Part shown: one piece after another, positions 1 through 64,000 of the stretch
Numbering within the stretch: position 1 is the first letter of the stretch
How the letters are laid out: each line of letters opens with the position of its first letter
DNA from: Macrostomum lignano
Lineage: Eukaryota
Direction of reading: 5' to 3'
Assembly (NCBI GenBank): GCA_002269645.1
Contig: NIVC01000610.1
Coordinates: forward strand, 1 to 64,000
DNA length: 64,000 bases
Translations under genes and position numbers: made by a program
Notes under the pieces: generated by a model
Seen by the model: only the letters and a program-made list of their open reading frames with translations
What the model was told of the DNA's origin: nothing
The model's database searches: none

Positions 1-789
1 CGTTTGTCAAGTGAAAACTAACCAATTAATTTTTTTATTGGTAATCCTTTAAAAACATCGGCCACATGAAGTATTGTTCAAATAGTCTAACAATTTTTAG
101 GGGAAAATCGCCAGAAACTAAAAGCAACTGCTGGTAAGAGAAGCAAAAACAAGAGTACAAAAAATATCTGCGATTATAAAAAGAAGAATAAAATGTCTCA
201 ATCATGCTATCAGTAGTACTGTACAGATATATATATTGACTATGTAAAGAGCTCATCATAAACTCTCGAAACGAATACCAAATTAAAAACAATATGGGCG
301 TGAAAGTGCTCAGAAATATACAGACTATTAATGGAAGATTAACTCTTAATAAGAGACAAAAGTGCATTAAATAACGCTTGAGCGTTTCAGTGTAACCATG
401 GCAACAAAACAGGCTGGGAAGCGTCGAAAAGAATAAAACAAAATAATAAAGCTGACTAAAAATATCAATGAAACCATCAGTATTGCAACGTAGTAGATGA
501 CAATGGAATGAGGAAAAAGTATGAATAAACGTGAAAACTTGACATGAAGAATCTGTGCGCCTTAGCAGCATAACAATATTAACAATAAGAGATAAGTGAC
601 CTTGGAGTATGCACATATTGCATAGCATAGCTAGTGAGAAAATGTTATGTCTATAACATCAAAGGAATCTATTAGCTAGATTTTTGTATAGATGGCCCAC
701 AGCTCATGGATAGATGCTATCTAGATATCAGAGATAGCATCTATGTGCGAGTTACGAGCGTAATACTCTATAATAATAATAATAATATA

Positions 790-1075
790 GATACGATAGA
801 CAGATGCTGCTTAGATATCATATAGATACAATAGATAGGTGCTGTCTAGATATCATATAGATACAATAGATAGGTGCTGTCTAGATATCATATAGGATAC
901 AGTAGGTAGATGCTGTCTAGATATCATATAGATACGGTAGGTAGATACTGTCTAGATATCATATAGATAAGGTAGATAGATACTGTCAAAATATCATATA
1001 GAAACGATAGCTAGATACTGTCTAGATACGGTAGATAGATGCTGGTGGGTAGTGTGCAGTTGCCATCTATATCTA
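790..1075. repeat. Degenerate ~35-bp tandem repeat (CTAGATATCATATAGATAC...GTAGATACTGT)
   Basis: About 7 visible imperfect copies. Confidence 0.8.
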
Positions 1076-1127
1076 GACGCCTAAGTACTAAATTCTCTAC
1101 TACAAGTAGGCAATCGCAATTTTGTCC

Positions 1128-4100
1128 CTAACTAGTGCGGCAGCTTCGTATCAGACCGGCTGCACCGTCGCAAGAGATGAAGGACGAGGCTGGGCCGATG
1201 GCAACAGTCGATGGCGGGACGCCAGCAGCCGGACCAGCCGAGGCTGAAGCGGCAACTGATGATGCGGTGGGCCCCAGCTTAGCCAAAGCAGACCGCCGTC
1301 TAGCCATGACAGCTAGCAACAGGCAGAGCGGTAAAGCCGCTGCAGCCAGAAGCAGAAAACGGTCTTTGTTGGGTGACGCTGCTCGAGATGATGTTGACAC
1401 AGAAGATCGGATGCTGCTAGGAATAAAACGAAACCAACGAAGCAGCAAAGAGCCTGCAAATGCAATTAAGTTAAACAAATAATTGGTAGAAATTGATTGC
1501 TATCATATACATAGAACTATAAAATAAAATTGAGTTTGCAATCAGCTTCCATACAGCATCATGCCTTAGTATTTTCTTGATTTCAAATTCATTTGGTCTG
1601 CGAATGCTTGATTAGGATAAAAAGCTCCGCATATGTATACATGTATGTATTAATGTTGTGTACTTTCTCAATCTCATTAATTAATCCGCTTTCCCTTTGC
1701 CTTTCTTGGCAACTCTTATCTAGTCCCTGACAGTCTTATATTCTCCCTGACAGGTCTCATCATATCGCTGACAGGTCTTATCTTGTCCCTGAAAGGTCTT
1801 ATCTTGTCCCTGACAGGTCTAATCTTATTCCTGACAGATCTTATCTTGTCCCTGACAGGTCTAATCTTATTCCTGACAGATCTTATCTTATCCCTGTCAG
1901 GTCTAATCTTATTCCTGACAGAACGTATCTAATCTCGGACAGATATTATCTTGTCCCTGAAAGATCTTATCTTGTCCCTGAAAGATCTTGTCTTATCTCT
2001 GACAGATCTTATCTGGTCCCTGACGGATCTTATCTTGTCTTTAACAAATCCATCTTGTCCCTGACAGGTTGTATCCGTCTCGTCTCTTGTCTAGACACAC
2101 CTAGCTTTCCGCCTACACGCTTAACATTGTCCTAACACACCAATATTGTCCCAACACACTAACTCCTGCCCATACACCCACAACCACATCAGCGCAACTC
2201 ACTCCGCAGTTTAGACAGCCAGCTCGCAGACTCGCTCCCGGAGTTGCCGGGACAAGGCCGGTCATCTGACGAGCCAACAGTGGGCGCAGCGGCGGCAGCC
2301 AGAGGACTGGACTGAGCGGCAACATCCTCATCATCAGCAGCAGCATCGGCCATATGCTCAATAGTAGAGAATGCTGTAGAATCCGATGCAGTCAGATTCA
2401 ATAGCAAATCGTTGCCCAGACTAGTTTCATACTGTTCAGCGTATCGCAAATCTAATCGAGCTGTCAATCTATCAGAGTCTGTCAGATCCGAGCCGCGATG
2501 TAAAACAGGATTATCCATCTGGCCAGATGCCTCCTCCAGCACAGCGGCCACTCGGCGAGTCTCGGCCGGGCCAACTGGCCGCTAAAGCTGTTATTATTGG
2601 AATTGCGACCCGCAGGCAGCAGAGCGGCAAACTGTTGCATTGGCAGGCGTTGCCAGGCAACCCGATCAACAGCATTAGTCGGTAGGCGGATTACGCTAGC
2701 CGAAACTGCGGCTGCTGCGTCGCCGAGGTCAACCTCGTCCGGGCCGAGGCACAGCACCACCAGCGACGGACTGCCCGACGCGGCAGCTCGAAGAACGCGC
2801 CGACATTCGGCGGCCGATTCGCGGGTAGCAACCAACGCCAGGCAACGGCAATTCCCTGGGAGCAGCTCGCCGCCGCTGCCACTCTGACTATCAATCGAGT
2901 CCCAAGCGGTGAGCGAGTAGCAACAGAGTCCGAGCTGCAGTCGCAGTCGCCTACTAAAGTAAGCGGCAAACTGAACAGCCAGCCAGTCGTCAGTGTCGCC
3001 AGAATAGTACAGCGAACTGGCCAATATAATATCGTAGCAAGCGGCCGGATCATAAGCCGATCTCGCTAACGGTCGATAGTCATCAATTGGAGTCCAAGTG
3101 ACGCGCAGAATACGCGCCAGGGCGCGCCAACCGGCGCTATCAGTATCTAGAATAGTTGAGCCGGCGCCTAACTGTAACAACGGATAGGCCAGAAAGTCAA
3201 CCTCCGCCGGGCTCAACAATCCGGCATCGGTGTCGCCGTCGCCAACGTCCAGATTGGTCACCAGATAGCGGCCGCTCCAGGCGGGCCGGCGGCTGACCAG
3301 GTGTACAAATAGGCGAGGTAAGAAAGCGCGGAACAATCTGACAGTGCTAGGAGTGACCAGGAACATGCAGTACTCAGCATCGGCTAGCGGGTCATCGGAG
3401 TCTTCATCGTCGCCATCTAGCCGACTGAGAAGCTGCTCAGCTGGCAGGCTCAGACAGCGGCAGGAGCGACGCTCGGCCTCCAACGCTAAACTGAGCCGTT
3501 GAACGAAGTCTTTCACCGAGCCAGCGGCCGCATCGCCCTCACTGAATAAGAGCCCGTCGGCGCTAACCAATGCCAGTTTGAAATCGCGCCGGCGGCCGTA
3601 ACAGCTGCCGGATTCGAACTCGCTGGCCAGCTGGCCGACGTTAACGCCGGCCAGGCTGTCGTCTGAGAAGGCGCCGCCTGACTGCGGGGAGTTTCGGCAT
3701 GGCGGGGAGTTGGGGTGATTTTTAATAATCCCAAAAGCGTTGCCCTGACGGAACTAAGAGCCTGTATAGGAGAATATTCCATAGGGGATAGGGACATGAT
3801 ACCCCTCATGGGATCTTTTGGGCGATTTGCTACTCTATACTCGTACTCTAAATAATCTTTGGGCGTATCTCCCACTCCCTACAGATTCCTACGGTACAAT
3901 CTGCCACTCCCTACAGGTTCCTACGGTACAATCTGCCACTCCCTACAGGTTCCTACGGTACAATCTGCCGCTCCCTACAGAATCCTACGGTACAATCTGC
4001 CGCTCCCTACAGAATCCTACGGCACAATCTCCCACTCCCTACAGAATCCTACGGTACAATCCCCCACTCCCTACAGAATCCTACGGCACAATCCTCCACT

Positions 4101-5111
4101 CCCTACAGATTCCTACGGCACAATCTGCCACTCCCTACAGAATCCTACGGTACGAGCTACAATCTACCACTCCCTACAGAATCCTACGGCACAATCTGCC
4201 ACTCCCTACAGAATCCTACGGCACAATCTGCCACTCCCTACAGAATCCTACGGTACGAGCTACAATCTACCACTCCCTACAGAATCCTACGGTACAATCT
4301 CCCACTCCTTACAGAATCCTACGGCACAATCTGCCACTCCCTACAGAATCCTACGGCACAATCTGCCACTCCCTACAGAATCCTACGGCACAATCTGCCC
4401 CAATCGAGCAGGTCTGCCACTCCTTAATTCCAGCAGAAAATAACATTTACCCCGGACAAATTCGTCTACAACCCGTCGGACGCGCCCGGATGCCGCCGAG
4501 TCGAACTCGTCGCCGGCGGCACCCAAGTCTTCAGGCGACTCGTTCAACATTAGGAAGATCGCCTTCCAGCACTCGGACTCCGCTAGCCAGATGGACTCAG
4601 CCTCGGACTCATCGAAGGTGTCGCCAGTCAAAGCTCGGAAAACAATCGGCTCTCGAGCCGAGGCCGCCTCGAAATCTAAGCCGTTAGTTAGGCCTTCAAA
4701 TTCTTCCATAGCAACAAAGATTAAACGCCGTCGGCAGCGTTGGCGACACCTGGCCCCACCGAGACCGGCCAGAAACTTTTTCAATGGTACTAGAGAGCGC
4801 GGACTGACTACTAACAGGCAGTAGTCAGATAGGGACAGCAAATTAGATAGATAAATTCCAACTTCGTTTTCATTCTCAGCTACTGAGGCGGAGGACACGG
4901 CTGCGGCAGCGACATCGAAGGCCGAACAGCTGGCAGGCAGCGGGCTGGCGCAGCCCAATAATTCATCGATTCGCCGTTTTAACAGGGCAGAAAATCGTTC
5001 AGCCAGACGGTCGGGCCTGGCCGGCACCACAGATTTCAAGGCTCGGCCATAGTCCGAGGGCGAGACCACGGTGAACCGGTGAGGCCTGGCCTGGCCGCTG
5101 TCCGCTGCCAT
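1128..5111 (-). CDS. Spliced gene, ~808 aa: three TIR-like (flavodoxin-fold, BCAP/Dof-like) domains, acidic linker, C-terminal TM helix. Exons (minus): 5111-4451, 3677-2610, 2574-2203, 1453-1128
   Basis: ORFs 4383..5111, 2482..3570, 2189..2551 and 1128..1478 join through phase-1 GT-AG introns: G|gtaaat...gtcag|GC, G|gtcgca...gccag|TT (35 nt), A|gtgagt...ttgcag|GC. Exon lengths 661+1068+372+326=2427 nt. Three units share a beta/alpha pattern with central strands SDYCLLVVSP / AEYCMFLVTP / NCRCLALVAT and terminal W helices (CWKAI / GWRAL / AWQRL). Hydrophobic stretch FLLLAAAALPLCLLLAVMA is followed by RRR. The TIR call is by eye only. Confidence 0.7.
1725..2070. repeat. 21-bp minisatellite (TCTTGTCCCTGACAGGTCTTA) in the last intron of the TIR-like gene
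   Basis: Tandem copies read directly. Confidence 0.9.
3873..4396. repeat. 32-bp minisatellite (CTACGGCACAATCTGCCACTCCCTACAGAATC) in intron 1 of the TIR-like gene
   Basis: Tandem copies; explains spurious ORFs 3818..4687 and 3859..4443. Confidence 0.95.
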
Positions 5112-7517
5112 GCCAGCAATAATTGCGTTTTATTGCTGAAATTATTTGCCAGTTTTGGGATGGAGAAGGAGAAAAATAAGCTGTTCGTCCTTGACCTGTC
5201 ACTGCTTGAAATCCTAAAAAGTCCTACATGTATTTAGGTTTATCTGCAATTTCCAAGAATCTTAAAGTTATAAATCTTTGTAGGTTGTCTTTTGTTTTTT
5301 ACCTTTCAGCTTTAGGTTTTCCAATATTGCATGTTGGATTTATAAACTTTATCTGAGCTATATAAATTTCTCATTTTTGCAAGTACAATTAAAACCCAAG
5401 TTGCAAAATTGGGGTACACATAGCAGGGGGTTTCCACTGTAGCTATAGGAAGTTAAAGATGTGGATGTTTTTACGCAGAACATATGAATACGGGTATGGT
5501 TACAGGACAAGAACATACAATTCCTATTTCTTACAACATTGGCCATGCAAGTTGAAATTTTGGCTCTAATTAGGGGAACTGACTTTTTGGCAAAGATACT
5601 AGAATAACTAGATGGGCCACTCAACATATTTGCCTGTAATCTACTTTCAGTTCAGTAAATTTATTAAACAGAAAAATTTTATTTTGTTTCTATTTTTATT
5701 TTAAAGCCAAGGCTTGTTTGTTGGCTCTTAACCCCCCCAGCTTAAACCCTCCTGCCTTTCCACACTACCCCTACCCTGTCCCAATTTTTATTGCCTTTCT
5801 TAGAATACCAGCCTAAAGCTGCCATGTACGTTTCAGTGGACTGGCTAATGTACATTATGGCTGAACCAATTAGCAAGCTGTTTACGCCTACAAGCTTGGG
5901 CTTCTAAACTCATCAAAGCTGCCTTTTTTATAAAATAGCTTATGTATTCTTTTTAGCTACTGAATTGAAAATAGAAAGCTATTTTACTACCTGCTGGGAA
6001 AAAACTGACTTACTGCGCCAGGTCGAAGAGCCAAGTAACCTGGCGCACTCACCACCAACTTGGGCCATGGGGTTGTTCATATATAAAAAAACAAAAGTTT
6101 TAGTTGTATGTTTTTATGCAAGTTATTTATTGTTTTGTAATAGTTATAAGTAAGTAAAAAATGTGTATTACATGCTACCTTCTAATAAGTAGAATCAAAT
6201 AATTATCCAGTAAATGAAATGGGTGAATCCTTTAAAAAACTTAATTGTGCAAATGACACGCGCGATTTGCAATCCGAATGATCAATGAATATTTTATAGC
6301 TAAATTTAATTAAGCTTTGATTACTTAACGAGTGTAATTCCAGACATAATTTTGTTATGAATTACATAATTTGACAGTGGATGAAAACTGAAAAGTGCCA
6401 TTTTTGTCTATATACTACTTTTACATATACATTTATTGTTCACATCATTATCTTATTCGCAAAGCTCATTTAAAGACCCTATGCCTATAAAATACATCTT
6501 AAGTCTGTTAGCTTTGTCTCAAGATGCAAATATAACATTGCATTTAAGTATAAATGCAAATCTGATTATTTGTTATAACCTCTAGACAGAGTAATTTAAT
6601 TTTATCACTGGGACAGATCATTGGAGCTGTTTATTCTATGTCATGTGTGTGAACCTAATGTATTTGATATCCTTTTAAATTGTGAAAATATAAACCAGAG
6701 TAGATCTAAAGTATAGGCCCCAAATGTTTAGATATCCAAATACAATTTAGTGTTGCAAAAAGATAAAATGTAATTTGAACCAAAAAAGTGAAAATGAAAT
6801 GAAAATGAAAAACTGTCTATGATAATTGTGGTGTATAGATATGTATTTTTAGTACTAATTTACTACTAATATTAAATTGGGCCAATTATTATTAGCTTTA
6901 GTAGTTACTATTATTTAGTGTTGCTGAGAAGTTGCTATAAGATATGCAATACTTATGTATAACTAACAGATACTTTAGGCACATTAGGACACTTTAATTA
7001 AAGTTATACTAGTTTGCCTAATCTTGTTCTTTGCTATATGTGGATATTTACAATGAAGTGTTGATATTTATTGATGAATACAAATTAGCTTTATAGAATT
7101 TTCAATAGTTTTCTAAATGTATTTTAAATGCTAAAAGTAATGGCTTAACATGTTTAGAAGTTTAACATGTTTCTGTCTGTCTAATTATCCAACAAAATGT
7201 AGCTGGCGGATGACGTTAATGGTTGCTTGGCAACGGTAGTTAAGGATATATCATGGCCTTCGAGATCACGGGTGTGACAGCTTATTGAAAAACTATTTGA
7301 GCAAACTTTCTTGACAGCCAATTTGGACAGACGCACAGACCCTACGGCTTTACTTCCAAACCCCTGTTATCGCTGTTTCCCCCCGGGCCCCGCTCCCAAA
7401 CCCCAGATGCCCCCCCAAGTCATCTGAAGCTCTACTTTTCAACCAAGTCTATTCCCCTGATAGCTCATTGCTACAGTACCTGGTTGCGACAGCACACGCC
7501 ACACGCCCACGTTGGCT

Positions 7518-7596
7518 GTCGCCAGCACCATAGACCGTCGCCAGCACCATAGACTGTCGCCAGCACCATAGACCGTCGCCAGCACCATAGACCGTC
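7518..7596. repeat. 19-bp tandem repeat x4 (GTCGCCAGCACCATAGACC)
   Basis: Direct reading. Confidence 0.9.
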
Positions 7597-7979
7597 ATCA
7601 GCTATGCAACACATTTCACGTATTTGCTCTATTCAGTTGCTTACTCATCTGTGTTAATTGCTTTGCTCACCCTTTGCTTATCAATTCGACTATTTTTTAT
7701 TTTCTTCTTTTATTTCCTTGTCTTTGCATGCTAAAATAAAATTGTATGTGCTAACCATGTGCAACTTTCAACCGAATTGTATGTTTGTTTATCCTTTATA
7801 AATCACAATGTAGCTAGCTATATTAATGCGACAGCTGCAGACGAAAATATGAAACTGAGGCTGGGGAATTGTAGTCAATTATAGGAACTTGCGGGCAAAT
7901 TAGTCGATATTTGGGCAGAGAAATCAATTACTCAGCCCAATCAATCATTTTCGGGATTTCCTTATTGCAGAAAGTGTAC

Positions 7980-9338
7980 AATGGAAAGGGCATTTGTTAT
8001 CCAGCTGACACAAGGGTCGAAAGAAATTATGGCTGCCGCGATATCCTGCATAATCATAGAGTCAACTGCAGCCACGAAAGTCTGCTATAGAACAAAAGCC
8101 TCCATACAGCTTGGAGACAAATTCACCAGTGCATGGTGCTTACCAAGGCGCTTCCGACAACTGAGTTGGCAAGCTCCGTGGCCAGCACTATAAACAAAGT
8201 GAGAAGCTTCTGTTAAATGATGTTGACATTACAATGCATGTATTCATATATGGATATTATAATTGCATTATATAATTATAATATGCATTGCTCCTACATT
8301 CATATAATCAGGTTTGCAGAACGAGCAGCAATGCCGGCCAGCCTACAAGACAGGTGCCTCTGCCACAGCAGTGCAGGAGGTGCCAAGTGTTGGACGTGGA
8401 GGTGAAGCAGCTACGGACCGAACTCAACAAGTGCCACAGAGAGATGTGCAGGGAGCTCAGCATGCTCAAAGAAATAAGCATGCACAATATCCTGGGATCA
8501 GTCAGATCAGACTCGTCAGCTCAGGCTACAATATCAGGTGCCATTGACCTGCAACGTAGCCCATCCACCCCATCGGATGGCAACAGAAACAATGCCATGA
8601 GCGAGGCTGTATGCACCACCAAGGCCAAAACCATTGCTTTAAGCAACCATCTCCCGGCGATCAGAATTCAGTGCAGTCTACTGACCATGGCAACTGCTAA
8701 AGTCGTCTGGATGCCAGTTGCTAAGATGTTAGACGCATTGACGCGATCACTTTTAGATGCTCTTGTCCCAGTAGAAGAGCGCCAGACTAAGTCATTGCTT
8801 CCTATTTGTAAAGTTAAGTGTCACAACGATATATTCAACAAAAAATTTACAAGCGTACATGCACATATTTATTTCACACTGCAATTCCTACAACCATCCT
8901 TGCCAAAATTATCATCCCACCTTTCCCTAGAAACCAAACAAAGAAATGCATTTCATAAACTTAAAATCAACCTTCAGGTGGAAACCCCAGCAGGAGTCCG
9001 CACCTCAAGGATATCATCGCTGACAGGGCATACGACCCTAGAGCCACGGCGATTGCTGCATTTGTTATCAAGCAGCTGGATAGGGTCACCCTGGCTGACA
9101 GATTCAGGGTGGTGAGAAAAGTTCTCCGATACAATCGCTACGATACGGCTACGATACGATACGGCTACAGGCAGTTTCTGCTATACCTACATCCTCAGCT
9201 TCTGCTGCAGCTGCATCGTCAGCTTCTGCTGCAGCTATATCATCAGCTTTTGCTGCAGCTACATCGTCAACTTCTGCTGCAGCATCTTTGATGGCCCAGG
9301 CCAACTACTGCAAGTCGACAAAGCCCAAACATCCTTGA
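7980..9338 (+). pseudogene. Decayed spliced gene for a coiled-coil + BEN/DUF4806-like protein inside the transposon. Exons approx. ?-8198, 8312-8807, 8978-9338
   Basis: AAA|gtgaga...aatcag|GTT (phase 0) and T|gtaaag...cttcag|GT (phase 1) give CRRCQVLDVEVKQLRTEL (coiled coil), then LDALTRSLLDALVPVEERQTKSLLPICGN...YDPRATAIAAFVIKQL...RVVRKVLRYNRYD, a BEN-like helical pattern. An in-frame stop lies upstream (ESLL*NK) and an 11-bp duplication GATACGGCTAC (9142-9152) shifts the C-terminal frame. Confidence 0.55.
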
Positions 9339-11119
9339 CTGCTGCATACACAAATGGGCAGCATTTCCCCAACGCCAACAAACGACAGCTTCACGACGTG
9401 CTTCAGTCAAATCAATGGAGAACTTATCAATATGATAGAATTGTAAGACAATTGATTTTTTACTAACAACTTTTTGACTCATATTGTTATCATGAATTAA
9501 GTGCCGTTTGCAGCCACACCTAATTGCTTTTTTTGCTATTTTTTGTTCTTCATTTTTGCTTCTTTTCATATACATAACTGCTATTCACATGGTGACTGTG
9601 GTCAGTGAAAGTCTGTGAAAGTAAAAAGCAATAGAAACAATGGGGAAACCAGAGAAAATGAGAGCACAATCAGGGATTTTTTTCTTGCGTTTCACGCATT
9701 TTGTGAATGTTACATTTATAGCCATTCTCATACATGTAGTAGTTAATATTATATTGCTATAGTTGTGTCAATCTTTATTGTAATTTTTTTATAATTTTAA
9801 AAAATCCTCTTCACAAGTGGCCACTGTTTCTAGAGTCACCCTATACAATGTTTTCAGCTGATTAAGCAAAGCGCATATCCATTGTGAAAGTATACTAGCT
9901 GCAGAGATCCAGAAAAATTTTTCTGTATCTTGAAAGTACAAGTTTGCATATATCTTCTCTTGCAATCAATGTATGCTTGTGTATACTTTTTGAAAAAGTT
10001 TTAAGATGTGCGTAGTTTACATGTGCACCACAAAAATATAAAATGATTGCTTTTATTGTTACATAACGAAAAAATTATGCAAAGTTATGAAAATGCTACT
10101 GCTATTTTATTAATAATGATAAAGTGATGAAACCTTATTTACAGTGATCTTGCATTGCATTGTTTGTCTTTTTAGACAGAAGGAGACTTAAATATCTCTA
10201 ATTTATAGCACCTGCCTATGTACATGATGCAAATTATAAACTGAGCGCATAAACGAGTCGTGTTTATATACACATACAAGGGAAAATCATTTAGTTTGGA
10301 AAAAATCTTCTATACAACTAAATTTAGTAGTACAAATTTCATACTTGCTACTGAGGTTCAGTAATTTGTATAGTATGCTGAACTGCTTTCTGTGCGCGTG
10401 CAAAATTCTGGGTCACTTTATGCCACGTCGGCGCTGCATTGCCAAGTTGGTGCTAAGTTCTTAATGGCTTCTGGATTGGTTGGTTGTCGTGGCGCTAACC
10501 TGGCGCAGACTGACCCACTCAACCCGGCGCATCCGCCAACATTTTTTCCAGCAGGTAGGTATATGCCTGAGTGGCCCATCTAATCATTTAAGTATCTATG
10601 CTTTTTGGCACATCCCCTCTTTGTGGCATTTGTAGTTGGCACAAGGTGTGGTTAATATTGTTATCTATAGGCAACAAAGATATTTGATACCATGTACATT
10701 TTATATGAATAGGATCATAAAGACTAAAGTTAAGATGAATAAATTCACTTTCAATATAAAGGGAACTTTTAAGTCCCTATGGTCAAGGACTCAAGCAACA
10801 AAGATTTTTATTTTCATTTGCATATTATATGATTGGCATAATTAAAAGTTATAATAAGTTATAGGAAAATAATTAGTTATAGATATGGATATATTGTTGG
10901 AAAAAATATATTTGGCAATTGAATATAAATATCAAAAAACTTTGGTTATGGCAAAATAGTAAATTATGCACTTTAAGCCACATCATTACACAACTAGCTA
11001 GAAACATTATTGCCTATCCTGTTAATTTCTTAAGTAGGCATATAAGTATATAGACTATATTTTTAGTATATAGGATATTCAATTATATATATATGCATAT
11101 ATGGTGTTATATACATAGG

Positions 11120-11958
11120 CAGTGTTGGGCACTTCCGTTACCGAGTAACTTGCAAATGGTAACGCAAGTTACTTTTTCGTAAAGCGTTCCTTACGCAAGT
11201 TACTTTTTTATTTTAGTAACGGAGTAACGGTAAGTTACTCAAATTTCAGAAGTCCGTTACAGTTACTTTGCAACAATCGCAATATTTAAATTTAAAACTG
11301 AAATGCTTAGCTATTACGCCGGTTGTCACATGTTTTTGCATTTTTCATTCCTAAATTCAAAATTAAGTGAATAGTATCATATGGTATTGCGCTTAATTAA
11401 TGAAGAAATACTTGAAACATGTTTTACTTAGTTAATTTCGGTAAAATATTGTCGCCTTTCATTTTCGTTACTAAAAATTTTCAAGTTTGATTCAAACAAA
11501 CAACCAAAGAAAGAAATTCATCTGTAGCCTCCACAAGTCCCTCCACTGGCACTGCAGTACACTATACCATTTTATACAGTTCTATTTATTTTACTCTATT
11601 GAATTATTGATATTCGTTTATTTTATCATTTATAATTTTAATTATTGATTGCCATTGCCCATTGGTCCTTCTACTTGCCTTACATCGTGTCGCCAATTCC
11701 TGTCTCTGTCTGTTAATCGGTTAATCCCAATGCCCAATGGCAAATTTCGGTAACAACAATGTAAAAAAATGTGCAATGTGAAAAAAGCTGAAAATTTTGT
11801 TAATAACATGGGTAACGGAAGTGAGTAACGGACAGTAACTTAAAAGTTACCAGGTTTTTGTCTAAAGTTACTAGGCTAACGTAAGTTACTTTTTAAAAAT
11901 TGGTAACTTAAGTTACAGTAACGCAAGTTACTTTTTTTGAGTAACTTGCCCAACACTG
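11120..11958. mobile_element. hAT-type MITE (839 bp), TIR CAGTGTTGGGCA, 8-bp TSD TACATAGG
   Basis: TACATAGG at 11112-11119 and 11959-11966; TIRs CAGTGTTGGGCA / TGCCCAACACTG; many subterminal GTAACG/AGTTAC motifs; 8-bp TSD and CAG terminus are typical of hAT. Confidence 0.92.
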
Positions 11959-12747
11959 TACATAGGAGTATATCTTTCATTATTAGATATACATATTTCC
12001 CTGTGCATAAAAACATAATTAATTAATAATTATTTATTAAATAGACATATTAGAATAGTGTCTTGGACAAATGAAAAATTAATTGGGTATACCTGTATAC
12101 TTTAAATTAAATATACTAAAAATCTTTAAATTGACAAATCATTAATTTTAAATTGCAAAAAATTCTACCTTTGCTATTCAATAAGCAAAAAAAGAATAAA
12201 GTTAGTTTGGTCAACTATGCATTTAGGATCAAAGTTTGCTTGCACAATTGCATTCTTGATACTTGTATATCTAATATATCTTTTAGATTAATTCTAATAA
12301 AGAATATATTATCTAAAATAAAATCTTTTTTTTGCCCCAAATTAATATAATTATACTTGGATTCAAGTCTAGACTGCTAATATAAGCTATACAAGAGCTA
12401 TATTAAAATGCTAAATGATACTCATTTACTTTAGCTTGACATGTAAATGATCTAATAGGAAAATAATTAGCCAATTATCTCTTATAATATATAGACTAAT
12501 TGACCTTATCATTAGTAGTTAAAAAGCTAGCAAGATAAAAAGTACATTTAAATAAATAATATAAATTAGTTAATTTTAAAAAACAGTTTAATGGCTTCAT
12601 TTGAAAGTAGTAGGCTCCTAATGACAATGACCTAGGAGCTAGGGCTAGCCTAATATAATACCTAGAGAAAAAAACATTTTGTGATTCTTATTTGAAATTT
12701 TGTCCTTTCAATATTTGTTCAGACCCAACTAGGCCCTATGACTAGAT

Positions 12748-13875
12748 GGATACATGCAAATTTGGCGACAAACAAATTTGGCAACAGAGATTTACAATGG
12801 ACTAATTAGGCGAAAGCAAATTTGGCAACAATCTAGGCAAATTTGGCAACACATCTTTTTATAGCTAGCCTAATTAAAGACAAGTTAAAGCAAATGAGGT
12901 GGGAGTGGAGAAAGAAAATTAAACTTGGGGTTTGACTTGAAATTGATTGGTTGCTGACACTCATGAAATGAGGTAGGGCGGATTTCACAGTTAAATTCCT
13001 ACTAGCATTGCATTTGCACGAATAAATCTAGAGATGTCCTGCAGACAAATCATAATGAAATTCTTTCTCCTGTTTTACTCTGATTGCCAGGGTCCTCAAA
13101 TTCCAGGGGGAGGGTAGTTGTATCATAGCGGAGTGGTCGTATAGCGGCGCGGTCGTTTAAATGGTAGACATTGAGATTTTGACACCATAGATTAATGCGT
13201 CAATTTGCTGAGCTTGTTACTTTCAGTAGGGTAGAGCTGCCACCACCGTAATTTACAGTATATTTGAGCCTTATATACTCAAAAGGCCATCCAAGCGATG
13301 AATAAAGGAGATTCACGCATTGGAACAAGGCACCAGTCACCACCCCACATGCACTCTTTGGCGAGCAAACACAGAGGTAGGATGGGTGACTAATAGTAGA
13401 GTAATAAAACATAGATAGCCGCAAAAAGGGGGTTCAAATTAGAATGAGTTGGGCACCTTAGATGGCTCACATCAAAATCAAATGGGGAGAAGTTAAAAGG
13501 CTGAATTCTTTCCCCGATATTGTAACAATGGAAAGACCTTATTAGGCATACAAGAAATCATTTTTCTCATTTTTTCAAAGTCCCATAGGTTTTTGCTTAT
13601 AAGGCCACTCAACCTGAAATTAGAACATTTCTTGGAAAGGACTTAAAACTCACTAAGAATAAATGACAGATAAAACAAACTCAGTTAAAAAGGGAAAGCT
13701 AATCTGCATTATAGAATACCATTCTACAAAAGGAATTATTCAAATCATACACAATTTTTTTTCCTTCATTAATTGTCATCAAATTTGCCTAGATTGTCGC
13801 TGAATTTGCTTTTGCCAAATTAGTCCATTGTGAATCTGTCGCCAAATTTGTTTGTTGCCGAACTGGTCAGCACCC
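12748..13875. mobile_element. Non-autonomous element with ~100-bp internally repetitive inverted arms (CAAATTTGGCGACAA motifs), foldback/Mutator-like
   Basis: 12757-12850 is the reverse complement of ~13772-13862 (caaatttggcgacaaacaaatttggc...aatggactaatt...caatctaggcaaattt); no clean TSD found. Confidence 0.65.
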
Positions 13876-14856
13876 TGACAGGCCTGACTGGACCACCCTA
13901 TCGGCTATCCTTAATATTGTGAAACACCTGGTCCAATTGAACATAAACAAAGAAACTAAAATTGGAATTTTGTCAAAATTTTGATTGACAAATTTGACAT
14001 CAAAATCAAATAGGCTCTACTGAATATGATACACCCACTTTATTATGTCCACTGTCCAGCCCAGTGCAATTAAGGTCTAGGGGGCCTATCGTGCAGAACT
14101 GTTTGTAAAAAAATTCACATTGTTGAAGTGATTATTCGCATTTAAGGAGTCCAAAAAAGCTTACTAAACTTAGCTTATTGTACTAGGCCTATATGTAACG
14201 TATCGTGCACTGTGCATGTGCGCAAGACAAGCATATAAAATAATTAATAAAAAAGGAACTATACACGTTACATACTAGGCCTATGATGAGCATTCTAGTC
14301 CACGCACAAGTACAGGCGTGTAAAAATAAAAAAATTATTACAAAATAAAGCAACCATAATAAAGAATAGGCGCCTGGTACGCCACACAAGTTCCATAACT
14401 TCCATATGCAAACAATGGGAGAAAGCGGCAAGTATTTTCTACTCCCATAAAGCAATTTTGGCCGTAAACTTTATTACAAGAAAAAGCTGTTTCAAAAAGA
14501 AACCGTAAAAATCAAGAAAAATGAAGGGAATAGAAATATATGTTTCTTGCAACCAAAATTTAGTTTTTAAATACATATTTGTCTTTTTAGGTCCAATTTG
14601 TCTACTATTTTGTTTCAATTCATGACGTTATTTCAAAAGCAGCATTAGCGGTATTCTGCACAAGAACCACAGTCGAGTCTATACACTTTAATAACCTTTC
14701 ATAATGCACTGTATTATGCTACTGTAATACTACTATACTTATTAAAGTGGTCCTTGATTCTGAAATTTCGAATGAAGCAGAGCATATTGTGCTGTGCTAC
14801 TTAGCTGAACTTCTTGAATCAAGTAAACTTGTAATAAAAATGGTGCATGCAGCTGG

Positions 14857-15394
14857 GGGTGCAGCCGAAATCGTCATATTCAAAATCGTCATATGATGAT
14901 GACGACTTGAACAAATCTCGAAGACTTAAACATTTAAATAAGACGACTTTGACCAAAGGCAAGGGTGTATATTAATTTTGGATTTTTCTACCTTCGGGCA
15001 AAAATCCCTTGCATATGCACCCGTAATTTTTATATTAACTGTGTCAATTAATGCTGATTCACCCCTGATTGCTGCATCAGCAATCAGGGTCGGCGTTGCG
15101 TTCGCGCGAATTAATCCGGAGAATAATTCAAATTTAGTTCAAATATCAATTAAGTGGCACCCGACTGCCACACATGACTACTGAGAATACACTGTAAATT
15201 GTTTTAATTTGTTGGCAAACAAGAACACGCTGCCGCCATGAGCTAAGATCCTTGCGCAGCCAATGCAACACAATATGACGATTTAGTGAATGCAGCATTG
15301 TCCAATACTGAGATGATGACGATTTAGATAATTTAGTTGTTTTTCTCGTAAGCCGCAGATGACGATCTCGAATATGACGACTTCGGCCGGAACC
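14857..15394. mobile_element. MITE (538 bp) with GG termini, ~35-bp TIR (GG.T.C.GCCGAA.TCGTCATATTC), 8-bp TSD GCAGCTGG; Merlin- or Mutator-like
   Basis: GCAGCTGG at 14849-14856 and 15395-15402; left GGGTGCAGCCGAAATCGTCATATTC vs right reverse complement GGTTCCGGCCGAAGTCGTCATATTC; internal ATGACGA repeats. Confidence 0.8.
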
Positions 15395-16650
15395 GCAGCT
15401 GGTAACTCTTAAGCAATTATGTTAAGCAATTATAATTCCATTTTAATGCAAATGCATACAACTTGGCATATGAAATAAAAAATAAAATGAAAATGATCCT
15501 TTCACTACTACACAGCTAACATGTACTGTATTTTGTACAGTTATTTACTCTATTGTAGATTATACTCGTACACATACAGCATAGTAACATGCTGTGCATG
15601 CTAAATTTTAAGAATGGTACTCTTCACTACCCCGGATGAAATTCAATAATTGATTATATGATGAAGACATTATTTGTTTCGATTGTCTTCGCAGTGTATT
15701 TTTCCACCAAATTGGCCTCCAAAATAACACATTTTTAGTTTGACGTACGTTCAGATACTACAGTGGTCCTTGATGAAATATTCTGAAAAATCTGAAAACT
15801 TTTGAACTCACTAATGATATAGCAGAATTTGCAATCGCACTTTGCTTTTTTTATTTCTCTAAATGGCGCTTTGCCCATTACCGTATAATCCAAAGCTTAT
15901 AGAGGATCGAGCTATAAGAAGTACTTTATAATTACGTACTTTTATCAAACGTTTCCGTGAAAGCATCAGAGACTCCTGCAAGAGAGATGCACAGACCAGC
16001 CCTTCTCTTTATTTTCCATGTTTAGTTTCCATGCGTGGGACATCCATTGCTATAGCCTATAGCGTAGGCTGAAACAGACAAAAGTTGACGGCTCAGAAAT
16101 CGCATTGACAATTTGCCCCGTTCCTCGCGTGGCTAGCAGTTTGCATCTGATGAATCGGGGCTAGAAGTTTTTTAAAAATTAATTTGCTGCTTCTCCCCTT
16201 ATAAAAAGTTGCAGTGTCTGAAACTGCATGAATGAGGGGCCATTGTTTCAAGCGAGCCCTCGTAACCTTGGTGCATTGTGGGAGTCAAATGGCTTTAAAA
16301 AGATGCTGGTCCATATGACGGCGATTGTTATTCTGCGAGCTTATTGGACAGGGATTTTCCTCCCCCCAGCTAGAGGAGACATCCCCAGCAACAGAGCTGC
16401 CACTGCTGGCTATAGCAAACGCGATGACGACAACCGCCTGTGCAGCCGCATGGGATGGGTGCCGTGTGGTCAAAGAGAGGTTGGGCAGTGGTGTCGGGGA
16501 ACAGGCCAGCTAAATTCAGTCTTTCCCTCCTCTAATAAATATCGGCTAGCTCAAGCAGCAATTTCCAGCTTCGATTTGCGATCATCAATAGAGTGTTAGC
16601 TAGAGCTGCTTCATCAAGACTCACTATCAGCATTGTTGCATTGCACGGCA

Positions 16651-17819
16651 ATGGCCGACAAAGCTCGGACAGTTAAGAAGCCTGGCGCTCCCGCCGCTGT
16701 CACCAACGGCAAGGCTAAGCCGGCTAAAGCGTCTGACAACAAGCAGCAGCAGCCGAAAGCTTCGTCTACCGGAAATGGAACGACCGGAAACGATGAAGAG
16801 ATAAATGGCGCCATAACTGACATGCTGGCTAAACACGAGCTCGAACTGCTAGCGGTCGCGTCCGATCTCACAGCGGAGACGAGTCACTATGACAAAGAGT
16901 TGCGCAATCTCAAAGAGAAGCTCGAAGCGGCCAACAGGCGCCTGATGCAGCTGGAGTGGCGCTTTCCAACTACGGCCCTGTGGCGAATCGGTGACTTCTT
17001 GGAGCGCATGAAGGAGGCCAAGAAAAACAAATCCGTACTGGAGAGTCCGCAGTACTATCTGAGCAGGCAGGGCTATCTAATGAGCATGTCTATCGCACTG
17101 TATGGCTCTGGAGAAGGTGAGAAATTTGTTTTACTATTCAATTAGTTTAGTTATGTGATTATCAAGAACACCTATAAAGTGTAGATGAATTGTTATAAGT
17201 TCAAGTGTAATAGTAAACGCACCTCCAAAATCCATAATTGTCGTCGTATGCATAATCAGCACAAACCAAACGCATCGCTCAACTGCAGGAAAAGTACATT
17301 TAGAACTTTTAAATTGAAAGAAACAAACGAAACAAATTGACAGAAAATTGATAATAACAAAATTTGGGTGATGGGGATTAGTAGGATGATATGAATAAAG
17401 CGATATAAAGTTTCAAAGTGTACGATACGACTAGTTGGATGTCACTAAATTGTTGACCTGCTGACCGCCCCCCAGCCCGCGGAAAGTACATGTCGATATT
17501 CGTGAGCGTGTGCAGAGGCGAATTCGACGGCAACCTGGCCTGGCCGTTCACCATGCGGCTGTACCTCAGCATCCTGGACCAGACCGAGGACGAATCGCCG
17601 AGGCGCAACCTCACCAAGATGATCATCCCTCGGGTGTGCCGGGAGAACCTGGCCTTCCTCGGCCGACCCAGAGGCCGGCCCAGGAATCCGCAATTCGGCC
17701 TGGAGCAGTTCGTCAGCCTGGAAGACGTTCTGCGCAACAGCGACGAGCGACAGTACGTGCGCAACGATGCCTTGTTTGTACGGCTGGAGGTGCCCAATGA
17801 GGACCTGGTGCCGATGTGA
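16651..17819 (+). CDS. TRAF-family protein (269 aa): low-complexity N-terminus, coiled coil, MATH/TRAF-C domain; no RING or zinc fingers. Exons 16651-17116, 17476-17819
   Basis: G|gtgaga...cccag|CC phase-1 intron gives LWRIGDF...ESPQYY...GYLMSMSIALYGSGEARGKYMSIFVSVCRGEFDGNLAWPF...LSILDQ...FGLEQFVSLE...YVRNDALFVRLEV, the canonical TRAF-C motif series. An extra upstream exon cannot be excluded. Confidence 0.92.
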
Positions 17820-17857
17820 GTCATCTCTGCAGCGCCTGCCAGCCAACTGGGTGACTC

Positions 17858-17922
17858 GTGACCAGTGACCAGTGACCAGTGACCAGTGATCAGTGACCAG
17901 TGACCAGTGACCAGTGACCAGT
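17858..17922. repeat. 7-bp repeat (GTGACCA)n just 3' of the TRAF stop
   Basis: Direct reading. Confidence 0.9.
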
Positions 17923-18544
17923 GCAGCTGCAAGCGAGTAGAGATAAAAATTAGACGATGTTAAAGTTTGAGACCGGTTCTTATGCCATTATGCACTGGCT
18001 AGGTAGGAGGTTTTCAGTTTTTTTTCAGTAAATCCACAATACGTCGCCTTCTAAAATTATTTACTCAACATTTTTTGGTCAACTTTTTCCCGAAAAAAAT
18101 CTGCGAATTTAGCTCTTGTAAAAAACACGTACGCTTGCTTCATTTGTATATTCAGAAATTTATAGAAGGCTAGAGATGTTAGGAATTTAGTGCTAAAAAA
18201 ACTGAGAACCAGGCAACTTTACTAACTTTACTAATTTTACTAAGCAATACCTGTGAATAATTTCTGTTTTTTTACTGCTGCATCTTTTTGCGCAAATTCG
18301 ATAATGTAATCTCTTTCCTTCTGTGATCCCAGGTTTTGCAAACCAGTTCACCAAAGCTTTTTTCTACTTCAATGTAAAATTGCTGGTTTTGGATATTAAA
18401 CGGGTTAAATTTTAATGTTTGAGAAGTTCTCAGTCCCCTGCGAAAGCTTGTTTTCTGAAAAATTGTCATGCTTCCGCTTTGCGTGTTAATTTTTTTTGAA
18501 AACTTCAGAATTATTAGAGTTCAGTAAGGAACTTTTATTAAAAG

Positions 18545-18970
18545 GGGTGCTAGATATGGGGACGGGTTGAGATAAGGGTGCTAGATATGGGGACGGATTG
18601 AGATAAGGGTGCTAGATATGGGAACGGGTTGAGATAAGGGTGCTAGATATGGGAACGGGTTGAGATAAGGGTGCTAGATATGGGAACGGGTTGAGATAAG
18701 GGTGCTAGATATGGGAACGGGTTGAGATAAGGGTGCTAGATATGGGAACGGGTTGAGATAAGGGTGCTAGATATGGGAACGGGTTGAGATAAGGGTGCTA
18801 GATATGGGGACGGGTTGAGATAAGGGTGCTAGATAGGGGGACGGGTTGAGATAAGGGTGCTACATATGGGAACGGGTTGAGATAAGGGTGCTAGATATGG
18901 GGACGGGTTAGATAAGGGTGCTAGCTAGATATGGGGACGGGTTGAGATAAGATGTTAGATAGGGAACAGG
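18545..18970. repeat. 31-bp minisatellite (AGATAAGGGTGCTAGATATGGGAACGGGTTG)
   Basis: About 13 tandem copies. Confidence 0.95.
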
Positions 18971-19129
18971 TTACGAGAAGGGTTCGAAGTTATCCTACTC
19001 ATCTCAATCTTTGCGCACAAAATATTTATAATGAATACTGTTTATGACTTTCGTATATTTGTTCTTTAAGAAAATTTTTAGATATGCATGCACATAATCA
19101 GGTATTGAAGGATGTAAACTCGCAGATAA

Positions 19130-20767
19130 TGATGTAGACTGACACAGAATGATGTAGACTGACACAGAATGATGTAGACTGATACAGAATGATGTAGACT
19201 GACACAGAATGATGTAGACTGACACAGAATGATGTAGACTGATACAGAATGATGTAGACTGACACAGAATGATGTAGACTGACACAGAATGATGTAGACT
19301 GACACAGAATGATTTAGACTGACACAGAATGATGTAGACTGACACAGAATGATGTAGACTGACACAGAATGATGTAGACTGACACAGAATGATTTAGACT
19401 GACACAGAATGATGTAGACTGACACAGAATGATGTAGACTGACACAGAATGATGTAGACTGACACAGAATGATTTAGACTGACACAGAATGATTTAGACT
19501 GACACAGAATGATGTAGACTGACACAGAATGATGTAGACTCATACAGAATAATGTAGACTGACACAGAATGATGTAGACTGACGCAGAATAATGTAGACT
19601 GACGCAGAATGATGTAGACTGACACAGAATGATTTAGACTGACACAGAATAATGTAGACTGACACAGAATGATGTAGACTGACACAGAATGATGTAGACT
19701 GACACAGAATGATGTAGACTGACACAGAATGATGTAGACTGACACAGAATGATGTAGACTGACACAGAATGATGTAGACTGACACAGAATGATGTAGACT
19801 GACACAGAATGATTTAGACTGACACAGAATGATTTAGACTGACACAGAATGATGTAGACTGACACAGAATGATTTAGACTGACACAGAATGATGTAGACT
19901 GACACAGAATGATGTAGACTGACACAGAATGATGTAGACTGACACAGAATGATGTAGACTGACACAGAATGATGTAGACTGACACAGAATGATGTAGACT
20001 GACACAGAATGATGTAGACTGACACAGAATGATTTAGACTGACACAGAATGATGTAGACTGACACAGAATGATGTAGACTGACACAGAATGATGTAGACT
20101 GACACAGAATGATGTAGACTGACACAGAATGATGTAGACTGACACAGAATGATGTAGACTGACACAGAATGATGTAGACTGACACAGAATGATGTAGACT
20201 GATACAGAATGATGTAGACTGACACAGAATGATGTAGACTGACACAGAATGATGTAGACTGACACAGAATGATGTAGACTGACACAGAATGATGTAGACT
20301 GACACAGAATGATGTAGACTGACACAGAATGATGTAGACTGACACAGAATGATGTAGACTGACACAGAATGATGTAGACTGACACAGAATGATGTAGACT
20401 GACACAGAATGATGTAGACTGATACAGAATGATGTAGACTGACACAGAATGATGTAGACTGACACAGAATGATGTAGACTGACACAGAATGATGTAGACT
20501 GACACAGAATGATGTAGACTGACACAGAATGATGTAGACTGACACAGAATGATGTAGACTGACACAGAATGATGTAGACTGACACAGAATGATGTAGACT
20601 GATACAGAATGATGTAGACTGACACAGAATGATGTAGACTGACACAGAATGATGTAGACTGACACAGAATGATGTAGACTGACACAGAATGATGTAGACT
20701 GACACAGAATGATGTAGACTGACACAGAATGATGTAGACTGACACAGAATGATTTAGACTGACACAG
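19130..20767. repeat. Highly homogeneous 20-bp satellite (GATGTAGACTGACACAGAAT), ~80 copies
   Basis: Exact 60-nt line periodicity; source of the SVSVYIILCQ ORFs. Confidence 0.98.
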
Positions 20768-21265
20768 AGTGGCATCAAACAACCAAATATAAACTCTTAC
20801 CATTTTAGGCTCCAATATTCAATTCTGATATCTAGTTAATATAATTCTTTCCACAGTATATATTTATAGCTACAGTTAGTAACTCACTGAAGGCATAAAA
20901 GTTGGCTTTTAAAAAGTTTTTTTAAAACAATTATCCATAATTTTTTTGGGGGAAAGAAAGTGAGAAACAGAAAAGAGATCAGCGATTCAAGCTGATGGTG
21001 CGATTATTTTGCAAGTAGAAATAAACAAACAAAAGCTTTTTAAAGACGTCAAAAAAGAGATTTATAGAAATTGCATACGTGCATACGTTTTCTTAGAATT
21101 GGGTGAGCTAAAAGTACAAATCCATAAAAGAAAAATCTCCTTTGGTAATGATACAACTCTCAATTATTAATTGTTGTTAAGTTTTCTCTCAAGACAATTA
21201 TCAGATCAGTTTATTATCGATCACTTTAAGCATAATTAGGGATAAGCAATGACTAATTATGTTAA

Positions 21266-34051
<12,786 letters not shown>

Positions 34052-35749
34052 GTTGTTTAAGCTCAGGATACCGTGGTAATAGCTAAAGTTTTTTTTTGAA
34101 AATCACCAGTACCAGTGCATACGCAATAAGAAAAATTATTTGAAGCACTAATAACTAACTTAAAGCTGGAACTGTTTACATTAGACATTTGTATACAGTA
34201 ACACTCACGTTTCAGAAAAATATTTTAATGATTATTTAATAAAAAGAAAATAAATTTTGCTTGGTAATAAGTCTTTTCAAATATTTTTATTACAAGTACA
34301 ACAGTTTTGATTTAACTCCTTAAATTCACCGAGTTCGAATTCTGTTAAGTCCGGACAATGCAAACTTATACTGACTGTACAAGCCACCCAGAAACTTAAC
34401 TTTCATAGTTCGCCGTTTTTTGAAAGTTTTTTTATGATCTGCTGAATTGTTTTAAAACAAATATTGCTTGTAAAAATGTGAGCTTCAAGGACTACTAGAC
34501 TAACATTTTAACATTTCAGTGGTCCTTGTTGGTGAGCTTTGCAGTGAAGCCCATAACTTTGATTGTTATGTGTTTTTTTCACTAGACGTGAAAACTCTTA
34601 GTATTTCTTTTTTATGAATGCGAAATCTTTTTGCGATTTTTATTTTGAAGATGTATTTAATTTTTACTCATTTTGCATTACGAGTACATGTATAAATTTC
34701 ACAGATATTTGCATGGAAATTTGGAACAATTCATGCATGGATACATGCGCATGTACTAGCAAGCATGCTTCTCAATTTAATTAAATTTAAGATACAGACA
34801 GCATGCAGGAAAAAATAATCGATCGTAATTAAATCGAGCGAAATAATATCGCAAAAAATAAACTGCATATGTAATTTGTAAGATGTACTACTACTATTTA
34901 CTATTTTACTTATTATTACTTGAAGTAGAAAATTTTTCCTGGGGATGCGTTGATTAGCGTGGCTTTCACTTGAAAACGATTAAACGTGGCCTTAATTGGA
35001 CTCCTCCCCCACAAAATCCTTAAGGCGGCAATACACACTTTATGCTATATGGTTTCTATTTCATTAAAAAGCGACCAGATGCCCATGTCAAATCTTATCT
35101 GCCCAACGGCTGTTTATTCCCCAATTGTTCCAAGAATATATCATGCTTTCAATATGTCTTTAAGCGCACGACCCCCCGACGCCATTCATCATGCGCCCTT
35201 GACCGCAGTTAACTCTGGAGCTCGCGCGGCTGCAGCTGTTGCGAGCGCCTGGAAAGGAAAGGATAGCGCGGGGAGGAGAATTGGTAAAAAAAAACGGGAT
35301 GGTAGATACGCGGCCGAGAAGAAAAAGCAGGCAAATGTGGTCAAGCTGAAAGCAACTTCCGGGAAGAAGGAATCAGAAGGAATAAAGAAAATGGACCGAC
35401 AGAAAACAACAAGCCGGCAGCTTATGCCTTTGTCGGAATATATAATCTCTGCATTTGCGAGGCCGAATGTAGTTTGCTATTTCTGGGGCAATTCCATGCA
35501 CTCCACCCTTTTCCAATATCTTATCGATAAAATCTGCAACCAGAGGTCTAGAAGGATCCCATAGGGATCCCACATTTGCATTGCTTCAAACACTAATCTG
35601 TATGTCTAGCAGCTCTGTAAACTCTGAAATTGCATTAAGGCTACTTATATAGACTTTGGATGTTAATTAGAAATTTTTGATTACCTACTTTTTGATTCTG
35701 CATTGCACCTCATCAATAGTTCTAGCATGTAGTCTGACACTTGTACTGT

Positions 35750-36837
35750 AACACTTGTTTGATTGTGCGTGTTGGTTACTGTAACACTTGTTTGACTGCG
35801 TGTTGGTTACTGTAACACTTGTTTGATTGTCTCTATTGGTTACTGTAACACTTGTTTGATTGTCTCTATTGGTTACTGTAACACTTGTTTGATTGTGTGT
35901 GTTGGTTACTGTAACACTTGTTTGATTGTCTCTATTGGTTACTGTAACACTTGTTTGATTGTCTCTATTGGTTACTGTAACACTTGTTTGATTGTCTCTA
36001 TTGGTTACTGTAACACTTGTGTGATTGTGTGTGTTGGTTACTGTAACACTTGTTTGATTGTGTGTGTTGGTTACTGTAACACTTGTTTGATTGTCTCTAT
36101 TGGTTACTGTAACACTTGTTTGATTGTCTCTATTGGTTACTGTAACACTTGTGTGATTGTGTGTGTTGGTTACTGTAACACTTGTTTGATTGTGTGTGTT
36201 GGTTACTGTAACACTTGTTTGATTGTCTCTATTGGTTACTGTAACACTTGTTTGATTGTCTCTAGTGGTTACTGTAACACTTGTTTGATTGTGTGTGTTG
36301 GTTACTGTAACACTTGTTTGACTGCGTGTTGGTTACTGTAACACTTGTTTGATTGTGTCTGTTGTTTACTGTAACACTTGTTTGATTGTGTGTGTTGGTT
36401 ACTGTAACACTTGTTTGATTGTCTCTATTGGTTACTGTAACACTTGTTTGATTGTCTCTATTGGTTACTGTAACACTTGTTTGATTGTCTCTATTGGTTA
36501 CTGTAACACTTGTTTGATTGTCTCTATTGGTTACTGTAACACTTGTGTGATTGTGTGTGTTGGTTACTGTAACACTTGTTTGATTGTCTCTATTGGTTAC
36601 TGTAACACTTGTTTGATTGTCTCTATTGGTTACTGTAACACTTGTGTGATTGTGTGTGTTGGTTACTGTAACACTTGTTTGATTGTGTGTGTTGGTTACT
36701 GTAACACTTGTTTGACTGTGTGTTGGTTACTGTAACACTTGTTTGATTGTGCGTGTTGGTTACTGTAACACTTGTTTGATTGTGCGTGTTGGTTACTGTA
36801 ACACTTGTGTGATTGTGCGTGTTGGTTACTGTAACAC
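35750..36837. repeat. 33-bp minisatellite (TTGGTTACTGTAACACTTGTTTGATTGTCTCTA)
   Basis: About 33 copies with two interleaved variants (TCTCTA / GTGTGT). Confidence 0.97.
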
Positions 36838-37607
36838 TCCCAAAAAGGCCTATTACGGAGTACTTCAGGGTCAGCTCAACCCCTCCCCCCGCGACCCCAT
36901 ATTGATCTACCATTGCTGGTGCTTTTGCTTAGTTTCTTTGGATTTTGGCGTCCGACAGTCGAACCCATTGCAGCAGGAAGTTCCTCCCATTCCAACTGGG
37001 TCAGCTTGACTTTCATTCATCTAAAAAAAGGTCCGCAAGCCTCCAAGCGAGACCGAATTCGATAAATACAAAAATTAATCGCGTGTTTAGCCTTATGGAA
37101 GTTTTTGGGAATCCAGTTTTTTTATCTGCAGCGTCTAAAATTGCTGTCTCTGAATGAAGATTCTTGTTATCTATTGGGCGTTTCTGTTTGCTAGATAGTC
37201 GGTCGGCTTCGGGCCCCCTCCGTTCCTTATAGCTATGTTGGCATTTTTTAAAGCAAAACTTTGCTAAAAAGGCAATCGAACACTGGAAACTGGATTTCCC
37301 ATCACGCAGGCGCCAGTCTTCCGCAGGGATCCTGCCCACCCCCCCCCCCCCAACCTGCAGGGCCTGGGCTGCGCGAGGACTTCAAACAAAACATGTCCTG
37401 GACATTTTGGGCTGCACAATGCACCGCTTTCGATGCTATAAATTAGAATTGAAATTCTAAAGTCTGCGGCGTAGCCAGGGGGGACCCCCATGCCGGCAGC
37501 TGTGGCCCCCTGGTGCTGCACCCTCCCCCTCAAAGATGCATTATTCGAAGCTATGATCCCTTGAACAAGTCTGCATGAGCCCGCGTGACAGTCAGAGAGA
37601 TCTAGTC

Positions 37608-38420
37608 TTAATGACCGAAAGTCAATGACCGAGATCTAGTCTCAATGCCCGAGATCTAGTCTCAATGCCCGAGATCTAGTCTCAATGCCTGAGATCTAGT
37701 CTCAATGCCCGAGATCTAGTCTCAATGCCCGAGATCTAGTCTCAATGCCCGAGATCTAGTCTCAATGCCCGAGATCTAGTCTCAATACCCGAGATCTAGT
37801 CTCAATCACCGAGACCTACATGTAGTCTCAATGACTGAGATCTAGTCTCAATGAACGAGATCTACATGTAGTCTCAATGACTAAGATCTAGTCTCAATGA
37901 CCAAGATCTAGTCTCAATGACTGACATTTGGTCCCAATTACCGAGATCTAGTCTCAATGATCGAGATCTAGTCTCAATGACTGAGATCTAGTCTCAATGA
38001 CCGAGATCTAGTCTCAATAACCTAGATCTAGTTTCAATAACCAAGATCTAGTCTCAATAACCGAGATCTAGTCTCAATGACTGAGATCTAGTATCAATGA
38101 CCGAGATCTAGTCTCAATGACAGATCTAGTCTCAATGACCGAGATCTAGTCTCACTAACCGATATCTAGTCTCAATAACCGATATCTAGTCTCAATGACC
38201 CAGATCTAGTCTCAATGAACGAGATCTAGTCTCAATGATCGAGATCTAGTCTCAATGCCCGAGATCTAGTCTCAATGATCGAGATCTAGTCTCAATGCCC
38301 GAGATCTAGTCTCAATAACCGATATCCAGTCTCACTGACCGCGATCTAGTCTCAATGACCGATATCAAGTCTCAATAACCGAGATCTAGTCTCAATAACC
38401 GCGATCCAGTCTCAATGACT
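37608..38420. repeat. 19-bp minisatellite (GAGATCTAGTCTCAATGCC/ACC)
   Basis: Direct reading. Confidence 0.95.
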
Positions 38421-38957
38421 GGGATTTAAGAAACAGCTGCTAACTAACTCAATTAGTTTCGGTATGAACCAATGATCAAAGTTGACACACTGCAGTGCAG
38501 CAATCAGTCTGGGGTGTACAATTAAATTTGGAAATGACGACAGGGCCAGTTTTTCTAAGGAACCAAATGTTTTCATGCCTAAAATGAAACTCCGCTGGAC
38601 GGTCAGTAAGGCCTAGTTGGTTGTAATTGAGTTTAGCAATTTTTGCGAGCTCTTATCTTATCGACTACCTCGTCTGTTGCGACAGAGAAATGTTTTAATA
38701 AGATTTAACAGTAAAGTTTCAAGATGCAGGTAACACCCAACCTCTCCCCTTTACCCTCTGGGCTGGTTATTGCGCCTGGGACTGCAGCACATTTACATGG
38801 CTGCGATAACAGCTGCTTGTATAGTTCAAATATTAGCTCAAAAACTAATTCTCAACGGATCAGATAGTGTATGTTTTGAGTTTTTTTTTCAAAAACAGTC
38901 CCGGAGCTTTTTATACGTAGTTAAAAATAGCTGGCTCTTGTTGACAGCTAGAGGCCA

Positions 38958-40190
38958 GATACACACATACAATATACACGCACATACACACGCATACAAT
39001 GTACACGCACATACACACATACAATATACACGCACATACACACATACAATATACACGCACATACACACATACAATGTACACGCACATACACACATACAAT
39101 ATACACGCACATACACACATACAATGTACACGCACATACACACATACAATATACACGCACATACACACATACAATATACACGCACATACACACATACAAT
39201 GTACACGCACATACACACATACAATATACACGCACATACACACATACAATATACACGCACATACACACATACAATGTACACGCACATACACACATACAAT
39301 ATACACGCACATACACACATACAATATACACGCACATACACACATACAATGTACACGCACATACACACATACAATATACACGCACATACACACATACAAT
39401 ATACACGCACATACACACATACAATGTACACGCACATACACACATACAATATACACGCACATACACACATACAATATACACGCACATACACACATACAAT
39501 ATACACGCACATACACACATACAATATACACGCACATACACACATACAATATACACGCACATACACACATACAATATACACGCACATACACACATACAAT
39601 ATACACGCACATACACACATACAATATACACGCACATACACACATACAATATACACGCACATACACACATACAATATACACGCACATACACACATACAAT
39701 GTACACGCACATACACACGCATGCAATGTACACGCACATACACACCACACATACAATTTACACACACACGCACATACAATGTACACACACACACGCACAT
39801 ACAATTTACACACACACGCACATACAATGTACACACACACACGCACATACAATTTACACACACATGCACATACAATTTACACACACATGCACATACAATT
39901 TACACACGCACGCACATACAATGTACACGCACATACAATGTACACACACATGCACATACAATGTACACACACATGCACATACAATGTACACACACATGCA
40001 CATACAATTTACACACACACGCACATACAATTTACACACACACGCACATACAATTTACACACACACGCACATACAATTTACACACACATGCACATACAAT
40101 TTACACACGCACGCACATACAATGTACACGCACATACAATGTACACACACACGCACATACAATGTACACACACACGCACATACACACACA
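38958..40190. repeat. 25-bp CA-rich minisatellite (ATACACACATACAATATACACGCAC)
   Basis: Direct reading; source of the HTYNIHA / CVYVRV ORFs. Confidence 0.97.
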
Positions 40191-41842
40191 TGGCGCTGCA
40201 ATGCAAGAATACACAATAGATTAACTTAACAAGGCAAAACTTAAAGGCGGAGGGCTCAATGCCAGGTGTGCAGGACTTGAGCACACGGCCATGCTTGCAT
40301 GAATAATAGAAGTGAAAAGTTGAAAAAACTGTCTCAACGCTATTGAAAAGGTGTAGGAAAGCCAGAAATTGTAAGCAAGCCGATGGCTGGTGTACATGCA
40401 TGTCAGCAAAGGGAGAAAAACTTGAATATTCACCTCTTGTGCCTCTGCCTCCTCTCTGTTGCGTCCGTCAGCCTGTCTGCCTATAGTAGAAGCACTTGGC
40501 TCCCCCTTTCCCCGACTAAGAAGACAAGAAAGCTTCAAAATTGCAAAAGCAGCAATATTGTTAAAAGAATTTTTTGTTCAAAAGTCAAACAAAAATTCAA
40601 CAGAGAGAGAGGGAGAGGGGGGAGGAGCCTTGGCAACTGAACTGTGGTGCCAGGCCGGGGTTTGGCGCCAATCAGCTCGCTCGCGCGCCAATGAAGCAGA
40701 GCCTTATTTAACAGTTACATACAGAGACCTTATTGCGCAAACAAAGCGGCAAACAATTTAATGAAAGTGTCAGTCAAAAATGCACTCAGACTGATAGGGG
40801 ATTCTCAAGTCTGTCTGTAGGATTTCTCAGCAATTCATAGGACCGCTGGCGGCCATGCAGTGCTATGCAAATACACTGACTGGTGCTGCATCTGGCATGG
40901 CATGGCTCGCCATTTCAATAAGTTAATGGGCCATATAAAATAAACATTAATGTGTTCTCAAAGCCTATTAAATGGTATTATGAGACAGGCAGGTCGTGCA
41001 GACATTTTCGCGTATAATAATTGAATATTTTTTTCAACACTAGAAATATTTCAGATAGTAAAATTGTGAAAGCCAATTTCTCTGTACTGTCACGCTTGAC
41101 TGACAGCAAGGGAGAAGGAAGAAGTGTTGAAAAAAATCTCAGAGGCTTTTATCAATTGTGCATTTTGGAGCTGTAGTGGATGACAGGCAAATATAGTTAA
41201 TTGAAGGCCTGATAACACCCCTAATTATGCTGCATTTCGCGTTAAGACATGCACTTCAGCACCAAAATGTCTGTCACACCCAAGCTTTCAAGTGTGTGTG
41301 TGTGTGTGCCACTGCCAAACAATTTTATGCTGAAGAGTATAACGGTGACATCTTTGGATTGTTGTTCAAGTTTAATTTATTAAATATGAATTACTTGGTT
41401 TTCTACGGCACATTGTACTGCAGTGTCAGCACTGAGTGCAGAGCCACCCGGTTGAAATTGAGGAGTTTATGAAGTAAAAATGAATATTCGGGCGCCAATT
41501 TGAATGTTTTGGCGCGAATTTGAGTGTTTTAGCGCCAATTTGAGTGTTTTGGTCGGAATCAACTTATTTATTGACTTAAAACGTGGTGAATTAATAAATG
41601 AGCGAAATTGACACTTATATATAAAATTGCTGATTCCAGCAAGAAATTTACACGTGATAAATGAGACACTATGAAGTGCAGTTCTGCATGACTAAACATT
41701 GCTTAACTCCTTCTCCCCCTCCCTCTCTGCAACTCTCCAAAGCCGTTGCTTGAGCTTGAGAACTTAGGAGCAAGATGAATTCAATAATATAGATTAAAAT
41801 TTGCTACTGCTGGCTCGTGCGGCACATTTATATTCTGGTACA

Positions 41843-42660
41843 CAAGCTTCACAATCCCCAAGCTTCACAATCCCAAGCTTCACAATCCCCGAGATTCACA
41901 ATCCCCAAGCTTCACAATCCCCAAGCTTCACAATCCCCAAGCTCACAATCCCTAAGCTCACAATCCCCAAGCTTCACAATCTCCAAGCTTCACAATCCTC
42001 AAGCTTCACAATCCCCAAGCTCACAATCCCCAAGCTTCACAATCCCCAAGCTTCACAATCCCCAAATCTTCACAACCCCAAGCTTCACAATCCCCAAGCT
42101 TCACAATCCCCAAATCTTCACAATCCCCAAGCTTCACAATCCCCAAGCTTCACAATCCCCAAATCTTCACAATCCCCAAGATTCACAATCCCCAAGCTTC
42201 ACAATCCCCAAATCTTCACAATCCCCAAGCTTCACAATCCCCAAGCTTCACAATCCCCAAATCTTCACAATCCCCAAGCTTCACAATCCCCAAGCTTCAC
42301 AATCCCCAAATCTTCACAATCCCCAAGCTTCACAATCACCAAGCTTCACAATCACCAAGCTTCACAATCCCCAAATCTTCACAATCCCCAAGCTTCACAA
42401 TCACCAAGCTTCACAATCCTCAAGCTTCACAATCCCCAAGCTTCTCAATCCCCAAGCTTCACAATCCCCAAATCTTCACAATCCCCAAGCTTCACAATCC
42501 CCAAATCTTCACAATCCCCAAGCTTCACAATCCCCAAGCTTCACAATCCCCAAATCTTCACAATCCCCAAGCTTCACAATCCCCAAATCTTCACAATCCC
42601 CAAGCTTCACAATCCCCAAGCTTCACAATCCACAATCAATGATTCACAATTGATTCACAA
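41843..42660 (+). repeat. 16-bp satellite (CCCCAAGCTTCACAAT), array 1
   Basis: Direct reading. Confidence 0.95.
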
Positions 42661-44399
42661 TCAATGCTCAAGACTCGTTTCCAATCTAGGTGTGTTTAGG
42701 AGTCCTTGGTTCAATATCGTCCGATATCAAAGTTAATTGTGATATCGAAATGCAGTTTTCGCCAAGTTTATAACTGTCAAGGTTATTATTATCTGCACAA
42801 TGCCTGGAATAAAGTTGGCTTATGTATCGATAAGAAATTGAATTTCAAGATTTAGATTTCCAAGTAAAAATTAAGCAAAACTATAAAGCTATAAAATGTT
42901 ATCTGTATGAGACAGTTACATATAGATAAGCCTTAATTAATATGCAAGGTTGGAATTACGAACTAGAAATGGTGAATCGCGTCATCCGTAACTTTTAATT
43001 GGCCTTACATGGATAATTTTTTTCTCTACGAGCGTACGAGCTATTATATGTATAATAATACACTGAAACGAGGAGATACTAAATTGTCGTTGACTACATA
43101 TGCGTCGCCCTCATATTTGTGTTATTTATTCATGAGTTTAGTGCCTTAAAAATTTGTTTTGTTGTCGAGAGTATATAAAAACTTAAAAATCTAACTCTGT
43201 GTTCTATGTCTTTGGTAGAAATACATCCTGGAAAATTTGAAAATCAAACTCTGTGTTTATGTCTGTGGTAGCGGAGATAAGCTACTGATAATTTCCGCAA
43301 GTTTTAACACTAGGGAATAGACAAGGCAAACAGGCAGAGTGTATTACATGGTATATGATATATTCACCCATCACAGTAAATCTTAATATACAATTCAGCT
43401 TTCGCACAGCCTCACCAATGGAAATCTGCAATGAAAATTCTGAACAATTTGGGCTCACAAGTGTCCAGAAGTTTCCTGTGTGGGGATCTGTGTGGGTTGG
43501 GGTAATTATCAGGGCAGGTCTCTGAACCCTCACAATTAAATAAGCTAGCAAATTGGCCTTATAAACTGAGCAATTTTTCTTCTTTCGCCGGGCGAAAACA
43601 TGGCAAGATGTTTTTTTGTGAATTTCCCTTTTTGATTCGGAACAATCACCATCATCATCACCATCTTTTCTATCGGCTGAAGTCCAATTAAAAGTGCCAA
43701 TCACTGCATCCGCGCGTCCTCGATTAAGACTCGGGTGTGGGGGGTGGTCTTCGATTATGCAATCATTTTGCGAATCGATGCACAAAAACAATTTTCAACC
43801 CTTAGTTCCGCCTTCTTTTTCTTGATGTTTTCAATGAGTAAAAAAGGGGAAACTTAGTTGCCAAGACATTTCGGCCAAAAAAGAGGGTATTGGGACGGTG
43901 AAATATTGCAGATTGGGGGGGGGGTGCAGCTGGTTTCCATCAAAATTTTTATGGACAGCAACAAATTGAAATCTTTCTTTCGCTTGTTGATCTCTCTCCT
44001 CTCCTCCTCCAATTTGAATCGCTGAACGCTTGCAGTCGAAGCTTAACTTAAGCAGCCAGTCGGTCATTATTCGGCCACTAGCAGATTCGTCCGGATTCGA
44101 AAATACACAAAGCCGATTTTCTTTTAGTCTCAGTGACACTGTAGTGTAATAATATATTTGTGGATATATTTGCATTTATGCTTGCTTTAGAGCTGCATTC
44201 TAAATTTATGCATAGATATATGCTTATTGTTTGTAAGCTTATGGATGCGCTGTTGTACAATAATGAAAAATATAAAAACAAGCTGAATAAAAAACGGAGG
44301 GTAATATTATTTAAAAAAACACTTCTTGTGCGTTAAAGCCTTCAGACTGACTCCGCTGCTTAGGGGCAAGCAAAATCAAGGCTCCTCTGGCCTCCGACT

Positions 44400-44401
44400 C
44401 C

Positions 44402-44463
<62 letters not shown>

Positions 44464-44895
44464 GCAGACAGGTGCTGACGGACAGACAGGCAGACAGGTG
44501 CTGACAGACAGACAGACAGACAGGTGCTGACGGACAGACAGGCAGACAGGTGCTGACGGACAGACAGGCAGACAGGTGCTGACAGACAGACAGGCAGACA
44601 GGTGCTGACGGACAGACAGGCAGACAGGTGCTGACGGACAGACAGGCAGACAGGTGCTGACGGACAGACAGGCAGACAGGTGCTGACGGACAGACAGGCA
44701 GACAGGTGCTGACGGACAGACAGGCAGACAGGTGCTGACGGACAGACAGGCAGACAGGTGCTGACGGACAGACAGGCAGACAGGTGCTGACGGACAGACA
44801 GGCAGACAGGTGCTGACGGACAGACAGGCAGACAGGTGCTGACGGACAGACAGGCAGACAGGTGCTGACGGACAGACAGGCAGACAGGTGCTGAC
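44400..44895. repeat. (CAGA)n grading into a 26-bp repeat (GACAGGTGCTGACGGACAGACAGGCA)
   Basis: Direct reading. Confidence 0.95.
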
Positions 44896-45215
44896 ATATT
44901 CATCTCATAGGTGTAGTAGCGCATTGCTAGCCTTGCAGATAAAAAAACATGACATAATCAGCTGCCAGCTCTGCTACTAAGAGAAATTGCTTGAACAACA
45001 AAATATTTGAGAAAAAACGGCACAATAATTTTACAAACAAACAGACAAACAAAGACAAGAATAGACGCTAGCTAGACTAAGGGCTTAAAAAAGATCCACA
45101 TTTTCTCTGGCTTGACACTCTGGCTGGTTCGGCTGGACAAAGACACGGACAAACAAATTGAAAACAAGCTGAGGCTGAAGGGCTGAATGAATTGGCTTCA
45201 TCTCTGCAGTCCAGC

Positions 45216-45889
45216 TCAGCACGATGCCTGAGAGCAGGAGAGTTGGCACTGTTGAGGCCGCTCCGCCTGCGGCTGGCAGTCAGCGCTCTCCGCTTCCTCA
45301 TCCTCAGCCTCTTCGTTGACGCTCAGCGGCCGCTCCTCGTTGCTGTCTCGATCCTCCATCGGCTGAGTTGGCGAGTTTTCCTCTGCCGTTGTCGACAAAT
45401 TCAACGGCGAGGCCACTTCGGCGGCGCGGCCGGCGTCTGCGGTGAATTCACAGCGGCGGGCCGACTTGCTCGCCGCTGCCGCTGTCGCCGCTTCGGCGTC
45501 ATCATAGTCTGCGGCGGCCTCCTCGGATGCGGCGCGGCGCTTCCGGCTTCCAGACTCCGTTGGATGCGACTGCAAAGATGAGTATGTATGCCGACGGATA
45601 TTACCAAGTGTACGACGTACATGTGTACATAGCGACTGTACATTGTGTAGATATCGGCTGTACATTGTTTACATAGCGGTTGTACATTTTGTACATAGCA
45701 GCTGTATATTTTGCACATAGCGGCTGTACATTTTGTACATAGCGGCTGTATATTTTGCACATAGCGGCTGTACATTTTGTACATAGCGGCTGTATATTTT
45801 GCACATAGTGGCTGTACATTGTTTACCGTACTTAGCGGCTGTACATTGTTCATATAGAGGTTGTACATTGTATGCATAGTGGCTGTACC

Positions 45890-45927
<38 letters not shown>

Positions 45928-47181
45928 AGCGACTGAACATAGTCTGTGTACATAACAAGTGTACATTGTGTGTCCATTTTCTGAGTACTTCGGGTGTGTC
46001 ATAAGTAATGTCACTGCAGGCCTCTGTCTAAAATATGTAGGCACATGGACTTGTGGGTAGTGTAGCTGCAAAGTATACTTAGTGAAGCAATAGCAGTGCA
46101 TTTGAGACGTGCATAGGTTGTTTATGGCCCAAGTTATCGCAAGAATACGCCAAGCAGATTTAGCAAGTGCAACGCGATGAAAAATCGTCTATGCAGCGAA
46201 CAAAAATCATCATGAATCTTGACAAGACGCCTGCACCAAGCAGATCCGCAAGGTGTTTAGCAGCCGGGGCTTGAATGACATCCTAAACTGCCTGGTTGCT
46301 GAGGATGAAAGCTGGCTCCACCTGGATGGCAAGGGCAGCAAGGCAGATAATCGCTGCTGGTTGGGAGCTGGGGACTTCAGGCCGATGGTGACTAGGAAGT
46401 CCATCTCGGACAAGAAGACCATGCTGCTGGTAGCCTTCACGCCAAACAAACGAGTCTCCATCTGCACAACTCCACCGAACACCAAGGTCGATGGCCAGTA
46501 CTTTATCGACTTTTTCCGGCACACTGGAGACCTCTGGTGCACTCTCCGGTCAAATCCATGTCACCTGGACAAGGTTCTGTGGCAGATGGACACCGCACGG
46601 CTGCACACCTGAAGGCTGTTTCGAATTTTCTGCCTGCATGGCGAGTGAATCTGCTCTGACAGTCCCTACAGCCCAGACTTCAACTTTTGCAAGAGATTCC
46701 TGTTCAAATGGCTGAAGGCTGACTTTTCCAAGAAGAGTTTCGCAAACCATGAAGAGGTAAAACAGGCTGCGTTGCACTGGTTATGGCAGTTGGAGGAAAA
46801 ACACCTGCAGGCTGAGGTGGACAAGCTGTATGAGCACTGCCAGAGGGTGATTAATATTGGGGGACTCTATGTTGTTGAGTGGTACAGTTTTGTTCATCTG
46901 CGATTGCAAGTTCGTCTGTTTTCACATCAGTGACATTACTTATGACACACCCGAAGTACATAAACAATGTACATAGGTCATGCATGAACTAATACAAAGC
47001 TCCCAGCTTCCAGATACACACAGCTTCCTTACCTGCTCCAGATGGCGATGCAGCTGCTCCTGACTGGGGCACAGCAAGCCGCAACTGGGGCAGGGGCACA
47101 TGTCCAGCGGCTGGAACTCGCCTCCGCTAAGGCTGTTTTCGGCAATCTCGTCATTTTCGGAGCCGAACTTTTGCTGCTGGA

Positions 47182-47213
<32 letters not shown>

Positions 47214-50200
47214 GACACGGGAGTCCCGATGCCGTGCTTGTTCAGTCGGTGAACCCGCAGGAAGTACTTGTTGCACACCTCCTTGCCACAGACGTCGCAA
47301 CGGATCCTCTGCTGCGCCGGCGACCCGCCGGCTGGTCGAGTCGCCAACGATGACGAAGGCGATGCAATGGCGACGCTGGCGCTGGTCGGCGACGAGGTCG
47401 GAGATGCTGGAGGAGGTTTTGAAGATGCCAATATGAGCTTATCTATTGATGCTCAGAGCACTGACTGCTCAGACTCACAGCTTATCTATTGATGCTCAGA
47501 GCACTGACTGCTCAGACTCACAGCTTATCTATTGATGCTCAGAGCACTGACTGCTCAGACTCACAGCTTATCTATTGATGCTCAGAGCACTGACTGCTCA
47601 GACTCACAGCTTATCTATTGATGCTCAGAGCACTGACTGCTCAGACTCACAGCTTATCTATTGATGCTCAGAGCACTGACTGCTCAGACTCACAGCTTAT
47701 CTATTGATGCTCAGAGCACTGACTGCTCAGACTCACAGCTTATCTATTGATGCTCAGAGCACTGACTGCTCAGACTCACAGCTTATCTATTGATGCTCAG
47801 AGCACTGACTGCTCAGACTCACAGCTTATCTATTGATGCTCAGAGCACTGACTGCTCAGACTCACAGCTTCTATTCATTAGTTCCCCGAGGCCCCAGCAA
47901 TCTACACGCGAAAATTTTCCCATTCGAAGGCCAGGTTTTGTCAAAAGGCAACTGAGTCTTTCGAGTCGACAAGCAGAGCTTGGCTGCAATTTCTGCAGCA
48001 ATTATATAATAACTTCAGTAGAAAGAGACAAAAACAGGCCTTAAATTGATACTCTTGTGCTCGATGCGGCTTCTGTTGTCTTTTCCTAACAAACTCCCTT
48101 CGGCGCTGGGGACGCAAAAGTTTTTTTGGAAATTCCATCTCATTGCCAAGAAGGAATTTCTTTTAATCTATGCTGCTTGGGAGTTCAATGCTTTGGAGAA
48201 TGAAAGAGAAAACTTTATTAGAAGATGAAAAACTCATGGCCCATCAATCCTCGGGTTTTTGCATCCTAAAACTCACCAAGCCTCTGTTCTTTGTTCGCCT
48301 CTTTGACTTCTCCTTCATTCCCTCCTTTTTTGACTGCAGGATCTTCTGCTTCAAGTGAAAGAAAGCGGACAGACAGGGGGTTGGGGGAGGAAGAACAGAA
48401 GCCAGGGGAGGTATTCCGAATTTCACTCAATAGCAACATCGCAACTTTCATTTCGTGTCCTCAAAGAAAAGAAGGCAGGGTCGGGTGAGAGAGCTGCCAG
48501 GCAAGCAGGGCCTCCTCGCCTTTCACCCCACCCCACCCCCATCATTCACGTTTGAAACCGGACAGGGAATAAAGCAAAGGGACAAACAAAAAAAGTAAAT
48601 TTTTTATGATTGAAATTCCCCGAGTCACGTCTGTCTCCGGCTAAGAACAAAAAATGATGAGGAAGGGAGGCAGCTGGGACCAGGGTTTTCAAGGCTGAAT
48701 GGACTCACGAAAAACTTTCAGTCGGAAGTCCGTCCGCCCCGCCTACCCGGGGGGGGGGTGAATTTGTCTAAAAACTGGCTTTGTCTTAAACTCTGCTATT
48801 ATCTACCAGACCTGGGAGACCCCGGAGTCCATGAGGGGCCCGAGACGCGTGCAGGTCTCTCAAAATTACAAGCGCACAACTGAATAAACAGATGCTCCTT
48901 GAATATTTATAAATCCCCCACCCCTAAATTATTGATTGATTCTCTCATCAGTCAAACCTGTTTCACCTCTCACACTTACCCCTTTCTCTTCTCACTCTCC
49001 CCTGCCTCTTCTCACTCTCACCCTGTCTCCTCTCACTCTCACCCTGTCTCCTCTCACTCTCATCCCTGCCTCTTCTCACTCTCACCCTGTCTCCTCTCAC
49101 TCTCACCCTGTCTCCTCTCACTCTCACCCTGTCCCCTCTCACTCTCATCCCTGTCTCCTCTCACTCTCACCCTGTCTCCTCTCACTCTCACCCTGTCTCC
49201 TCTCACTCTCACCCTGTCTCCTCTCACTCTCACCCTGTCCCCTCTCAATCTCATCCCTGTCCCCTCTCAATCTCATCCCTGTCTCCTCTCACTCTCACCC
49301 CTGCCTCCTCTCACTCTCACCCCTGCCTCTTCTCACTCTCCCCCCTGTCACCCCTCACTCTCCCCCTGCCTCTTTTCACTCTCACCTCTGTCACTTATCA
49401 CTCTCACCCCTGTCACCTATCACTCTCATCCCAGTCACCTATCATTCTCACCCCAGTCACCTATCACTCTCACCCTGTCTCCTCTCACACTCACCCCTGT
49501 CTCCTCTCACTCCCACCCCTCTTCACCCTCTCGCTTCTACATTCAATGTTTACCTCTGGCCGGCACTCATTCCCTCCTCGCGCGCTGTTTCAGAATTATA
49601 AACCGAGAGTTTTTCAAAAGTCAAAAAAACACAAAAGCCCTTTGGCTGACGATGTTGGCAAGCGCAGTCCTCTTTGTCCCCAGCCTCCCGTGCAGCTTTC
49701 GCTTGTCAGAAAGAAAGCGAAATTATAGCTTCTTTTATGAATGTTTTGCCTGGCGATGAGTAGCCTAAACTTTCTTGCTCTCAATTCAGTGTTTCTGCTC
49801 AGTTTTTGTCGTATTGAGTGAAGCCAGACAACTGACATGGTCAGTCAGCTATTGCCTGCCTGCCTGCCTGCCTGCCAAAACAGCCAGTTGCAGTTCAACA
49901 AAAAGAAACTCAGCACGAAATAGAAAAAAAACTGGATGCAATTTTTCTGGCTCAAAAACTGCAGCAGCACTGCGATTTGCTTCAGTTAGCCCAGACCGGG
50001 AGACAGTCGCTAAGTGGCGCGTGTTAATAGGAAATTCAAGATCCCAACCCTCCATCTTGCCCCCCCCCCTATTCCCAGTAGGCATAAACATGACAATTCT
50101 GCTAGATAAGTCTTGTGTAAGATGTTCATGCCTCACAGAAATTTGTTTCTGCTCAACTGCTTTTCAATATAATTGTCAATGGAGTCTGCCCCCCCCCTCC

Positions 50201-52578
50201 TAGAAGAAGAAGACTGCAGCGGAGAGAAACAGGTGCGAGAAAATTTTATCGCGATTAAAAATTGAGAGCGCAGCTGATGAAAATAACTTTTTTGTGCTCT
50301 GCCGACAACTCTTTCATCTCATTATGTCTTTTGAAGGCCTTCCCGGTGCCGCAGGCTTCCACATTTCAGCTTCGATATCCCTTGTTGCCACCCTCAGCTG
50401 TGCCGCTCTTTAACTTCCCCAACCATCTTGAGACTGAGATAAAAGCATTTCTACCCACCCCAAAAGGCAGAGAACAGGAGGTAGCTACTTCACAAACTAG
50501 ACACTTCAGAATTGGGGATTGTGAAGCTTGGGGATTGTGAAGCTTGGAGATTGTGAAGCTTGGGGATTGTGAAGCTTGGGGATTGTGAAGCTTGGGGATT
50601 TTGAAGCTTGGGGATTGTGAAGCTTGGGGATTGTGAAGCTTGGGGATTGTGAAGCTTGGGGATTGTGAAGCTTGGGGATTGTGAAGCTTGGGGATTGTGA
50701 AGCTTGGATATTGTGAAGCTTGGGGATTGTGAAGCTTGGGGATTGTGAAGCTTGGGGATTGTGAAGCTTTGGGATTGTGAAGCTTGGGGATTGTGAAGCT
50801 TGGGGATTGTGAAGCTTGGGGATTGTGAAGCTTGGGGATTGTGAAGCTTGGGGATTGTGAAGCTTGGGGATTGTGAAGCTTGGGGATTGTGAAGCTTGGG
50901 GATTGTGAAGCTTGGGGATTGTGAAGCTTGGGGATTGTGAAGCTTGGGGATTGTGAAGCTTGGGGATTGTGAAGCTTGGATATTGTGAAGCTTGGGGATT
51001 GTGAAGCTTGGGGATTGTGAAGCTTGGGGATTGTGAAGCTTTGGGATTGTGAAGCTTGGGGATTGTGAAGCTTGGGGATTGTGAAGCTTGGGGATTGTGA
51101 AGCTTGGGGATTGTGAAGCTTGGGGATTGTGAAGCTTGGGGATTGTGAAGCTTGGGGATTGTGAAGCTTGGGGATTGTGAAGCTTGGGGATTGAGAAGCT
51201 TGGGGATTGTGAAGCTTGGGGATTGTGAAGCTTGGGGATTGTGACGCTTGGGGATTGTGAAGCTTTGGGATTGTGAAGCTTGGGGATTGTGAAGCTTGGG
51301 GATTGTGAAGCTTGGGGATTGTGAAGCTTGGTGATTGTGCATTGGGGATAGCGAAACGTCCCCAAATTTTCGAAATGATTCGAGAAAGCCTCGTACAAAA
51401 TGACTTTCTCACCATCCGGCGTCTCAAAAGCGCCCCCGTGCTGACGGAAATTTGCCGAGTTGCCAGTTGCCATGGCAACGCGCTGCCCGTTAGAGTTACC
51501 GACTCCATGCGACGATTGAGCCTGCGGCTGTGGCGGCTGCACAGACTTGGGCACGCCGTGGACTTTCTCCTTGTGCGTCCGCAGGAAATACTTGTTGCAG
51601 ACCTCTTTGCGGCAGATGTCGCACACGACTCTGTCTGCCAGCTTGGCGGCCACCATCGAGGACTGGAATGCGTCGAGCTGGTGCTGGTGATGCGGCTGGT
51701 ACGCCGGCGGCTGCTGGTGCTCCATCGAATCCAAGCTGGCCGACGACTGCGGCTGAGGCGGCGGCAGCGGCAGCGGCAGCGAGGCCTGAGTTGGCGGGGG
51801 TGGCGGTGGCGGCGGTGGCGGCGGTGGCGGTGGTTGCTGTGCAGTGGCAGCGGCCAGCTGCGCATAGGGGCCCATCAGCGCCGGGCCCAGAGCCAGCGGA
51901 AACGATCCCAACAGAAAGGGATTTAATCCCATAGCGGCTAGCAGAGGATTGGACACTGCAGCTAGAGATGACAGGTCCTGATGGTGATGATGCTGCGGAG
52001 CCTGCTGATGCTGAATGTAGTGCTGCTGCTGCTGCTGATGCTGCTGCTGCCGCTTGTGCCTCTGCTGACTGGTCTCGCCGCCCCTGCCAGCAGAGCCTGC
52101 GGAGCCGGCAGGCCCAGTATGAATGCCATGCACGTCCGCTTTGTGCTTTCTCAGGTAGTACTTGTTGCAGAAGAGTTTCTCGCAGTGCTCGCAGTAGCTG
52201 TCCGGCCGGGTGCCGACGTCCTGCACGGCCTGAGAGTCGGTGGAGCGGTCGACAGGTTCGTTGACTCGGCTTGGCTTTGCCTGCTTCCTGCGAGCTGCTG
52301 CGGCGGCGGCGGCGGCGGCGGCTGCTGCAGCAGTGCTTTGAGTTGTTGGCATGGTGACCGGCAAGTCGACGCAATCGTCATCGGCGTCTCCGTTGTCACC
52401 GTAGTTGTTTGCGGATTCCGCAGAAGCGGCGGCGGCTGCGGCGGCGGCGGCGGCGGCGGCGGCGGCCGCCAGCTGCTTCCCAGTGGCGGCCTGCTGGCGG
52501 CCGGAGCCGAGGCCGAGGGGCAGCTGCGGCAGCTGGCCGCCATAGCTGGCCATGGCGCTGGCGGCTTTGAGATACCAG

Positions 52579-52621
<43 letters not shown>

Positions 52622-52646
52622 TAGACTGCTGCAGGTGCTGATGCAT
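45216..52646 (-). CDS. C2H2 zinc-finger protein (~653 aa from the Met at 52646) with poly-Q/A/P tracts and four dispersed fingers. Exons (minus): 52646-51413, 47406-47033, 45569-45216; the 5' end may extend (acceptor at 52664)
   Basis: Fingers CEHCEKLFCNKYYLRKHKADVH, CDICRKEVCNKYFLRTHKEKVH, CDVCGKEVCNKYFLRVHRLNKH and CPSCGLLCPSQEQLHRHLEQ|SH. Junctions G|gtgaga...ctccag|CA (phase 1) and CAG|gtaagg...ttgcag|TCG (phase 0). Confidence 0.87.
45630..45925. repeat. ~22-bp repeat (ACATAGCGGCTGTACATTTTGT) plus (GT)n in the ZF gene intron
   Basis: Direct reading. Confidence 0.85.
45988..46956 (+). mobile_element. Internally deleted mariner (969 bp) with perfect 29-bp TIRs and TA TSD, antisense within the ZF gene intron
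   Basis: TA|CTTCGGGTGTGTCATAAGTAATGTCACTG...CAGTGACATTACTTATGACACACCCGAAG|TA. Confidence 0.95.
46220..46885 (+). pseudogene. Mariner transposase remnant (catalytic domain only; stops and frameshifts; HTH region missing)
   Basis: LNCLVAEDESWLH (cf. RIVTGDEKW), WQMDTARLHT* (cf. HDNARPH), SPYSPDFNFCKRFLFKWLK (cf. PYSPDLAPSDYHLF), KLYEHCQRVINIGGLYV (cf. KLPERWQKCI...GDY). Confidence 0.9.
47438..47875. repeat. 43-bp perfect minisatellite x10 (CAGCTTATCTATTGATGCTCAGAGCACTGACTGCTCAGACTCA)
   Basis: Direct reading. Confidence 0.97.
48960..49525. repeat. 21-bp CT-rich repeat (CTCTCACTCTCACCCTGTCTC)
   Basis: Direct reading. Confidence 0.9.
50512..51340 (-). repeat. 16-bp satellite (CCCCAAGCTTCACAAT on minus), array 2, at the 5' end of a ZF intron
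   Basis: Plus strand reads (GTGAAGCTTGGGGATT)n. Confidence 0.97.
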
Positions 52647-52794
52647 GCTCCACAGTCCGTTGCCTGCAGAGTGTATTGAATGCGTTCAAAATTTACTTAC
52701 TGTTTTTTATCAATGATGACAGTTTCAATACAATAGGAATTTTGCTGCATGAGATAAGCTTGGTCCACATGTAAGCCTGCTACTTCTACTTATT

Positions 52795-54065
52795 AACTAC
52801 TACTCATTCTACTCTCATTCTACTCTCCTTCTAATCTCCTTCTAATCTCTTTCTAATCTCCTTCTAATCTCATTCTACTCTCATTCTACTCTCATTCTAC
52901 TATCCTTCTAATCTCCTTCTAATCTCATTCTACTCTCATTCTACTCTCCTTCTAGTCACATTCTACTCTCATTCTACTCTCTTTCTAATCGCATTCTACT
53001 CTCCTTCTAATCTCATTATACTCTCCTTCTAACCACATTCTACTCTCATTCTACTCTCTTTCTGATCACATTCTACTCTCATTCTACTCTCTTTCTAATC
53101 TCATTCTACTCTCATTCTACTCTTATTCTAATCTCATTCTACTCTCATTCTACTCTTATTCTAATCTCATTCTACTCTCCTTCTAATCACATTCTACTCT
53201 CATTCTACTCTCCTTCTAATCACATTCTACTCTCATTCTACTCTCTTTCTAATCACATTCTACTCTCATTCTGCTCTCATTCTAATCTCATTCTACTCTC
53301 ATTCTACTCTCATTCTAATCTCATTCTACTCTCCTTCTACTCTCCTTCTACTCTCCTTCTAATCACATTCTACTCTCATTCTACTCTCCTTCTAACCACA
53401 TTCTACTCTCATTCTACTCTCTTTCTGATCACATTCTACTCTCATTCTACTCTCTTTCTAATCTCATTCTACTCTCATTCTACTCTTATTCTAATCTCAT
53501 TCTACTCTGATTCTACTCTCCTTCTACTATCTACTCTCCTTCTAATTTCATTCTACTCTCATTCTACTCTCATTCTAGGCTCATTCTACTCTCATTCTAC
53601 TTTCTTTCTACTCTCATTCTACTCTCCTTCTAATATCATTCTACTCTCCTTCTAATCACATTCTACTCTCATTCTACTCTCATTCTAATCTCATTCTACT
53701 CTCCTTCTACTCTCATTCTACTCCCCTTCCAATCACATTCTACTCTCATTCTACTCTCCTTCTAACCACATTCTACTCTCATTCTACTCTCTTTCTAATC
53801 ACATTCTACTCTCATTCTACTCTCTTTCTAATCTCATTCTACTCTCATTCTACTCTTATTCTAATCTCATTCTACTCTGATTCTACTCTTCTTCTACTAT
53901 CTACTCTCCTTCTTATCTCATTCTACTCTCATTCTACTCTCATTCTAAGCTCATTCTACTCTCATTCTACTTTCTTTCTACTCTCATTCTACTCTCCTTC
54001 TAATATCATTCTACTCTCATTCTAATCTCATTCTACTCTTATTCTACTCCCATTCTATATTTCTA
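52795..54065. repeat. 11-bp degenerate repeat (TTCTACTCTCA / TTCTAATCTCA)
   Basis: Direct reading. Confidence 0.93.
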
Positions 54066-55149
54066 CTGTCACTCTAATCTCCTGTACCTTTCTTTTCCCT
54101 TTTCCCTCCTACTTTGCCATCTTCTTCTATTTCTCTTTTTCACCTTTTTCTCATTTTTTTCTCTACATAGAAATAAATTCTCAATTTCTAATCTCTTTGT
54201 TCCACTTCTTTTCTTAAAAAAGTTGACTTCATAACTTTGAAACTGCATCTGAAGCATTAGTTAGCTTCCGTCCAATCAAAATTTGAGTGCTTCAGTTTTC
54301 GTGTCCCAGATATCTTTACAGAAAACAATGAGAGAAAAATATTAGAAGCGTGCGATTCATCAACGGAAAGATTGACAGGTTCGATGACTCGCTGTGCAAT
54401 CTCTCTCTCTCTCTAAGTTGAAAGTAAGTGAAAAAAGCAAGACTTGGCCCCCTCCCCAAGCCCATTGCTGCAACACTGCAAATTTGCTTTTAACACGTGT
54501 CATTTCTGTCCTTAAGCCTATTCAGAAACACGGGAAATGGAGAAAAAAGTCATTGCAAAGTCAGCGGAGGCCTTGAGCGCCAAAAGTTTAAAAAAGAAAC
54601 AAGTGCCAAGGCTGCAGGCGCCTCCGCCCCAGCAAATATTTGTCTTTGGGTGGAGAATTCTCCCACACAGTAGGAAAATGGGAGCAGGAACTCAGGAGGC
54701 GAGATTACCAGTCAGCAGAGGCCATAAATCCCGGAGCGCACTGTCAATTTTATATTTTTCTTCCGTATTTGCTGATGAAAAAAATGTGTCTTTTTTGATT
54801 GCCCCAGCTTCCTGCGATTCCGAATTTCTTCTTCTTCGCTGATGCCCCCTAAATTGGCTGCTAAAATTGTTTTGTTTTAATGGAGAGTCGAGTTTTAGTG
54901 TGGCCAGCTAGACCCTGCCGACCTCAATAAAACTTGCCAAGAGCGCGTGTCAGCAATGGCCTGACTTCCTTATATCGCTTTTCATTGCTTCATCAGAATC
55001 AGATGTGTTGCAGAAAAAAACAGAAAAAATTGCAGCCGTTCTGCTTTTAGCCACTAAGTGAGCGAGCGAGTGAAGGAAAATGAAGGCAATTAAGCTTTTA
55101 TGGCCCCTACTTACACCTAGGCTTAAGGCTCAGGCATCACAGAGTCCGA

Positions 55150-55455
55150 TGGAGAGCATGAGAACTGATATCCTAATCCCAATGAGAACTAATATCCTAA
55201 TCCCAATGAGAACTAATATCCTAATCCCAATGAGAACTAATAGCCTAATCCCAATGAGAACTAATAGCCTAATCCCAATGAGAACTAATAGCCTAATCCC
55301 AATGAGAACTAATAGCCTAATCCCAATGAGAACTAATATCCTAATCCCAATGAGAACTAATAGCCTAATCCCAATGAGAACTAATAGCCTAATCCCAATG
55401 AGAACTAATAGCCTAATCCCAATGAGAACTAATAGCCTAATCCCAATGAGAATTC
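55150..55455. repeat. 24-bp minisatellite (ATGAGAACTAATAGCCTAATCCCA) x~12
   Basis: Direct reading. Confidence 0.95.
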
Positions 55456-56469
55456 CTATCCCCATTATTGCAACAGATTAGGGTGAAGTTTCAATGCAAA
55501 TTTGTTCGGGACAAGTGTATAAGGCTGCGCTGCACTTTCTGTCCCACTAGAATCCGCAGCACCCTTTTTGCTATCTTGTTTTGTTTTACTTTTTGTTAGA
55601 CAGTTCAAAATTGGTTGGTGGTGGGAAAAAATGTAAAAATACCCCCCCCCCCACTGGATTCCTTTGAAAACAAGAAACGAAACACACAAAAAGTAGGCTT
55701 AAACCCGAGCCTCCTTCACTTGAAAACATTTCCTTCCCAAAAGGTGTTGTTCTTCGACAAGATTGCTGCTGCGATGGGGAGAGGATGAACAATTCCCAGT
55801 CAAGGGTGATTGACAACTTGGGGGGAGGGGCTGGAGGTCTCGCTTGCCACTGCAGGCAAAATGTAAATGAACAGAAAGAGATAATCATATTTGAAAAGCG
55901 GCCACCCCCAGCAGGCTGGGAGAGATAAAACTCGAAGTAAACCGAGAGAAAACTTTCCCTCTATCGGCTGGTAAAGAAAAGCGAAATCTGAAAAAAAGGA
56001 AATGGCAACGAACCCGGGACTGGAGGAATTCCAGTTCTGAGCCGCAAAGTTCTTTATCGCTTCATCTGGCCTCTTGGCTCCCCCCTCTCCGTGAACCCGC
56101 AGTTGAGTGATTTATTTCAGCCAAAACTAGATCCCGCTCAGAGACGCAGAGACAGCAAAGCTCTATTAATATCGAACAACAATTATTTTTAAACCCTCTA
56201 GGCAAAAACATTGAAATTAAATAGTTTTGAATCAAGAAATATGTAACGAAGCACAGTAGCTCTGCGTCCGAATCTTGCATCACGACCCCGGGTTGGATTC
56301 CGTGAGCACGCTCAAACACGTTCATTTGGTCAGATGCATTTTCGTGCGATTCACAGCCATGATGGCTAACCCCCAAGGCACAGGCAGTGTAGATGCTTGA
56401 CGATTAGAAAGTCTGGGCTGCTGTACACCCTGTGTGATGAGCGTGAAGTTGGTAGATTGAGAGGAGAGT

Positions 56470-57245
56470 CAGAAGAGGGTACGGAAAGTTTGGTAGATCG
56501 GGGGGGAGTCAGGAGAGGGTATGGCAAGTTTGGTAGATAGATCGGGGGGAGAGTCAGAAGGTATGGCAAGTTGTTAAATCGGGGGGGAGAGTCAGGAGAA
56601 GGTATGGCAAGTTGTTAAATCGGGGGCGAGAGTCAGGAGAAGGTATGGCAAGTTTGGTAGATAGATCGGGGGGAGAGTCAGAAGGTATGGCAAGTTGTTA
56701 AATCGGGGGGGAGAGTCAGGAGAAGGTATGGCAAGTTGTTAAATCGGGGGGGGGAGTCAGGAGAAGGTATGGCAAGTTGGTAGATCGGGGGGAGAGTCAG
56801 GAGAGGGTATGGCAAGTTGTTAAATCGGGGGGGAGTCAGGAGAGGGTATGGCAAGTTGTTAGATCGGGGGGAGAGTCAGGAGAGGGTATGGCAAGTTGTT
56901 AAATCGGGGGGAGAGTCAGGAGAGGGTATGGCAAGTTGTTAAATCGGGGGGGAGAGTCAGGAGAGGGTATGGCAAGTTGTTAAATCGGGGGGGAGAGTCA
57001 GGAGAAGGTATGGCAAGTTGCTAAATCGGGGGGGAGTCAGGAGAGGGTATGGCAAGTTGCTAAATCGGGGGGGGGAGAGTCAGGAGAGGGTATGGCAAGT
57101 TGCTAAATCGGGGGGGAGAGTCAGGAGAGGGTATGGCAAGTTGGTAGATCGGGGGGGAGAGTCAGGAGAGGGTATGGCAAGTTGTTAAATCGGGGGGGGG
57201 AGAGTCAGGAGAGGGTATGGCGGTAGATCGGGGGTCGGAGAGTCA
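56470..57245. repeat. G-rich ~39-bp minisatellite (GGGGGGAGAGTCAGGAGAGGGTATGGCAAGTTGTTAAATC)
   Basis: Direct reading; G-run length varies between units. Confidence 0.93.
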
Positions 57246-58139
57246 GAAGCGGGGGTTATGAGAGGATGTCTCTCTGGCTCCCAGCTCTGAGTCTGAGACT
57301 GAGAGTCGTGACTTTTTATTGCTAATCAGCAACTTCGCAGCTCATCAGGCCTAGCTAACACGCGACGCCCCTCTTGAGTAACCAAGCGCCAGTGTTCCGA
57401 AAGCTTCAGGGCATTTCATCATTTCCATTGCCATTCAAATCGGCTAGCCAGAGCTCATTCATTTTGCCGCCCTACTCTGGCATTTGAGAGCTCCGCTTTT
57501 TAATTAGAGAAGCCAAATGCAAGCCTCCCTGACAGCTTTGAGCTTTTGTTTCTGTCTGCCACCCACTGCTCTTGTCCCCGGCTGCTGGTTTCCGGTGTCC
57601 CTCCAAGCTTGCACGAGACTTCACTTTTGATTGAAAATTTCCTGCCTGCCGCAGAAACTTCTGCCGGAGTCAGCAATTGACTCTTTCCGCCGTGTTCGAT
57701 TTAGCAAAAAAGGGACCCTATTGAGTCGCACACGACTCTCTTGTCTGGTGGCAGAAATTTGATTAACCAACCCCCCATGGTGGCGCTAAATTCAGGTGTT
57801 CTCGCGCGAAATCCGCAAAATTGGAGAGAGAGAGAGAGAAGGCAAAAAATAACACACAAAAAATAATCAAGTGAGCGACACGACTGTGACGGGGGGGGCT
57901 GCCTGACAATGGTATCCGCAATGGTATACGGATATTTTTAATCGAGAGGAGATTGAGGGATTGCTGAATGAAGATAATGAGGTTTGAGATGAGAATTGAG
58001 AGAGCCGTTATAATGCTTCTTTCGAGATTGCAAAACATTTTATTGGGCAGCTACTGGGGTTTTGGGTTAAACTGCTGAGGTTTCCACATCCTGGCTCAGC
58101 TTCTGTAAGGTCCTGGGTTGAATGGTAAACTTCATCGGG

Positions 58140-58735
58140 TAGGTTTGTGTCACTCACTGTTAGTTTCAGGTAGGTTCTGTGTCACTCTGTTAGTTTTAGG
58201 TAGGTTTTGTGTCACTCAGTTTCGGCAGGTAGGTTCTGTGTCACTCAGTTTCGGCAGGTAGGTTCTGTGTCACTCCGTTAGTTTCAGGTAGGTTTTGTGT
58301 CACTCTGTTAGTTTCAGGTAGGTTTTGTGTCACTCCGTTAGTTTCAGGTAGGTTTTGTGTCACTCACTGTTAGTTTCAGGTAGGTTTTGTGTCACTCACT
58401 GTTAGTTTCAGGTAGGTTCTGTGTCACTCTGTTAGTTTTAGGTAGGTTTTGTGTCACTCAGTTTCGGCAGGTAGGTTCTGTGTCACTCAGTTTCGGCAGG
58501 TAGGTTCTGTGTCACTCAGTTTCGGCAGGTAGGTTTTGTGTCACTCTGTTAGTTTCAGGTAGGTTTTGTGTCACTCCGTTAGTTTCAGGTAGGTTTTGTG
58601 TCACTCTGTTATTTTTAGGTAGGTTTTGTGTCACTCCGTTAGTTTCAGGTAGGTTTTGTGTCACTCCGTTAGTTTCAGGTAGGTTTTGTGTCACTCCGTT
58701 AGCTTCAGGTAGGTTTTGTGTCACTCTGTTAGTCA
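58140..58735. repeat. ~30-bp minisatellite (GTAGGTTTTGTGTCACTCCGTTAGTTTCAG)
   Basis: Direct reading. Confidence 0.95.
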
Positions 58736-59907
58736 GGTAAGTAAGTAGGTAGGTTCTTTAGCACTGTTTTGGGAGGGACGCTGTTTAGGAGGCTGTTGAT
58801 GAGGCGCAACTCTAATTCTTGGGCCTGTGCCAACAGTTCCAAATTCCCAATTAACTCAAGCAAAGTTAAACCCAGAAAGAAGCAGACACGGAATTATAAA
58901 AATAAGCGGAACTCTGCCTAAAGGCGAGTTTCATCAAAAACAGATTTCTGACACAGGTGAGTCCTAAAATGAAAACTTAGAAGAAGCAGACAATTTTGCA
59001 ATCCAACTTCAAATTTATTCCTTTACAATTGCTTCTTCTACTCTGAGCCTTCGCTCTGGAGAGACTGAAAACCCATTTTTGCCAATAATAATAACTCTTG
59101 ACCAAAGCGAATTTTGGCGGGAACAATTATTGGAAAATTGTAATAATTGAAGGCGCTCCACTTAGCCGAAATCCTTGAAGCCGAGAAGCGCAGGCCTTTC
59201 TGGCTGGGCCCTGTTGACAATGCTACTACCGAGTCAAGTGGTCATTCAAAAAAGAAGAGACACGAAATTTCTTTCATTTCAATTTTTCCCCACAGCCTTT
59301 ACCGTCTGCTCCCCCCTTGCCTATCTCCCAGCAGTTATGAATTCCCAGAATTGAGACAATTGGGATGGCGCATTAATATCGTGTGCAGGCTCACTCACCT
59401 GCAAAGTTGTACAGACCGCCGATGGCTTCAGACACGGCAGGTGGATGGCGCAGCTCGTAGGCCTCAGTTGAACCAGAAGTTTCCATTTTTTGTTGCTTTC
59501 ACCTCGGCCTGCTGTTGGGGATGACGCGCACGGAATGAGAGCTTTTATATATATATATATATAATTATCAAGAAATCTAGGAGTATCTATCTCACTTTGT
59601 CTTTTTGTTTCTTCTTTTGCCTCTCTTCCTTTATCGTAGCGGCTCCGTCTCCCTCTAATTTAACTCGCTAAACTCAGCGGGGGTGAGGAGGCAGGGGTGG
59701 GGGGGGGGGTTCGCCCGTAGTGCATTGGCTACAGCTGCCTTCCCCTCTGAACTTGCCAGTGAATCAGCACTGCAGCCCCGGCCTCAACAACTGCCAGCCA
59801 CCCACTCTACCAATCCTGCGCGTTGCTTTGCAGCCACCCCAAATTGCTGGCTGACTTTTTTGCTTCGCACTGATTCGAAACTTTGCTTTGACAAGGAGGG
59901 CTGGGGA

Positions 59908-60618
<711 letters not shown>

Positions 60619-61054
60619 CTCCACTTTTCCAGACACACGGGGAAATTTAATTGCACCAGCTTCATAAAGGCATATCCAATCATTTGTCTTACTAATCTCT
60701 TATCAGATTTTCAGGCACTGTCTCTTCAATCCGCCCAGTTGATCTGATAAAAATATCCCAGAAAAACTTACTTCAGCAGAAGAAGCAGGTCGGATGGGGC
60801 GTCCAGCGCCGCCCTCCTTTATCCCACCTGGCAACTAACTAACAAGCTAAGGCTCCCGCTACCGTCATGGATTTCTAGAGCCCAACTCTGAATAGGGATA
60901 CCTGTATTCTTGAGTTTTTGAAGCTGAGGCATTCCAAAGAAAACCTATTTCAGTTTTCTTCTCTGTTTTACCGCACACACGCAACATCCATTGTTTGTTT
61001 ACTTGAGCTGTGAGTTCTTAATCCGAATGCTCAATAAGCTTGTGTCAAAAAGGG

Positions 61055-61855
61055 TCCCCAAGCTTCACAATCCCCAATTCACAATCCCCAATTCACAATC
61101 CCCAATTCCCCACCCCTAAGTTTCACAATCCCCAATTCACAATCCCCAATTCCCCACCCCCAAGTTGCACAATCTCCAAGCTTCACAATCCCCAATTCCC
61201 CACCCCTAAGTTTCACAATCCCCAATTCACAATCCCCAATTCCCCACCCCTAAGTTTCACAATCCCCAATTCACAATCCCTAATTCCCCACCCCCAAGTT
61301 GCACAATCTCCAAGCTTCACAATCCCCAATTCCCCACCCCTAAGTTTCACAATCCCCAATTCACAATCCCCAATTCCCCACCCCTAAGTTTCACAATCCC
61401 CAATTCACAATCCCTAATTCCCCACCCCCAAGTTGCACAATCTCCAAGCTTCACAATCCCCAATTCCCCACCCCTAAGTTTCACAATCCCCAATTCACAA
61501 TCCCCAATTCCCCACCCCCAAGTTTCACAATCCCCAAGCTTCACAATCCCCAAGCTTCACAATCCCCAAGCTTCATAATCCCTAAGCTTCACAATCCCCA
61601 AGCTTCACAATCCCCAAGCTTCACAATCCCCAAGCTTCACAATCCCCAAGCTTCACAATCCCCAAGCTTCACGATCCACAAGCTTCACAATCCCCAAGCT
61701 TCACATTCCCCAAGCTTCATAATCCCTAAGCTTCACAATCCCCAAGCTTCACAATCCCCAAGCTTCACAATCCCCAAGCTTCACAATCCCCAAGCTTCAC
61801 AATCCCGAAGCTTCACAATCCCCAGGCTTCAGAATCCCTAAGCTTCACAATCCCC
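61055..61855 (+). repeat. 16-bp satellite (CCCCAAGCTTCACAAT), array 3, with a derived composite variant in its 5' half
   Basis: Direct reading; variant units CCCCAATTCCCCACCCCTAAGTTTCACAAT. Confidence 0.95.
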
Positions 61856-62294
61856 ATCGGTGTCGTTCAGAATCGGTATCGTTATTATCGTCGTAAAAAT
61901 AGGGCAGCGACAATAACACGCAAAGCTGTGCAGATGAAGTTAAAAACTGACTGTAGGCGTTTAATAGTGGCAATCAGTCGGTTCAACTGTACTTTTGGAA
62001 AGCTATTTTCCCTGACTCATCGAGTCCTTTGTGTGCTCGCTTCTTTTCTGTAAATTGTGATTGCAACGGCTGGGTTAGAAATTATTCACCGAAAGACACT
62101 GACTTCTCGAAGTTCGATACTGACTTTTGCAGAATCTTTGTCTGGCTACTGGGTGATGAAGCAACTCATTTACCAATATCGAATTCATTTTTCTTACTTA
62201 AATACAATACAATCTTTTTAAAGTATCTTCTAGCTAGTGGCATATTTTAGTGACTGTATGATTCTTTAGGCTGGGCTCTCAATGCCTAGTGAGG

Positions 62295-62790
62295 CGCTTC
62301 AGTTCTTATTGTGGCGCCTTAAATACTGCTGATTGTGGCGCTTCAGTGCTTATTGTGGCGCTTCAGTGCTTATTGTGGCGCCTTAAATACTGCTGATTGT
62401 GGCGCTTCAATGCTGATGGTGGCGCTTCAATGCTTATTGTGGCGCTTCAGTGCTTATTGTGGCGCTTCAGTGCTTATTGTGGCGCTTCAATGCTGATTGT
62501 GGCGCTTCAATGCTGATTGTGGCGCTTTAATGCTGATTGTGGCGCTTCAATGCTGATTGTGGCGCTTCAATGCTGATTGTGGCGCTTCAATGCTGATTGT
62601 GGCGCTTCAATGCTGATTTTGGCGCCTTAAATACTGCTGATTGTGGCGCTTCAATGCTGATTGTGGCGCCTTAAATACTGCTGATTGTGGCGCTTCAATG
62701 CTGATTGTTGCGCCTTAAATACTGCTGATTGTGGCGCTTTAATGCTGATTGTCGCGCCTTAAATACTGCTGATTGTGACGCTTCAGTTCT
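62295..62790. repeat. 20-bp minisatellite (GTGGCGCTTCAATGCTGATT)
   Basis: Direct reading. Confidence 0.93.
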
Positions 62791-63709
62791 TATTGTTGTG
62801 CTTCTAGTTTTATTTGACAGGCCAGCAGTGAAAGTATACTTTGCTATGCGAATATATTATTAATCTTTTTCAACTATTAGACACCAAACACAGCGATGGA
62901 AACTGTTTCAATTGACCCATTCGCTGCAACACTTGAACCGGCGGCCTCTTAGAGTCCGGATTTGGACTGACTTGCTTTTAATAAGCTGGCCCATGCACAT
63001 TCTGGCATAGTTGCATCTCTGGGGAGCCACAGCCCATCCCGACCCTTGCACCCCCATAGTTCAGGCTCTTTCAGATTCGGTCATAATTTAAAAATTTTAG
63101 AGCGCCGCTCTGTCCCGGCGCGCTCCAAATTTCATAGACAGATTTTTCTGCCCGGCCGCCTGCTAGGGGGATTTGATCCCTGTTTGGGGCTCGGTCGGCT
63201 AATGGAAACCTTTCGAAATATGCGACAACCAAGGAGGGGAGGATAGGGAGGCCCGCCTCTATTTTTGCTAATTTGAAGTTTTATGTGCCCACTGGGGTCC
63301 CCGTCGAGGGACGGGCTCGCGTCCTCTTCTGTTGTGTCTCTGCCGCCTCCTTCTGGGAAGAAGAGATTGCGGAGAGGCTCCTGCTTGTCAGTTTTCGCTG
63401 GCTAGCTTAAAAAAATATCGAAGCGGATTCCTGTTTGACTTCTTGTTGTCGTCTTTTTGGGCGTCTCCTCCCCCCTTTAGTCCGCCTCAGATTTAAGGGG
63501 AGGGCCTGCGGCTGCCTCAACAGAACAGTTGTTGGGGCGACAAGTTTCTCTTGTCTGAAAATTGCTTTGCTTTTTGGTTGGAACTTTTCTATTCGGCTCC
63601 CTGCTGGGATGCTTTGCAATTTTTTGATAATAAATTTCTTACAAATAAAAAATAATAAAGGGATATGGAACAGAATACTGGAGGAAGTAGGCTGAGCGAA
63701 AGTAAGGCA

Positions 63710-64000
63710 GAGCGGAGAGAGGCAGAGCGGAGGGAGGCAGGGCGGAGGGAGGCAGAGCGGAGAGAGGCAGAGCGGAGGGAGGCAGGGCGGAGAGAGGCAG
63801 AGCGGAGGGAGGCAGAGCGGAGAGAGGCAGAGCGGAGGGAGGCAGAGCGGAGGGAGGCAGAGGGAGGCAAAGCGGAGAGAGGCAGAGCGGAGAGAGGCAG
63901 AGGGAGGCAGGGCGGAGGGAGGCAGAGCGGAGAGAGGCAGAGGGAGGCAGAGAGGAGAGAGGCAGAGGGAGGCAGGGCGGAGGGAGGCAGAGGGAGGCAG
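63710..64000. repeat. 15-bp repeat (GGCAGAGCGGAGAGA), running off the window end
   Basis: Direct reading. Confidence 0.93.

What the first reader, a model, noticed from the sequence alone, without database searches (positions are those of the whole stretch)
1128..5111. Hidden 4-exon gene: three TIR-like domains plus a C-terminal membrane anchor (orientation reversed relative to TLRs)
Seen in sequence: four separate ORFs join in frame through phase-matched introns into ~808 aa. The protein has three ~150-aa beta/alpha units (core strands DYCLLVVSP, EYCMFLVTP, RCLALVAT; W-containing last helix), an acidic linker with Tyr motifs (YAEQYETSL), then one hydrophobic helix FLLLAAAALPLCLLLAVMA flanked by KDR/RRR and a 57-aa tail. 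Established: BCAP/BANK1/Dof carry a divergent N-terminal TIR with a similar D-I-L-I...W...RC-V-V-L-L-S...V-V-L-L-C-G pattern but are soluble; TLR/IL-1R place the TIR C-terminal to the TM; MAVS is the model for a C-terminally anchored signalling adaptor. Inference: this may be an undescribed membrane-tethered multi-TIR adaptor or sensor. Only unit 3 has a Glu (RESAAEC) near where TIR NADases keep their catalytic Glu.
Basis: partly seen in the sequence, partly recalled or inferred. Interest (0 to 1): 0.78.

Follow-up and report, generated by a model that had tools for sequence, protein, structure and literature searches.

The report
Flatworm gene with three TIR-like domains
This is a damaged copy of an already annotated but uncharacterised Macrostomum lignano gene whose protein has three repeated alpha/beta domains that look most like TIR signalling domains, plus a C-terminal membrane helix; it is mildly interesting because flatworms have no Toll-like receptors, but the TIR link rests on predicted structure alone.

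Summary
The ORFs are real and coding, on the minus strand at 5111..1128. The window is Macrostomum lignano DNA, 98-99% identical to two loci of assembly GCA_002269645.1.

The gene is not hidden. GenBank lists it as hypothetical protein PAA63119.1 (831 aa). It has three exons, not four.

The window copy carries a 26-nt deletion at the end of exon 1 and a 1-nt deletion in exon 2. With reference splice sites this copy encodes 233 aa.

The three ~155-aa units are true repeats. A 33%-identical paralogue, PAA64332.1, shows this (unit-to-unit E 1e-13 to 1e-41).

A scan of 1.84 billion proteins found the family only in M. lignano. No unit gives a TIR-related match in Pfam, PADLOC or NCBIfam, and PDB sequence searches found nothing.

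AlphaFold models (pLDDT 77 and 89) give a five-stranded beta/alpha fold. For the better model the top four PDB neighbours are TIR domains (MyD88, IL-1RAcP, TLR5; TM 0.53-0.63). Ras-like folds score almost as well, and hhalign against TIR or BCAP profiles is not significant.

One strong hydrophobic helix is present, followed by 58 residues. No catalytic Glu is conserved.

Verdict: a lineage-specific, probably non-enzymatic, membrane-tethered TIR-like scaffold. TIR membership is unproven.

The parts
4451..5111 (-). Exon 1. ATG at 5111, donor GT at 4450-4449. Encodes repeat unit 1 (about 5081-4521).
   Evidence: 98.6% identical to residues 1-218 of A0A1I8HRW8.
4457..4459 (-). Site of a 26-nt deletion relative to both reference loci, which carry TGAGACGCGCAGCGTCTCACCCGATG here. 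It changes the exon 1 donor from phase 0 to phase 1 and removes ETRSVSPDV. The deleted segment contains a 7-bp inverted repeat and has TG microhomology at both ends.
   Evidence: alignment of the window with L001 and L002.
3682..4450 (-). Intron 1. The reference acceptor AG is at 3683-3682. Contains a 32-nt tandem repeat, 16 copies, at 3867-4399.
2203..3681 (-). Exon 2, a single exon in the intact copies. Encodes unit 2 (3588-3082), unit 3 (3042-2605) and the acidic, disordered-looking linker that includes YAEQYETSL (2443-2417).
2577..2578 (-). 1-nt deletion in a C run (reference GGCCCAG, window GGCCAG). It shifts the frame and leads to the stop at 2482. This was mistaken for an intron.
1454..2202 (-). 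Intron 2. Donor GTGAGT at 2202, acceptor AG at 1455-1454. Contains a 21-nt tandem repeat, 17 copies, at 1714-2069.
1128..1453 (-). Exon 3 (phase 1). Holds the hydrophobic helix at 1358-1302, then RRR and a 57-aa tail in the window copy (58 aa in the intact copies; the window has a 3-nt in-frame deletion). Stop TAG at 1130-1128.

Best explanation
The region is one copy of a three-exon gene found so far only in Macrostomum lignano.

Intact copies encode an 831-aa protein with these parts, in order:
- Three tandem, mutually homologous ~155-aa alpha/beta domains. Each has five strands in beta-alpha order.
- A ~160-aa acidic linker of low complexity.
- One hydrophobic helix, followed by a 58-aa tail.

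Shown here: the gene structure, the repeat relationship, the restriction to M. lignano in the databases searched, and the predicted fold.

Inferred: the domains are highly divergent TIR-type (STIR-like) modules. No acidic residue is conserved at any position across the six units, so they most likely act as non-catalytic interaction or oligomerisation modules. The large N-terminal part has no signal peptide, so it would be cytosolic and held on a membrane by the C-terminal helix.

The gene lies directly upstream of the canonical casein kinase II beta gene. Fused gene models exist, so the two genes are probably transcribed as one precursor.

The window copy carries two frame-breaking deletions. 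It is either a decaying redundant copy in this hidden polyploid, or it is partly mis-assembled.
For: Gene identity and structure:
- Species and existing annotation.
- The three-exon CDS rebuilt from L001 equals PAA63119.1 exactly.
- The GenBank models of this assembly derive from RNA-seq-guided transcripts (PMC5730564).

Repeats:
- Within the paralogue: B_u1 to B_u2 E 8.5e-41, B_u2 to B_u3 1e-21, B_u1 to B_u3 6e-13.
- Each unit of the window-type protein matches its positional counterpart in the paralogue at 1e-9 to 2.5e-31.

Fold:
- AlphaFold2 on only six unit sequences gives pLDDT 77.4 / pTM 0.78 and pLDDT 88.6 / pTM 0.86, with a b-a-b-a-b-a-b-a-b-a order.
- Foldseek on the better model: ranks 1-4 are MyD88, IL-1RAcPb and TLR5 TIR domains (E 6e-4 to 1.4e-3; TM 0.53-0.63). 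17 of the top 50 hits are TIRs.
- Read by eye from the sequence: each unit has a box-1-like start ([FY]-x-hydrophobic run-S..YS..D) and a box-3-like W-x-x-L-x-x-x-L last helix (alignment A3).

Membrane helix:
- One segment with KD 2.68 and no N-terminal hydrophobic segment.

CK2beta linkage:
- CK2beta lies downstream of both paralogue groups.
- Fused models A0A1I8HRW8 and A0A1I8HX14 exist.

Damage in the window copy:
-.
Against: - No TIR, TIR_2, TIR_3 or SEFIR hit for any unit or for either full-length protein, even at E up to 10. There are no PADLOC or NCBIfam hits.
- No PDB sequence hit with a single sequence or with the profile.
- Foldseek E-values are only about 1e-3. Ras-family G domains reach TM around 0.5 in the same lists.
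- The BB-loop (box 2) motif is absent.
- The paralogue has no clear transmembrane segment (KD maximum 1.6), so membrane anchoring is not a family-wide feature.
- Positive charges are denser after the helix than before it (RRR against KDR). This does not fit the proposed N-in topology well.
- Substitutions among copies run 7 non-synonymous to 5 or 4 synonymous, and three of the four copies compared carry frameshifts (window, L002, PAA85030.1). Constraint on recent copies is weak.
- There are no expression, localisation or functional data.
Confidence: 0.5

Rival explanations
1. The three units are a lineage-specific flavodoxin-like alpha/beta domain with no evolutionary link to TIR. The resemblance is generic to three-layer alpha/beta/alpha sandwiches. 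The protein then does something unrelated to TIR-type signalling, for example ligand binding or a structural role.
For: Foldseek lists mix TIRs with Ras and Arf GTPases, flavodoxin-like oxidoreductases, B12-binding domains, type II dehydroquinase and a GDSL esterase, at similar E-values and TM 0.4-0.55. There is no profile-level similarity to any TIR family.
Against: For the high-confidence model the four best PDB hits, and 17 of the top 50, are TIRs. These have the highest target-normalised TM scores (0.57-0.63, against about 0.5 for Ras). The units lack a P-loop or any cofactor-binding motif. Box-1-like and box-3-like motifs sit in the expected places.
Confidence: 0.35
2. The window copy is a pseudogene or null allele, one redundant duplicate in the hidden-polyploid M. 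lignano genome. It makes at most a 233-aa product (unit 1 only) or a 613-aa product. Whatever the family does, this locus does not do it.
For: Both reference loci agree against the window at the 26-nt and 1-nt deletions. Predicted products are 233 aa or 613 aa. Other copies carry their own frameshifts: L002 has two 1-nt deletions in exon 1, and PAA85030.1 switches frame near residue 438. The assembly has about 180 Mb of duplicated blocks at 95% identity or more (PMC5730564).
Against: The 1-nt changes lie in C or G homopolymer runs, which is typical of long-read consensus errors. Apart from the indels the CDS has only 12 substitutions in about 2.5 kb. The alternative acceptor at 3662 would restore the frame after the 26-nt deletion.
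Confidence: 0.55
3. The units are active TIR-type NAD+ hydrolases, giving a membrane-bound enzyme with three catalytic domains.
For: TIR-like predicted fold. Unit 3 has Glu residues after strand C (RESAAEC, window 2823-2803).
Against: No acidic residue is conserved at any column across the six units. Units 1 and 2 of this protein have Pro or Arg at the start of helix C, roughly where TIR NADases carry their catalytic Glu; this positional comparison was made by eye from alignment A3, not by a structural alignment. There is no match to SARM1-type or bacterial TIR HMMs.
Confidence: 0.05

Closest known systems
TIR domains of MyD88, IL-1RAcP and TLR1/5/10 (Pfam PF01582, STIR clan)
   Same: Domain size of about 150 aa. 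Five beta-alpha units in the same order. These are the best Foldseek PDB neighbours of the pLDDT 88.6 model (TM 0.53-0.63). The sequence has a box-1-like start and a W-containing last helix.
   Different: No HMM or hhalign support. No BB-loop motif. Three domains in tandem. The domains are N-terminal to the membrane helix rather than C-terminal to it. No LRR, Ig or death domain.
BCAP/BANK1/Dof N-terminal TIR (PF18567, PDB 5FOR)
   Same: Local pattern over strand C, helix C and strand D: RCVVVLLSAELV...LLP.L...R..R...CGV..SE..DF against EYCLIVVSEESV...FLPRL...R..RF..CVG...SEVDFL. This was the best of the single-sequence hhalign comparisons (P 0.005).
   Different: No PF18567 hit. The score drops to P 0.039 against a 20-sequence BCAP profile. 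5FOR is not among the top 50 Foldseek hits. No DBB domain or ankyrin repeats. BCAP is soluble and has a single TIR.
MAVS-type tail-anchored signalling adaptors
   Same: A cytosolic N-terminal interaction module with a single helix near the C-terminus.
   Different: 58 residues follow the helix, against fewer than about 30 in classical tail-anchored proteins. No CARD. The paralogue lacks a clear transmembrane segment.
M. lignano paralogue PAA64332.1 / PAA77530.1 (BOX15_Mlig018063g1, Mlig030938g1)
   Same: Same three-unit N-terminal architecture, 33% identity (E 7e-47). It also lies upstream of a CK2beta gene. It shares the C-terminal RYLLL...AKL...AGVP motifs.
   Different: Intronless. Its linker is Thr-rich followed by a long EQERQK repeat. 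It has no convincing transmembrane helix. Its CK2beta neighbour is a divergent paralogue, 53-67% identical to the canonical one.

Membership tests
TIR domain superfamily (PF01582 TIR, PF13676 TIR_2, PF08357 SEFIR) | Significant match to a family profile HMM | tested here: not met
   No TIR-family hit at E up to 10 for the ORF pieces, the full proteins or any unit scanned. The only hits were chance-level CH_2 and LytTR. PADLOC and NCBIfam gave nothing.
TIR domain superfamily (PF01582 TIR, PF13676 TIR_2, PF08357 SEFIR) | Alpha/beta domain of about 140-160 aa with five beta-alpha units (bA-aA through bE-aE) | tested here: met
   AlphaFold2 models of two units: pLDDT 77.4 and 88.6, DSSP order E-H-E-H-E-H-E-H-E-H. 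This is predicted, not solved. Strand order could not be read because no coordinates were available.
TIR domain superfamily (PF01582 TIR, PF13676 TIR_2, PF08357 SEFIR) | Solved TIR structures are the clearly closest structural neighbours | tested here: inconclusive
   Model 2: ranks 1-4 are TIRs and 17 of the top 50 are TIRs, but E is about 1e-3, TM is 0.53-0.63, and Ras family hits reach TM about 0.5. Model 1 gives a mixed flavodoxin-like, Ras and TIR list.
TIR domain superfamily (PF01582 TIR, PF13676 TIR_2, PF08357 SEFIR) | Conserved boxes 1, 2 (BB loop) and 3 | tested here: inconclusive
   Box-1-like and box-3-like patterns are visible by eye in alignment A3. There is no RDxxPG-type box 2.
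TIR NADases (SARM1, plant and bacterial TIRs) | Conserved catalytic Glu in helix C | tested here: not met
   No invariant acidic column across the six units. The only invariant residues are one Phe and one Leu.
BCAP/BANK1/Dof family | PF18567 TIR_3 followed by a DBB domain and ankyrin repeats | tested here: not met
   No Pfam hits at all. hhalign P 0.005 against 5FOR and P 0.039 against the profile, with probability below 7%.
TLR / IL-1R receptors | Signal peptide and LRR or Ig ectodomain, then a transmembrane helix, then a C-terminal TIR | tested here: not met
   No N-terminal hydrophobic segment and no LRR or Ig hits. The domains precede the helix. TLRs have been reported absent from M. lignano (PMC8609888).
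Tail-anchored proteins (MAVS-like) | A single transmembrane helix within about 30 residues of the C-terminus | tested here: not met
   The helix spans residues 755-773 of 831, so 58 residues follow it.

The most novel reading that the evidence does not exclude
Macrostomum evolved its own family of membrane-tethered adaptors with three TIR domains each. The topology is the reverse of TLR and IL-1R receptors. These would be highly divergent TIRs that assemble signalling platforms, and would supply TIR-based innate immune or stress signalling in a phylum that has lost Toll-like receptors. They may be co-expressed with CK2beta from one transcription unit.
Probability: 0.12. Interest if true: 0.75.

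Novelty: new variant of a known kind. Interest (0 to 1): 0.42.

Why it matters
Platyhelminthes, M. lignano included, have no Toll-like receptors (PMC8609888), and how they start innate immune signalling is an open question.

A flatworm-specific protein with three TIR-type domains on a membrane anchor would be a candidate for an alternative TIR scaffold. It would also be an unusual architecture: tandem TIRs placed N-terminal to the membrane helix.

More modestly, the work defines a new orphan domain family. It has two paralogue groups and no Pfam model. It folds confidently, can be tested in a tractable transgenic model, and lies next to CK2beta genes.

For genome annotation, the result shows that two frame-breaking indels in a near-identical duplicate were read as introns.

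Tried and rejected
- Enumerating GT/GC..AG pairs to find the proposed exon 2/3 intron. Many frame-restoring pairs exist, but none is needed, because the reference loci show a 1-nt indel instead.
- Pfam on ORF pieces, full proteins and units, and PADLOC and NCBIfam on units: no TIR-related hit.
- PDB sequence search with the protein and with the six-unit profile: nothing.
- Profile search of the 5.8-billion-protein set with the unit alignment. It returned nothing, not even the source proteins, so the search was wasted, probably through candidate pre-selection.
- The BCAP hypothesis. 5FOR was retrieved, 26 BCAP relatives were collected, all close and at least 70% identical over the aligned region, and a profile was built from 20 sequences. 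hhalign did not improve. Rejected as established homology; kept only as a weak lead.
- Foldseek against viral BFVD: only generic flavodoxin-like hits.
- Direct Smith-Waterman comparison of the units within the window protein. It was weak (z 0.7-2.5). The repeats became significant only through the paralogue.
- CK2 consensus sites in the linker: not enriched.
- Literature search for the locus tags and accessions: no papers.
- The look-up of encoding contigs for A0A1I8HRW8: not on record.
- Chance ORFs or non-coding sequence: rejected because of the conserved paralogue and the confident fold.
Full report
**Observation.**
These ORFs sit in GC-rich islands (about 56% in window 2001-4000) within AT-rich, repeat-laden DNA. 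The two long gaps between them hold tandem repeats: a 32-nt unit at 3867-4399 and a 21-nt unit at 1714-2069.

**Identity.**
A provisional spliced model found a single cluster among 5.8 billion proteins. It is Macrostomum lignano A0A1I8HRW8 at 93% identity, where the shortfall comes from my provisional junctions. tblastn of that protein against the window gives 98.4-99.5% identity per block.

The cluster holds five M. lignano entries:
- PAA63119.1, 831 aa, hypothetical protein BOX15_Mlig023861g1.
- PAA79909.1, 697 aa.
- PAA85030.1, 545 aa.
- Two UniProt models fused to casein kinase II beta.

So the gene is not hidden. It is annotated but uncharacterised. The loci of two of these proteins in GCA_002269645.1 (L001 and L002) are 98-99% identical to the window at the nucleotide level.

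**Gene structure.**
I rebuilt the CDS from L001 with three exons. In window coordinates these are ATG 5111 to donor 4450, acceptor 3681 to donor 2202, and acceptor 1453 to stop 1128. The rebuilt CDS translates exactly to PAA63119.1. The GenBank annotation of this assembly comes from a genome-guided RNA-seq transcriptome (PMC5730564), so the inclusion of the last exon rests on transcripts.

Alignment of the window with both loci shows two window-specific lesions:
- A 26-nt deletion at the end of exon 1. The reference reads GAATT[TGAGACGCGCAGCGTCTCACCCGATG]TGTCCGGG|GT. The deletion changes the donor from phase 0 to phase 1.
- A 1-nt deletion in a C run, GGCCCAG to GGCCAG at 2578-2577.

It closes the second by positing an intron, although both reference copies read straight through that point.

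As assembled, the window copy yields 233 aa with reference splicing. With the alternative acceptor it yields 613 aa, ending at the stop at 2482.

Other copies are also damaged. L002 has two 1-nt deletions in exon 1, and PAA85030.1 changes frame near residue 438. The single-base changes lie in homopolymer runs and could be consensus errors. The 26-nt deletion is flanked by TG microhomology and removes a small hairpin, so it looks like a real variant. I cannot decide between these without reads.

Against L001, substitutions in the CDS are 7 non-synonymous to 5 synonymous for the window, and 7 to 4 for L002. This suggests weak recent constraint, though the numbers are small.

**Family.**
A full HMMER scan of 1.84 billion representative proteins with PAA63119.1 found only its own cluster and one other protein, PAA64332.1 of M. 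lignano (E 6.9e-47, 33% identity). PAA77530.1 is in the same cluster as that protein. No relative outside this species was detected.

The paralogue makes the repeat structure clear. Its three units match one another at E 8.5e-41, 1.1e-21 and 5.8e-13. Each unit of the window-type protein matches the unit in the same position of the paralogue at 2.5e-31, 2.8e-24 and 1.0e-9. The triple arrangement therefore predates the duplication. Direct comparison of the three units within the window protein alone was weak (z 0.7-2.5).

**Fold.**
No unit and neither full-length protein hits a TIR-related Pfam family at E up to 10. There are no PADLOC or NCBIfam hits and no PDB sequence hits, whether with one sequence or with the profile.

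AlphaFold2 with a six-sequence alignment of the units gave two models:
- Unit 2 of the window-type protein: pLDDT 77.4, pTM 0.78.
- Unit 2 of the paralogue: pLDDT 88.6, pTM 0.86.

Both have five beta-alpha units in order.

Foldseek against the PDB gave these results:
It included a GDSL esterase, a flavodoxin-like oxidoreductase, K-Ras and Arf proteins, the FprA flavodoxin domain, TLR5 and TLR1 TIRs, TIR-STING, SARM1 and a SEFIR domain.
- The better model put TIR domains at ranks 1-4: two MyD88 entries, IL-1RAcPb and TLR5 (E 6e-4 to 1.4e-3, TM 0.53-0.63). TIRs made up 17 of the top 50 hits, including PdTIR, TLR10, IL-1RAPL2, TLR1, TRAM, BtTir and TIR-STING. Ras-family G domains were interleaved at TM around 0.5.
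- The viral library gave only generic flavodoxin-like hits.

The units have no P-loop. By eye they carry a box-1-like start and a W-x-x-L last helix, but no BB-loop motif.

- I recovered the 5FOR sequence.
- hhalign of the six-unit profile against it gave P 0.005, probability 6.8%, over strand C, helix C and strand D.
- Against a 20-sequence BCAP profile the result weakened to P 0.039.

My conclusion is that a flavodoxin-type fold is supported. TIR is the best structural match, but not decisively, and membership at the sequence level fails.

**Other parts of the protein.**
- Residues 755-773 are the only strongly hydrophobic segment (KD 2.68, reached by 8 of 1000 shuffles). The N-terminus has no signal-like segment. 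58 residues follow the helix, so this is not a classical tail anchor.
- Charges are KDR before the helix and RRR after it. This fits an N-in topology poorly.
- The paralogue has homologous C-terminal motifs (RYLLL..., AKL, AGVP) but no convincing transmembrane segment (KD maximum 1.6).
- The linker, including YAEQYETSL, is not conserved in the paralogue. CK2 consensus sites are not enriched in it.
- No acidic residue is conserved across the units, so NADase activity is unlikely.

**Context.**
In L001 and L002 the canonical CK2beta gene starts about 1.2 kb downstream on the same strand. That position falls just outside the window, and the window gives no CK2beta tblastn hit.

The paralogue is also followed by a CK2beta gene, a divergent one at 53-67% identity. 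Two UniProt models splice the last codons of this gene onto CK2beta. This fits the roughly 7% of M. lignano transcripts that are multi-gene precursors (PMC5730564). The pair was evidently duplicated as a block and has stayed linked.

**Interpretation and score.**
The most likely reading is a lineage-specific, non-catalytic scaffold with three TIR-like domains, membrane-tethered in this paralogue group. The copy in the window is broken or mis-assembled. My rough probabilities are:
- TIR homology: about 0.5.
- Membrane anchoring of the intact protein: about 0.7.
- The oligomerising-adaptor mechanism: about 0.3.

TLRs are absent from flatworms (PMC8609888), so a real TIR scaffold here would be of interest. 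Against that, the evidence is only predicted structure, the gene is already annotated, and the four-exon model was an artefact. I score interest at 0.42.

Noticed in passing
L001 15221-24036; L002 5910-7341; L003 13724-15165 (outside the window, beyond coordinate 1): Both paralogue groups of the three-unit gene lie directly upstream of a CK2beta gene on the same strand. The copy next to the window-type gene is the canonical CK2beta. The copy next to the paralogue is a divergent one, 53-67% identical. Two UniProt models fuse the upstream gene to CK2beta, which suggests one transcription unit.
   Followed up: partly
window 22654-29644: A 7-kb purine-rich satellite: 18-nt unit GAGAGGCAGAGAAGTAGA, about 383 copies. 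It accounts for the extreme GC and AT skew at 22-30 kb.
   Followed up: no
window 41843-42635, 50512-51339, 61055-61856: The same 16-nt minisatellite (CAAGCTTCACAATCCC) occurs three times. The middle array is in reverse-complement orientation (TTGGGGATTGTGAAGC). It creates long spurious ORFs such as 50490-52646.
   Followed up: no
window 14574-18203; L001 2271-8285 and 20388-24036: A block of about 3.6 kb upstream of the gene is present twice in L001 at 99% identity, on both sides of the gene and CK2beta pair. It may be a segmental duplication or a mobile element. An ORF at 16633-17145 (+) has a weak MATH-domain hit (E 0.002).
   Followed up: no
window 46940-47431 (-): An ORF with a weak C2H2 zinc-finger hit (E 3e-4). 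It may be an exon of a neighbouring gene.
   Followed up: no
window 3818-4687 (+) and 3859-4443 (+): Long plus-strand ORFs of 289 and 194 aa. They are artefacts of the 32-nt tandem repeat in intron 1, not genes.
   Followed up: yes
window 1128-1133: The fused UniProt models use a GT donor that overlaps the last sense codon, one base before the stop (ACTA|GTTAG), to splice onto CK2beta. It is a cryptic cis-splice site, probably used on unprocessed precursor RNA.
   Followed up: partly
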